A DNA stretch of 64,000 nt from an uncultured Planctomycetota bacterium (lineage in GTDB: Bacteria > Planctomycetota > Planctomycetia > Isosphaerales > Isosphaeraceae). This document shows positions 1 through 64,000 of this stretch, one piece after another. The notes under the pieces are model-generated. The model was given only the letters and a program-made list of their open reading frames with translations, was not told where the DNA came from and did not search any database. Location of the stretch: contig CAWGMQ010000010.1 in the NCBI GenBank assembly GCA_963823665.1, positions 672,001 to 736,000 on the forward strand. The letters are read 5' to 3'. Position 1 is the first letter of the stretch, and the number at the start of each line of letters is the position of its first letter. Made by a program: the position numbers and the translations under genes.

Positions 1-226
1 CCCGATCTTCGAACTCACCCTGTGATGGTCGTTCGAACTCGCCCTGCCAACCGCCCGCAGTCGCCAGAACTCTAGCTCGCCACTCTTCGGCCGTCATCTC
101 CTGCTTCGGGCCGACTGCCTCGATCGTGACCCGCACCTCTCGGTCCGCCTGATCCGCTCCTAGAGGAAGACTGAGTTGTAGCACCCCTTCGGCACTCAGA
201 CGCCGTTCCACAATAATCCGAGTCAT
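1..226 (-). CDS. Small antitoxin-like protein (VapB-type), 3' end runs off the window
   Basis: Manual translation from the ATG at 226: MTRIIVERRLSAEGVLQLSLPLGADQADREVRVTIEAVGPKQEMTAEEWRARVLATAGGWQGEFERPSQGEFEDR. This resembles short antitoxins found upstream of PIN toxins. Absent from the ORF track because it is truncated. Confidence 0.6.
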   Translation of the reverse strand, partial: MTRIIVERRLSAEGVLQLSLPLGADQADREVRVTIEAVGPKQEMTAEEWRARVLATAGGWQGEFERPSQGEFEDR

Positions 227-533
227 AAGTTTACTCCTGATCGGGACGATACCCGTATTGTACGCACCGGCCCGATGGCTCGCCCAGCAGCTACCAGCGC
301 GAACCAAGCACGAGGCGCCACACCAGATTCGCCCCGATCGTCGCGGGTGGAGGCCTGGGCTATTCCAAGCTGGGAACCCGATCATTCGAGTGAAACTCTC
401 TGTGGGAGCGGAGCGAGAATCGGCTCCTTACGCGACACACTCGGCCGAATCCCACTTCAACGCAGCGGCGGCCCGCTACTCGATCGCGAGGGTCAACTGA
501 TTCGATTCGAGCCAGCCAAGCCACAAGGGCAGC

Positions 534-1169
534 TCACGACTGGCTTTCCCAAACCAGTTCACGAGAACCTCCGAATGCCAGGTTGTGCGGGTAATAGTTC
601 AGACGCACGTTGATCTGTTTGCACGTGGCCGGAATGTTGAGCTTTGAGCTTGTTTCGTAAAAGATCCCCACATGATAAAAAACGCCTTCGCGACCAGTTT
701 CGGTGCTCACGCGGGTTCCGTGACCCTCCTGAGACTCTTGAACGCGACCGGCCAAATCGATCTCTTTCGAGAACGATTGTCCCGGCTTGAGAATCACGAA
801 ACGGCTGGATAACTCCGACGGCGAAGGCGCGGAAAGCGACTCTTGTTGATAGCGCGGGATGGCCGCGCCCGTCCCGTCGGTCACGTACCAGCCCACATGA
901 ACGCTGAAGTCGCGGTCCCACGCCAACGGACGATCGCAAGTATTTGTCACTGTCGCCCGAACGACAACACGATCGCGTCGCGGATTCCCGGCGGCCGAGA
1001 GCGTGATCGCAAGTCCAGAGGCGGGTTTTTCCGCCACGGAAAGGCTCTCCCTCACCACCGAATAAAATGCCTGCGCCTTCGGGTCAATCGCCGGCTCCGG
1101 CTCGTCCGGCCCACACGCATTCAGCACGAAACAGACGCAAAGCGCCGAGACCCTCGCGATTCTTCGCAC
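534..1169 (-). CDS. Hypothetical exported protein / lipoprotein
   Basis: C-terminal part of ORF 534..1661. GTG at 1169 gives VRRIARVSALCVCFVLNACG, a signal peptide with a lipobox-like LNAC. Confidence 0.5.
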   Translation of the reverse strand: MRRIARVSALCVCFVLNACGPDEPEPAIDPKAQAFYSVVRESLSVAEKPASGLAITLSAAGNPRRDRVVVRATVTNTCDRPLAWDRDFSVHVGWYVTDGTGAAIPRYQQESLSAPSPSELSSRFVILKPGQSFSKEIDLAGRVQESQEGHGTRVSTETGREGVFYHVGIFYETSSKLNIPATCKQINVRLNYYPHNLAFGGSRELVWESQS

Positions 1170-1264
1170 GACCGGACCCCTTTTTCTCTCAAAGGACGGC
1201 CCCAACTCGAACCGGTGAAATCCGTATTCAGTCTCCACGCTTTTCCACGTCGCAAACCACGAAT

Positions 1265-2131
1265 TCAGCGCGTCGACACCGCCTTCTGGACGAACTCGAA
1301 CAACATCTTCGTCCCCGGATCCTCCGGCAGCCCGATATCCGCATTGACCTTGTTGTGAGTCGACTCCCGGGCACCATAAACGCTGACAGGAACGCCTGCC
1401 TCCTTGAGCACGCTCGCCAGGCGCTGTGCTTGCGCACTGGTATCCGGATGGTCGGCAACATGCATGATCAAGAACGGTGGTATACCTTTGTCCTTCGCCA
1501 CGTGGGTCACGGCCGAGAAATCCCGATGCTTCGCCGGGTCGTTGCCGAACTTCTCGCGATGGCCGAACTTGAGCTGCGGCTGACCGTGAACCCGACGCCG
1601 GGTCTCGGCGGTCTCGATGATGGCTGGGATGTCGTAGGTGTCTCCATCGACGGGCACGCACCCCTTCACGATCGCCAGCGACAGCCCCTCGGCCTTCAAG
1701 TAGCGATCGTCAGTGCAGACGAGCGCGGCGAGCTGTGCACCAGCGGAGTGACCCATGATGAACAAACGCGTCGGATCGCCCCCATACTCGGCAATGTGCG
1801 CGTGCACCCAGTGAATTGACTTCGCGACGTCGCGCACGATGGTTTCCATGTCGACCTGAGGCAGAAGCCGATAGTTGGTCGAGACGAACACGAACCCCTT
1901 GTCCATGAACGCCTGCGGCTTCAACTGCACGCTCGATTTGTCGCCCGTCTGCCAGCCGCCGCCGTGAATCCAGAACACAACGGGCAGGTTCTTCGCCTGC
2001 GGCGGCGCGTAGACATCGAGCATCTGCCGCTCGTCCGCCGGCTCCGCATAAGGAATGTTGCGTTTGATCTCCTGAGCTTGAGCCTCGATCGTGAATGCAA
2101 ATGCGACGAGCAACAGCGAAAGGTATTTCAC
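1265..2131 (-). CDS. Secreted alpha/beta hydrolase (esterase/lipase, BD-FAE-like)
   Basis: HGGGW oxyanion motif, GHSAG nucleophile elbow and signal peptide [19 protein letters not shown] from the GTG at 2131. Confidence 0.9.
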
Positions 2132-2291
2132 GGGTTTTGTCTCCTTGACCGGTGGGAAGCACATATTGTATGCGCCGACCCGACGGCTTTCCCAGCCGTC
2201 ACCCATCCCCGCGTCGTGGCTCCAGAGCAGACGGGTGCGCGTGTCAGAGATCGGCCGCGCCTGTGTATAAAGGATCAAGAAGGCGCACACG

Positions 2292-2888
2292 ATGGGCTCA
2301 ACTCCGGAAACACGACCAAGCTTGTTGATCCGCGTCCGCGATCCGGCGGATCAGGCGGCGTGGCAGGAGTTCGTCGAGATCTACCAGCCTGTTATCCTTC
2401 GGCTGGCCCGCCAGAAGGGGATGCAGGAGGCCGATGCGGACGACGTCGCACAGGAGATCCTGGTCGCCGTTGCCAGAGCGGTCGAGCAGCGAGAACATGA
2501 TCCCAAACGAGCGAAGTTTCGCACCTGGCTGGGCCGGGTGGCTCACAACGCGATTCTCAATGCGCTGACTCGCGGCAAGCCGGATCGCGGCTCGGGGGAT
2601 CCCGCACTCCTCGCGGTGCTCGATCAACGTGAGTCAAAGACCGGGCCTGATTCCGAGCTGCTGCGGCTCGAGCACCGGCGGGAAGTCTTTCGCTGGGCCG
2701 TGCGCCAGGTTCGCAAGGAATTTCAGCAGACCACGTGGGACGCATTCTGGCTGACCGCCGTCGAGGGACGGGCTGTCGAGGCCGTGGCGGCAGAACTCGA
2801 CAAGAACCCGGGCGCGATCTACGCGGCACGAAGCCGCGTGATGCGGCGAATCCTGGAAAAGGTGACCGAGTACGCGCAGGAAACATAG
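2292..2888 (+). CDS. ECF RNA polymerase sigma factor (planctomycete kinase-associated type)
   Basis: [12 protein letters not shown]-terminus, region 2 [13 protein letters not shown] and region 4 [13 protein letters not shown]. Lies directly upstream of a Ser/Thr kinase. Confidence 0.92.
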
Positions 2889-2945
2889 GGCGGTGCGTGT
2901 CAGATTTCGGCGCCTCGTGTGTATAGGTTGCCGGGAGGTCAATCC

Positions 2946-6721
<3,776 letters not shown>

Positions 6722-6794
6722 ACCGCTGGTGCTCGCGCCCGATCAATTGAATCGTGTCAATTCCATCTCACGTCGTTCGTCAGGAGTGATCGTC

Positions 6795-8093
6795 ATGATC
6801 GCCGCAGTTGGTCTGGGCCTGCTGGGACTGGTTCTTTGCCAGGCGCCGCGCGGTGCTGACTCGAGCCAGTCACCACCGGCTGCGGCGGCGCCGGCAGCGG
6901 CTGCACCGACAGACACCACGCCGGGCGCGTCAAAATCATGGAATTTCAAGACAGGAGCAAGCATCAAGACCATCGCCTGTTCGGAGGACGGCAAGCTCGT
7001 CGCTGTCGCGAATGGTGATCCGACGATGAACATGCTCGAAAATGGAACGAGCCGGCTCAAGGACGACTGGAAGCCGTCGGTGGAAATCCTGGACGCCCGG
7101 ACGGGGAAGACAGTCGCAGTTCCAAAGCTCACGACGGTTGCTGAAGATCTGGTGCTTGGGGCGACTCCACGATTCGAGGTCACGGCTCTCGCCTTTTCGC
7201 CCGATGGCAAGGTCGTGGCAGTCGGGACGAGTATTGGCCAGGTGAAACTGTACGACGCGCGGACCGGCGCGCTTCTTCGATTACTGGACGATCGCGCGGC
7301 AAAACTTGCGGACACGAAGACCCCGGAGAACTGGAAGTCGCTCGAGCGGGCGATGGGAAGCATTGCGTCATTGACGTTTTCGCCTGACGGCCGCCAGTTG
7401 GCCACGTGCGGCGGCTCGTTTGGCGACTTCTCTCGCGTTTTCGACAAATCCGAACGGTTGGACGAGCGGAGCACAGGCCCCGGCCGGCTCAAGATCTGGG
7501 ACGTGAAGACCGAAACGCTCAAGCATGATCTGGTCGGGCATAGCCACGCGAGCGCGCTCGCTTTTTCTCCGGATACGCGCTTGCTCGCCAGCGCCGGAAG
7601 CTGGCTGAGTGACGCAGAAACCGGGACCGGCGTGGTCATCTGGGATGCACAGACTTTCAAGAAGCTTCGCATTGTTTCGATCGAGGCGAACGGCGGTACC
7701 GATTCGGTCGCATTTTCCCTCGACGGCAAACTGATGGCGATGAGCTCACGTCATTTTGACAAAGACAAGGTGAGCGACCCAGGCACGAGTATCATCAGCC
7801 TGGCAAACGTCGGGTCGGGCATTGTTGAGTGGCGAAGAACACTCCCCGGTTGGGCAAAACCCGTGGCATTCCAGCGCAATGCCGTCTTGACGCTGACCGG
7901 CGGACAATTGATGCCGTTCCTGGAACTGAAGACGGGGAAGACGCTGTTCAGGATCAAGCGATCGGCCGACCCTCGCTACGGCGGACGCTGGAACGATTTC
8001 GTGATCGTGAAACAAGGCCAAATGTGGGTGACCGTTGGACAGGATTCCGACGGAAAAGGGACCGTCGGAATTATTGATCCCGATGGTCCTTGA
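6795..8093 (+). CDS. Kinase-less paralogue of the kinase ectodomain: TM/signal, Pro/Ala linker and WD40-like beta-propeller
   Basis: GGAG then ATG at 6795 (MIAAVGLGLLGLVL). Long near-identical blocks shared with the second propeller of the kinase (TIACSEDGKLVA, HDLVGHSHAS). Confidence 0.85.
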   Translation: MIAAVGLGLLGLVLCQAPRGADSSQSPPAAAAPAAAAPTDTTPGASKSWNFKTGASIKTIACSEDGKLVAVANGDPTMNMLENGTSRLKDDWKPSVEILDARTGKTVAVPKLTTVAEDLVLGATPRFEVTALAFSPDGKVVAVGTSIGQVKLYDARTGALLRLLDDRAAKLADTKTPENWKSLERAMGSIASLTFSPDGRQLATCGGSFGDFSRVFDKSERLDERSTGPGRLKIWDVKTETLKHDLVGHSHASALAFSPDTRLLASAGSWLSDAETGTGVVIWDAQTFKKLRIVSIEANGGTDSVAFSLDGKLMAMSSRHFDKDKVSDPGTSIISLANVGSGIVEWRRTLPGWAKPVAFQRNAVLTLTGGQLMPFLELKTGKTLFRIKRSADPRYGGRWNDFVIVKQGQMWVTVGQDSDGKGTVGIIDPDGP

Positions 8094-8171
8094 ACCGCTG
8101 GTGCTAGCGCCGCATCAAGGTCGCTGTGTCTTTTCTTCTCGATTTCACGTCGTTCGTCAGGAGTGATCGTC

Positions 8172-9494
8172 ATGATCGCCGCACTCGGTCTCGGTCTGCT
8201 GGAAGTGGTTTTTTGCCAGGAGCCGCGCGGTACTGATCCGAGCCAGACTCCACCGGCTGCTGCGGCGCCGGCCGTCGCGCCAGCAGCGGCTGCACCAGCA
8301 GAAAACACGCCCGACTCGTCAAAATCATGGAGTTTCAAAACGGGAGCGCGCATCAGGACCATCGCGTGCTCCGAGGACGGCAAGCTCGTTGCTGTCGCCA
8401 ATGGTAATCCGACGATGATCCTGCTCGAAAATGGAACGAGCCGGGTCAAAGACAACTGGAAGCCGTCGGCGGAAATCCTGGACGCCCGGACGGGGAAGAC
8501 GGTCGCCGTTCTGAAGCTCACGACGGCCGATGAAGACGCGGTGCTCGCGGCGACCGAGCGCGTCTCCCACTTCGAAGTAACGGCTCTCGCGTTTTCGCCC
8601 GACGGCAAGCTCGTGGCGGTTGGGACGAGCATCGGCCAGGTGAAACTCTACGACGCGCGGACTGGCGAGCTCTTGCGATTGCTGGACGATCAAGCGGCGA
8701 AACTTGCGGCCAAGAAGACTCCGGAGAACTGGAAGTCGCTCGAGCGGGCGATGGGAAGCGTTGCGTCATTGGCGTTCTCGGCCGACGGCCACCAGTTGAT
8801 CACGTGCGGCGGCTCGTTCGGCGACTTCTCTCGCGTTTTTGAGAAATCCGAACGGTTAGACGAGCGGCGCACAGATGCCGGCCGGCTCAAGGTCTGGGAT
8901 GTGAAGACCGAAACGCTCAAGCATGATCTGGTCGGGCACAGCCAAGCGAGCGCGGTCGCTTTTTCGCCGGATGGGACCGTGTTCGCCAGCGCCGGAAGGT
9001 GGCACAGCGATGCCGAATCCGGTACTGGCGTCGTCATCTGGAGCGCCGGCACTTTTGCGAAACTTCGTACCGTTTCGATCGAGGCAAACGGCGGAACTGA
9101 TTCGGTTGCATTCTCGCCTGACGGTAAACTGATGGTAATCAGCTCGCTGAATTTTGAAAGAGATAAGCTGGACGATTCCGGCACGAGCATCATCAGCCTG
9201 GCAGACGTCACCTCGGGCGTCGTGCACTGGCGGCGAACGAAGTCCGGCGGGCCGGAGCCGGTGGCATTCTATTCTGGCGCGGTCCTGGCGATGGGCGACC
9301 GCGGCCAATCGATGTGGCTTTTTCAGATCGAGGCAGGAACGATTTTGAGCCAGCTCACTCGAGCGGCCGATCCTGTTCCAGGCGGAAGATGGAACGATTT
9401 CACGTTCGCGAAACGAGGCTGCATGTGGGTCATCGGCGGCGAGGATGCTGACAAAAAAGGGACCATCGAAGTCATGTACCCTGAAGGTTCGTGA
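8172..9494 (+). CDS. Second kinase-less paralogue: TM/signal, linker and WD40-like beta-propeller
   Basis: Same TCAGGAGTGATCGTCATGATCGCCGCA start context and same propeller blocks, with a diverged C-terminus. Confidence 0.85.
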   Translation: MIAALGLGLLEVVFCQEPRGTDPSQTPPAAAAPAVAPAAAAPAENTPDSSKSWSFKTGARIRTIACSEDGKLVAVANGNPTMILLENGTSRVKDNWKPSAEILDARTGKTVAVLKLTTADEDAVLAATERVSHFEVTALAFSPDGKLVAVGTSIGQVKLYDARTGELLRLLDDQAAKLAAKKTPENWKSLERAMGSVASLAFSADGHQLITCGGSFGDFSRVFEKSERLDERRTDAGRLKVWDVKTETLKHDLVGHSQASAVAFSPDGTVFASAGRWHSDAESGTGVVIWSAGTFAKLRTVSIEANGGTDSVAFSPDGKLMVISSLNFERDKLDDSGTSIISLADVTSGVVHWRRTKSGGPEPVAFYSGAVLAMGDRGQSMWLFQIEAGTILSQLTRAADPVPGGRWNDFTFAKRGCMWVIGGEDADKKGTIEVMYPEGS

Positions 9495-9717
9495 AATCTT
9501 CGACGCATGACACTTCCGCGCGGTACCTCGGGTTAAATCGACCGGACATAATCAAGCGAATCCGTCCGTTCGGTGGAAAGGTGGGCCTGCGGTGAACCAT
9601 CATTCATCGCGTCGGCGCCGGCTGCTGATCGTTGTGGCAATCGCGACCTTGGGAGGTGAGCTCACGCCCGCGACCGGTCAGCAGGAACTTCGGCGAGATG
9701 GCGAGAATCACGCCGGC

Positions 9718-9783
9718 CTGCGGCAGGAGTCGATAGTTGATGGAGACGAAGACGAACGCCTCGTCCATGAACGCCCGCGGCTG
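9718..9783 (-). pseudogene. Relic of an alpha/beta hydrolase paralogous to 1265..2131
   Basis: PRAFMDEAFVFVSINYRLLPQ here versus [21 protein letters not shown] at ~1856-1920. No complete ORF surrounds it. Confidence 0.7.
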
Positions 9784-10339
9784 CCGCCGAAGCAGTGGCC
9801 TGTTGGCTTTGCGGGGAGAGATTATGTCTCCCACGGGATTCGCTCGAGATGGTTCAGCCAGTAGTGAATATGCGGACACTTCGCCCGAATTGTGGGTAGT
9901 CCAATGTACGCTGCGATATCCGGTCCTGCCGATGAATTACGACCCTCGTATTCAGGAATTAGCGCGATAATCCGCTTGGAGGGGGCTGTCTCCCTTCCAT
10001 CGTTGATGTGTTCAATGCCTGGTTCGGACGCCGCAATGCGGTTCAGTTCCTGAATTTGCTCTTCGCAGTTCTCAAATGACCGTCGAAATGCTTCAGGATC
10101 ACTGAACAATTGCTTCATGAAGCACGAGGTTCGGAATGAATCGGTAATAATTGATGTCCGAGCCAAACGCAGATTCGAGGGCCGCGACGTAGATAGTCGG
10201 GTTGGCCCGGTCCCTCAGATTTACCGCCTTTCCCGGAAAGTCATCGGGCAAACCGTAGACGTCAAAAAATGTTGTGAAATAAACGTTCTTCCCCTGTCGA
10301 CCCTTGATGGTGTTCTGAATGAACTTGCCGACCCCTTTA

Positions 10340-10487
10340 GGAACGGGCCGGAACCAAATTCCGTCGATTTACGTGAAGTGCGCCGCGGAGCGGCACAAAG
10401 ACCGTTCCGACGCAGAGCGTCGGAACGAGGGCTTTCCGTCGTGGTAGGATTGAGACCGAAATCGGGAAGTTATTTCCGGCCTGTTCC
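10340..10487. mobile_element. 148-bp MITE with 14-bp terminal inverted repeats and a TTA target duplication
   Basis: Left end GGAACGGGCCGGAA, right end TTCCGGCCTGTTCC (one mismatch). TTA at 10337-10339 and 10488-10490. Removing the element plus one TTA restores the DUF4276 frame. Confidence 0.85.
10403..10427. repeat. REP-like palindrome inside the MITE
   Basis: CGTTCCGACGC-AGA-GCGTCGGAACG, a perfect 11-bp stem. Confidence 0.7.
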
Positions 10488-10658
10488 TTAGCGCCACCAT
10501 ACTTCTTCTTGGTGCCCAAGCCGTACACGTGGTGGTGGTCTTTTGCACCAACCGCCAAAGTGTGGATCAGTCCGTCACCTTGAGGGAATAGAAACGGCTG
10601 CAACAACTGCGTACAGAACCCCTGCTCCGTCGCCCCTCACAGAAGACGTTGAGTTGCT

Positions 10659-11774
10659 TCAAGGCAAAGGGCCTCCTCCAACGACGTTTGGCTGCCACAG
10701 CTCGCCAATCGAGTAGTCTTCCAACCAGTCCTTGAGCTTGTCGGGGTCGAGCCGTTCGAATGTGGTTCGCCCGTTCTGGCATTCAACAGTAACAATCTCG
10801 GCCGGCTCAAAGAAATCGAGAAACGTCTGCGATTGAGTCGCCACGATGACTTGGGTCTTCTCCGCCGCTGCGCGCATCAAGCCTGCGACGATTTCCAGGG
10901 CGTGCGGGTGCAACCCAAGCTCAGGCTCGTCAAGAATCAGCACCTCGGGCAGAAATTCCTCCGGTTGGAGGAACAACATGCAGAGAGCCATCGCCCGGAT
11001 CGTACCATCTGAAATCTGGTGCGCTCCAAAGAGGTACTCAAAGCCTCGCTTACGCCAGTCTAAGATGATTTCGTTCGGATTGAGGCGACTCGGACCCAGA
11101 TCGAAATCGCCAAACTCTGGTAGTACCTTCCGCATCGTAGAGACGATTCGGTCGTAGACCATCGGAAAACGCTCCCGATAGCCGTAAAGCATGGCAGAGA
11201 GGTTGCCCGCATCCGGCATCAACGACCGGTTGTCGTTTATGTAGCAAAAATTTCGAATCCGAGCGCTCGGCGAGGTGTCGTGAAAGTGGTAGACGCGGCA
11301 GTCATTCAGAATGCGCCGGAAGGCTTTGGCGGTATCGTTGCCTTGGATCGCAAGCTCTACGATTCGCGTTTCGGCGTGGCCTGCTCCCAGCGACATCGGG
11401 GGCCGATGCGGACCGGACCAATCATGCTTCGTGTAGTCAAGAGACTCGTCTGCAAACAAAAGAACGTCGTTGGCCGCATGAAAAAGCCGCATGTGATAGG
11501 TGTCGAGGACATCGCGCTCCTCGAATTCCAGTGTCGCTTCCAGTTGCGGCGTCACCTTCGGTCCAAAATGAAGAGCCGAATAACCCCGGCCCGTCTTGCC
11601 GATGTATTCTTGCAGCCGCCCTCCCATCATCTCGTTCAGCATTTTGAAGAACGAGACGAAATTGCTCTTACCAGCACCGTTGGCCCCGATCAACACGTTC
11701 AGTCTGGTTAGATCGAGACTCGCATCCTTGATGGAGCGGTAGCCGTTGATCTCAATCTTTCGTAGTATTGCCAT
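10659..11774 (-). CDS. AAA_21 / SMC-like ABC ATPase
   Basis: GYRSI N-terminus, Walker A GANGAGKSN, signature ISDGT, Walker B ILDEPELGLHP and VIVATQS. Confidence 0.92.
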   Translation of the reverse strand: MAILRKIEINGYRSIKDASLDLTRLNVLIGANGAGKSNFVSFFKMLNEMMGGRLQEYIGKTGRGYSALHFGPKVTPQLEATLEFEERDVLDTYHMRLFHAANDVLLFADESLDYTKHDWSGPHRPPMSLGAGHAETRIVELAIQGNDTAKAFRRILNDCRVYHFHDTSPSARIRNFCYINDNRSLMPDAGNLSAMLYGYRERFPMVYDRIVSTMRKVLPEFGDFDLGPSRLNPNEIILDWRKRGFEYLFGAHQISDGTIRAMALCMLFLQPEEFLPEVLILDEPELGLHPHALEIVAGLMRAAAEKTQVIVATQSQTFLDFFEPAEIVTVECQNGRTTFERLDPDKLKDWLEDYSIGELWQPNVVGGGPLP

Positions 11775-12038
11775 TTCTCGTCTCCTGCCCGACCTCCCTG
11801 TTGAGACCTAGCCGATCGAGCTTTACGTGAGGGACGCGCAAACTCTAAGTCTTGTTCGGCCGGCGGAGGCCGTCGAGATTCTTGTCCGTTGCCGTTCTGG
11901 GCCGTGATTATTGTATCCCGGTGAGTTTCGCGCGGTAAGCTACTCTGTCGCGCCGCGCGGTGGAGACCGAAGTGCTACTTACCGGATGCGGAATGCCAAG
12001 TGGGTAGTTCTCAGTGCCGCGTTGATGGGAAGGAATTC

Positions 12039-12290
12039 ATGATCAACGTAACTTACGGCAAATTGGACAGAGTCCTGCGTACTCTCGGATTCTCCTGCCG
12101 GACAGCAAACCTGCAGTCGGAAGCCTTCGTTTATGAGCACCAACATACCGGAGCGGTCGTCATCCTCCCGGCGGCGGCGGATCGTAAGAAGGCCTTGCCG
12201 CAGCACGTCGCGGCTGTGCAGGCGACACTCGCGGAGTATGAGATCGCCGACCCTCTGGCCCTTGCCGGGGAGCTGCAAAAGGCGAATTAA
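12039..12290 (+). CDS. Small hypothetical protein, possibly HicA-like
   Basis: AGGA then ATG at 12039. VTYGKLDRVLRTLGF...YEHQHTGAVVILP pattern recalls the HicA dsRBD-like fold. Confidence 0.45.
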   Translation: MINVTYGKLDRVLRTLGFSCRTANLQSEAFVYEHQHTGAVVILPAAADRKKALPQHVAAVQATLAEYEIADPLALAGELQKAN

Positions 12291-13153
12291 TCATCCCTCG
12301 ACCACCGCCGCGGCGGCGTCACTTCAAATTTGCCAGAAGGAGGGCTGAACCGGATGCCCATCTTCCAGAGCAGATCGGGCTGATGCTTGGCCAGCAGGTA
12401 TTTCATGACGACTTCGTCCGAGGGAGGCATTCCCGGATCCTGGAAGACCACGCACAAGCTCGCGACGGCGCGACGGGTCTTGGCGTCCCAGACTTCGAGC
12501 AGGCCGTGCGGGCGCCTCGGGATGCGATAGTACTTGTCGCCCGAGAGCACCGTCAGGCAGTCGAACTGGCAGAACTCGTGGAATTCCTTGGGCTCGACGA
12601 CGTTGCGCACCAGCTCGGCGGCGACCAGCTCGGGCACGCCGTCAGAATAGTTCGTGGCGTCGAGCCGCATCGGCTCGACCTCGTTCGTTGGCTGCGGCTG
12701 GCTCTTGCCTTCGATGACGCGGAAGATCTCCCACGCCACCAGCCGGGCATAACCGGCTCGCAGGGCAGGGCTGGTGATGACAAGCTGCGGGAACGAAGCC
12801 GCAGCACGCACCACTTCGGTGGCGAAGGCGGCTGCTTCGCGCTGAAGCTTCTCCATCCAGTAGCGCGGCATGCCGCCACGATCGCTTTCGGAGTAGCGAA
12901 ACGGCCGCGGGCCGACGTCGGGAATTCGCACGTCGATCTCGCCACCGTCCCGCTCAAGCGTTCGGAGCACCGCGTCGTACGCGCCCTCGCCGCGCACGAA
13001 CCGCTCGGCCGCGTCGGCGTGCCGCGTGTGCTTGATCCGGACGGTTCGAAAACTGGGACGGGCCAGAAAAATCACTTCACGCGACCGCTCGTCGTCGCGG
13101 CTACGAATGTCCTGGACGTCGATCTCCCAGCGCAGGTATCCCGTGCGGATCAT
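12287..13153 (-). CDS. Hypothetical partner of the small GG protein, with a C-terminal domain YYRI..LCVV..P..D..K.LL
   Basis: Its ATG (13153) overlaps the TGA of the upstream small gene (ATGA), indicating translational coupling. GC3-rich codon usage. Confidence 0.75.
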   Translation of the reverse strand: MIRTGYLRWEIDVQDIRSRDDERSREVIFLARPSFRTVRIKHTRHADAAERFVRGEGAYDAVLRTLERDGGEIDVRIPDVGPRPFRYSESDRGGMPRYWMEKLQREAAAFATEVVRAAASFPQLVITSPALRAGYARLVAWEIFRVIEGKSQPQPTNEVEPMRLDATNYSDGVPELVAAELVRNVVEPKEFHEFCQFDCLTVLSGDKYYRIPRRPHGLLEVWDAKTRRAVASLCVVFQDPGMPPSDEVVMKYLLAKHQPDLLWKMGIRFSPPSGKFEVTPPRRWSRDD

Positions 13154-13392
13154 CTGACCGGCCCGCAACCCCCTTGAATTGCCGGAACGATCAGAATTTC
13201 ACCCGCCGTCCTGTCGAACTGGCGAATGGGCGACGTGCGCCCCGGCCCGTCGAGGCGGAATGCCAAGCGGCCGGCAGTGAAATGCTCCGAGAAGGCGAGC
13301 TCGGCGGCCGCGACCGTTTCGGGAGCGTCCTTGTCCCACTCGGCCAGCGTCAAGTCGCCATGCCCTGTCTTGAGGAGTCTGAGCTTCGCCAT
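13150..13392 (-). CDS. 80-aa protein ending VPAIQGG-CGPVR (ubiquitin-like / sulfur-carrier-like candidate)
   Basis: Strong RBS GGAAGGAG before the ATG. Size and a terminal hydrophobic strand followed by GG fit a beta-grasp-type modifier. Confidence 0.7.
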   Translation of the reverse strand: MAKLRLLKTGHGDLTLAEWDKDAPETVAAAELAFSEHFTAGRLAFRLDGPGRTSPIRQFDRTAGEILIVPAIQGGCGPVR

Positions 13393-13831
13393 GACAAGAG
13401 CACTCCTTCCATCGCCCTTGAAGAGTTCGCCTCGAAAAAAGCTTCACCGCGCATCTCTTTGATCGGCCGGAAGCCCCGCGTTTGATTGGCTCACTTCGGC
13501 GGGGAACGACCGAGAAGCCGATCATAATCGAACATCCCGATCCCGGCCACCCTGTTCGCTCCGGAAGGCGTTAAGGCTTAGCCGGGGCTGGTTTTCGCAC
13601 CCTTCGGTGGTCCCTTGGATTTGGGCCGGCGCTTGCCGAACGTGCCCCGGAAGATTTTGCCACGCTTGGAACGCCTGTCACCTTTTCCCATCTGGTTCAC
13701 TCCGAAATATCGTAGTAGACGTTTTTCGTAATTCGCTTGAGTTTCGGCTCTTATCCGATTAGGATAATGAAATCACTGACGTTTGTCGTTTCCCGGACAC
13801 GTCGTCGCTTCCGACGGGAGGAGCTCCGAGT

Positions 13832-16366
13832 ATGGCCCGTCGCACCCTACTCTGTTCAACCTGTAATGCCCTCGGCCTGCTCGTTCTGGCCGGTTGTCAG
13901 GGCAGCAAAGCGCCCACTCCGATCCCCGTCACGCCGGTCGCGGTGCAGAAGGTCACTCCCCCCGCGGCTCAAGCCACGGCCCAGGTCGCTCCGGCGCCGA
14001 AACCGCCGCTGGAGATCACACCCGGGTCGTCAACGATAACGGCAGACGATGCCGGTTTGCAACTCCTGGCGGCGCGAAAAGAGGCAGGTTCGGTGCACGA
14101 CCTGACTGGCGCTGTCAAGTGGAGCATCGAACCACCCGGTCTGGCCGAGATCGAGCAGGGGGGGTATCTCCGGCCCCTGACTGGCGGCGATGTGGTAGTT
14201 CAGGCGGCGTTTGAGGGGCAGACGTGCTCGGCCAAGGTCAAGATCGAGCCTCGTTCGAGCCGCCCGTGGGATTTCGGCCACGACATCATGCCGATCTTGA
14301 GCCGTCTCGGCTGCAATACTGGCGGCTGCCACGGCAGGGCGAGCGGTCAGAACGGGTTCCATCTGTCGATTTTCGGCTACGATTCGGAGGGCGACTTCCT
14401 GGCCCTTGCTCGCGACGCTGGCCAGCGCCGGCTTTCGAAGCTCGCCCCGAAAGACAGCCTGTTTCTCGCCAAGGCTACGGGTCGTATCGCGCATGGCGGC
14501 GGTCTGCGGCTCAAGGTCGGCTCGCCCGAATACCAGACGCTGCTCGCGTGGGTGAGCGACGGCGCCCCGCAAACTCGCGGTAAAGCGCACGGTGCCCTCG
14601 TGAAACTGGCCGTCGAGCCCGACTCTGCCGTTCTGGCCGAGCCCGGCCCGCGCCAGTTTCGGGTGATCGCTCATTTTGCCGATGGCCACGACCGCGACGT
14701 GACGCGGATGGCGTCCTACAAGGTGAATGACGACTCCGCCGCCAGTGCGAATTCCACCGGGAAGGTCACGCTGCTGCGCCGGGCCGAAACCGATTTGATC
14801 GTTCGCTATCAGTCGCATGTGGTCGCCACCCGGCTCACGACGGTCATCAACCCCAGCCTGAGCTTCGATTTCGCGAAGCTCAAGCGGCGCAATTTCATCG
14901 ACGACGAGCTGTTCAAGCGGCTCGAAACCCTCAAGGTGCCGGCCAGCCCGCCCGCGACCGATGCGGCCTTTCTACGCCGCGCGTCACTCGACTTGACGGG
15001 CGAAGCGCCGTCGCCCGACGAGGTGCGGCGATTTCTGGCGGATACCGACGCCGACAAGCGCACCAAGTTGATCGACCACCTGATCAAAACCGACGAGTTC
15101 GTCAAGTTCTGGCGGATCAAGCTGGGTGATCTGCTCCAGATCAGCTCGACGCGCCAGGGTAACGGCGCTTATCGCTACCAGGCATGGATCGACGCGTGCC
15201 TGAACAAGAATCGTCCCTGGGACGAAGTGGTAAAGACGCTCCTCACCGCCATCGGCGACCCGAACGATCTCGAAAAGGGCGGGCCCGTCAACTATGCCGT
15301 CGACGCGCCGGCGCCGAACGTGCAAGCCGAGCTGACAGCGCAGCGGTTCCTCGGCCTTCGGCTCCGCTGCGCCCAGTGTCACGACCATCCGTTCGACGTC
15401 TGGACGCAAGATTCTTATTACGGCCTGGCCTCATTTTTCGCCAAGGTACAGGTCGGCGGCCGTGGCGGCCCGATGATGGGCAAGCAGTTGATCACGATCA
15501 ATCCGGACGGCAAAGTCGTTCATCTTCGCACCCAGAAGCCGGTCGAGCCCACGCTCCTGGACGGCAAGCCCGTCAAGGTGGCCGCGAAGGACGATCCGCG
15601 TAAGACGCTCGCCGACTGGATGATCGCCGCCGACAACCCGTATTTCTCGCGGGCGATGGCCAACTGGGTGTGGGCCCAGCTTTTCAGCAGGGGCCTGGTT
15701 GATCCGCCCGACGATATGAGCCGGGCGAATCCCCCGGTCCACCCCGAGCTGCTCGACGCCCTCGCCAAGCACTTCGTGACCGCGAAGTTCGATTTGCGCA
15801 ACCTGATACGCACGATTGCAACCTCGGAAACCTACGGCCTTTCCGCGGGCACCGTACCGGGCAACGAGCGCGACATTCGCCTCTTCTCACATCATCTGCC
15901 GCGGCCCTTGACGGCGCATCAGATGGCCGACGCCCTGGCTCAGGCGACTGATGTGCCCAATCGTTACCCGGGAGTCAACCCGACCCGGCGGGCGATCGAG
16001 GTGCCCGATCCCTCGTCGGCAAGCTCGATCCTCGATACGTTTGGGCGTTGTTCGCGGGCGGTTTCCTGTGGGACGATCCCCGCGCCCGCACTCACTCTAC
16101 GGCAAGCACTGCTCTTGATCGGCGGCGACGTGATCGAGAGCAAGGTGTCGAGCTTGAACGGCTATCTGGCCAGCGCCTTGAAGCTCGACCTCGAGCCTGA
16201 AGAGCTGGTTGAAAACCTTTATTACCGCACAGTTTGCCGGCCTCCCACGGCGGAAGAGCTTTCGCACTGGTCGGCCGAGCTGAAGAAGGCTTCGTCGCGG
16301 GGCGAAGCCGCCGAAGACCTCTTCTGGGCGCTGCTGAACTCACGCGAGTTTGCCTTTAACCACTAG
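13832..16366 (+). CDS. DUF1549/DUF1553 (PSCyt2/PSD1) domain lipoprotein with Ig-like domains
   Basis: GCNTGGCHG, NFID, FLRRASLDLTG, CAQCHDHPF, NPPVHPELLDALA and DLFWALLNSREFAFNH. Confidence 0.92.
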   Translation: MARRTLLCSTCNALGLLVLAGCQGSKAPTPIPVTPVAVQKVTPPAAQATAQVAPAPKPPLEITPGSSTITADDAGLQLLAARKEAGSVHDLTGAVKWSIEPPGLAEIEQGGYLRPLTGGDVVVQAAFEGQTCSAKVKIEPRSSRPWDFGHDIMPILSRLGCNTGGCHGRASGQNGFHLSIFGYDSEGDFLALARDAGQRRLSKLAPKDSLFLAKATGRIAHGGGLRLKVGSPEYQTLLAWVSDGAPQTRGKAHGALVKLAVEPDSAVLAEPGPRQFRVIAHFADGHDRDVTRMASYKVNDDSAASANSTGKVTLLRRAETDLIVRYQSHVVATRLTTVINPSLSFDFAKLKRRNFIDDELFKRLETLKVPASPPATDAAFLRRASLDLTGEAPSPDEVRRFLADTDADKRTKLIDHLIKTDEFVKFWRIKLGDLLQISSTRQGNGAYRYQAWIDACLNKNRPWDEVVKTLLTAIGDPNDLEKGGPVNYAVDAPAPNVQAELTAQRFLGLRLRCAQCHDHPFDVWTQDSYYGLASFFAKVQVGGRGGPMMGKQLITINPDGKVVHLRTQKPVEPTLLDGKPVKVAAKDDPRKTLADWMIAADNPYFSRAMANWVWAQLFSRGLVDPPDDMSRANPPVHPELLDALAKHFVTAKFDLRNLIRTIATSETYGLSAGTVPGNERDIRLFSHHLPRPLTAHQMADALAQATDVPNRYPGVNPTRRAIEVPDPSSASSILDTFGRCSRAVSCGTIPAPALTLRQALLLIGGDVIESKVSSLNGYLASALKLDLEPEELVENLYYRTVCRPPTAEELSHWSAELKKASSRGEAAEDLFWALLNSREFAFNH

Positions 16367-16437
16367 CGTTCGCAAAGCGCAGGGCAGGGGTTGCCCTGGG
16401 CCGCACCGTCGCCTGCTTTTCGAGAAAGGGAATCGCG

Positions 16438-17767
16438 ATGCGTGGATTACCGAGCCGAGAGCCGTGTCGTGGGCCGAGCCGCCGCGAAGTCCTTCGAGCC
16501 GGCGCGTTGGGATTCCTGGGCCTGGGGCTGGGAGATTGGTTCCGGCTGCGTGCCTTGGCCGGTGGCGACGGGGGCAAGACGCCACGGGCCAAGAGCTGCA
16601 TTCTCGTCTGGCAGGCCGGCGGCCCTTCACACATCGATACGTTCGATCCCAAGCCGGGCGCATCCGCCGACATCAAGGGCGAGTTCAAACCGATCGACAC
16701 AGCGGTGCCTGGCCTGCAAATCAGCGAGGTGTTCCCCAATCTGGCGAAAGTGATGAACAAGGTCACGCTGATCAGGAGCATGACCTCGCCCGAATCGGAC
16801 CATGATCGCGCAGCGCATCACCTGATGACCGGCTATCGCCCGTCGCCTGCGCTGATCTATCCGGGTTATGGCAGTGTGGTGGCCAAGACGCGTGAATCGA
16901 CGCGCGGGATGCTGCCGCCGTTCGTCGCCGTCCCCGATGCGCCGCTTTTCGGCTCGAGCGGGTTTCTCACACCCGCGTACGATCCGTTCGCGGTGCTCAG
17001 CGACCCGAATACGCCGGGCTTCCGGGTGCAGAATCTCACGCCTCCGGACCGGCTCACGCTCGAGCGGCTGCTGCGCCGGCGCGACATGGTCAAGTCGCTC
17101 GACGAGTTCGCTCGTGACGTCTCCGAAACGCCGCTGACGACCAGTCGCGATCAGTTCTCGGAGCGGGCCTATTCCCTGCTCACCTCCAGTACCGCCCAGG
17201 CGGCGTTCAAGATCCAGGAAGAGCCCGAGAAGGTTCGCGACAAGTACGGGCGGACGATGGCGGGCCAGGCGTGCCTCCTCGCTCGCCGCCTGGTTGAGGC
17301 CGGCGTCGGTTTCGTGACGGTGAACGATCGCGGTAGCCGCGCAACTCGGCTGGGATACGCACCAGCAGAATTTCCCCACGATCAAGAACACCCTCGCGCC
17401 TCCGATCGACAAGGGGCTCGCTGCGCTCATCGACGATCTCTCGGAGCGCGGCCTCCTCGAGACGACCCTGGTGGTGGTGATGGGTGAATTCGGCCGCACA
17501 CCCAAGATCAACCCCAACGCGGGCCGCGACCACCACGGCCGTGCCAACTCCGTCCTCCTTTTCGGCGCCGGATTGCCCGGCGGTTTCGTGCTGGGCAAGA
17601 CAGATGCCCATGGCGAGGCGCCCGTCGATCGCCCGGTGACGCCCAACGACCTGGCCTCCGTGCTCTATCACAAGCTGGGCATCGACCCCGAGCTCAAATT
17701 CGAGGCCCCGGACGGCCGCCCGATCCGCATCGTCGAGGAATACAACCCTCCTCGCGAGCTGGTCTAA
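16438..17767 (+). CDS. DUF1501 domain protein (Tat-type signal; frameshift at ~17340)
   Basis: SRREVLRAG, GGPSHIDTFDPKP and LLARRLVEAGV, then WDTH..VVMGEFGRTPKIN..GRDH in the second frame (ORF 17471..17767). Confidence 0.88.
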
Positions 17768-17768
17768 C

Positions 17769-17849
17769 GTAGGTCAGGCTTCAGCCTGACGTATTTCTGT
17801 ATCGCGAGCCGCCGATCAGCTTGGGCGTCAGGCCGCCAGCCTGACGCCC
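17769..17849. repeat. Pair of GTCAGGC-N-GCCTGAC REP-like palindromes
   Basis: GTAGGTCAGGCTTCAGCCTGACG (17769-17791) and GGGCGTCAGGCCGCCAGCCTGACGCCC (17823-17849), immediately after the DUF1501 stop. Confidence 0.75.
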
Positions 17850-18185
17850 GTTATCTGCCTCGCCTCGACCAGTTGAAGGTGCGGGCCATCCGTGGCCCTC
17901 GATGGCCTGATCTGCTTCCCCGCGTGGCCTGCACTTGTGGAGGCCACCAGGGGTCTGGCGGAGCGATCAGGCCGGTTGGCTTGGGATTTGTCGGTGGTAC
18001 CTTGATTCCTGGAAGGTTTTTGGTAAGTGTGGTGATATCAGTGGGTTCCTCGCCCTTTTCGCTCTCATCGATCAAGATCAGAATCCCGAGCATCAGAGAG
18101 GACCGCGTGCGGGACCGCCCCCGGTGTGGTAAACTACTGCGATCGATTCGGAGTGGTCCCCGTTCTCGTCAGGAGCTTAACCCCG

Positions 18186-18545
18186 ATGTCCCAAGGTCCT
18201 CGCCGGCACCTCCGCCTCGAAAACGTTGACGGAGTGACCGTTGTCAGCTTTGTCGAGTCGAAGATCGTCACCGAAGAGAACATCCAGGAAGTCGGCGACC
18301 AGCTCTACAGCCTGGTTGAGGAAGAAGGACACCGGAATCTCCTGCTCAATTTCGGGAACGTTCAATATCTTTCGAGCGCCGCCCTCGGCAAGCTGATCAA
18401 CCTCAAACGAAAAGCGGGAGCGGTCAAAGGCAAGCTCAAGCTTTGCTGCATTCATCCCGACCTCCTCGAGGTCTTTCGCATCACGCGACTTGACCAGGTC
18501 TTTGAGATTTATTCCGACGAGCAGGCCGCGCTCGACAAGTTTTGA
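18186..18545 (+). CDS. STAS domain anti-sigma factor antagonist
   Basis: LLLNFGNVQYLSSAALGKLINL..LKLCCIHPDLLEVFRITRLDQVF. AGGAG precedes the ATG at 18186. Confidence 0.92.
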   Translation: MSQGPRRHLRLENVDGVTVVSFVESKIVTEENIQEVGDQLYSLVEEEGHRNLLLNFGNVQYLSSAALGKLINLKRKAGAVKGKLKLCCIHPDLLEVFRITRLDQVFEIYSDEQAALDKF

Positions 18546-19418
18546 TCGACCACCGCTTCGCCTTGTGCAGCACCCCGAGCGCAGGAAGCTCGAGTGGTCC
18601 TCGTGGAAAGACTGGCCAGATCACGACGGGCACCCAGCGCCTCGGCTTTCGCGGCGCGGGACGTGCTTCCGCCGCGCGTTGCGCCTTGACGCTGTAGCCG
18701 AGGAAATCTGTCTGCCAGGCGCGCCTGAACAATCCCCGCGTTTTCCCGATGATCAGCCGCGCTCCGAGTGTCGCCAGGTCGAGCCTGCGCGGAACGGTCC
18801 ACGGACGAGCCAGCGATCGCCTGGTGATGCGCACGTAGGGCGGCGCACCACGCGGCTGCGCGGTCGCTGTGCCTGGTATGGGCAAATCGCCGTGCGCGGG
18901 CCCGTCCGGCGATCCCGGAATTCCGGCATCGGGGGCAATCGAAGTTCCGGGGGAGATCGGCGTGAATTCGGTTTCGAGCATGGGGATCCTCTCTCAAGGC
19001 GGATGCCATCAGTTGGCCTCCTTTCCCGAGACGATCTACAGAAACGCGCTTTTTTTTGCGAAATTGGCCGCCGGCGGAAAATCGGTGTGCCGGTTACATC
19101 GATCGTGCCGGAAGTGCTCAAGAGAGGGGCCAGTTCAGTGTGATCGTGCTCGCTGCTGCGCACTTCCGCCCGTCACGGTGCGCGGGGGGTTGACAGAGAC
19201 GCCGACGCCGTGGACGATTCGCTTGCTAAGCTTGCGGAATTTCCGATAAGCTGAATCGCAAGGAACCGAAAAGGTTTTCGCTGAGATGTAGACGGCAAAA
19301 CAAGTTACGTTGAGCCGACGCGAGCAAGCGTACTCACCGACGTTCGGTGTAGCGGCCTAATCCAAGAGCGCAAACGGTACAAAATACCGTTTGCGAACCG
19401 TTTTGGAGGGTTCGCGCC

Positions 19419-20529
19419 ATGCCGAAGCTTGTCCACAAACGACCTGCCTACAGTCACCACAAACAATCAAATCGCGGCCGCGTTTGCATCGGGGGAAAAT
19501 ACCACTACCTGCCCGGTGCCTACGACTCGGCTGAGAGCAACGCCGCGTACTGGGCGTTGATCCATCGGCTCGAGAAGGGCGACGTCGTGGACGACGAAGC
19601 GAAGGGCCAGGCGGTCGAAGCTGGCCAGGTGGAGGAGCTCGGATGCGCCACACCTCCTGACGGTGGCGGAGCTGGTCGAGAAGTATGACAAGTATGCGGA
19701 GGGCTACTATCGCCAGTACGGTGAGCCGACAGCCGAGCGCCTCACGATCAAATACGCGATCCAGCCAGTGTTCGACACGCCGCACTACAAGCTTCTGGTT
19801 TCCGAGTTCAGGCCTCGGCACTTGAAGGACGTCCGGAAGGCCATGATTGAACGGAATTGGAGCCGGCGGCACATCAACGCATCCATCGGCCGGTTTCGGC
19901 GGATGTTCGTGTGGGCGGTGGAGGAGGAGTTCTGCTCCGAGGAGGTCGCGGGTGCGCTCATGATGGTGAAGACCCTGCGCGAAGGGCGAAACCCCGCGGT
20001 GCGCGAGAAGGCGGAGGTCAAGGCCGTCTCGAATGAGAATCTGGAGAAGATTCTCCCCTTCGTTTCGCGCGTCGTGGCGGATGTGATCGAGTTCATGCGG
20101 TTGACCGGCTGCCGACCGGGTGAGGTTGAGCGCGTGACGGTCGAAGATATCGACAAGAGCGATCCAGAGTGTTGGAAGTGCGTCATGCTTCGGCACAAGA
20201 CCGCCTACCGCGGCAAACGCCGCACGCTGCACTTCAACCCCAAGTGTCAGGCCGTCTTGACCCGTTGGATCGTCAAGGCGGGCTCTGGGCAGGTGTTTCC
20301 GCTCACGCTGGATGGATTGCAGACGGCAATTTCACGGGCTTGCCATAAGGCTGGCCTCGAGCGCTTTGGACCGAACGCGATTCGACACTTGGTCGGCACT
20401 GAGGCACGGAAAAAGACCGGGCTCGAGGGCGCCCAACATTTGCTTGGCCACGCTAGCGCGAGCACGACGGAAATATACGCTGAGCTGGACGAAGAAAGGG
20501 CGCGCACCGTCGCGCTGGCGATCGGTTAA
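19419..20529 (+). CDS. Tyrosine recombinase / integrase (frameshift at ~19650)
   Basis: N-terminal arm-binding-like PAYSHHKQSNRGRV. Catalytic motifs TGCRPGE, HKT, NAIRH, LLGH and TTEIY. Joins ORFs 19419..19688 and 19663..20529. Confidence 0.9.
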
Positions 20530-20637
20530 TATTGGGTCGACGGCCGGGAGTAGCTACCCGGCTTTAGAACAGCCTCGCGGCGATCACTCCCCTATGGTGT
20601 TCGCCGCGTGGTCTGGTCCCTACATAGGGAGTTCGTC

Positions 20638-21132
20638 ATGGGCATTTCGTTTGAGAAGATTCGGTCGCGAACCAAGTCGGGAGACGGCCTCCGGCGCGAG
20701 AAGCTCGAAGCGTTCATCGCCGAGGTGGACGCAGAACTAAAGTTCATGGCATTTCAGTTCACGGCGCTCGGGATGATCCTGAACCTGCCACATACCGCCA
20801 ATGATCCCGACCAAGCCCAGACGGCCTACGCGGACACGCTCGCGATGCTCAATGAGGTTGAGCGACGGGGCGGCCTCGAGTCAATCTACAGTCGGGCCGT
20901 TGAGTTGCTTGGCCAAGTCGAGGCGCATGAAAGCGTCCCCTCGCGCCGGCGAACCAACAAGGGGGCTGCCGGAAAACACCAGGATCTTGGCGACGGCCTC
21001 AAGGCGATTCGTACCCGATTGGAATATCTCATTGGCGCGTACCCGGAAATTAAGAAGACGCTCGATCGTTATTCTGGCGGAAAGTTCGCTCTTGGGAAGG
21101 TCACGCTAGTTACTGACTTGTGGGGGGATTGA
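20638..21132 (+). CDS. Hypothetical helical protein
   Basis: GGGAG RBS before the ATG at 20638; co-oriented with the integrase. Confidence 0.55.
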   Translation: MGISFEKIRSRTKSGDGLRREKLEAFIAEVDAELKFMAFQFTALGMILNLPHTANDPDQAQTAYADTLAMLNEVERRGGLESIYSRAVELLGQVEAHESVPSRRRTNKGAAGKHQDLGDGLKAIRTRLEYLIGAYPEIKKTLDRYSGGKFALGKVTLVTDLWGD

Positions 21133-21156
21133 CTTTTCGTTACCCCGTGTTAGTAT
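21129..21156 (+). promoter_or_regulatory. Putative sigma70-type promoter for the replication operon
   Basis: TTGACT-N16-TAGTAT upstream of the excisionase-like / primase genes. Confidence 0.4.
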
Positions 21157-21309
21157 CAAGTCGATCCCGTTATCTTTGTCAGATAACGCGGAGTCACGTC
21201 GAGTGATATGAGACCGGCGAGAGGCCGGCTGTCGTTCGACCCGACCGTCCCCTGCGAGCCAGGTGGGGCGGGAAGGGTCACGCAGCCTTCATGCCTTGGA
21301 GCCGGATAG

Positions 21310-21543
21310 ATGAATCCCGCAACTGAGACGCGATCCGCAGAATGGATCACCGGCGCAGCCGCGCGCCACATTCTGGGACGATCCGCCACGGTTCTGCAGC
21401 GCGCTGCAATGTTGGGCCAGATCCGCGTTGCGCTCGATCCCGGCATCCCGCCGCGCTACAACCGCGATGATGTCCAACGGCTCGCGCAGGCCTCGCCGTG
21501 CGCCGAATCCCGCAATTCTCGCGGGGAGCTCCAGCCATCATGA
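21310..21543 (+). CDS. Excisionase-like winged-HTH protein
   Basis: WITGAAARHILGRSATVLQR...PRYNRDDVQRL, a MerR/AlpA-like pattern. ATGA overlap with the next gene. Confidence 0.6.
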   Translation: MNPATETRSAEWITGAAARHILGRSATVLQRAAMLGQIRVALDPGIPPRYNRDDVQRLAQASPCAESRNSRGELQPS

Positions 21544-21845
21544 GCGTCACGGCATACCTGCGCCCGGCGCAGGCGGCAAAAGTCTGGCCGCACACTGGCC
21601 GGCCGCCGCATCCATCAAAAATCGTCCGCGCGATAACTCCCGGCACGAGGTCAATCACCCGTCCGGGTGAGCGGATCAAGCTGCGCGCCATTCGGGACAC
21701 GCAGGGATGGTTGACCACCGCTGAGTGGATCACCGATTTTATCGCCGCGGTGACACTGGATCGGGGCGGCACAAAGCCTCAGCGAAAACTAATCGAGGCC
21801 CGTGCGGAAGATGCGCGAGCCAGGTTAATGGCGAGTGGGTGGTGA
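21540..21845 (+). CDS. DUF1580-like DNA-binding protein
   Basis: AAKVWP..GRPPHPSKIVR...IKLRAIR..GWLTTAEWITDFI, a pattern typical of planctomycete MGE DUF1580 proteins. Confidence 0.6.
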   Translation: MSVTAYLRPAQAAKVWPHTGRPPHPSKIVRAITPGTRSITRPGERIKLRAIRDTQGWLTTAEWITDFIAAVTLDRGGTKPQRKLIEARAEDARARLMASGW

Positions 21846-21849
21846 AGGG

Positions 21850-22224
21850 ATGCCCGCCACGGTTGCACCCGTTGGCGGGCTCGAGTGTTCAACGGAGTCT
21901 TACGAGATGGATGATACGCCAGCAGACAAGCCGACTACAAGACCGCGCCGGCGGACGCATCGTCGCGACAGTGTGGCTAAGAAGTGTGACCACGTGCGAG
22001 CCCTGGCGCTGGTCGCGCTCGACTTGTGGTTGTGTTACTACGGGGCGGGCCCGAGTCAGGTCATAGACCACATGCTTCGGACCCTTGGCGGCGACCAGGG
22101 CGATGAGAAGCTAATCGAGGCAATCTCTCAGGCCGCGCGTCGATGGGCGAAGCGAAGGGGTAGCTACAAGGATTCCGACGCTGACATCATCGTTCGGATC
22201 GCACGGAGGGACGCCGGAAAATGA
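21850..22224 (+). CDS. Hypothetical protein
   Basis: Packed in the operon; ATGA overlap with 22221. Confidence 0.55.
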   Translation: MPATVAPVGGLECSTESYEMDDTPADKPTTRPRRRTHRRDSVAKKCDHVRALALVALDLWLCYYGAGPSQVIDHMLRTLGGDQGDEKLIEAISQAARRWAKRRGSYKDSDADIIVRIARRDAGK

Positions 22225-22427
22225 GTCGTTCCCTCACAGATCAACAAGAGTTCGGATTCATTGCCGAAGCGCAGCCCGCGCCCGAGGCCAAATGCCCGGT
22301 GTGCAGGCGCAAGGCCCGATTCCGGGGCACGGCCGGCATGGAGGATAAGTTCGTCTGCTCGGAACTGACCTGCCGCCAAGAGTTCAGAGTGCTCGATCAC
22401 CGGCGGCCACGGAGGGCGGGCGCATGA
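22221..22427 (+). CDS. Small zinc-ribbon protein
   Basis: CPVC..CSELTC; ATGA overlaps on both sides. Confidence 0.55.
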   Translation: MSRSLTDQQEFGFIAEAQPAPEAKCPVCRRKARFRGTAGMEDKFVCSELTCRQEFRVLDHRRPRRAGA

Positions 22428-25099
22428 GCGGCCGGGTCTTCATTGAGCAGACCGCCGAGGGTATAGCCGAAGCTATACGCAGCTCCGTCAACGGCAATGG
22501 GGACGGCAACGGCTATCACGACGTGATTGAGCTGGTGCCCGGCGCACGCGCCACGCCGCGGGAGCAAGCTCTTGAGATGCTCGACTTGGGGTACTGGCCG
22601 ATTGCGATTTATCCAGTCGGTGCGCGGATCCGCACTAAGACGGGCGAGAAGATCGCCAAGGGCAAGGAGCCAATCGGCAAAGCCTGGGGCCTCGAGCGGC
22701 GGTCTCGCGAGCAGCTCCTGATCACGTTTCGCGATTTCCCCGCCGCGGGGGTCGGTTTCGGCCTGGGGCCAGAGCGTGGGCCCGGTGGGCTCTGGCAGAT
22801 GGATATCGAGGGCGACGGGCCTTTGGCTGAACAGTCACGGGCTCGCTTGTTCGGGGGGAAGGTGCCCCACACTCCGACCAGCCGGAGCCGGCGGGGTGAT
22901 CATACCTATCTCGCCGACAAGCAAGAGACGGTGAAGAAACTACTCGAATCGCTCGCCGCGGCGGGGGCGAAAGAGCGAACGAAGGAGGGGAAGCCCGGGG
23001 TTTATCACCTCGAGGAATTCCCGGACCTGGAATTTCGCCTCGGAGGATTCAAGGAAAAGGATGGCGCTGTCAAACAAGTTCAGACGGTTCTGCCGCCCAC
23101 GACGACAGATGACTTTGCCCGAACGTGGATTATCGGGCCGGCGGTTCCGCTCTCGCCGATTCCTGAATCCGTGTTCGACCTCCTGGACGACATCATCGAA
23201 CGCAAGGGCATGCAGGCGGAGCATGCGCGAACCGTCGAGGACTGGAAACGGAACGGGAGCCCCTTGAAAAGGACCGTCCCCGCGGACGTTGACGACGACG
23301 AACCCCGGGCGCGGATGACTCAGCGTGAGGCACAGCTCAAATGGGCGCAGCAGGGGCTAGCGATTGAGCTCGAGAATTTCGCGGGCCAGAGGGAAGGCAA
23401 CCGGCACGCGTACCTTTTAACCCTCTCGTGCAATCTCGCGTCCAAGGTCAAGGCCGGGGTTTTGACCAATGAGGAATGTCTGTCTGGCCTGAAAAACGCT
23501 GCGATCAGGAACGGCATGGGCCAAGAGCGCTTTGATGAAGTCGAGGAAGCTTGGCGCACTGCACCCGATCAGGTTGACGCGGCGGAACTATCGCACGTCG
23601 GACTCGAGTGCTTGGAAAAGTTGGAGGACGACCAGGAAGATGACGACCAGGACCAAGAGGGGACGGGGGCCTCGGCCGGGGCGCGGCCCCAGCAGCTCGG
23701 CAGGGTCGACAGCGTCAGGCTCGCGCGCCTGAAATGCACCGACCTGGGGAACGGGGAGCGACTCGTCGCGCGGCACGGGGACAATTTCAGGTTCTGCTAT
23801 CCCTGGGGCAAGTTTCTGGCGTGGGATAGCACCCGGTGGAGGGTCGACAATACTGCCGCGGTGAAGCGCATGGCGAAGCGGACGGTACGGAAAATGTACG
23901 ACGAAGGCAGCACAATCACGGATGAGAAAGAACGGAAGAATTTCTTTGCCTGGGTGTTCGCCAGCGAGAGCAAGAGGGCGATCGATGCAATGATCGGACT
24001 CGGAAGCTCAGAAGAAGGCATCCCAGTTCTTCCGGAGGATCTCAATCGTGATCCTTGGCTCCTGAATTGCACCAACGGAACGGTGAATCTGAAAACCGGG
24101 CAACTCCGAAAACATGACAGGGCAGACCTGATCACTGTTTTGTGTCCTACCGAATTTGATCCATCGGCGACGTGCCCGACGTGGGGAGCGTGTCTCGAAA
24201 CGATATTCGCCGGCGATCGAACGTTGATCCAGTTCATCCAGCGATTATTCGGCCTGGCACTCACAGGCGAAGTCTCGGAGCAGATCCTGCCCATTTGCTG
24301 GGGGGAAGGTAGCAACGGCAAGTCCACCATTCTGAAGACGATTCTGGACGTCATGGGGCCAGACTACGCGATCACGGCAGCCCCTGGGATGTTGATCGTC
24401 AAGCACAATGAATCGCACCCTACGGAACGCGCAGACCTGTATGGGAAGCGTCTGGTGGTTGACATGGAATCCGCGGAGGACGCGCGGCTGAACGAAACGC
24501 TCGTAAAGCAGCTCACAGGCTCGGATAGGATCCGCGCAAGACGCATGCGTGAGGATCATTGGGAATTCGATCCGACGCACAAGCTGATGATGTGCACCAA
24601 CCACAAGCCGGCGGTGAAGGAGACTAAGCACGCGATCTGGAGACGGCTGAAGCTCATTCCGTTCACGGTCAAGTTGGAAGGCGAGAAAGAGGATAAGCGG
24701 ATGCCGGAGAAGCTGAGGAGCGAGTTCCCCGGAATCCTGGCCTGGGCCGTTCGAGGTTGCTTGGAATGGCAGAAAAACGGCCTCGGCGTGCCCGAAGTCG
24801 TCACAAAAGCCACAAGTGAGTACAGGGAAAGTGAAAACATCGTCTCATCATTCATTTCCGAGTGCTGTGTCACCGGTGGCAATTATCGCGAAAAATCCAC
24901 GCATCTTTACCACGCATATCGCACTTTTATGGAACGATCGGGCGAAGGTTCCGTGAGTCAAAAACGCTTCGGTGAGGCCATGACGGAGCTGGGTTATGAG
25001 CGTCTGCCAAATAATGGGATCTGGTATCTGGGCATAGCTTTACGTTCGGCTCAAAGCACTGAAGCAAAGGCGGATTCCAATTGTGAGGCCAACACATGA
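22424..25099 (+). CDS. Phage/plasmid primase-helicase, P4 family (Prim-Pol-like N-terminus, D5_N, SF3 helicase)
   Basis: TDLGNGERLV, LLNCTNGTVNLKTG, Walker A GEGSNGKST, KQLTGSDRIRAR, TNHKP and AIWRRLKLIPF. Confidence 0.92.
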   Translation: MSGRVFIEQTAEGIAEAIRSSVNGNGDGNGYHDVIELVPGARATPREQALEMLDLGYWPIAIYPVGARIRTKTGEKIAKGKEPIGKAWGLERRSREQLLITFRDFPAAGVGFGLGPERGPGGLWQMDIEGDGPLAEQSRARLFGGKVPHTPTSRSRRGDHTYLADKQETVKKLLESLAAAGAKERTKEGKPGVYHLEEFPDLEFRLGGFKEKDGAVKQVQTVLPPTTTDDFARTWIIGPAVPLSPIPESVFDLLDDIIERKGMQAEHARTVEDWKRNGSPLKRTVPADVDDDEPRARMTQREAQLKWAQQGLAIELENFAGQREGNRHAYLLTLSCNLASKVKAGVLTNEECLSGLKNAAIRNGMGQERFDEVEEAWRTAPDQVDAAELSHVGLECLEKLEDDQEDDDQDQEGTGASAGARPQQLGRVDSVRLARLKCTDLGNGERLVARHGDNFRFCYPWGKFLAWDSTRWRVDNTAAVKRMAKRTVRKMYDEGSTITDEKERKNFFAWVFASESKRAIDAMIGLGSSEEGIPVLPEDLNRDPWLLNCTNGTVNLKTGQLRKHDRADLITVLCPTEFDPSATCPTWGACLETIFAGDRTLIQFIQRLFGLALTGEVSEQILPICWGEGSNGKSTILKTILDVMGPDYAITAAPGMLIVKHNESHPTERADLYGKRLVVDMESAEDARLNETLVKQLTGSDRIRARRMREDHWEFDPTHKLMMCTNHKPAVKETKHAIWRRLKLIPFTVKLEGEKEDKRMPEKLRSEFPGILAWAVRGCLEWQKNGLGVPEVVTKATSEYRESENIVSSFISECCVTGGNYREKSTHLYHAYRTFMERSGEGSVSQKRFGEAMTELGYERLPNNGIWYLGIALRSAQSTEAKADSNCEANT

Positions 25100-25529
25100 G
25101 TCATATAAGAACGGAATCAACGGAACCATTTTCTAGGTTCAACAGCCTTTCCACGCGTGATGAGGGCGCAATGCCAGAAAGTGGTTCCGTATCCTTCCGT
25201 TCCTTCCGTTGGGGCCTCGGCGACCATCGTTCGGCAGTCATTGAGAACACTGGGCCCGGCGCCGGCGCTGCACCTGAACAGTGACCGGCGCCGGGATGGG
25301 GGAGGGGTAGTCAGGCAATGCGACCAACAGCAGCACAGCACGAGCGGAGCCCGAACATTTTGCTACGAGGACCGCAGCTCGATGCGAATTTTACGGACGC
25401 GCTCACATGCGCGGCCACCTGCGGTTTGAAGCGCGCGACTTTTCAGTAATTCACTACCCCCCTACCGGTAGAGGCCCCCCCTCCCGACGAGAGGCCCGAC
25501 ATCCTTCCGAACAATCCGATTGACATCCA

Positions 25530-25558
25530 TTGATATTAAAAACACATGACGCTATAAT
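25530..25558 (+). promoter_or_regulatory. Near-consensus sigma70 promoter
   Basis: TTGATA-N17-TATAAT in an AT-rich patch, 37 bp upstream of the ATG at 25596. Confidence 0.65.
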
Positions 25559-25595
25559 GATTAGTAGTACCCGCACACTAACGAGGCACCGACTC

Positions 25596-26210
25596 ATGAG
25601 CCATCGCAGTAGAACAGCACGAGCCGTTGAATCCTTCCGGAACGCAGCCGAGACCATCGGCCCCATCGAAAAGGACATGGCATTGTTCGCGCTTACGAGG
25701 GGACAGTTCAGCATGCTTGACATGGTTCTACACGTCCTGAACCAGATCGGCCCCGCCCACGTCAGCGTATGGACTTGGGCAATCGCCGACTATGAAGTCG
25801 AGGCCATGTCCGGATTGATGGCGCGACGCGAGATTCTCGCAGGCACGTTAATCATTGACCAATCAGCCGACCGCAGAAACCCAGCTATCATCGAGGCGTG
25901 GCGAACGCGGTTCGGGGACGACTCGGTTAAGGTGTGCAAGAACCACAGCAAAATCGCCCGCACGTGGAACGACGAATATCGGGTGTTGCTTCGCGGTTCG
26001 ATGAATCTCAACTATAACCCGAGATATGAGCAACTCGACATAACAGAGGGGGGGCCAGCCTTCGACCTGGTCGAACGCATCGAATCAGAGTTGAGGGTGT
26101 TGCCCCGGAAGTATTCCAACGCCGATGCCGAGTCGGCGACCGGCGTTAATCGAGCGTGGGAGCACGGACAACTGGCGATGTTTCAAGGACTCAAAACATG
26201 GGCGAAATAA
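25596..26210 (+). CDS. Phage-associated PLD-like (HxK..GSxN) nuclease-fold protein
   Basis: NHSKIARTWNDEYRVLLRGSMNLNYNPRYEQ, a single HKD-like motif. Confidence 0.65.
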   Translation: MSHRSRTARAVESFRNAAETIGPIEKDMALFALTRGQFSMLDMVLHVLNQIGPAHVSVWTWAIADYEVEAMSGLMARREILAGTLIIDQSADRRNPAIIEAWRTRFGDDSVKVCKNHSKIARTWNDEYRVLLRGSMNLNYNPRYEQLDITEGGPAFDLVERIESELRVLPRKYSNADAESATGVNRAWEHGQLAMFQGLKTWAK

Positions 26211-26488
26211 GCCGCACCGACATCATCGCTCGACTTGTGAAGGCAGGCACGCCCAGCAGCACGGCGACCCTTTACGCCGACCAATTTCTAACCTACGCCG
26301 AGGCACAAGCGAACGTCGAAAAAAACGGATGCATCGTAAGCCACCCTCGCACGGCGAACCCCCTAACAAACCCTTATCTACCAATCCGAGATGCCGCAGC
26401 GAAAAACCTCGCAGCCATCAGGGCACGCGGCACCGACTTTCTATGGGACACCGGCACGGCCCCGACCAGGAGGAAGAAGAGTGAGTGA
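26198..26488 (+). CDS. Terminase small subunit-like protein (P27 family)
   Basis: YADQFLTYAEAQANVEKNGCIVSHPRTANPLTNPYLPI matches the P27 core (G.IV....NPY). Confidence 0.65.
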   Translation: MGEISRTDIIARLVKAGTPSSTATLYADQFLTYAEAQANVEKNGCIVSHPRTANPLTNPYLPIRDAAAKNLAAIRARGTDFLWDTGTAPTRRKKSE

Positions 26489-26882
26489 ACGGAAACGAAC
26501 GGCACCCCGAGCCGGCGAAACCGGATTCAGCCGAGGCCCAATTGAGCCCACGTCAAAGCTCAATCGCCAGGAAATGGCGGAGTTCAAGAGGCTCATTCGG
26601 GTACTAACGCAACTGGGATCCCTGAGCAAGGTCGACTTGAACCTGCCCACCCAGGCAGCACGAATCAAGGTCATGCTCGACGACCTGCATGAGGAAAACG
26701 ACACCGCCTGCAACGCCCGAACGATCAGCCTTCTGACCGCGCAGCTCCGCGGTCTTCTACGAGAGATGGGCGCCACCTTGCAGCCGAGCCGGTCGGCAGT
26801 GAGACCAAATCGCCGAATCGATGACCAGGCCGGCGACCCCTACGCCCAGTGGCGAGCCATGTTGTCCGCAAAGGGAGGATGA
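26481..26882 (+). CDS. Second terminase small subunit-like protein (P27-like)
   Basis: P.KLN...AEFKRLIRVL..LGSLSKVD...QLRGLLREMGAT..SRS resembles the N- and C-terminal motifs of P27 TerS. Confidence 0.5.
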   Translation: MSERKRTAPRAGETGFSRGPIEPTSKLNRQEMAEFKRLIRVLTQLGSLSKVDLNLPTQAARIKVMLDDLHEENDTACNARTISLLTAQLRGLLREMGATLQPSRSAVRPNRRIDDQAGDPYAQWRAMLSAKGG

Positions 26883-26886
26883 GTCG

Positions 26887-27390
26887 ATGGACGGCTTCGA
26901 GGCCTGGGCCATTTTGCACGGGCGACCGTTAACCCGCGTGGGGAATGAACCCGACCTGTCCGACGAGCCGGCGCTTTGGGCGGAGCTCTGGCGGCAGTTC
27001 CGATTGGAGTTGCTGCCCGGCGAAATCAAACACCGGCCGGGCCAGCGTCCAAAATCGTGGTGGCAATTCGACGCGCCGGAAGAACGCCCAGAAGCAGAAT
27101 CAGAGGTTGAATTCCTCCACCGTTATGGGCTGATCGAGCCGGACGAATTGGAAGCGATCCGAAAGAAGGCCAAGACCCTCGCCGAGTACAACCGGACCCG
27201 CCGTCCCGATCGATTCGGCGACAACTATCTGCCGCCCGATGACCTCGCACTTTTCGCAGTCGCTCACGAGCTGGTGACGCCGGAGGAAATCGAAATCTTG
27301 ACCCGGCTCGAGACGATCGGGTGGTACTGGAAGAACCCTCCCAAGTCACCGACGAACGGCCAGGCGCACGATTCTGATAGCGGACTCTAA
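26887..27390 (+). CDS. Hypothetical phage-related protein
   Basis: GGAGG RBS; motif PGQRPKSWWQFDAPE...ESEVEFLHRYGLI. Confidence 0.6.
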   Translation: MDGFEAWAILHGRPLTRVGNEPDLSDEPALWAELWRQFRLELLPGEIKHRPGQRPKSWWQFDAPEERPEAESEVEFLHRYGLIEPDELEAIRKKAKTLAEYNRTRRPDRFGDNYLPPDDLALFAVAHELVTPEEIEILTRLETIGWYWKNPPKSPTNGQAHDSDSGL

Positions 27391-27427
27391 CCACGTTTTT
27401 TGATTCTCAAACCTGAAAGGACAGATC

Positions 27428-27631
27428 ATGAGTGCATCGCAAGGCAACAATCGCGACAACCCGATTCCGACAGGGGACAAGCCCGTGGACTCAATCATCG
27501 GTCCGCTCCTCGAGCAACAAGACGGGCCAAAGGACAACCCGCCTCCGAAGCAACGCGACCCAGTTATGGGTGGCAAGGGCGCTCTGACTGGCGGCTACGG
27601 CTGGCAGTCGATTCCGCGCGGCAAAAAGTAA
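27428..27631 (+). CDS. Small hypothetical protein
   Basis: AAGGA RBS then ATG; co-oriented with neighbours. Confidence 0.5.
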   Translation: MSASQGNNRDNPIPTGDKPVDSIIGPLLEQQDGPKDNPPPKQRDPVMGGKGALTGGYGWQSIPRGKK

Positions 27632-27687
27632 ATGCTTGCTCCGATCAATCCGTTGTGATTTCACGAATCTCAAACTGAGAGGGCACA

Positions 27688-28074
27688 ATGCCATTACTGG
27701 TACCGTACAAGCGTGACGTTCCACCCCCGCCACCCGTGAACCTGTACGAGCCAGCCCCCGGCCGCGACTGGGGAGGGGAGGCCGTCGGCGCTGGGATCTA
27801 TATGCCCGCGGGTTATTCGGGCTATACGTTCGTGGGCAGGGTGTTCCTTGACCTGGAGGCGGCGCGTCTCGCGGAGAAAAACAAGCGCTTCAAACCGGAT
27901 AAGCAACTGCCGGCTTCGGCGGACCTGAGCGAAACCGAGAAGTTACGCCGGGACATCGAAGAATTGAAGGCAGCCCAGCGTCGCATCGCCTTCCCGGTGG
28001 ACGCGCCGGAGCGAAAAAAAGAGCCTGAACCGCCCCCGATGAAGGTGTTCTCACACGGGATTCCGGTTTACTGA
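27688..28074 (+). CDS. Hypothetical protein
   Basis: GAGGG RBS then ATG; 128 aa. Confidence 0.55.
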   Translation: MPLLVPYKRDVPPPPPVNLYEPAPGRDWGGEAVGAGIYMPAGYSGYTFVGRVFLDLEAARLAEKNKRFKPDKQLPASADLSETEKLRRDIEELKAAQRRIAFPVDAPERKKEPEPPPMKVFSHGIPVY

Positions 28075-28133
28075 CCCGATCCGCAGCGGATCCTTACATA
28101 AACACCGATTCGAGATTCGAGAGAGGAACGACC

Positions 28134-28385
28134 ATGAATTCACTCTTGTGCAAACATTGCAGCGTGCGGCCGGCGAGTCATACGACAGCGGGGCCCGGCG
28201 AGCACTCCGGTATCTGCTTGGAGTGCGCCGCGCTTCCCGGGGACCAGCGACCCACGCCTCCGCAGCCCGAGGCGACGAAGTTCCCGCTGTGCAGCAACTG
28301 TGCCGTGAAAGGATCGACTCACACGTCGCACGTTGGCGGGCAAGTCGTCGGGACCTGCGCGGACTGTGCACCAACCGCGGCGTGA
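28134..28385 (+). CDS. Small Cys-rich (double zinc-finger) protein
   Basis: CKHC..CLEC and CSNC..CADC; GAGGA RBS. Confidence 0.5.
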   Translation: MNSLLCKHCSVRPASHTTAGPGEHSGICLECAALPGDQRPTPPQPEATKFPLCSNCAVKGSTHTSHVGGQVVGTCADCAPTAA

Positions 28386-28428
28386 ACATCATTCGATCGA
28401 ACTGCCAACCAAAGAAAGGGTTCAACAA

Positions 28429-28698
28429 ATGGAAACGGCAGCGCTCAAAGGTGGAAGCACGCGCAGCGAACAAATCATGTTCCAGGTCATCAAGCGGGCT
28501 CGCGCCGCCAACCCGAACTGCCGGTGCGGAAAGCGCGCGTCGATATACCGGATCAGCCAGGAGCATGAGCTCGTCATAGGGCTTTGCAACGGGTGCAATC
28601 ACGTAGGCGGCGCACGTGAGTCGGAGTCTCGAGCGCGCGACGGCCGACGCGCGCTTGACCGCGCGAAGGCCGTTCTCGCGGCAACGTCGCGATTCTAA
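28429..28698 (+). CDS. Small zinc-finger protein
   Basis: CRCG...CNGC; AAGGG before the ATG at 28429. Confidence 0.45.
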   Translation: METAALKGGSTRSEQIMFQVIKRARAANPNCRCGKRASIYRISQEHELVIGLCNGCNHVGGARESESRARDGRRALDRAKAVLAATSRF

Positions 28699-29213
28699 AA
28701 TCCTTCCCGGCCGGAGCGTATCAGCGGAGGGAAAGACGCTGACGCGCTCTCAGGCGCCGGAGCGGGCGACACTGGTACCTGTGCTCTTTCCACGATCGGG
28801 CTCCGCTGGCGCCTCATGCCCCCGTTGGCAATCTGCGGGTCGGCGACTGAAGGGACTATACTTGTTGCGACGGGCCACGTTGCTTAAGTAGGCCGCATTG
28901 CTACGGATTTAGGACCGCGGGCCGAGTTTTTCGCCGATGGTATATGGTGAGCACTCAAACAATTCGGCAAGTCGGTGATGCTGTTTTGTGGTGTTCTGGG
29001 TTAGGCGCGGATTCTTGGTTCGCCGTTTGTCCCGTGAGTGGGTCATTCGCTGAACGTGCGCCACAGGCGGCATAAACTGGTGAGTCCCATTGCGCAAGAC
29101 GTAACTGTGAGGAATGAAAGCGAGGAATCAGTGGCACACGAATCCGTCCTCGATTATCGTGTAGTTGGGGTACTCGACCATGCCCGTCCGCGGCCCCAAC
29201 TCCCCGGTGCACA

Positions 29214-30020
29214 ATGAGCGCGCCCGTTTCCTTTGAGCTTAAGTCCATCGAAGTTGGCCTCCGGTTCATCCGGGGTTATCGGTACCTGGATCGTTGCGGA
29301 GAGTGCCTGGCCCGTCTTGAGAGCGCGCTTGCGGAGGGATGGCTCCCCTCGGAGCCGTCGCCTACAAGTGGGTCGATGAGGAACGAGCCGTTGGGCATGG
29401 CCCTTATTTTTAATTCTCAGGGGATGAACGTTAAACAGTCGGAATACTTGGCGTTTGAAGAGTTTGCCGATCAGGCGTGCAAGATCTATGAAACTGTCTG
29501 GCGAGTGCTTGAAATCGAAAGGATCAATACCCCGAGTCTGCGAGTCTTCTACCAAAAGGGGTTCGATGATGATGAGGAGGACGACGCGGAGCGTTACTTG
29601 CTTCGGATGAAGCTCTGCGAATTGGACGAAGGACTTTTGCGGGCAATGCTGGGGCAGCAGGCGGGTGTTCAGCTCGCGGTTATCACGCAGGACAAGGTGC
29701 AAGTGGGTGACTCCCTCTTAGAGTGGCGGCGCCGCCTGAATGCCACCGTCGTTAAGCAGGTGAGACAGGAGAACTTTGACGCGAGATTCCTACAACGGTC
29801 GAGGGCGCTAGGGCCGCGGCAGGGAGATGCGATTCGGGCGATGCTGAAGTTGAGGAAGCGCCATCCCGACTTGGCCCCGTTTGCCGTCCAGCTTGAGTTA
29901 GAGGGGTCATTGGATATGGAGTTGTCGACGAAGGAATTCGACATGCGAGGCTTTCTTTTTCAATCCAAGGAATGGGCCGAAAACGCGAAGGGTTCTCTAG
30001 TGCGTCCACGGGGGGTCTAG
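29214..30020 (+). CDS. Cargo gene 1: TIGR04255-like uncharacterised protein
   Basis: VGLRF..YRYLDRCG N-terminus, F.EF....IY..V...LEIERI..SLRVFY core and a terminal F..FL helix. The family resemblance is from memory. Confidence 0.55.
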   Translation: MSAPVSFELKSIEVGLRFIRGYRYLDRCGECLARLESALAEGWLPSEPSPTSGSMRNEPLGMALIFNSQGMNVKQSEYLAFEEFADQACKIYETVWRVLEIERINTPSLRVFYQKGFDDDEEDDAERYLLRMKLCELDEGLLRAMLGQQAGVQLAVITQDKVQVGDSLLEWRRRLNATVVKQVRQENFDARFLQRSRALGPRQGDAIRAMLKLRKRHPDLAPFAVQLELEGSLDMELSTKEFDMRGFLFQSKEWAENAKGSLVRPRGV

Positions 30021-30025
30021 GAGTC

Positions 30026-30658
30026 ATGGCCGAAGAGAAGGTTGGACCCATTTTGTTGGCGAAGACCGAAGGCGCGATGAATCAGCGTCTTAACGAGTCG
30101 CAATCCGCGATGAAGTCTCGCGCCGAGGATGGCTTTCCCGACAGTAGTCGTCCGACTTCGGGACCTACGAGCATCGACCTTGGTCCAGTGATCCATCCGT
30201 CGCACTCACCTACGCCCGAGGTGCGAGCGCCGCGTAAGTCGGCCGTTGACTCCGTTGCGTACCACGAGTTCCGTAGGATCTGTGATGATTTAATGATGGA
30301 GGTCAAGCGAGCGAGCGATTACCTCGTGGAAGGAACGATGAGTGACATGGGCATGGAGGTCGTCGTAGAGGTAGAGCAGATTCTTGACGAGCTCTATCGA
30401 AATACGTGGGGGACGAATGAATGCCTGAAGCGGATAGTTGTTGCCATTGGCTCCCAGATCTACAACGTTCGATGGACGGCGGCGCACGTTGGATTTCTCA
30501 AGGATGTCGTGCGCCTTCTTCGGATCAGTTACCTGATCGACGAATCTCTCGTAGCGGAATGCCTTAAATTGATCAGGGATCACCGCCTGGAGGTGTTCCG
30601 CGGGAGTATCGCGGAGACTGAAGTGCGAACGAGATATCGCATCGTGGAGGTTGATTAA
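30026..30658 (+). CDS. Cargo gene 2: hypothetical, disordered N-terminus and helical C-terminus
   Basis: AGGAG RBS; starts 5 bp after the stop of gene 1. Confidence 0.7.
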   Translation: MAEEKVGPILLAKTEGAMNQRLNESQSAMKSRAEDGFPDSSRPTSGPTSIDLGPVIHPSHSPTPEVRAPRKSAVDSVAYHEFRRICDDLMMEVKRASDYLVEGTMSDMGMEVVVEVEQILDELYRNTWGTNECLKRIVVAIGSQIYNVRWTAAHVGFLKDVVRLLRISYLIDESLVAECLKLIRDHRLEVFRGSIAETEVRTRYRIVEVD

Positions 30659-31527
30659 TAGTGACAGTGTCCCCTCACGGGCAGGCGCAAACCCCGGCTG
30701 GACGAGCCTCTTCTCGACACGACGGTTCAACTGGACCGGACGAAATATCAGTCGAGGAAGCAAACACTGGAGGGGTTGCTGGCTAATTACGAGTTCAAAT
30801 TTGCCACGAGTCTGTCGTTAGTTGAGTTCAAGGCAACCGTTATTCAGGAATGTATCACCATCCATAATCAACTGCGCACGAAGGGGGCGCGTTTTACGAC
30901 GGCCAGGGACGTGCTTATAGAAAAGCACCATCGGCAGACCAGTTTGAGGGCGCACATCTTTAACAACTTGCTAGCGGTATTCGCGCGATCATCTTTCGAA
31001 ATCAGTCGGGAGGAAGACGAATTATTGGCTGAGAAGGCAAGGCTGCATTTGGAGAACATCATCCCCGAATTGTACCGGTGGTTCTCCTCCGAGGAATCTG
31101 TGGACGCGGTGCTGAGGGAGAAATTGCGGTGCGACCGCGCCGCGAAGCTCCCGTCAAGAAAAAAGCAGCATACACCGCGAACCTGCCAAGTTGTCGTAGA
31201 GGCCAAAACAAAACATGTCGGGTCGAGGAACTTATCCGGGCGGAGGCACCGAACCTCATTAGGAAGCTTCCGCCATTTCTCGAAAAGCACGATGAGAACT
31301 CGCAGTTGCAGAAGGCTGTCGAACTATTCGAGTCAGTCATTGAGGATCGTAAGAAAGAGCTATCCGTCGACGACTGCCGTCGCGCTGGTGATTGCTTGAT
31401 CGCGCTCGAGGCGACGGGGTCTGTGACTCATGCTCTTTCGAGCAATGCCAGAGAATGGCAACCAATTTCAGAAGCGTTGGGCTTTCAGTTCGTGCATATC
31501 TCTTTTCCGGAGGAGCGAACTCGCTGA
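30651..31527 (+). CDS. Cargo gene 3: PIN-domain-like protein (two frameshifts, ~30713 and ~31165)
   Basis: Reconstructed SLFLDTTVQLDR..SLVEFK (first PIN acidic residues) and CRRAGDCLIALEA..ALSSNAREW (C-terminal PIN motifs), spread over ORFs 30776..31399 and 31078..31527. Confidence 0.6.
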
Positions 31528-31576
31528 GGCCCGAATGATTCTGGGGTGCAGCGATGGGGTCCGCGGCGTTCTACAC

Positions 31577-31798
31577 TCACCACGGATCGGGCTCGAGCAC
31601 AACCGACCCGCCCGCTCGTTTGATTCCGACGCCCCAACGGCGCGAAGTGTGACCAGACGGCAGCGGGTCGGCGGTGATCTCGTCCACGTGGTAACGACCG
31701 GGTTTGCTCGAGCGGATCGCGGGCTCGGGCTGGTCGAGGGTATCGACGTCGATGATGGGGGGGGTGGAAAGTATTGAGTCTCTTGGCCGTTCATGCAT
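31577..31798 (-). CDS. Small hypothetical protein (start uncertain)
   Basis: IIDVDT...PGRYHVDEITADPLPSGHTSRRWGVGIK reads as protein-like. C-terminal part of ORF 31577..32089. Confidence 0.45.
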   Translation of the reverse strand: MHERPRDSILSTPPIIDVDTLDQPEPAIRSSKPGRYHVDEITADPLPSGHTSRRWGVGIKRAGGSVVLEPDPW

Positions 31799-31874
31799 GT
31801 TACAATACCGCGGAGCGTCGAAGCTTTCCCCTTGAAGACACGATTCCTGAGAGCTCCTCTGTGTTGAGGCATTT

Positions 31875-32288
31875 ATGAAGAAATTGCTGCCTTGGGTGAT
31901 CTTGGCTGGCGTTGTCGTGGGCGTGATTGTCTTCTTGAAACAACCCGAGAACCGACCGGCATTGCCTGGACGCGTCACCGAGAACGCGAAGCCGCCAGAA
32001 GTGAAGCCTGAAACATTCGGCTTGCGATTCGCGAAGACGTACATCCACACTTCCGGGGACTTTCGGGTCTTGAAAACTGTGCTCTTCAAAGAGACGCCAC
32101 CTTACAAGCAGTATGCATGCGAAGGGACTGTGAATGGACCCGGAACGTCGCTGCCGTTCACGGTTCTGTTCACTTACGACACCAAGGAAGGCAAAGCATT
32201 CCCTAATTCTGTGGACTACGCAGGAGGGAACGTTTTTGATCTGGAAGCGTCCATTGCTGCCTCGGGCAAGGGTAACCAAGAGCGTTAG
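31875..32288 (+). CDS. Hypothetical membrane-anchored protein
   Basis: GAGG RBS; N-terminal TM MKKLLPWVILAGVVVGVIVFL. Confidence 0.65.
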   Translation: MKKLLPWVILAGVVVGVIVFLKQPENRPALPGRVTENAKPPEVKPETFGLRFAKTYIHTSGDFRVLKTVLFKETPPYKQYACEGTVNGPGTSLPFTVLFTYDTKEGKAFPNSVDYAGGNVFDLEASIAASGKGNQER

Positions 32289-32502
32289 CCCGGCCAAACG
32301 TCGCGCACGCCATCGTCGGCCTACTGATCGGGGCCGTGGACGCTACGAGCATCGGCCGGTGGGTGCTGCGCACCAGGGACGATCGCAAGCGGCTTCAGCG
32401 TCGTTGCCGAGGCCCTGTACGCCTCCCGCAGACGCCGCGCGGTGCTCTGGACGTGGAAAGCATTGGCCAGGCGCTGGGAATCGCACGCGGGCGGGGCACG
32501 GG

Positions 32503-33373
32503 CTATTGCCACCCGTCGTCGCTGCGCGGATCAATCTCTTGCGGCGGCGGCACCGGAAAAGATCTAAGCAGCGAGCCTATCCACTGTTTCGCCATTGATA
32601 TCTTCTTTCGATAGTCCGTTTCGTCCGCCAAAATCACGCCCTCTGGCCCCGGCCTCATTGTCGATAGAAGGCTGTCCTTGATTAAGCTGAGCTGTTGGGT
32701 CAAAACTGCCTGGCGGCCGTCGATGAGATCCAAGAGAGAGTCGATTTCTGTACGAATCTCTTCCACCGCGCCGTCTAAGACCCGCGGATTATGTGGACGC
32801 GACAACGTGTGAAAAATATCGCGCAACTGTCGCTTTAGGTATTGGGATATTGCTCGTTCCTCTAGATGCTCGTCCCAACCATCGCCGTCAAATCCGAAGT
32901 TCGCCTCTTCTGTGAGAATGGAAATCTGTTGAAGAATCCTCCCTGCCTTATTCCTGAGGTTCTCATTTCGGAATAGCTTCAAGGCATTCACTGAATTCTG
33001 CGCAGCGGAGTCATAAGCGGGAAGCTGTGCGGAAAGCAGCGACATCCGAGCGGTCAAGAATTGTTGGTTTTCCTGCTTCTTCATAGCGGCAGCATTCTGC
33101 TCTTGCGCCGTAGCCGATCGCTTCAACTCCGAACGCGTCTCCGCAAGTTCCTTCCGCTGCAGACCGAGTTCTTCACTTTGAAGGAAGATCGCGACGACGA
33201 CGCCCACGAACGCTAAGCCGGAAAACAGGGTGGCTGCGATCTGGATTCTCGTGTCGAGGGGTCGAAACGGGATTCAGGAGCGCCATCGCAAGAATCGCGA
33301 CCACGATAACGGCGGCTACTGCGCCCCAGTAGAGCCAATTCTGATGAGGCTCTTCGATGTGCTCGCCTGACAT
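32503..33373 (-). CDS. 2-TM + coiled-coil protein resembling the N-terminus of putative abortive-infection proteins (frameshift at ~33250)
   Basis: TM WGAVAAVIVVAILAMALL, then LFSGLAFVGVVVAIFLQSEELGLQRKELAETRSELKRSATAQ. Confidence 0.55.
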
Positions 33374-33586
33374 CGCGAGTGATTCCGCAAGGGGATGAGT
33401 AACACGGGCGCGCCCGTCGCTCCAAAACCAATCGTGGTAACTACCACGAATCCCCCCGGAACACCAGAAAATACCGCAAATGAAAAAAGTTTCGTGGTAC
33501 GCGATCTGGGCCAGTGGCAAGAATTCTTCAACGGAATGTACCACCACACTGTTGATTTTCAAACAACCAAAGCATAGACTATCATT

Positions 33587-33790
33587 ATGAGCAACGCACT
33601 GACTGACCAGATTCGAGAAGCGGTCAAGCATTCTGAGCTGACGCACTACGAAATCTGCCGGCGAACCGGAATCAATAAGGCGTCGATGTCCCGATTCGTC
33701 AATGGGCATGGCGGCTTGTCTCTGGCGCACTTGGACAAGCTGGCCGAACTGTTGGGCCTGCGGATCGCAACCACGCGGAGGGCGAATTGA
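33587..33790 (+). CDS. XRE-family HTH regulator
   Basis: LTDQIREAV..THYEICRRTGINKASMSRFVNG.GGLSLAHLDKLAELLGL. Confidence 0.85.
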   Translation: MSNALTDQIREAVKHSELTHYEICRRTGINKASMSRFVNGHGGLSLAHLDKLAELLGLRIATTRRAN

Positions 33791-34034
33791 CGGGGCCATA
33801 CCGGTTGAATACCGTTTGCGCCTCAAATACCATGTGTTTTTGCACAGGTTTGTTACCGTTTGCAGAGTTTGTCAGTGGAGAATAGCAGACGCAACTATTG
33901 ATCAGAAAAGGGGTTAGGTTGACGCACGCGACATCTCGGCGACTAGCTTGCTAAACTGATGTTCAAATCGCCGGGGGAAACGGAAAGCGGCTTTGCTCCC
34001 GGGGATGGACTTTGCCGCGCGCTCGCTCCGCACC

Positions 34035-36644
34035 ATGAACGAATCGTTGACTCCGATGATGCAGCAGTATCGCGAGCTCAAGGCTCGTGATCCGGATGCG
34101 CTCTTGTTGTTTCGGATGGGTGATTTCTACGAGATGTTCGGCGATGATGCCGAGCGAGCCTCGGCGCTATTGGGCCTGGCGCTCACGTCGCGGGACAAGG
34201 GCGACGACGCCGTGCCAATGGCGGGATTTCCTCATCCGGCCCTGGAGACCTACCTGGCCAAGATCGTCCAGGCGGGGCTGCGAGCGGCGGTGTGCGAGCA
34301 GGTCGAGGATGCGAAACTGGCCAAGGGATTGGTCAAGCGCGACGTGGTTCGCATCGTGTCGCCGGGCACTCTTACCGACGATGAGCTGCTCGACCCGAAG
34401 ACAGCAAATTACCTGGCGGCCATTGTGGAGGCCGGTGCGAAGCTCGGGCTGGCCTGGGTGGAGCTCTCAACCGGACGATTCTCGCTGACCGGGCTGCTTC
34501 GCACCGAGCTCGCCGACGAGATTGCCCGTCTCAACCCGGCGGAGATCTTGCTATCGGAGCTGAGCCTGGACGCGCCTTGGGCAAGACTGCTGCGCTGCCA
34601 ATCGGTGGCGCTGACGACGCGACCCTCCTGGGATTTTCAGCCCGAGCAGGCGCGGAAAGCACTCTTTGAGCATTTCCGCACCACGACGCTTGCCGGCTTC
34701 GGCATCGACGATCGGGCGATTGAAGTTCAGGCCGCCGGTGCACTCATGGCGTACTTGAAGGATACCCAGAAATCGTCGCTGGGCCACATCGCCCGGCTCA
34801 TCCCTTATCGCCGGGCCGATACGCTGGCTCTGGACGAGATGACTCGCCGGAGCCTCGAGCTGGTGCGCACCCTTCGCGAAGGCAAGCGCGAAGGCTCCCT
34901 GCTCTCGGTGATCGACCTCTCAGCCACGCCCATGGGGTCCCGGCAACTGGCGGAATGGCTGACATCGCCGCTGACTTCGCCCGAGCTCATCGAGGAGCGG
35001 CTGGAAGCCGTGAACGAGCTGGTCGAGAACGCGGCGCTTCGGGGCGATGTGCGCAGCTTGCTCGGCCAGTCGTACGACCTCGAGCGATTGGCCGCGCGCG
35101 TCGGCACCGGGCGAGCGAACCCGCGCGACCTGGTGGCACTCGCCCGGACTCTATCGATTCTGCCCAAGCTCAAGGCGCGGCTCTCCGCGCGGATGTCGGC
35201 GCGGCTGAACCAGCTCGAGGCCGCGCTTGAGCTATGCCCCGAGATCCGCGCCGAGATCGAGGCGGCGCTGTATGACGACCCGCCGCTGGCCGTGAAAGAG
35301 GGGGGCTTGATTCGCGACGGATACCACCCCGGCCTGGATGAGCTTCGCGAAGCCGCCAAGGGCGGCAAGTCCTGGATCGCCAAGTTTCAGTCCGAGCAGG
35401 TGCGACGGACCGGGATCCAGCACCTCAAGGTCGGATATAATAAGGTGTTCGGATATTACATCGAGATCACGCATGCCCAGGCTCAGGCACGCGGCGGAGA
35501 CATCCCCGCCGACTACATTCGCAAGCAGACGGTGAAGAACGCCGAGCGCTACATCACCCCCGAGCTCAAGGAACACGAAGATCGCGTGCTTCGGGCCGAG
35601 GGCCGCGCCTTCGAGCTGGAGTACGAGCTGTTCACGACGTTGCGCGACCGGGTCTCGGCCGAATCGCCCCGGCTGATCCAGGCAGGTGCAGTGCTTGCCC
35701 AGCTCGATGTTCTGGCCGGGCTTGCCGAGCTGGCAGCCCGTCACGGCTACACTCGCCCCGAGATCGCCTCCGAGCCGGTCTTCGAGGTCCAGGCCGGCCG
35801 CCATGCAGTGCTCGACGCGATTCTGCCGCCGGGTGATTTCGTGCCCAATGACGTTCACCTGGGCGGCGATTCAGGCTCGATCCTCCTGATCACCGGGCCC
35901 AACATGGCAGGCAAGAGCACGTATATCCGCCAGGTCGCACTGATCGCCATCATGGCGCACGTGGGGAGTTTCGTTCCGGCCAAACGAGCGAGGATCGGGG
36001 TGGTCGATCGCCTGTTCGCCCGGGTAGGTGCCACCGATGACCTGAGCCGCAGTCAGAGCACGTTCATGGTGGAGATGAGCGAGACCGCCAACATCCTGAA
36101 CAATGCGACGCCGCGCAGCCTGGTCATTCTCGACGAAGTGGGCCGCGGCACCAGCACATTTGACGGCATCTCGCTGGCGTGGGCCATCACCGAGCACATC
36201 CACGACGCAATAGGCTGCCGCACGCTTTTTGCCACGCATTACCATGAGCTCGTCGAGCTGGAGAAGACCAAGCCACGCTTGAGGAACGCAAACGTGGCTG
36301 TGAGGGAAAGCGAGGGCGAGATCGTCTTTCTTTACCGGATCTCCCCCGGCGGCGCGGACCAGAGCTACGGCATCCACGTCGCCAGGCTGGCCGGTGTTCC
36401 GTCGCCCGTTCTGGATCGCGCGCGAGAGATTCTCAAGTTCCTGGAGAAGCAGCACGGCCCGGATCCTGGCTTGCCGGAAGGCCCGATCAAGCGGAAGGTG
36501 AAAACCGGCCATGCCCTTCAAAACAGCCTGTTCGCCGCGCTGCCTGACCCGTTACTGGAAGAGCTAAGAAAGGTTGACTTGAAAGAGCTAAACCCCGACG
36601 CTGCCCTTGCATTGCTGAAACGCTTGCGTGAGCTGGCCAAGTAG
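34035..36644 (+). CDS. mutS: DNA mismatch repair protein MutS
   Basis: LTPMMQQY, FRMGDFYE, TGPNMAGKSTY, STFMVEM, DEVGRGTST, FATHYHEL and SYGIHVARLAG. Confidence 0.98.
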   Translation: MNESLTPMMQQYRELKARDPDALLLFRMGDFYEMFGDDAERASALLGLALTSRDKGDDAVPMAGFPHPALETYLAKIVQAGLRAAVCEQVEDAKLAKGLVKRDVVRIVSPGTLTDDELLDPKTANYLAAIVEAGAKLGLAWVELSTGRFSLTGLLRTELADEIARLNPAEILLSELSLDAPWARLLRCQSVALTTRPSWDFQPEQARKALFEHFRTTTLAGFGIDDRAIEVQAAGALMAYLKDTQKSSLGHIARLIPYRRADTLALDEMTRRSLELVRTLREGKREGSLLSVIDLSATPMGSRQLAEWLTSPLTSPELIEERLEAVNELVENAALRGDVRSLLGQSYDLERLAARVGTGRANPRDLVALARTLSILPKLKARLSARMSARLNQLEAALELCPEIRAEIEAALYDDPPLAVKEGGLIRDGYHPGLDELREAAKGGKSWIAKFQSEQVRRTGIQHLKVGYNKVFGYYIEITHAQAQARGGDIPADYIRKQTVKNAERYITPELKEHEDRVLRAEGRAFELEYELFTTLRDRVSAESPRLIQAGAVLAQLDVLAGLAELAARHGYTRPEIASEPVFEVQAGRHAVLDAILPPGDFVPNDVHLGGDSGSILLITGPNMAGKSTYIRQVALIAIMAHVGSFVPAKRARIGVVDRLFARVGATDDLSRSQSTFMVEMSETANILNNATPRSLVILDEVGRGTSTFDGISLAWAITEHIHDAIGCRTLFATHYHELVELEKTKPRLRNANVAVRESEGEIVFLYRISPGGADQSYGIHVARLAGVPSPVLDRAREILKFLEKQHGPDPGLPEGPIKRKVKTGHALQNSLFAALPDPLLEELRKVDLKELNPDAALALLKRLRELAK

Positions 36645-36670
36645 GTCAGGCTTTAGCCTGACCTACTTGG
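36637..36670. repeat. GTAG-type REP palindrome, probable bidirectional terminator between convergent genes
   Basis: CCAAGTAGGTCAGGC-TTTA-GCCTGACCTACTTGG, a perfect 15-bp stem. Confidence 0.85.
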
Positions 36671-38183
36671 ATTTCGCGGCGGGAACATCCATCTCCACGG
36701 GCATCGACCACTTACCTTGCTTCAGGCTGAAGGCGTACAGGCGCTTGCCCTGGCGGACGAGGAGGTGGTTCTCGGTCCATGAGGTTAGCGCTGGGGCGGT
36801 CGCATCCGCGGCGACTTCGAGAACGGACCAGGCGCCCTTCTCGGCACTGAAGGCGTAGAAGACGTTACCCCCCTGGTAGAGGGCGAAGCCATTGCCGAGG
36901 AGAGGCTGTACCGGACCCTCCAGGGGCGCTCGAAGTTTCACGCGCTCCCACAGCCCGTGCTTGGCGCTGAACGCCGCGATCTCTTCGATCGCTTTCCCCT
37001 CGTACACGAACGCCACAGTGTCGACGGTGTAGATAGGCGTGACCTTCACGCCATCGGGCACCGCAATCCGCTGCCATCCTCCCGTGACGTCCTGATCGAC
37101 ATCATCGCTCCACGCGTTGTAAGCTCGACCATCTTGCGATTTGACGACCAGGATCGACCCCATGCCGAGGACCGGATTGTGGTCCAAGTTGGGATGGTTC
37201 TTCCCCTTCCGCAGTTGGGCGGCAGGCGGGTTGAGAGGGATTGTTATTGGCGCGTTGGGATTCGTCTGCACCGCGGCCGCAGCGGACCGCGCGTTCGGAT
37301 CGGGTGGTGCCTGCACCTGGGCCGCACGCAACGCCAGGGCCCCGGCGACGCCCGACACGGATCCAACCACGACAATGGCCAGGAACGCGGTCTTGAACTT
37401 TTGGAAGAGCATGTTTCTCAAAACTCCTTGTGTCAGGGACAGAACGTTGGGTGCCACCGGCTGTGATGCCGCGAAGAGGAGCGCCGATTTCAGGGTCGAT
37501 GCGATCAAAGACCCGGGTGGCAAATCGCCGAGGTTGAGGAACGGCCGCGCGACCGCAGCCATCGGCACCGCCAGCCCGCGCCGCTCGAGTCGACCTTTCA
37601 GCAAGGCACGGCCGCGTGAGAGCCGGCCGCTGAGCGTTCCGACCGGCCAGTTCAGCACGCGGGCTGCCTCCTCATGCGTTTTGCCTTCAAGGTGGCAAAG
37701 CACGATGGGCGACCGGTACTTCTCCGGCAGCCGGCCGATCTCGTCGTGGAGCAGGGGGGCCGTCTCGAGTGCGGAGCCAACTTCCGACGGCGACCCGACC
37801 GATGATTCGATGTCGTCCAGGGCCAAGGGCGCGTGCCGCGCAGCGTAAACCCGCGCCCGCAGGGCTGTCCGGTACGCCACCTTGTACAGCCAGGGGCCGA
37901 TCGACTCGCGCACCTGCATCGACCGAGCTTTGCGAACCAGCACGAGAAACGTCGCCTGAAAGGCGTCGTCCGCGTCTTGCGGCCGTCGCACGATCTGACG
38001 GCAAACTCCCATGACCATCGGTGCGTGCCGTTCCAGCAGCTCGCGAAACGCCAGCTCCGCTGTGGCATCACGATCGAGCGTGAAGCGTTGCAAAAGCTGG
38101 GCATCACTGGCGCCGGTGACTGTACCCGCCGACCAGAGAACTTCCAGCTCCTGAGCGACCTTGCCACCCTTGCTCTGGACCAT
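36663..38183 (-). CDS. ECF sigma factor with TM helix and C-terminal extension (planctomycete type)
   Basis: SDAQLLQRF, DADDAFQATFLVLVRKA, RLPEKYRSPIVLCHLEGKTHEEAA and GTLSGRLSRGR. Confidence 0.92.
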   Translation of the reverse strand: MVQSKGGKVAQELEVLWSAGTVTGASDAQLLQRFTLDRDATAELAFRELLERHAPMVMGVCRQIVRRPQDADDAFQATFLVLVRKARSMQVRESIGPWLYKVAYRTALRARVYAARHAPLALDDIESSVGSPSEVGSALETAPLLHDEIGRLPEKYRSPIVLCHLEGKTHEEAARVLNWPVGTLSGRLSRGRALLKGRLERRGLAVPMAAVARPFLNLGDLPPGSLIASTLKSALLFAASQPVAPNVLSLTQGVLRNMLFQKFKTAFLAIVVVGSVSGVAGALALRAAQVQAPPDPNARSAAAAVQTNPNAPITIPLNPPAAQLRKGKNHPNLDHNPVLGMGSILVVKSQDGRAYNAWSDDVDQDVTGGWQRIAVPDGVKVTPIYTVDTVAFVYEGKAIEEIAAFSAKHGLWERVKLRAPLEGPVQPLLGNGFALYQGGNVFYAFSAEKGAWSVLEVAADATAPALTSWTENHLLVRQGKRLYAFSLKQGKWSMPVEMDVPAAKSK

Positions 38184-38512
38184 CACGGCTATCTCCCCGC
38201 GATCATTTCAGCCTCTATCGTCTAAATGCACCCGGGAGCGTTTGTCATACGCAATTCTCGAAAATTCCTCGCAATCTGGCGAGCGTGTGTACAAAAGTTC
38301 ATGTTCACGGCACGCCAAGCGAACTGGCTCTGCCATTCGAGTGCTCGCCGTTGCCGCGGGGCGACGCCGGGCGGCGGTTTGCACGAAATTGTTCCGGGCA
38401 GCACGGTGCGGACGGGTCGGTCGTCAAAAGTTCTTGTTAGAATTGGACGGAAATCATCCTCGACGGCGCAATCGTGATCGAAGCCGCAACGAGCGCATTG
38501 GGAGTGCCCGCC

Positions 38513-41500
38513 ATGAACGAGCTCGACCTATTCATCGCAGGCCTGGAAGTCGACGATCCTGTCGAACGCGCCGCCTACCTCGACGAGGTCTGCGGCGGTG
38601 ACAGCGAAATGCGACAAAGGTTGGCCGCACTCATCGTCGCGATCGACCGGCCGGGCGCAGTTACTGGAGCGCTTTCGCGCGGCGGGCCGGGAGCGAGCAG
38701 CGATGGAATCCGAGCGGATCACCATTGAGGTCGGCTCCAGCTTGGCGGCGAGCAGTTGCGAACAAACGGTGAGCCATCAACAGGAAACAGGGGCACCGGG
38801 TCCGCTCATCGACAGCGTTATCGGCGGGCGTTACAAGCTGCGCCAGGAGCTCGGCGAAGGGGGCATGGGCTCGGTCTATCTTGCCGAGCAGACTGAGCCC
38901 GTGACGCGCACCGTGGCGCTCAAGCTGATCAAGCCGGGCTTGGACTCGAAGGCCGTGCTGGCGCGGTTTGAGTCGGAGCGGCAGGCCCTGGCGCTGATGG
39001 ACCACCCGCACATCGCCAAGTTCTTCGACGCCGGGGCGACCGAAACCGGCCGCCCGTTCTTCGTGATGGAGCTGATCAAGGGCGCCCCGCTCACGAGCTA
39101 CTGCGACGAGCACCGCCTGGGGCTGCTCGAGCGTTTGAACCTCTTCCGCCGGATCTGCGCGGCCGTGCAGCATGCGCATCAAAAGGGAATCATCCATCGC
39201 GACCTGAAGCCGACGAACATCCTGGTCGAGAGCCACGACGGCGAGCCTGTCCCCAAGGTCATCGACTTTGGCCTGGCGAAGGCGACAAGCGGGCTGCGAT
39301 TGAGCGATCACAGCATGTTGACTGCCTTTGGAGCCGTGGCCGGTACGCCACTTTACATGGCCCCCGAGCAGGTAGCCTGGAGTGCGCTCGACATCGACAC
39401 CCGAGCCGACATCTACTCGCTGGGCGTGATTCTGTACGAGCCTCTTGACCGGAAGCACGCCCATCCGTCGTGAGCTGCTTCATCAAGCGGCCGCGGACGA
39501 GATGGTGCGTTTGATCCGCGAGGTCGAGCCCCCGACCCCGAGCAGCCGCATCAGCACCTCGGACAAGCTGAAGCTGCCGAGCATCGCGGCGACACGGCAG
39601 ACCGAGCCCGCGCGGCTCTCCCGGTTCGTCCGCGGCGACCTCGACTGGATCGTGATGAAGGCGCTCGCCAAGGAACGGAACCGGCGGTATGAGTCGGCGA
39701 TCGCGCTGGCCCAGGACATCGAGCGGTTCATGAACCACGAGCCGGTGACGGCCGGGCCGCCGGCAGTGATGTACCGGTTCCGGAAATTCGCCCGCAGGCA
39801 CCGGGCGGGCTTGACGACGGTCGGAGCATTCGCCGTGCTGCTCGTCGCCACGGCCGCGGCAAGCACCAGCCTCGCCTTCTGGGCAAATCGGGAACGCGTG
39901 CGTGCGCTCAAGGCCGAAAGCATGGCCAGGGAACAACAAGCCCGCGCGCATGACCGTGAAAAGCTGGCGATCGACGCGGTGCGGCGGTACGGCGAGGCCG
40001 TTCGCACGACGCCCGAGTTGAAGAATGGTTCCGCCCTTTCAGAGCTCCGTGCCACCTTGCTCAAGGAGCCGCAGGCGTTCTTCAGAACCCTGCGCGACCG
40101 GCTCCAAGGCGATGGCGAGACGTCGGCCGACTCGCTCGCCCGCCTGGCTGCTGCGAGCTTCGAGCTGGGCCGCCTCACCGACGAGATCGGCGACAAGGAG
40201 GACGCCCTCCGAGCGTACGAGGAATCGCGGGCGATCCGGGAGCGGCTCGCCAGAGCGGAGTCGGCGAGCATCCAGATCCGGAGCGATCTGGCCACCACTT
40301 GCAACAACATCGGCATCCTGCAAGCAAGGATGGCACGGCCGGCGGAGGCGAAGGCGTCGTTCGAGCGGGCGCTCGCGATCCGGGAGATGCTCGCGCGAGA
40401 TAACCCGTCGGTCACCCAGTTTCAGAGGAACCTCACCTTCATCTACACGAACATCGGTAACCTGCAGCGTGCGACCGGCCGGCTGGCGGACGCGATGGCG
40501 TCATTCCAGCGAGCGCGCACACTCGAGGAGCGGCTCGTTCGTGAGAACCCGTCCGCCACTGAGCTCGAGCGCAACCTGGCCTTGAATGACCAACTGATCG
40601 GCGACCTGCAGCGTGAGATAGGCCGACCGGCCGAGGCGATGGCGTCGTACGAGCAGGCCCGAGTGATCCTGGAGCGGCTGGCACCCGAGAACCCGACGGT
40701 CGACAGGTTCCAGGGCACCCTGGCCGCGATCCAGATGTGCATCGGCGACCTGCAGCAAGAGACGGGAAGGCCGGCCGAGGCGAAGGTGTCGTACGAGCGG
40801 GGCCTCCCGATCCTCGAGCGGCTGGCGAGCGAACACCCGTCGGCGGCCCAGTTTCAGATCCACTTCGCCGAGGGACTCATCAAAGTGGGCGAGCTGAAGC
40901 GTGACATGAGCCGGCCGGAGGAGGCCATGGCGTTGCACGTCCGCGCCCACGCGATTCTTCTTCGGACGGTGAGCGAGAACCCGTCGTTCGCCGAGTTCCA
41001 GAGCCGCCTTGCTCACAGCCACCATTGCATCGCAGCGCTGCAAAGCGAGGCGGGCCGGCGGGCGGAGGCGCTCGAGTCGTACGAGAAGGCTCGGGTGATC
41101 CAGCAGCGGCTGGCGAGCGAGAACCCGGCGCTCACCGGCTCCGGCCTTGATCTGGCCGGCACCCTGGAAGGCATCGGATACATCAAGCTTGGAGCGGGCC
41201 AGGTGGCGGAGGCCCTCCAGTCGTTTGAGCAGGCCCGCCCGATCCGCGAACGGCTGGTCGCGAGAACCCGTCCGTCGACCGCTACCAGCAAGGCCTGGCC
41301 AGAAGTCGCAACATGATCGGCACCATGCTGCGCAAGACCGGCCATCCGGCCGAGGCGCACGAGTCGCTCGAGCAGGCCCGCGCGATCCGGGATCGCCTCG
41401 CCCGTGAGCATCCGGAATCGCCCGGCTACGCCAGCGACCTGGGCGGGACGATCCATAACCTGGCCCAGATCGACTTCGACCAGGGGCAATTCGACAAAGC

Positions 41501-42215
41501 CCGGACCAGGCTCACGGAGGCCATCCAGTGGCAGCGAAAGGCACTCGCCGCCAACCCGAATCAACCCGTCTACCGGCAGTACATGACCAATCATTTGACC
41601 GGCTTGATCCGAGCCGCCGTACGCCTGGGTCGCTCAGACGAGGCCGCCCTCGCCCGGCGTGAGCTGGCCGAGCTGGCCGCGAGCGATCCGGCGAAGGCGG
41701 CCCTCGATGCTCGCCTGGCCGCCGTGCTCAGAGGGAAAGAGTCTCCGAAGAACGCGGCCGACCGGATCGCACTCGCGTTTCGGGCCAATCAGAAGAAACT
41801 GTACGCATCCTCCGCCCACCTCTACACCGAGACGCTCGCCAGCGACCCCAAGCTCGCGGAGGATCGCAAGACCCGGCATCGCTATAACGCGGCCTGCGCC
41901 GCCGCGCTGGCGGCTTCCGGCCAGTCGAAGGATGAGCCGCAGCCGGATGCGGCTGCCGCAGCCACGCTCCGCGGGAAGGCGCGCGATTGGCTCAAGGCCG
42001 AGCTCGCCGCCTGGGCCAAGGTGCTGGACACCGGCCCGGCCCAGTTTAAGGCCGTCGTGCCCAAGACACTCGAGCACTGGAAGACCGACTCCGACCTGGC
42101 GGGCATCCGTGACGAGAAGGAATTGGCCAAGCTTTCGGATGCCGAGCGCGCCGCGCTCAAGGAGCTCTGGAACGACGTCGATCGCGTGCTCAAGAGTGCC
42201 GTTGCAAGCCAGTAA
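38513..42215 (+). CDS. Ser/Thr protein kinase with TPR repeats (frameshifts at ~38690, ~39445, ~41265)
   Basis: [14 protein letters not shown]-terminus, [47 protein letters not shown]-like repeats and [11 protein letters not shown]. Spread over four consecutive ORFs. Confidence 0.85.
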
Positions 42216-42273
42216 CCCGCTAACCGGGGCTTCGAGGACGTCCACCTCATCACCGACGGAAAAGTTGGAGGAT

Positions 42274-43062
42274 TCATCGAGCGGACGTCAACAAGCTCCG
42301 GTCCACGTGTTTGGTCGAGAGGCTCTGCGCGTACGCTTTGAGTGCGCCCTTGACGGTCGAGCGAATCTCAGTGTGCTCGGCATCGACCCAGTATGCGTCG
42401 CCACTCGCGACCATGAACCGCGCCCGCGCTTCGTGGATGCCCTCGAACGCCGCAAGTGGGTTTTCGGCAGACAATGGTTTGGCGTGCTGTCCAGACGCCC
42501 GTATCCGCGCTTGGTGGCGGCCGACAAGTTGGTCAAAATCGGCGTCCATGTACAAGATCTCGTCGTACAATCCCGGCGTTCGCGATCCGATGGGGCGGTC
42601 GGACGTGACGAGGTATCGCCCGTTCTCCAGCTCCGTATAAAACACCGTCCCCCGGTTTCGGATTCCCGCAGTCGTTCCCCACCGGAACACAGCAAGGATC
42701 TCTCGAGAAGGAGAGACCAGGAGCGCACCATAGGTCTTGTAGATCCCACCCTTGGCATGTTTGAACAGAAGGGGCGCGGTGAAGCCAAGCCGAACGGCCG
42801 CGCGAATCTGAGGTGCGGGAAACGGGGAAGTTCCAGCCGCGGCGTAGGGATTTGTGTCGGACTCCGGATCGTCATGCGATCCGCGATCTGATCCAATTGC
42901 GCCGAGTTTTTGTCGCTCAGGATCGTCTAAGTCGGCCGATGCCAGAAACTTCACGGGACGCCGCTCAAGCAGAGAAGTCACGATGATCGCGACTCCGAGC
43001 GATACGTAGAGCCCGGCGGCCAAGAGCACAACGCCGAGGATGATTGTCTCGAGCCAACTCAT
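42274..43062 (-). CDS. Hypothetical membrane-anchored protein
   Basis: N-terminal TM IILGVVLLAAGLYVSLGVAIIV followed by a soluble domain. Confidence 0.6.
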   Translation of the reverse strand: MSWLETIILGVVLLAAGLYVSLGVAIIVTSLLERRPVKFLASADLDDPERQKLGAIGSDRGSHDDPESDTNPYAAAGTSPFPAPQIRAAVRLGFTAPLLFKHAKGGIYKTYGALLVSPSREILAVFRWGTTAGIRNRGTVFYTELENGRYLVTSDRPIGSRTPGLYDEILYMDADFDQLVGRHQARIRASGQHAKPLSAENPLAAFEGIHEARARFMVASGDAYWVDAEHTEIRSTVKGALKAYAQSLSTKHVDRSLLTSAR

Positions 43063-43252
43063 GCGAAATCTCGACAACGGGTATAGGGCAGGGGGCCTTC
43101 GCCCCGACCGATGCAGTCACGTGAGGTTCTCCCGCCGCTCTGGTCGCCGATTGTACTGGGCTTGCTCTGGAGCGGGCTATCCCCGATCATCGAGACCCTC
43201 GTAAAATCGAGGTTGGCCGGATCGAATTGAATGCCGTTTTGGACTGAATCGC

Positions 43253-43654
43253 GTGGACCGTCTGAACCGTTTCTTCACGAAGGAAAAGCCCGCACCAAGC
43301 TCCCTCGCGGATCTGGAAGCCATCTGGCAGGCGCGACGCGCGTACTGGGCGCGCAAGCTCGGCCGCATTCGGCTCGGCGTCGAGCCGATCGAGGAACAGC
43401 TCACTCGCTACCGTCGCGTGACCTGGATGCTGACGGCCGTGCCTGCATTCGTGAGCACGGTGATCTTCACCCTCTTGACCGTCTTCCGTCGGCCCGACAT
43501 TGGGGCCGTTGCCGCGGCCCTCTTATTCCTGCCGATCGTGGCGGGCGCATGGCTCGGTTATTTCCTGCTGCAAAGCAGAGCTCGGCGCTATCTGGTCGAG
43601 CTGGACGAATATGAGAACGCGAGGAACGGGCTTCTGTCCGACGCCGCTGAGTGA
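43253..43654 (+). CDS. Hypothetical 2-TM protein
   Basis: Two hydrophobic helices; 133 aa. Confidence 0.65.
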   Translation: MDRLNRFFTKEKPAPSSLADLEAIWQARRAYWARKLGRIRLGVEPIEEQLTRYRRVTWMLTAVPAFVSTVIFTLLTVFRRPDIGAVAAALLFLPIVAGAWLGYFLLQSRARRYLVELDEYENARNGLLSDAAE

Positions 43655-43730
43655 CGGACTGAGGCTTTCGTCGCCTGAGGTGGAAAAACTCATGCCCCAG
43701 GGCGTTGCCGCCCTGGGGCATGATGATCCG

Positions 43731-44417
43731 CTACCACGCGGAGGCTTCCGAGGCCCCCGCGCCGACGAGCTCGAGCTCGTCTTCATTATCACGGCAGGTG
43801 CCGGAGTCGCACCATTCGAGCGGGTCAGCGACCGAGGTCTCGAGCTCGACCTTGAGCCGCTTCCGCGCCGTGTGCAGCCGCCGCTTGACGGTGCCCAGGG
43901 GCACGTCGAGCAGCTCGGCGATCTCGACGAGCGAGTGGCCGCGGATGTAGAACGCGTCGAGCGCCTCGCGATCCATCGACTTGAGGCGTCCGAGCGCCGC
44001 CCACACGTGCTCGGCCCGCTCGCGATCAATCAACTGATCGAGCGGCTCGTCGCTCTCGAGCGAGGCCCCTTCGAGAACACCGGCCTCGACCGAAGGCGGA
44101 GCCACCCGGCGCGTGGCGCGGTTGATCGCCATACGCACCGTGACCTGGCGCAGCCAGCCGGCGAACCGCTCCGGCTCGCGCAACTGCGTGATCCGCTCGA
44201 GCACGTGCAGGAAGACTTCCTGCGTCAGCTCGAGCGCATCGCTGGGGTTGCCCAGCCGGCGCAGCGCGATGGCGTAGACCGTCGGCTGGAACTGCTCGAC
44301 CAGGGAGCCAAACGCGTCGCGGTCGCCCGCTTGCGCCTGGCGGACGAGCACCGCCAGCTCGGCCCAGGCCGTGACATCCCGATCCAGAATCGTCGACGTG
44401 AGGAGCACTTGATCCAC
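43731..44417 (-). CDS. ECF RNA polymerase sigma factor (RpoE-like)
   Basis: AQAGDRDAFGSLV, DALELTQEVF, FAGWLRQ and EIAELLDVPLGTVKRRLHTARKRL. Confidence 0.93.
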   Translation of the reverse strand: MDQVLLTSTILDRDVTAWAELAVLVRQAQAGDRDAFGSLVEQFQPTVYAIALRRLGNPSDALELTQEVFLHVLERITQLREPERFAGWLRQVTVRMAINRATRRVAPPSVEAGVLEGASLESDEPLDQLIDRERAEHVWAALGRLKSMDREALDAFYIRGHSLVEIAELLDVPLGTVKRRLHTARKRLKVELETSVADPLEWCDSGTCRDNEDELELVGAGASEASAW

Positions 44418-45508
44418 CTTCCCCGCCAGGGGTTCTCCCGCTTCTTCCGCCGCAAGTCCGGCTTCTCGTGCCGGATTGAAAATGGGCGGAAAAGCGTGGC
44501 CTCATGAACGTCGTCACGCTCGGCGCTTGATTGATCTTGATCACGCTTTGATGTGATGCTCGCCGGATCGACCGATCCGGAAAACACCAGCATCGAGATC
44601 CGCGTGGGATCAACGGCGCGGCGACTGTTGCGACGGCGCGTGTGCGGTGGCCAATTCATGCCCAGAAGGTCGGAGATCCGGTTCCAGGCCAGCCGCACGA
44701 AACCGATGGTTCGAATCCGTCTGTTGCCTTGGATCTTCGAAGGTTGAATCAAGCGGGATGACCCAGGCCCTTAGCGCAAGGACTTGGGGCTGCTTGCGAG
44801 CCACCTTCTTGCGATCACTCAAGCGGACGGAATCGGGCGATCGGTACTCACTTTCCGACGGTTGTTGCTCTCGCCAGGGCCGAGCTTGCTAAGCGGGCTC
44901 GACGACGGGCGGTGCGATCGCGATCGGTGGCGTTACTCGCAGCCACCGCGTCGCGCTATCGCCTGGCATTCCAGGCCGCGCCTCGCGGTGTTCCCGACGC
45001 AATTCGGTAGCGTCGGGAAGCGGGTAACTCGATCGTCCGGTCGCGGTTCGCACGTGTCGGCGAGGTCTGCCGGCCTCGGATCCGTCACGTCGCAACCTTC
45101 AACCGCCCAGCCGCCTTGTTGCCACATCGCGCAACTCGGTTGCTGGACCTGAACCGGGGAAATTGAGCCGGGAATGGACGGCATTCCTGGTTTCGATTTG
45201 GGTTTCGAAAAGGAATACTGCACCACTCCCTCACGCATGACGTCATGATGGGAGTTAAGGATGTATAGGGTCTGGCCATCAAGGTTGACGTCCGCAATAG
45301 CGGCGCGCGACCGCGTCCCGAGATTCAGCCCGTTGGAAAGTACCAAGGCCGACAGCGTCAGGTTCTTGCGGCTCAACATGGCTATGACCCTCACATCCGC
45401 CTGAAGGGGCGGGATCGTGTGATGACGCAACAGCCGAGCTCCAGAATGGAGCGAGCGGCCGTCGCATCATGGGGATTTGGGCGACTTAACGCCCTGGCGA
45501 TTACCGAG

Positions 45509-47195
45509 TCATGGGCTCCGTTCTGGCTCCCGAGACATCGATGCGACCGGGCAACGCGCCCGATCTTCCAGAACCCAGGCCAATCGGCCTGGGATACCAG
45601 GTGGTCGATTGCCGTCGGTTCGCGGGTGCTCTGCACCCAGTCGCAGCACGCGCCACCTAGTGGTACCGAGTATAGACATCCTATCGCCGTTTTGTGTTCG
45701 CGCGAAATTCCAAAAAATCGGATTTTCCGTTTTCGGGACGTTCCGAATTTGACGTGCGACGGTCAGTTTCGGCCCTTCGTGCACGACCTCAAAGCCTTGG
45801 TCCAGCAACACTTTGAGAAGAGGATAATCGTTTCGGACGAAGAGCCAGCGGATTCCGGGATCGAGTTCGGGATAGCGCATCGGCAGGTTCCAGTTCACGA
45901 GGTAGCCGTAGAGTCGCCGGCGGGACGAAAGTGACGCGGAGACCAGATGGTCAGCGAGCACCCCATCGTCGGGGCCGACCTGTTCGATCGATCGCCAGAG
46001 CTCGGCGGCTTCGCCCGCGGCGATTGGAATCGGGATGCGGTCCATCCGCGACTTCATGGCGTACGTGCCTGCGGCGCCCGAGGCGCAGAGTATCGCCCAG
46101 GCCAGCGCGGCCCACATGACGCCGCTGCGGCGCTTGAGGATCCAGGTTCCCGCTCTCGCGTAGCCGATCAGCCCCGCCGCGAGCACAAGCGCGGTCATGG
46201 GAAGAACGTAGCGCACGTGGTGCCAGTCGGCGGTCGAGAGTGAATCGATCGACCACTCGCCGCTGCACGGGCCCCAGATCCACGGCAGCGCAAGGATCGC
46301 GACCCGTGGCGCGAAGCAGGCCAGAATCGTCCACATCCCCAGGCCGTACGCGAGGGCTTCGAGCGACGTGTGAAGCGTGGCGGGCAGCGCGGCCTTCTTG
46401 ACCAGGAACTGCTGGATGTAGAACGCGGGCGCGTTGCTGCCCACAACAAACCGCAGGTAACCGAGAAATCCAAAGAACAGCCATGAAAGTCCGGCAAACA
46501 CGATGACGTGTCGCCATCGCAGCGTCACGCGTGAGCGGCTCGGGCACGCGCGGAGGGATCAAGGCGAACGTCGCGGCCATGACGGCGAATTCCTGGCGGC
46601 AGGCGAGCATCCCCGCGATTCCAAAAATCGCTAGCGGTGCCGACCGGCTCCGAACCCCCTGAACGGCCCACACCACGAAGGGAAGGGCGAGTTGAAGCTC
46701 GCGGAAATCGTTGAGGGCGAGCGGCCAGAGCAGGGGGGTGAGCGGGACGATCGCTGCGGCAGAGACGCCGAGCCATCGCGAGCCCGACTCGGAGCGCACC
46801 AGCGTGTAAGCCGCTGGAACGACCAACCAGAACATGATGTTCTGGATGATCAGGAGCGTGCGCGGGTCTGGGAACAGGCGGTAGACCGGTGCCAGTGCAA
46901 AGCGAATCGGCGCCAGGTAATTCATCTTCCAGACCGACGGCCCTTCCTCGGCGTATCGGGACAAGGGCCGGACTGTTATCTCACGATCTCCGCAGGTGAG
47001 CGCCCAGAACCACTGGTTGTAGTAAGCCAGGTCCCAGGCCCACCCACTGCGGAATTCGTGGTAGCGATTGAGCGACTCACGCGCCGAGATGAGCGTCATC
47101 GCCACGGTGATTGTGGCGACGATCAGCCAGCAAATCGCTCCGGGGCGACGATCATTCGACGCATCGCGCACGGCTTGGGCAGCCTGTTCCAGCAC
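45509..47195 (-). CDS. DUF2079-like integral membrane glycosyltransferase-type protein (frameshift at ~46525; 3' end uncertain)
   Basis: WDLAYYNQW, LLIIQN, NDFRE, LACRQE and multiple TMs. Continues in ORF 45509..46528 (WHHVRY). Confidence 0.7.
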
Positions 47196-47201
47196 GATTG
47201 A

Positions 47202-47224
47202 GTAGGTCAGGCCTTAGCCTGACG
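47202..47224. repeat. GTAG-type REP palindrome
   Basis: GTAGGTCAGGCCTTAGCCTGACG, the same family as 17769, 36641 and 56418. Confidence 0.8.
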
Positions 47225-47259
47225 TTCAGGTCATTGCACGAACGCGAGCCGCGTTCCGC

Positions 47260-47348
47260 TACGCAAGAAAACAAGCACTTTCGCGGAGCGAAAGGCGACT
47301 CTGATACGCGAGAAAACAAGCACTTTCGCGGAGCGAAAGGCGACTCTG
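47260..47348. repeat. Two tandem copies (45-bp period) containing a CTTTCGC-GGA-GCGAAAG hairpin
   Basis: TACGCRAGAAAACAAGCACTTTCGCGGAGCGAAAGGCGACTCTG at 47260 and 47305. Confidence 0.85.
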
Positions 47349-47356
47349 GTTACCGA

Positions 47357-48346
47357 CTAGCCCCGGCCCATTGGCTTTGACGCCACGGAATTCACTGGGT
47401 TCCTTGGCGCCTCGCCCAGCAGGATGCGCCGGGTTTCCTCGGCGGTCTTGGTCCGCAGCTCGTTGTAGCCTTCGACGCTGTAGAATGCCGTGTGGGGCGT
47501 GAGCAGCACCTTTGGATGGTTTCGCAGCCGATCGTAATCGAGCGGCTCGCGCTCGATCACGTCCAGTCCTGCGGCGGCGAGATGGCCGCTGTCGAGGGCG
47601 TCAAGCAAAGCGGTTTCCTCGATGATCGGGCCGCGCGCCGTGTTGATCAGGATCGCGCCCGGTTTCATCCGGGCGATCGTTGTCGCATTGACCAGATGCT
47701 TGGAATTCGCATCGAGGTAGCAGTGCAGGCTCACGAAGTGGCTCTGCTCGAGCAGGTCATCGAGCGCATAAACCCGGCGGATTCCGAGCGCCTTGTCCAT
47801 GCCCTGCCGCAGATAGGGATCGTAGAAGACCACGTCGAGCCCGAACGCCTTCGCTCGCAGCGCCGCTGCGGTTCCGATCCGGCCGCAGCCCACCACGCCG
47901 AACGTCTTGCCGCGGAGCCGGGGTGCTCCCAGAGCCGTGCGATAATCCCAGTTGCCATCGCGGATCGCCTGATGCGAGATGACCAGGCGGCGCACAAGTG
48001 CCAGCAGGAACATGATCGCGTGATCGGCGACTTCTTCGGTGCCGTAGTCGGGCACGTTGCACACGACCACGCCGTGGCGGCTCGCCGATTCGACGTCCAC
48101 GTTGTTGAAGCCCACCCCGGCACGGACGACGCCACGGCAGCGAGGTGCGCGGGAGAAGCTCAGCTCGCTCAGAATCGATAGGTCATGAAAGAGCATGATC
48201 GCATCAGCCTGCGGGAGGAACCTCTCGAGCTGAGATTCCTCGGTCGCGTGGGCCATCACGAGCTGCGCGAGATCGCCGAGAACTGCCGATTCAATGGAAG
48301 TCTCGTCGAGGAAGTCGGCGATGAGGACGTTGAAGCGTTTTGACAT
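47357..48346 (-). CDS. D-isomer 2-hydroxyacid dehydrogenase (CtBP-like)
   Basis: VCNVPDYGTEEVADHA, GCGRIG, INTARG, GLDV.E.EP and TPHTAFYS. Confidence 0.95.
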   Translation of the reverse strand: MSKRFNVLIADFLDETSIESAVLGDLAQLVMAHATEESQLERFLPQADAIMLFHDLSILSELSFSRAPRCRGVVRAGVGFNNVDVESASRHGVVVCNVPDYGTEEVADHAIMFLLALVRRLVISHQAIRDGNWDYRTALGAPRLRGKTFGVVGCGRIGTAAALRAKAFGLDVVFYDPYLRQGMDKALGIRRVYALDDLLEQSHFVSLHCYLDANSKHLVNATTIARMKPGAILINTARGPIIEETALLDALDSGHLAAAGLDVIEREPLDYDRLRNHPKVLLTPHTAFYSVEGYNELRTKTAEETRRILLGEAPRNPVNSVASKPMGRG

Positions 48347-48379
48347 TCAATCGATTCTCCCAACGCGTGCGAGTCGTTT

Positions 48380-48835
48380 TTACCTTTTGAAGACGCGAAT
48401 CCACCGCGCCGCGACTTGACTGCTACGACGGCACCAGGCACCCAGTCGGCGCGGCACAGGCGGGTGAGCACGACGCCACTCGTCCTCGGCTGCCGACAAG
48501 AGCTTCTCCAGCCGGTCATAGGTGGCGCCGACGGCGGCCAGTGCCGCTTCGTGCTGCCGTGCGAGCGCGAGAAGAAGGTGTTCCGTCCCCACGTACGGTT
48601 TGCCGCGCAATCGGGCTATTTCGATGGCACCCGCGACGAGCTCCGTCTGGCCGACGGAAGTGCGGTCTTCGGGGAGCGCTTCGACGTCCAAATTGACCGC
48701 GGACAGAAGCGTCGCGGCGAACCCGCCCTGCTTGCCCGTTAGACCGCGCAGAACACCTAGCAAGTTCGACGTGGCGTGGCGCCGGAACGCCTTCCGAATC
48801 ACTGCGCGAGCGTTGTCCGTAAACCTTGCCATCAT
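48380..48835 (-). CDS. Clp N-terminal domain-containing protein
   Basis: RFTDNARAVI and YVGTEHLLLAL Clp-repeat motifs. Confidence 0.75.
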   Translation of the reverse strand: MMARFTDNARAVIRKAFRRHATSNLLGVLRGLTGKQGGFAATLLSAVNLDVEALPEDRTSVGQTELVAGAIEIARLRGKPYVGTEHLLLALARQHEAALAAVGATYDRLEKLLSAAEDEWRRAHPPVPRRLGAWCRRSSQVAARWIRVFKR

Positions 48836-48945
48836 CGGTCGCTCTCCGGTCTCCCTCCCGACGAAATATGGCTCATTGGCTCCGCAAAACCATCAGTGAG
48901 ACCGCGCATGACGCCGGTGTCACAGACCGCCAAGTCCCCCTCACG

Positions 48946-49188
48946 CTAATTTCTGCGCCGCTTCTCAGCTTCGTTCCTCCCCGGCTTGATCTCGAGGTCG
49001 GTCACGAGAAGGAGATCGATGATGTTCAGCGTATCGTCCGATTGATAAACGTTGATGGTTCGCCCGCTCGGGGCGGACATGATGAACTCCCGGTGCATCA
49101 CCGGTATCGAACGGCCGTCCGCCAGATGCATGACGAACGGTCGGAAAGGTTGGGCATCGTAGGCAGTGCGGATTTGCTCGATCGTCAT
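48946..49188 (-). CDS. Small conserved hypothetical protein
   Basis: MTIEQIR...QPFRPFVMHLADGRSIPVMHRE, a pattern common in planctomycetes. Confidence 0.75.
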   Translation of the reverse strand: MTIEQIRTAYDAQPFRPFVMHLADGRSIPVMHREFIMSAPSGRTINVYQSDDTLNIIDLLLVTDLEIKPGRNEAEKRRRN

Positions 49189-49277
49189 CGTAAGTTGGCT
49201 CTCGTCGACGAAATTCAGTCTTCCCCGAGACCTGATCGTACCACGACCGATGTAACCACCGCCACACGCCCTCACCG

Positions 49278-50127
49278 CTACACAGCGTTGAACCCCTCAC
49301 AGCTTACCAAAACGCGTTCACTCCCCAGCACCCCGACCATCACGTCACGCACTTCCCAGAGCTTTTCGAGGCCGTTCCATTCGCCAAATCCGGCGGCTGC
49401 GAGCAACTCGGCGAAGCCGGTGCGCTTGGTGCGGAGCCCGTTTTTTGATCCATCACCGATCAAGTAATGGTCCAGGATCACGCGGTCGCAGGCGCTATCC
49501 AGGCGGCGGGCGAAGGCGATCGGGTTTGACAAGGGCAAGAGCGGGCTGACCGTTGCCTGCGTCGGGATGCCACGGCAGCGAAAACGCGCGAGCGTTTCGA
49601 TCCGCCGCAAAGGGGGGCTGGCATGCCTGGGGAAAGCCGGAGGCAGCTCATCCCGGTCCGTCTCGACGGTGATCGAGACCCAAAGCTTACATCGCCGCGA
49701 AAGCTCGTCGATGATGTCAATGTCTCGTTCGATCAGCGTCGCGTGCGTCTGGATCACGAGCACGTCCGGCGGGCGTTCGAGCATTTCTTTCAAGACCGAT
49801 CGGGTGATCTCCTGAGCTTTTCTCCTGGGGAACATAGGGGTCGGTGACGCTACTCATGAAGATCTTGAGCGGCCGCGGCTCGCCTCGCCGCGGGCGTTTC
49901 AATCGATCGTAATCCGCCCGATAGGCTGTCGCGGCGTTCTTCTTGGCGCCGTAGAGTCGCCATGGGCGACCCCTCGTGATATTGCCGTCGTGCTGAGCAT
50001 AGCAGAACAGCCCGCAGATCGAGCCGGCAAAGGCGCAGCCGCTGTAGGGGTTGAGCGTGTGCGTATATCCGGGGCCGAGGAAGCCCCTCGTAGGACTTAG
50101 GATCGAGGCGTTATCGATCAGTTCCAT
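49278..50127 (-). CDS. Radical SAM protein, spore-photoproduct-lyase-like (frameshift at ~49815)
   Basis: LNPYSGCAFAGSICGLFCYA, IFMSSVTDPYVPQE, VSITVETD and QATVSPLLP. Confidence 0.85.
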
Positions 50128-50305
50128 TGAAAGGGCTACGGCGTTGGTTTGCTCCGGAATGGTCCGCGAATCGTTGAATTGTACCGACACTCCATCGGAG
50201 CGCACGACTTTGCGTTGGACCACATGCCCGCGATTTCCGTTAGAATGGACGCCCACGCTGATATCTGACCGCGTCCTACCGAGTTTCAGGGAGAGATCGA
50301 TACCG

Positions 50306-51085
50306 ATGCCGCGAATCAAGCAACTGCTCCGTGAGGGGAAGGTCGTTCGTTGTTTCGGCTTTGGGCAGCTTCTGGCTCCCAAGCTGGTGGCGATTCTGGG
50401 CGAGCACGGCGATTTCGACGCGCTCTGGATCGACTCGGAGCACGGCGGGTTGACCATGAAGGAGATCGAGCTGGCGACGATGGCCGCCCGCGGATACGGG
50501 ATGGACCACTTCGTGAGGCTGGCGGCGACGGATTACGCGTCGGTGATGCGCCCGCTCGAGGCCGGCGCAGGAGGCTTGATGATCAGCATGGTTCGCGGCG
50601 CCGCCGAGGCGGAACAGGCCGTGCGATGGGCCAAGTTCTGGCCCAGGGGCGAGCGAGGATTGAACGGCGGCAACGCCGATGGACGGTTCGGTCTGACCCC
50701 GCTGGCGGAATACACGGCCCGGGCCAACGCCGAAACGTTTCTGGGCATCCAGATCGAGACGGCCGGTGCGCTGGAATCCGTGGCTGAAATTGCGGCCATT
50801 CCGGATGTGGACTTGCTCTTTATCGGGCCGTCCGACTTGAGCCAGATGCTCGGGGTGACGGGCCAGTTCGAGCATCCCAAATGCCTGGAGGCGATCGAAT
50901 CGGTCGCCCATGCCTGCCAGCAGGCCGGCAAGCCATGGGGAATCTTCAGCCGCGGGCCGGAGTATGCCGCCCGGATGCGCAGCATGGGCTGCCAGCTCTT
51001 TGTCCTGGGAGCAGACATTCACGCCATGCATGCGGGAATCCGCAGCGTCAAGGAGCGTTATTCTGCCTTTTTCAAGCAGGCGTGA
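50306..51085 (+). CDS. HpcH/HpaI aldolase family protein
   Basis: WIDSEHG, P.GERG, IQIET and LFIGPSDLS. Confidence 0.93.
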   Translation: MPRIKQLLREGKVVRCFGFGQLLAPKLVAILGEHGDFDALWIDSEHGGLTMKEIELATMAARGYGMDHFVRLAATDYASVMRPLEAGAGGLMISMVRGAAEAEQAVRWAKFWPRGERGLNGGNADGRFGLTPLAEYTARANAETFLGIQIETAGALESVAEIAAIPDVDLLFIGPSDLSQMLGVTGQFEHPKCLEAIESVAHACQQAGKPWGIFSRGPEYAARMRSMGCQLFVLGADIHAMHAGIRSVKERYSAFFKQA

Positions 51086-51108
51086 ATGACGCTGCGTCCG
51101 TTTTTATA

Positions 51109-52686
51109 TCAAGGAGTTTCCGTCGGAATGAATTCCTTGCTTCGGTTCTGCTCGATGGCCGTCAGAACGCCGGTGGTCACACGCCGGTAGAGCGTGGGGC
51201 GGTGTTCTTCGGGGACCTCGGCGGCGATCCACTTACGGGCCGTCTCGGCGTTGCCTCGCCGGCCCTGTGCTTCGGCGACGGCACCCAGGGCGACGAACCG
51301 CAGAGCTGGATCGGGATAGAGCACGACGCACTTGCGGGCGTCCTGGAAACGCCCGCTGGCAATCAAGCTGTCCACGACGAAGCCCGCGAGCACTCCGCGC
51401 AGGCCGTCTTGCTGCACGGTCGACACGGCCCTGGCCGCTTCTTCGTACGAGGCGGTCGCGCCGTCGTTTTGATCGTCGCGGGCCTGGGCCTCCGCCAGCA
51501 GGAGCATCGCCTCGGCGCGTGACTCGCCGTTGGCGATACCGCGGGCGAGAGCGTAACCCCGGGAGTATTGCTGGGAGTCGGCTGCGAGCAAGGTGATCCG
51601 GACCATCGCGCGATATTTCCAGATCAATCGGTCAATTTTCGTGGCGACATCGAAGGCTTCGATGAGGATGTCGTCAGCCATCTTGCGGTATGTCTGCGTG
51701 TCCACGGGCTTTGGTCCGGCAGCAGCCTGGCGGGCACCAGCATCGCCTCCGGGGTTGCGATCGGCCGGCTTGGGACCCGCAGGCGGGGCGGCAGGAGCGG
51801 GCGACGGCGGGTTTTCCGACGGGGTCGCCGGCGCCGAGGACCTGGCAAACTCGTTGGCGATGCTGGCGCTTCCGGACGCCATGTTCTCGGCGACATGGTA
51901 CATCATCTCGTTGCGATAAGTCGGATTGCCGATGATCTCTGCGAGGTAAACAGCGCGCTTCCATTCGAGCCGTGCCGTGCGGATGAGGACGAGCGGGTCG
52001 TTGGACCCGTTGGGCAGCGCCTCGGGCTTTGCGCGGGGATCGACATTAGCCGACTCGTTCAAGATCTGACGCCCATGCAGCAGCGTGGCGTCGGTGAGCG
52101 CGGTCATCGTTTCCACAATCTTCATCAATCGCTGGTCCCGCACCAGCGGGATCGTCACTTCCGACGTCGCGGTCGTGGCTTCTTCCAGCAACTGGTGGGC
52201 AAGGAAAAGCTGCCGGCTTGCGATCGCACCGGCCGCGAGTCGCTGCAGCGCCAGGCTGCGCTCTTCGGGAGTCGCGATCATCCGGGCGTTCTTGAGGAGT
52301 TCATTGGTGACCTGCGTGGGGATCTTCTTGTCGAATGGCGCGCCCCCCTGTTCGAGCTGGATGAACGGGAGCAGATACGGGTCGTTCGGAAAGCTGACAT
52401 CGACGCCGGGGCCGAAGCTCGTTATCGGCGCACGCCTGCGACCACCCAGCGGCTGGATCGGAGGGCCGCGGAGGCCGTCGTCGCCGCTTCCTGGGCCTAC
52501 GCCGGAAAGCGAGCCGGATCGGTTGCGCTGCACGCCGGTTGAGTAACCGGAACCGGTGCCCGCCCCGCTGCCGGATGACAGACCCGGCCCCTGAGTCATC
52601 TGGGCACTCGCCGCGGAGGCCAGCCCCAGCACGAGGCACGACGCGAAACTCGCCGGCTTGCGAATCGTCTGTATTGCTTGAATCAT
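51109..52686 (-). CDS. Secreted hypothetical protein with helical (TPR-like) repeats
   Basis: Signal peptide ending ASAASA, Gly/Ser-rich linker and helical repeats. Confidence 0.75.
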   Translation of the reverse strand: MIQAIQTIRKPASFASCLVLGLASAASAQMTQGPGLSSGSGAGTGSGYSTGVQRNRSGSLSGVGPGSGDDGLRGPPIQPLGGRRRAPITSFGPGVDVSFPNDPYLLPFIQLEQGGAPFDKKIPTQVTNELLKNARMIATPEERSLALQRLAAGAIASRQLFLAHQLLEEATTATSEVTIPLVRDQRLMKIVETMTALTDATLLHGRQILNESANVDPRAKPEALPNGSNDPLVLIRTARLEWKRAVYLAEIIGNPTYRNEMMYHVAENMASGSASIANEFARSSAPATPSENPPSPAPAAPPAGPKPADRNPGGDAGARQAAAGPKPVDTQTYRKMADDILIEAFDVATKIDRLIWKYRAMVRITLLAADSQQYSRGYALARGIANGESRAEAMLLLAEAQARDDQNDGATASYEEAARAVSTVQQDGLRGVLAGFVVDSLIASGRFQDARKCVVLYPDPALRFVALGAVAEAQGRRGNAETARKWIAAEVPEEHRPTLYRRVTTGVLTAIEQNRSKEFIPTETP

Positions 52687-52824
52687 GGCGGGCTGATCCT
52701 TCGAGCTGCTTGGTTCAGGTCCTCGAAGAGAGAACCGGACTGCGGGCCGCGGGAGGTCGGGCCCGCGCGGCGACCGTGCTCGCGCCGCCGTTCCATCGAA
52801 AGATGCCTTGAGTTTGCTCCCAGG

Positions 52825-54144
52825 TCAAATCGCGGCTGCGGAACCTGCGCGAACTTCCGGGAAAATTCGTTTGGGGTTATCGATCAGGATGAGTTTGGCG
52901 AGATCAAGCGCCCGTTCCACCGGCCAGCCCTGGCCGCGGACGACTTCTTCCGAGAGCACATCCGCCAGGATCCGCCGGTACATGTTGAACTTGGGGGCGA
53001 TGAACTCGAGCTTGTACGCATCTGAATAATAGCCGAGAAGCTTCGTCTTGGGCAAGGCTTGGACGCGCGCCCGCAGATCGGCGGCGATGAACGCCGGCAC
53101 GTTCGAATACCACCAGTGGCCCATGGGCAGCACGTTGGGAAAGATCCAGGAATACGCCACCAGCTCGCCTGCGGCATCCGGCGAGAGTGTGGAAACCGGA
53201 AACTTGACAGCCGCGAAGTGATTGAACAAGTCGCGGTAGTCGTAAAGGCTGACCCGACGATCAAAGAGGTCGCGGCCCCCCGCGACTCCATTTGGATAAA
53301 CATTGCGGATCGGGCCGATCATCAGGTCAAACGGCAAGCAAAAATCGGCGCAGAGCTCGGCCACTGTCCAGAATACCGCGCACCGCACGTCTTCGATCTC
53401 GTCGCGTCTGAGATCCATCCCGTTGATCGCCTTGCGAATCGGGGTCGAGGCTCGCCGGTGCGGAGCGGGGCGCGGGGCGAAGTCCGGCGGCAAGCTCACC
53501 GCAGCCGCCCGGGCACCGCGGGCCACGAAGCGCTCGAAAAGCCGGCCGAGCGCCTCTCGCAAGCTCGTCACGTCGCCAATCTCCATGTCGAGTGCCGCCT
53601 TCAAGCGGGCGATTGTGCGCGGCTCGTGCAGCTTCAAGACCAGATCGTCGGTCCGCAGGCACGGGACGTAGGCTGTGGTGTCCCAGCCTTCGAGCGGATC
53701 GTCAAAGTCGTTGGTCAGAAAGACGGCCTCAAGCCCGCTTGCCCGGAACACCTCGCGGTCCCACTGCGGCCCGTCGCCGCTGTGGTCGGCCTTGCGCAAA
53801 AGCTCCCCCAGGTTCTTGGGGGTGATCCGGTCGTGCGGGAACTGGTGGAACGTACGGGCGATTTCCAGCAGCCACGAATACTGGATGGTTGAATCGATGC
53901 GATCGAGGTATTCCACGACCGCTGCGGCGCGGGCGTCCTGGTCGAGTGCGGGCGAAACGGCTTCCCTGGGCATCCCGGAGGAGTGGGCCAGCTCGGTATA
54001 GTAGTGATAACCGAGAATCTCCTCGAAATGGCGCGCGGCCGGCCGGTGAGGGTCGATGTGGGTGTGTGGGTCGAAGATCGGCCACCGCGCCATCTCGGCG
54101 AAGAGCTCGCCGGCACAGGTCTCGAAGCTTGTTGCGTGGTTCAT
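52825..54144 (-). CDS. Glucuronate isomerase (UxaC)-like amidohydrolase-fold protein
   Basis: PIFDPHTH, YHYYTEL, HWWY and YYSDAYKLEF..PKF.MYRRILA. Confidence 0.85.
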   Translation of the reverse strand: MNHATSFETCAGELFAEMARWPIFDPHTHIDPHRPAARHFEEILGYHYYTELAHSSGMPREAVSPALDQDARAAAVVEYLDRIDSTIQYSWLLEIARTFHQFPHDRITPKNLGELLRKADHSGDGPQWDREVFRASGLEAVFLTNDFDDPLEGWDTTAYVPCLRTDDLVLKLHEPRTIARLKAALDMEIGDVTSLREALGRLFERFVARGARAAAVSLPPDFAPRPAPHRRASTPIRKAINGMDLRRDEIEDVRCAVFWTVAELCADFCLPFDLMIGPIRNVYPNGVAGGRDLFDRRVSLYDYRDLFNHFAAVKFPVSTLSPDAAGELVAYSWIFPNVLPMGHWWYSNVPAFIAADLRARVQALPKTKLLGYYSDAYKLEFIAPKFNMYRRILADVLSEEVVRGQGWPVERALDLAKLILIDNPKRIFPEVRAGSAAAI

Positions 54145-54263
54145 ATTCGACTACCAAAGTCCATGCGCGCCGGGCGAGTGCCCTTGAATCGACAACCGCG
54201 ACCTGGCCAGGCTAGCGGGGTGCGCGCTCTCCCGCAAGAGTGACCAAAGGAGCTTTTCCCGTG

Positions 54264-55042
54264 ATGAACGTGGTGGTGACGGCAGGAGCCACGATTGCGC
54301 CGATCGACGACGTACGTCAATTGACGAATGTCTCCACCGGCCGCTTCGGCGCGGCGATCACTGAGTCGGCATTGCGACGAGGAGCACGGGTCTGGCACAT
54401 TTACTCCCGGTCGGCCGAGCTGCCGCTTCTGCGGTTTGCGCGGTTTGATCTGGACGCCCGCTCGCCCGAACTCGAGCTTGACCGTCTGGCGGAGCTCCAG
54501 AAGCAGTGGCTCGCCTGCCGCGATCGCCTCACGCGGGTTCCGCTCAGAGTCGGCAACGTGAGCAACTATTCCGACACACTTCGCCGCGTGCTCGAATCAC
54601 ATCCGATCGACGTGGTGATCCTGCCCATGGCCGTGGCCGATTACGAGCCCGAGCAAGAGGCCGGCAAGATCAGATCCGATCGCGAATCGCTGGTGGTGCA
54701 CTGCCGGCGCACGCCCAAGGTGATCAGCCTGGTTCGTGACTGGGCCCCAGCGGTTTATCTCGTCGGTTTCAAGCTGCTGTCGCACGTATCCGAGCAAGAG
54801 CTGATCCGCACCGCGGCGAGCGCCTGCGTGAGCAATCGCGCCCAACTCACGGTCGCCAATGACCTCGAGACGCTGGCGCGGGAAGGCACACGATCCATCT
54901 CGTGCGGCCCGGACACGAATGCGAGACGCTCGGACCGGGGGCAGATCTGGCCGATCGCCTCGTTGCCCGCATCTTCGACTGGGCCGCCCTATCGCGGCCG
55001 GCGAGCCACGTCGGGGCATTGCCGGAAGGTCTGAAGCCATGA
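54264..55042 (+). CDS. coaB: Phosphopantothenate-cysteine ligase (CoaB-like; frameshift at ~54885)
   Basis: VVTAGATIAPIDDVRQLTNVSTGRFG, MAVADY, TPKVI, LVGFKL and VANDL. The corrected frame ends with an ATGA overlap on the next gene. Confidence 0.8.
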
Positions 55043-56304
55043 GTCAGCCCGCCGCCGCGCTTGAACGGGCCGTCGTGGGCTCGGAAACTCCCGAGCCGGG
55101 CGAGCGAGTCTACTTTCCCGAGCTGGACGGCATGAGGTTCATCGCCTTCCTGCTCGTGTTTCTCTTCCACCGGGGTGTCCCTTGGGCCTTGCTCACCCGA
55201 AGCTTCCAGACGGTGGCAGACGCGGTTAACTACTGTCTCCTCTACACCGGCGTTTCGTGGTGGTCGCTCTCGAACGAGTTCGGACGCACCGTCACCCGAC
55301 GCTTGCAGGAAAACGGTGGTTTCGGCGTCCAGCTCTTTTTCATCCTGAGCGGCTATCTGATCGCGACGCTCTTGCTGCGCGAAGAGGCCCGCTTTGGCCG
55401 CATCGCCCTGCGGGCATTCTGGATCCGGCGCATCCTGCGGATCTGGCCGCTGTATTACCTGGTCGTGGTCATCGGATTCTTCGTCCTGCCTCCGCTCCAG
55501 ACTCCATTCTATGTGCCGGATTATCTTTCCATGCTGAGGATACACCTGGTGCCGTTCTTGCTCTTCCTCGGCAACTGGTCGATGGTCTTGATCAACCCCA
55601 TTCCGTCCGACAGCTTGAGCGTGCTCTGGAGCGTTTGTGTCGAGGAGCAGTTTTACCTCGTTGTTCCACTTTTCATCGCGCTGGTGCTTCCTCGATTCAG
55701 AGTTCGACTGGTCGGATTTCTGCTCGTTGCCTCGATCGCCGTGCGCTACTGGAACGCTTCTCGATCCGGGTCGCCGCTTGCGATTGTTTATAACACGTTC
55801 GCCCAGTTCGACACGCTCTGTTCCGGTGTGCTGCTGGCACTGGTCATGGGTTGGAACCGCGACCGGCCGATCCTCACTCGCTGGCTGCGCTATCTGCAAT
55901 GGCCGATCTATGCGGCGACCCTGTGGCTCTTCAGCCAGCAGAAGCTGGGCCAGGGAACCGTCTGGCACCGGACGTGGGATTACGTCTGGGTGTGGATGTG
56001 CGGTGTCGCGCTGGTCATGGTGGCGATCTGGGGCCAGGGCTGGCTGCGCAGGGCGCTTTCGTATTCACGAATCGTGTGGCTGGGCAAGATCAGCTACGGA
56101 CTTTACATGTACCACGAGATTGCGATCTGGGTGCGAGAGCGAGTCATGTACAGGTCGGCGTGGTTCGCCAACCGGGACGAGCTCTTCGCGATCGGCACCT
56201 TTGCGCTCGTGATCGCGATGGCAGCGCTATCGTATTATGCGTATGAGCGCCGATTCTTGGTCTGGAAGCGAGCATGGACGCGGGTGCCGTCACGGCCGGT
56301 GTAG
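55039..56304 (+). CDS. Acyltransferase family 3 (OafA-like)
   Basis: YFPELDGMRF, GVQLFFILSGYLI, RRILRIWPLYY, WSVCVEEQFY and LGKISYGLYMYH. Confidence 0.95.
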   Translation: MSQPAAALERAVVGSETPEPGERVYFPELDGMRFIAFLLVFLFHRGVPWALLTRSFQTVADAVNYCLLYTGVSWWSLSNEFGRTVTRRLQENGGFGVQLFFILSGYLIATLLLREEARFGRIALRAFWIRRILRIWPLYYLVVVIGFFVLPPLQTPFYVPDYLSMLRIHLVPFLLFLGNWSMVLINPIPSDSLSVLWSVCVEEQFYLVVPLFIALVLPRFRVRLVGFLLVASIAVRYWNASRSGSPLAIVYNTFAQFDTLCSGVLLALVMGWNRDRPILTRWLRYLQWPIYAATLWLFSQQKLGQGTVWHRTWDYVWVWMCGVALVMVAIWGQGWLRRALSYSRIVWLGKISYGLYMYHEIAIWVRERVMYRSAWFANRDELFAIGTFALVIAMAALSYYAYERRFLVWKRAWTRVPSRPV

Positions 56305-56417
56305 ACAGAGGGCGTGTGCTCGTGCTCGTGACCACGGTCGTGAGACCTTGTTTCGGACGGGGCGAACGTCCTCCAACCTCGGGCGTAAGTCCGATCCTCG
56401 CGGGCGGCCGCACCAAC

Positions 56418-56440
56418 GTAGGTCAGGCTTTAGCCTGACG
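56418..56440. repeat. GTAG-type REP palindrome
   Basis: GTAGGTCAGGCTTTAGCCTGACG. Confidence 0.8.
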
Positions 56441-56445
56441 CCCAT

Positions 56446-56763
56446 TCACAAGGAAGTACTTCGCGAGGGCGGACGTTCGCGGGATTCCCTGGAGTCCATC
56501 CAACAGAAGAGCCAGCCAACCAGATGAGTTGGCACCACCACGAGACAGAATGGCCAGCAATTGACTCCCCAAAGCCGCTGCAGGCCCAGAAGGCCATCGC
56601 TCTCGACGACACCGGGTTTGAGCCCGTCCTTGATAATCGCAGCGTAGGTGGCAAACTCGATCTGAATCTCGGCGAGGACGCCCCAAAGATCGAACGTGAA
56701 AAGGAGATGCCGCAGGTAGCGCAGGTGGCCCTGAACGTTGACGTCTGCCAGAAGACCGCGCAC
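56446..56763 (-). pseudogene. Truncated DUF5615/PIN-like toxin
   Basis: VRGLLADVNVQGH N-terminal PIN-like strand directly after the DUF433 gene. Resemblance is lost after ~40 codons (~56640). Confidence 0.55.
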
Positions 56764-56764
56764 G

Positions 56765-57205
56765 TCAGGGCATCCCGCCGTAGGCGGCGTCACACTCGGC
56801 GAGCCATTGTTTGAGCGTCGGCACTCGACCGCCATTTGGTCGAGGATTTGGCGAGGCCGGCTCCTCGGCTTCAATCACAGGCGTCGACTGCTGGCGCTCG
56901 GCGAGCCAGTTCTTGAATCGCATGAAGTCCGCATGTGTTTTTTTGGACCGCTCGATCAATTCGGGTGAATTTCCAAGGCTGATCTTCGCCTCAATCTCGA
57001 GGTGTTTCGCCAGCACGGTATCCGCATGGTTCAGCACATAAGCCCGCGCAGCCGCGACTTGCTCCGGAGTCAATTCGTAGAGCTGGCAGATGTATGCCTC
57101 GGTGGCAGTTGAATCCAGGAAGTTAGGCAGCAGGTTGTAAACAGTGATGCGCGTGCCAACGATTTCAGGTCCGCGCCCTCGGTCGTGAATCAAGTCAGAT
57201 TCCAT
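56765..57205 (-). CDS. DUF433 family antitoxin-like protein
   Basis: GRGPEIVGTRITVYNLL...YELTPEQVAAARAY. Confidence 0.85.
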   Translation of the reverse strand: MESDLIHDRGRGPEIVGTRITVYNLLPNFLDSTATEAYICQLYELTPEQVAAARAYVLNHADTVLAKHLEIEAKISLGNSPELIERSKKTHADFMRFKNWLAERQQSTPVIEAEEPASPNPRPNGGRVPTLKQWLAECDAAYGGMP

Positions 57206-57272
57206 GTGGATGCCCCTTTCCGCTGTGCTGCACTGGTGCTGCGACAATCTTCGATTGGCGGGTCGGCCGCCT

Positions 57273-57323
57273 GGAGACCTTCGGTCGGTGAGGAGGGCGG
57301 GGTCAGGAGACCCGCGCCCAACA
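57273..57323. repeat. REP-like hairpin of a second family
   Basis: GGAGACCTTCGGTCG...GGGCGGGGTC-AGGA-GACCCGCGCCC-AAC, an intergenic imperfect hairpin. Single copy in this window. Confidence 0.4.
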
Positions 57324-57384
57324 ACCGCTCAATCGAAGATTGTCGGGACACTTGCCTGCCGAAGTCATTATAGCGGGCTCCGCT

Positions 57385-57750
57385 TCACTCGTGCAGCAAC
57401 GCACAAAGCTTTTTGGGCGCTACCAGCCGATAGGAGTCGCGCAGGAATTCGGCGATGTCATCCCAGTCGACCGCGCCGTCGAGCCAGATGCCGATCCAGC
57501 CGCTCGGGCCGACATACGGGGGAACGAAGAAGCAATCGGGCGCCGCAGCGACCATGGCGGCCTGTTCGCCGGGTGCGGCTTTGACCCAGGTGGCGTTCCG
57601 CCCGCGTCCGTGATGGTTGGAAGCGCTGGCGTACATCGCGAAGATCTTGTTCCGAACCCGGAAGGTTGGCTCGCCCCAGGCCTCGACCTCGTGCGCCTCG
57701 GGCAGGGCCAGGCAGAGCTTTCGCAGTCGCGGGAGCGGGGAGGCCGGCAT
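57385..57750 (-). CDS. MmcQ/YjbR family protein
   Basis: LALPEAHE..WGEPTFRVRNKIFA..FFVPPYVGPSGWIG..DSYRLVAPKKL. Confidence 0.92.
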   Translation of the reverse strand: MPASPLPRLRKLCLALPEAHEVEAWGEPTFRVRNKIFAMYASASNHHGRGRNATWVKAAPGEQAAMVAAAPDCFFVPPYVGPSGWIGIWLDGAVDWDDIAEFLRDSYRLVAPKKLCALLHE

Positions 57751-57805
57751 CAGAATTGCCTTGAGGCCCAGAGATAGACTCGATCCCTATCACAATCGAT
57801 CCGGC

Positions 57806-58420
57806 TCACACGTCACTTTCCGGTCTTCGGCGCGCGCGTCCCGTTCTTTCGACCGTCGGAAACTCCCGTCCCACCAGAGAATATCCGGGCTTAGCCTTCA
57901 CCAGATTCCCAATGGACAGATGCTGCTCGCAGCGGGTAAGAAAGATCGAGAGCCCGGGTACCAAGATCGAAACATGGAAGTTCCAGCGATCCTTGGTGTG
58001 AATGACGAACCACGAGTTCATCGAGCTGTACGAAAGCCTTTCGACCCGGTTCCAAGGGACGAATCGACTCGGACGCCAGGGTGAGCGGCAATCGAGACCG
58101 TCCTCCGAGATGCCGAGAGCAAACCGGAGCGCTTCCCACAGTAGCGGCCCGCCGAGTGAGCCAAACAGGGCGAACAGGCCGATGATCGCGAGGACGTCGG
58201 CCCTGTTCTTCGGCGGCTTGAATACGATGAGCGCCGTGATGGCCAGCGGAACGCCGAAACCCATCAACAGCGCGAATCCGCGAAAGATCGCGCTGTGACG
58301 GAACCAGACCACGCCTGTCTCCGCGTCGAGCTTGGGCCGCCCGCGCTGCGCGACCAAATAGAGCAGGCCAAGGAAACCTAGCACGAGCAATGAGGTAATC
58401 AGTTGCTGATATCGTGCCAT
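57806..58420 (-). CDS. Hypothetical 3-TM protein with a PH-like C-terminal domain
   Basis: Three TMs, then ISEDGLDCRSPWR..FVPWNRVERL. Confidence 0.65.
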   Translation of the reverse strand: MARYQQLITSLLVLGFLGLLYLVAQRGRPKLDAETGVVWFRHSAIFRGFALLMGFGVPLAITALIVFKPPKNRADVLAIIGLFALFGSLGGPLLWEALRFALGISEDGLDCRSPWRPSRFVPWNRVERLSYSSMNSWFVIHTKDRWNFHVSILVPGLSIFLTRCEQHLSIGNLVKAKPGYSLVGREFPTVERTGRARRRPESDV

Positions 58421-58632
58421 GTAATGATTTCTCCGGTCGGCGATTCAACGCTGCCTGAATCTGGCTACCCTTTCCGTGACGACCCTGGTATGTAGCGGTG
58501 CGGCAAATGTTTCGCGATGCTCTTTGCCGGATAACAATTCGATTCGCGCCGTATGAGGGAATCATCTTAGCCCAGCGGTCGCCCGCCCTCCATGAAGCGG
58601 TGGGGAGAAGCTTTCGGGGACGCGAGCAGGCG

Positions 58633-58884
58633 CTATTGGTTCGGATTCAACAATCCGCGGGATTTCTTGGCGGTGGTTCTGCCGGTGCGGAGCTTCCCCT
58701 GTTTTGTCGCTCCAAGAATCCGAAGGAGTGAAGCCAGAACCGGGCTCTCGCCCGACCCGGCAGGGCTCGGCACCGCGCCCGCAGTCATTCTTTTTTCGAG
58801 CCATTCGATGGGGTCATCCCCAGTCGCGGTTAGAGAGCGGTGCAACTCCTTGCGAATTGTGTCCAGTTTTTTCGGACCGATCAT
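58633..58884 (-). CDS. Small hypothetical protein coupled to the upstream HExxH gene
   Basis: ATGA overlap at 58881-58884; basic C-terminus. Confidence 0.6.
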   Translation of the reverse strand: MIGPKKLDTIRKELHRSLTATGDDPIEWLEKRMTAGAVPSPAGSGESPVLASLLRILGATKQGKLRTGRTTAKKSRGLLNPNQ

Positions 58885-59372
58885 AACATCGCCTCAAATA
58901 GGTCCCACAGTTCCTGAAGCCGAGCTGTCGCTACCTGCAAATCGTCGCCGTGATCGAGCAGCTCGACTGTTGCCTTGGCCACCAATGCATCCCGGTCCGT
59001 CTGAACGCCCACGATCATGGCTCCGAGCGGGGACGCCAGGACTTCCTCGCTTTCGGGCGAAATTCGGCCTTCGACCCGCTTGCTAATCCGTCGATGACGC
59101 GCCAGGAGTTGGTGGCCTCGCTCGTGCGCGAGGATCGCTCGGAGGGTGAAATCCTCTGGGTCCGCATCGCGCTCAAACGCTTCCGCATAAACGATGAGCA
59201 AATCCTCCGCAACCGTGCTTCCTCGTCCAAATTGGGCACCCCCGCTGTGGCTGTAAACATGACGGTACTCGATGCGTCCGACGAATCCCAGCGTGCGTGC
59301 GATTCGAGCGATTCGCTCGCGACGGCCACGACGTTGTAGAGGGGTGAGACGCGGCGGTGATGAGTTTGCCAT
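58881..59372 (-). CDS. Hypothetical HExxH zincin-like protein
   Basis: AILAHERGHQLL followed by SEEVLAS (candidate third metal ligand). Confidence 0.6.
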   Translation of the reverse strand: MANSSPPRLTPLQRRGRRERIARIARTLGFVGRIEYRHVYSHSGGAQFGRGSTVAEDLLIVYAEAFERDADPEDFTLRAILAHERGHQLLARHRRISKRVEGRISPESEEVLASPLGAMIVGVQTDRDALVAKATVELLDHGDDLQVATARLQELWDLFEAML

Positions 59373-59545
59373 GAACGAGCCGTATATCCAAGGCTACCGC
59401 AATCGATTGTTTTCAGGAAGGCGAGGCTCCGGCTGTCACGAGTGGCGGAGACGACCATCGCTACCTCCGGCCAGGCCTAGAGTTTTCGCAGTCGAAGGCG
59501 CGGGGATCTGGCCTTCTCGAAGCGCACGGAATCGAGGTGAGATCG

Positions 59546-60863
59546 TCAGCCTTTGAACTTCGACACCATTTCCTTCGGAAGCCGCGCGAGCAATTCCGCA
59601 GGAAATGTCCCGCGACTGACATCCTCGGGACAATACTCGTTAATTGCCTCTTGGGCGAAGCGGGCGCTATAGAACTGGCACTGTAAAAGATAGTTGCCGC
59701 CGTCGAAAGTCCACACCTCATCGGCCGCTTTGGGATAGACGAACCATTTCGAGTCTTTTTTGAACAGCGGCCGGATCGGGCTCCAGGCCCGGTTGCCACA
59801 CTCGATCACGCAGTGTACTTCCTGGTCCTTCTCTGAGAGCTTGACCACGTAAGCTCCTCCAAAAAGCGGATACGTGCCAACTTTCGTGATGGCTTTCGCT
59901 GCCGGTCCCGCATCCGCCGCCTCCTTCTTTCTTGCCTTCAGATGCGCATCGAACCAGTCGGCGATGATGGGGATATCTGTTTTTAGCAGATCGCCCCAGC
60001 CGTGGGCGGCGCCTTTCTTGACGACCAGCTTGGTTTCCACGCCGGCGGCCTTGAGCTTATCCAGGAAGATCTCGGCCTGCTGGATCGGCACCAGCTTGTC
60101 GGCATCGCCGTGGATGATCAGGGTCGGTGGGTCGTCGGAGGAGACGTGATTCACGGGGCTGATCTGGCGGCCGAGCTCGAGGATCCGGTTTTCGTCGGTG
60201 ATCGGTCGGAAGACCTTGGTCTCTCGATCCTGCTCCTGGAAATCGAACGGGGGCTTGAAGCCCGACAGGATGCCTCGGCCAATGGCGTTTTCGCCCGGCT
60301 TGCCGTAGTTGAGGAAATCGGTGGGCGGGAAGAAGCAGCCGACGGCCTGGACGCGGCTTGATGTCTGGTCGACCGGATCGCGGGCTTTCTTGTCGCCCAG
60401 GTCGCTGGCGGCTCCCAGCATGAGCGAGAGATGGCCGCCGGCGGAGCCGCCCGTCACGCCGATGCGATCGGGGTCGATCTGATAGTCCTTGGCATGATAG
60501 CGGATGAATCGGACCGCCCGATTCATGTCCTGGGTGACTTCGGGAATCGTGAATCGCGGCTGGCTGCCGTGCACGACGGCGAAGACGGTGTACCCGCGCT
60601 TGAGAAACTCCTCGATGGGCGGGGAGCTGATGGCTTCATGGGCCGAGAACCAGCCGCCGCTCACAACCCAGATGATGGCGGGACCGTGCTCGCTGTAGTT
60701 GGGGTTGTCCCTCGGCGTGAAGACGTCCATGGTGATGCGCCATGCCCCATTTTCGGCCGTAGACCACATCGGTCTGGCGGTCGTAGGCGGGTGGATCGGC
60801 CGCGAATGCGGTGTGAGCAAACGAAACGACGGCCAGCGCGGCCGGAATCATCATGCGCAGCAT
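59546..60863 (-). CDS. Secreted alpha/beta hydrolase / peptidase S9-like with a C-terminal extension (frameshift at ~60740)
   Basis: Signal peptide plus DVVYGRKWGMA in ORF 60636..60992, then TMDVF, SGGW, GGSAGG, HGDADKLVP and HGW. Confidence 0.88.
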
Positions 60864-61304
60864 TTTCGGAGCTCCACGACGGCGAGTCGGCTTCTCGAGC
60901 CCTTTTCGCCTTTTGAATTCCAGTTGAACGGTCGAGATCCTCAATCTTTTGCGGAGATGCGCGACTGCCGGGATCGCGAGCCGCTTCCGCACACAACCAG
61001 GAGATCATCTCACCCCGGCGGTTTGCTCGCAATCCATGACAAAGACTTTGAACGCCAACGACTTCGACGAGGCGCAAGCCGCCGCACGCGTTCCCCAGCC
61101 TCGATTGTTAAGCAATGTTGTAACAAAATGTCGGAACAGCACATCGGCGTTTGACGCTAATTAATTAGTAGTGCGGAGTGATATCGCGTAGTCGCGAGAA
61201 CGTGGGTTCTCGGCGTTTGCGAGAGATCGCTCGGTACAAACATATGATATTCGACCTGTTATCATCGTTTGTAAAGATATGCTATCGTGCCGGGAGCTAC
61301 AGGT

Positions 61305-61472
61305 ATGCCGAACTGGTCGCCGATATTCGCGTATTTTGGTCCGGAGGTGCAGTTTCCGGTCCTATCAATACTAGGTGCGATGTCGGGGTTGCTCATGCTC
61401 GTCGGTGGGGCGCCGTATCGCCGGATCAGACGATGGGTTTACGACCGGAAGGGGCGTGAACCCGCATCCTGA
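61305..61472 (+). CDS. Small membrane peptide
   Basis: MPNWSPIFAYFGPEVQFPVLSILGAMSGLLMLVG followed by a basic tail; directly upstream of the sulfatase. Confidence 0.55.
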   Translation: MPNWSPIFAYFGPEVQFPVLSILGAMSGLLMLVGGAPYRRIRRWVYDRKGREPAS

Positions 61473-61498
61473 GATCGGAGGTGGCCGGAGAGGCTGAG

Positions 61499-63445
61499 AT
61501 GGCGCGAACGAGCCGAGGTGACGCCGGCGAGAACGGGCGCGGCGACGTGGAGCTGCGGTGTGCCGAGACGATCGGCTGGTGGTGGCCACTTGTGATTGCG
61601 CTCTGGTTCGGTCTGGTGGCTGGCTTGCTCGAGCTGTTGCTCCTGGTGATTCGCGTCGAGCTGCTCGAAGCGGGCTTCTTTCTGCGGAGCCGGCATTTCG
61701 TGTGGATGGTCCCGCTCTCCGACGTGCTGATCTTCGGAGCGGTGGGAATCTTGATGGTGGTGCCCTGGCCGTACATCGGGCGGCTTCCGGTTCGAAACAC
61801 ATTCGCGTTGCTCCTTTTCCTCGGCCTGATGAGCCAGCTTTTGCTGTTGCGCGGGGTCAATTTCTTGTCCTGCGCGCTCTTCTCGGCGGGGTTGGCCTAC
61901 CAGGTGTCACGGCGGTTCGCCTCGAACTGGCGAGGTTTTGCCAGTGCGATTCGATGGTCGGCGCCTCTGCTGGCAAGCATCCTGGCCGGAGTTCTGGCTG
62001 TGGCCGTTCTGAGGAACGCCGGCGGTTCATCCACTGTCCCCGGCAGAACGGTTGCGGAGCGCGGCGCACCGAATGTGCTTTTGATCGTGTTGGACACTGT
62101 TCGGGCCGATCACCTGAGCGTCTACGGATACCACCGCGAGACGTCGCCGCGGCTGGAAGGGCTGGCCGCGCGAGGCGTTCGATTCGACCTCGCGCGTTCC
62201 ACCGCGCCCTGGACGCTGCCTTCGCACGCCAGTATGTTTACTGGTCGATGGCCGCATGAGCTTGGTGTCGAGCGGCTCGGCTGGCTGGACGGCGGCAGTC
62301 CAACGCTCGCGGAGCACCTGCGCTCGCGCGGCTACGAGACCGCCGGCTTCGTGGCCAATACGTTTTTCTGTGGTCATGAGTCAGGCCTCGATCGCGGCTT
62401 CGACACGTATCAAGATTATCCAGTCGGACCGGCGGCGGTTCTTCGGTCATCGAGCATGGGTTGGCTACTCGCTCAAACCGCAAGCCGTGTGTGCGGTGAG
62501 CTCGCCTGGCTTTTTGGGGGTGTTCCCGGCGCAGGAATCACTCTCGATTTCGCTCGCAAGGAAGCGGGCACGGTCAGTGCCGAGTTCCTGGGCTGGCTGG
62601 ACAGGAAGCGGTCGCGGCCATTCTTTGCGTTTCTCAATTACTTCGACGCGCACGATCCCTATCTCCCGGTCCGTGATGGTCGGATCGTTCTCGATTCCGC
62701 TCGCAAATCGCGTGCGGCCTACGCGATGCTGCGCGACTGGCAGAAGTTGAAGAAAGACGAGCTCACCACCGCGGATCGCGGCCTGGCGCTGTCGGCGTAC
62801 GACGAATGCATCGCGGCACTCGACCGCGAACTGGGTAAGCTATTCGATGAGCTTGAGCGCAGGGGCATTCTCGATGACACGCTGCTGATCGTGACCGCCG
62901 ATCACGGCGAACAGTTCGGCGAACACGGCGATTTCGGACATGGGTTCAGCGTCTATCAACCAGAGGTCCACGTGCCGCTCTTGATCCATTTCCCGCGCAA
63001 GGTTCCGCAGGGGCATGTTGTTCGTGAAGCCGTCAGCCTGCGCGATGTGCCTTCGACCGTTCTTGAACTCGCGGGTCTCGACGCTCGCTCGCCGCTTCCG
63101 GGCAAGTCGCTCTCCGCATTCTGGCAAGGGAGCGAGCCAGCGTGCCCGCGCGAGGCATCGGCGCCTCTCTCGGAGCTCGCCGCACCGATCGAAACCGCGA
63201 GCTCCAGGCCCGCTCCTCCGGACTTCACAGGCTCGGTGCAGTCCGTCGGCGCCGGCCGGCACGTCTTCATCCGCCACGCCGGAGGTGCCGAAGAGCTGTA
63301 TGATCTTGAAGCCGACCCCGAGGAGCGATCGAACCTGATCGATTCTGCGAATGTCGAGCTGGTCGCGCGGCTTCGACGGTTGCTCGAGGAGCAGCAGGGC
63401 GGGTGCAGTTCTCAGCCGCCCGTGTCGTTCCTCATCGACCCGTGA
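61499..63445 (+). CDS. Membrane-anchored sulfatase-family protein
   Basis: N-terminal TMs, NVLLIVLDTVRADH, WTLPSHASMFTG, NYFDAHDPY, TADHGE.FGEH, HVPLLI and ELYDL..DP.E. Confidence 0.92.
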   Translation: MARTSRGDAGENGRGDVELRCAETIGWWWPLVIALWFGLVAGLLELLLLVIRVELLEAGFFLRSRHFVWMVPLSDVLIFGAVGILMVVPWPYIGRLPVRNTFALLLFLGLMSQLLLLRGVNFLSCALFSAGLAYQVSRRFASNWRGFASAIRWSAPLLASILAGVLAVAVLRNAGGSSTVPGRTVAERGAPNVLLIVLDTVRADHLSVYGYHRETSPRLEGLAARGVRFDLARSTAPWTLPSHASMFTGRWPHELGVERLGWLDGGSPTLAEHLRSRGYETAGFVANTFFCGHESGLDRGFDTYQDYPVGPAAVLRSSSMGWLLAQTASRVCGELAWLFGGVPGAGITLDFARKEAGTVSAEFLGWLDRKRSRPFFAFLNYFDAHDPYLPVRDGRIVLDSARKSRAAYAMLRDWQKLKKDELTTADRGLALSAYDECIAALDRELGKLFDELERRGILDDTLLIVTADHGEQFGEHGDFGHGFSVYQPEVHVPLLIHFPRKVPQGHVVREAVSLRDVPSTVLELAGLDARSPLPGKSLSAFWQGSEPACPREASAPLSELAAPIETASSRPAPPDFTGSVQSVGAGRHVFIRHAGGAEELYDLEADPEERSNLIDSANVELVARLRRLLEEQQGGCSSQPPVSFLIDP

Positions 63446-64000
63446 ACTTCAGGCTGGCGATGGGCTCCCTTGGTGCCTTTCGAGCGGAACCGCGACTTCT
63501 GCGATACGAGCCGGATCCGTTCGGTACGATGAACAGTTCCTCTCGAAGGCCGCCCGACCGCCGGATGCCGTCCGCTCCTCTGGGCCGCCGCACCACCGGT
63601 CGGCGACGCCGGACCAGTCGGCCGCGGGTAGCTGCCCCGGCGCAGCGGGGTCAGCCTGACCCGGCACGGCGTCTTGTGGAGCAGCTCGGCGAGTCTTGAA
63701 AGTGCGCTCCCGTTCTGGGTCCAACCCGACCGCAAGTCGAGTCGCGTGAACCAGCACGTTGGTATTCGGCTCTGAACGCGATTAAAATCAGTTCGGCGGG
63801 CGAACGGAGGCCATCGCGGGCCGCGGCTCCCGTCCCTCTCGAGCGCGGCGCGGGGGAACTCACCAAGGTGCGCGTCAGCGAACTCGGAACGTCCTCCGGA
63901 CACGGTAACCCAACACTGCCCGGAGAACGTGAAATCGAGACCAAGCAAGAGACTGGAAGGAATCCGATGACCCACGGCGTGCAATCGATGCCGAGCCCGT

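Follow-up and report, generated by a model that had tools for sequence, protein, structure and literature searches.

What does a bacterium do with an 80-residue protein that ends just beyond a di-glycine and is encoded directly upstream of a 288-residue partner bearing a conserved cysteine and aspartate? The two genes lie in a 64-kb stretch of DNA (the window, 64,000 nucleotides in full) from an uncultured planctomycete of the family Isosphaeraceae. They form a real, undescribed and very widespread two-gene module, which, judged from sequence comparisons and structural models, looks like a minimal protein-tagging system. We give an even chance to the reading that the pair consists of a ubiquitin-like modifier (Ubl) and a minimal E2-like acceptor, which together borrow an E1 and a peptidase in trans.

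The original prediction had described an 80-aa GG gene with a strong ribosome-binding site, whose stop codon overlaps the start of a 288-aa gene, and had quoted several motifs from the C-terminal domain of the partner. Both reading frames were recovered on the minus strand, the TGA of the small gene overlaps the ATG of the partner (13151-13153, ATGA), the AAGGAG is in place, and the quoted motifs, including Cys234 and Asp246, are present. The parts of the locus, with the basis of each assignment, are as follows.

13150..13392, minus strand: small Ubl gene, 80 aa; the protein ends ...AIQGG-CGPVR
13403..13408, minus strand: ribosome-binding site AAGGAG, 10 nt before the ATG of the small gene (sequence)
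13168..13392, minus strand: 75-residue beta-grasp core, ending in Gly74-Gly75 (AF2 model, fold matches, GG conservation)
13168-13173, minus strand: GG codons of the small gene
13150..13167, minus strand: five-residue extension past GG, with the stop codon; lineage-specific, probably trimmed
12287..13153, minus strand: whole partner gene, 288 aa (reading frame and homologues)
12659..13153, minus strand: N-terminal domain of the partner, residues 1-165 (alignments, dN/dS, profile matches to cell-type proteins only)
12344..12643, minus strand: C-terminal domain of the partner, residues 171-270 (AF2 model, fold search, predicted complex)
12452..12454, minus strand: Cys234, invariant, candidate thioester-forming residue (distant relatives, predicted interface)
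12416..12418, minus strand: Asp246, invariant, in a PP(S/T)D motif where a helix begins (distant relatives, predicted interface)

A single promoter-like site (13681-13654) is at chance level, with 1 found against 0.5 expected. In four soil metatranscriptomes (share 0.05), contigs of relatives span both genes; these contigs are mostly less than 95% alike and therefore do not demonstrate transcription of the window locus. Several other features of the window can be recorded here. An 83-aa reading frame on the plus strand (12039-12290), possibly HicA-like, converges with the partner gene such that the two stop codons share one TTAA; it matched no family and is not conserved as a neighbour. On the minus strand, positions 9822-11774 hold an AAA_21/AbiEii-type ATPase, weakly like MADS3, and then an apparently broken partner reading frame, in a region whose G+C lies below that of its flanks. 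The plus strand at 2919-9494 encodes a Ser/Thr kinase and, after it, several WD40-like modules that nearly repeat one another and are split over four reading frames, and at 19663-22200 an integrase-like frame, presumably of the tyrosine type, precedes short phage-like genes at the possible edge of an integrated element.

Searches returned 555 and 563 homologues of the two proteins, which carry hypothetical-protein names and several of which come from Isosphaeraceae. Of 121 genomes of this family, 112 have the partner and 111 the small gene, the latter in every case alongside the partner; this corresponds to 44 of 47 high-quality genomes and 50 of 53 genera. One genome has the partner at a contig edge with no small gene found, and nine have neither gene, three of these nine being at least 92% complete. 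Second matches were only pieces of the same locus or lay on small contigs, so the pair appears to be single-copy. The genes are adjacent and in the same order in 53 of 55 distinct loci examined; in the other two, one lies at a contig end and one (G353) has the genes 14 kb apart. Gaps of 6-669 nt separate the genes in 51 of the 53 adjacent pairs and overlap is confined to the genus of the window, for which reason translational coupling through the ATGA was rejected as a family trait. No third conserved gene stands beside the pair over 37 bacterial loci, whose flanks vary by lineage. Comparison with seven relatives gives dN/dS values of 0.035-0.14 (small gene) and 0.02-0.19 (the two halves of the partner), with dS partly saturated; the pair is under purifying selection. 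Outside the family, a phylum-wide sample of 300 other genomes contained the partner twice, both times in one distant family, where the proteins are 28-35% identical and the small protein ends at GG; downstream of these two loci lies a different Cys-rich reading frame (L002, 1921-2202; L003, about 1990-2310). High G+C favours Gly codons, and neither protein has a family annotation; even so, the idea of a chance GG or a reading-frame artefact can be dismissed for practical purposes in view of hundreds of homologues, dN/dS below 0.2 and linkage that extends from bacteria to phages. The pair, which is also present in the cultured genera Singulisphaera, Paludisphaera, Tautonia and Aquisphaera, is thus a core, chromosomal and selected locus of a culturable bacterial family. 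Being core and single-copy, it is more suggestive of housekeeping or regulation in Isosphaeraceae than of a mobile defence island.

The beta-grasp fold implied by the original prediction for the small protein is borne out by modelling. AF2 predicts the 75-residue core with a pLDDT of 91.5 and the order strand-strand-helix-strand-strand-strand. Foldseek found nothing at E 0.001 in the PDB, its best match being the Ras-association (RA) domain of RalGDS (E 0.0098, probability 0.97). A wide fold search with VIA returned mostly beta-grasp or ubiquitin-like domains, MoaD, TtuB, SAMP and bacterial Ubls at Z 3.2-4.3 (best match Z 4.3, rmsd 3.1, 64 aligned residues), all below a Z of 8 and hence in the range that the tool calls common. 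Individually weak, these matches are coherent as a set and suggest a beta-grasp. The terminal GG, whose invariance is central to the original prediction, has no exception among 236 database homologues.

The residues after GG behave differently. They had been put forward as a pro-tail, with the suggestion that the partner might cleave after GG and/or transfer the small protein by ATP-independent transpeptidation. As a family feature the pro-tail does not hold: 175 of the 236 homologues stop at GG while 61 have a tail, viral copies never reach past the GG position (0 of 18), and of 81 genome loci, 64 have a stop codon directly after GG and 17 a sense codon. Most homologues therefore have no bond after GG that could be cleaved to power a general ATP-independent transfer. 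Tails have arisen many times, the 70 distinct examples being 1-29 residues long and unrelated in sequence. The CGPVR of the window recurs in three other database proteins and so is not a sequencing error; a genome of the same genus (G329; L004/L055) has a 29-residue tail, shifted by one base after GG relative to the window, possibly through an assembly error. Of the 70 distinct tails, 59 begin with G, A, S, C or T (84%, against 43% at later positions), as do 39 of 50 once kin are collapsed by their first two tail residues, figures for which the set of small residues was picked post hoc from the tails and in which relatives are not independent. P, D and E never occupy this first position, although they make up 23% of later ones. 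Such a constraint is expected from a peptidase cutting after GG and suggests trimming; on these alignments the tail is tolerated and probably trimmed, not required. Neutral loss of the stop codon is disfavoured as a source of tails, since its transition products, CGA and TGG, occur in none of the 17 sense codons after GG.

Repeatedly acquired tails that are constrained at their first position would also suit a partner that is itself a cysteine peptidase or transpeptidase of the Ubl, trimming tails, removing the Ubl from conjugates or transferring it without ATP. We consider this unlikely. In the 175 homologues and all 18 viral copies that carry nothing past the GG position, transpeptidation would have only the Gly-Gly bond available, and trimming could equally be done by a host JAB peptidase. 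The architecture of the partner bears on the same point. Its C-terminal domain is predicted with a pLDDT of 92.5; in the model, two helices precede a four-strand meander that terminates at the Cys, after which come a loop and a helix that begins at the Asp motif. No peptidase fold is among its fold matches, nor is it rhodanese- or MoaE-like, and an invariant His is absent across the wide family, His216 and His257 being conserved only among close relatives. Instead, the top five VIA matches are RWD-type chains (Z 5.6, 5.0, 5.0, 4.8 and 4.3; the best with rmsd 2.9 over 83 aligned residues), below which stand FANCL, UBE2O, UBE2S and a bacterial E1-E2-Ubl chain, with E2 chains at Z 3.0-3.2, again under the Z of 8 noted above. 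Other approaches gave less: Foldseek against the PDB found nothing at E 0.001, re-examination of its top 1000 matches (pdb_via) yielded no E2 lead and reached Z 3.7 at best with unrelated chains, and hhalign against 22 E2s of the host family stayed at the level of a reversed control, with a probability of 0.2% and E 0.26. The partner has no HPN motif, its Cys lying at the end of the fourth strand, and no UQ_con or Pfam profile match. That this domain works like an E2 is thus weakly suggested by the models, a fair lead that falls short of saying that it is an E2.

The N-terminal domain (165 residues) is a separate conserved region with a dN/dS of 0.04-0.15. Its profile matches only cell-type proteins (8 clear matches among the 150 listed representatives, with no viral reading frames), distant partners having Thr/Ser/Asn-rich N-termini in its place, and sequence searches of the PDB and Pfam gave no match. 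It is a candidate target-binding part.

The C-terminal domain reaches much further. Its profile matches 1245 clusters at 50% identity, and 143 of the 150 matches listed cover the domain. Among these are 131 distant relatives, about 20-35% identical, and every one of them keeps both Cys234 and Asp246; the weight that the original prediction had placed on the two residues is thereby justified. Their invariance also speaks for the peptidase alternative. Eighteen viral loci (contigs of 10-494 kb, near-duplicates included) were retrieved, solely via two phage-type sub-alignments, so the sample is biased; with the window protein as query, no viral locus was found. In all 18 a small-protein homologue lies upstream of the partner, 15 times directly and 3 times with one gene between, and the co-occurrence of the two genes therefore extends to distant bacteria and to phages, as the original prediction would have it. 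The viral small proteins end in GG in 14 loci, AG in 1, PG in 1 and PS in 2, and in the four without GG the partner keeps its Cys and Asp. In the phage clade L072-L074 the small protein, ending in PG or PS, carries a long N-terminal extension that resembles a partial repeat. A Zn-ribbon gene lies further upstream of the pair in 17 of the 18 viral loci (L075-L089, L072-L074). In an unrooted tree of the domain (61 rows, 108 columns), cell-type rows stand apart from the viral rows sampled, but the tree does not show which way transfer went.

Named families and annotated sequences contributed little. Neither protein of the pair matches a family in Pfam, NCBIfam or PHROGs, sequence searches of the PDB gave nothing under E 0.05, and the ESM Atlas, queried with homologues, returned unnamed clusters only. 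Four of five tblastn searches of plasmids and annotated phages had no match, and the fifth found two phage records, all hypothetical. One of 147 relatives of the C-terminal domain (P0391-type rows) matches Pfam DUF7737 (E 0.004). A search of BFVD with the C-terminal model found a 397-aa protein of Agrobacterium phage Atu_ph07 (E 0.0023, TM 0.62), itself uncharacterised, which, judged from this model, is possibly a copy in a cultured jumbo phage.

We then turn to whether the two proteins are likely to bind. The C-terminal domain and the tail-less Ubl gave a complex score of 0.78, against 0.01 for the best of three controls; of solved pairs, 116 of 157 reach the mark used for this score, as do 2 of 215 mismatched ones, counts that apply roughly with the alignments used. 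At least 95% of contacts are shared between runs, and the partner pLDDT is at least 87. The predicted interface, of about 100 contacts, involves Ubl residues 69-75 and partner residues 234-243 and 245-246, and so contains both the GG tail and Cys234. Phe237 pairs with Ubl residues 71-72, and from this register Gly75 would be expected to face Cys234; the 25 best-resolved contacts listed do not include Cys234-Gly75 itself. In the model, the helix that follows the Cys lies packed against residues 45, 53, 67 and 69 of the Ubl, an arrangement that we take to resemble the closed form of E2~Ub. PDB sequence searches found no sequence-similar solved complex, and the score may come in part from a general likeness to E2-Ubl complexes. 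The interaction anticipated by the original prediction is thus supported at the level of modelling. With GG and Cys conserved and the genes occurring together, none of the computational outcomes that it had named as counting against it was observed.

Docking of the tail beside an invariant Cys and Asp again suits the peptidase alternative. The large predicted interface, together with RWD domains as the best fold matches, would also fit a partner that merely binds the Ubl in a stable complex or traps it as a dead-end thioester, whether to regulate it or to divert E1 or JAB enzymes of the host or of rivals as a decoy, and the viral clade that retains the pair without GG agrees with it. We regard such a non-transferring pair as quite unlikely, because Cys and Asp are invariant over very long distances, the free GG is strongly conserved, and single-copy core status in cells is a poor fit for a phage decoy.

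If the pair conjugates, as in our preferred reading, an E1 has to come from elsewhere. The original prediction had noted that no recognisable E1, E2, JAB, MoaE or ThiG lies nearby. For the neighbourhood this stands: a regular-expression search of the 64-kb window found no ThiF-, JAB- or E2-like reading frame, none of 37 bacterial loci has an E1 linked to the pair, and no MoaE or ThiG gene recurs beside it across them. It does not extend to the host, whose genome encodes four ThiF-family, three JAB and two UQ_con genes, all on other contigs. Two sets of these genes lie in eukaryote-like Ubl-E2-E1-JAB operons that have tailed Ubls of their own (G000:C4:2467000-2475200 and C4:2702300-2706400; L101 and L102). 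A ThiF-family E1 is present in five of five other carriers tested and JAB in four of five; with ThiF genes also in 12 of 14 control genomes, ThiF is near-universal and its presence in carriers is weak support for E1 use. UQ_con genes occur in 106 of 121 Isosphaeraceae genomes and in none of eight of the genus g287, which keeps the pair, and dependence on the canonical E2 operon of the host was rejected on that account. In each of three g287 genomes tested there are two ThiF-family genes and a single JAB, so any E1 used there would be a housekeeping MoeB/ThiF.

Hosts carry a MoeB-rhodanese-type E1 and a JAB beside cysteine synthase, which would also agree with a sulfur relay, that is, a Ubl acting as a thiocarboxylated, ThiS/MoaD-like carrier whose sulfur the partner Cys donates or accepts for cofactor, tRNA or DNA modification. 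The GG end and the presence of MoaD, TtuB and SAMP among the fold matches are in keeping with this. Set against it, the small protein has no ThiS or MoaD family profile match, the partner resembles neither rhodanese nor MoaE, no conserved sulfur or cofactor gene was found in the 37 bacterial loci or seen in the viral loci read, and the MoaD/CysO-like carrier of the hosts sits in its own operon. A sulfur relay is accordingly distinctly unlikely in our view.

Among five phage records, two (close kin) have ThiF and JAB genes 65-75 kb from the pair and three have no ThiF or JAB match. In these jumbo-phage records, the ThiF-family and JAB genes lie about 3 kb apart (G421:C1:30300-33750, G422:C1:35700-39760), with no Ubl or partner homologue in the 11-12 kb around them. 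The three records without ThiF or JAB, and the lack of a linked E1 or peptidase in bacterial and viral loci, fit a partner acting as its own peptidase. A more far-reaching possibility is self-sufficient conjugation without an E1, in which Cys and Asp would form an acyl-enzyme with the Ubl by exchanging a peptide bond at its tail, the N-terminal domain would choose the target, and a phage-borne module would have become a family-wide core modification; we rate this, too, as rather improbable.

We therefore retain, at the even chance given above, the reading of a Ubl with a minimal E2-like acceptor. Computed fold type, invariance, linkage, core status, selection, E1 and JAB genes in trans and predicted binding are its basis; trimming, E1 use, the thioester, transfer and the roles of Asp246 and the N-terminal domain are its conjectural steps. 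The small protein would be a Ubl modifier whose tail past GG, where present, would be trimmed by a peptidase, which could be a host JAB or the partner itself. The free Gly75 would be adenylated by an E1 of the ThiF/MoeB family whose gene lies elsewhere. The C-terminal domain of the partner would bind the sheet and tail of the Ubl and take it onto Cys234 as a thioester, in the manner of a stripped-down E2, Asp246 may aid the attack by the target amine, and the N-terminal domain may pick the target. Since the pair occurs in cultured genera, its chemistry and target can be tested in a real host, unlike those of copies in uncultured phages.

How does such a pair compare with known systems? No description of it was found in the literature, with supplements (for example of PMC1779556 and bioRxiv papers) and most subscription papers beyond the scope of the search; PMC12660748 and PMC9503650, in their accessible parts, are unrelated to it. 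BilABCD (Ubl, E2, JAB deubiquitinase (DUB), E1) is alike in having a beta-grasp Ubl with a terminal Gly, sometimes pre-processed, and a Cys-bearing acceptor, and according to the accessible text it needs the DUB to expose the Gly and the E1 for conjugation (10.1101/2023.09.26.559546). Both pair proteins weakly resemble chains of 8tyz (Z 3.2 and 3.3). Unlike BilABCD, the pair comprises two genes only, with no E1 or DUB in the locus and no sequence likeness, and whereas BilABCD is a host defence operon, the pair is core and chromosomal in cells and is carried by phages. Bub likewise combines a diverged bacterial Ubl and E2 with non-canonical chemistry; as described in the part of the source available, it works through oxyester intermediates and has its own E1 and peptidase, whereas the pair has an invariant Cys and neither of these genes (10.1101/2024.11.21.623953). 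The operon types covered in the accessible text of PMC1779556 all include E1-like or JAB genes. An E1 and a peptidase in the same operon, the arrangement looked for in a comparison with Bil, Bub and the type-6 operons of Iyer 2006, were found neither in the 37 loci nor, by motif search, in the window. The eukaryote-like Ubl-E2-E1-JAB operons mentioned above occur in the same hosts and have Ubls with short tails past the terminal Gly, but are unlinked to the pair and unrelated in sequence.

The partner shares with UBC/E2 and RWD domains (PF00179; 4y1l_C, 7e2k_A) a helix, a four-strand meander and a helix. In canonical E2s the Cys lies about ten residues before the Pro that precedes a helix, and so does the Cys of the partner. 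It differs from UBC/E2 in its size of about 100 residues, the lack of HPN and of a profile match, and Z values of 3-5.6, and from RWD domains in that these have no Cys. The available text of PMC1779556 describes RWD domains as catalytically inactive adaptors with an E2 fold and notes that some bacterial E2-like families also lack the His.

ThiS, MoaD, SAMP and Urm1 share with the small protein the beta-grasp and a free GG, and the pair, like them, would need a ThiF/MoeB E1 in trans, for which SAMP/UbaA is a precedent. They differ in that the pair matches none of their families and has a Cys/Asp partner in place of ThiG, MoaE or cysteine synthase. Pup/UBact is an unstructured tag that ends in GG-Glu/Gln; membership in this group was rejected, given a folded Ubl model and a first tail residue that is Gln in 3 of 70 and Glu in 0 of 70 tails.

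New here are the core Isosphaeraceae locus, its purifying selection, an N-terminal domain without a phage counterpart and the constrained tails. To our knowledge, bacterial systems known to conjugate Ubls are defence operons of patchy distribution that encode an E1 of their own. A Ubl with a minimal Cys acceptor, spread over more than 1200 distant clusters and shared with large phages, would open a new branch in the chemistry of Ubls, and the pair would be a candidate for a primitive or reduced E2.
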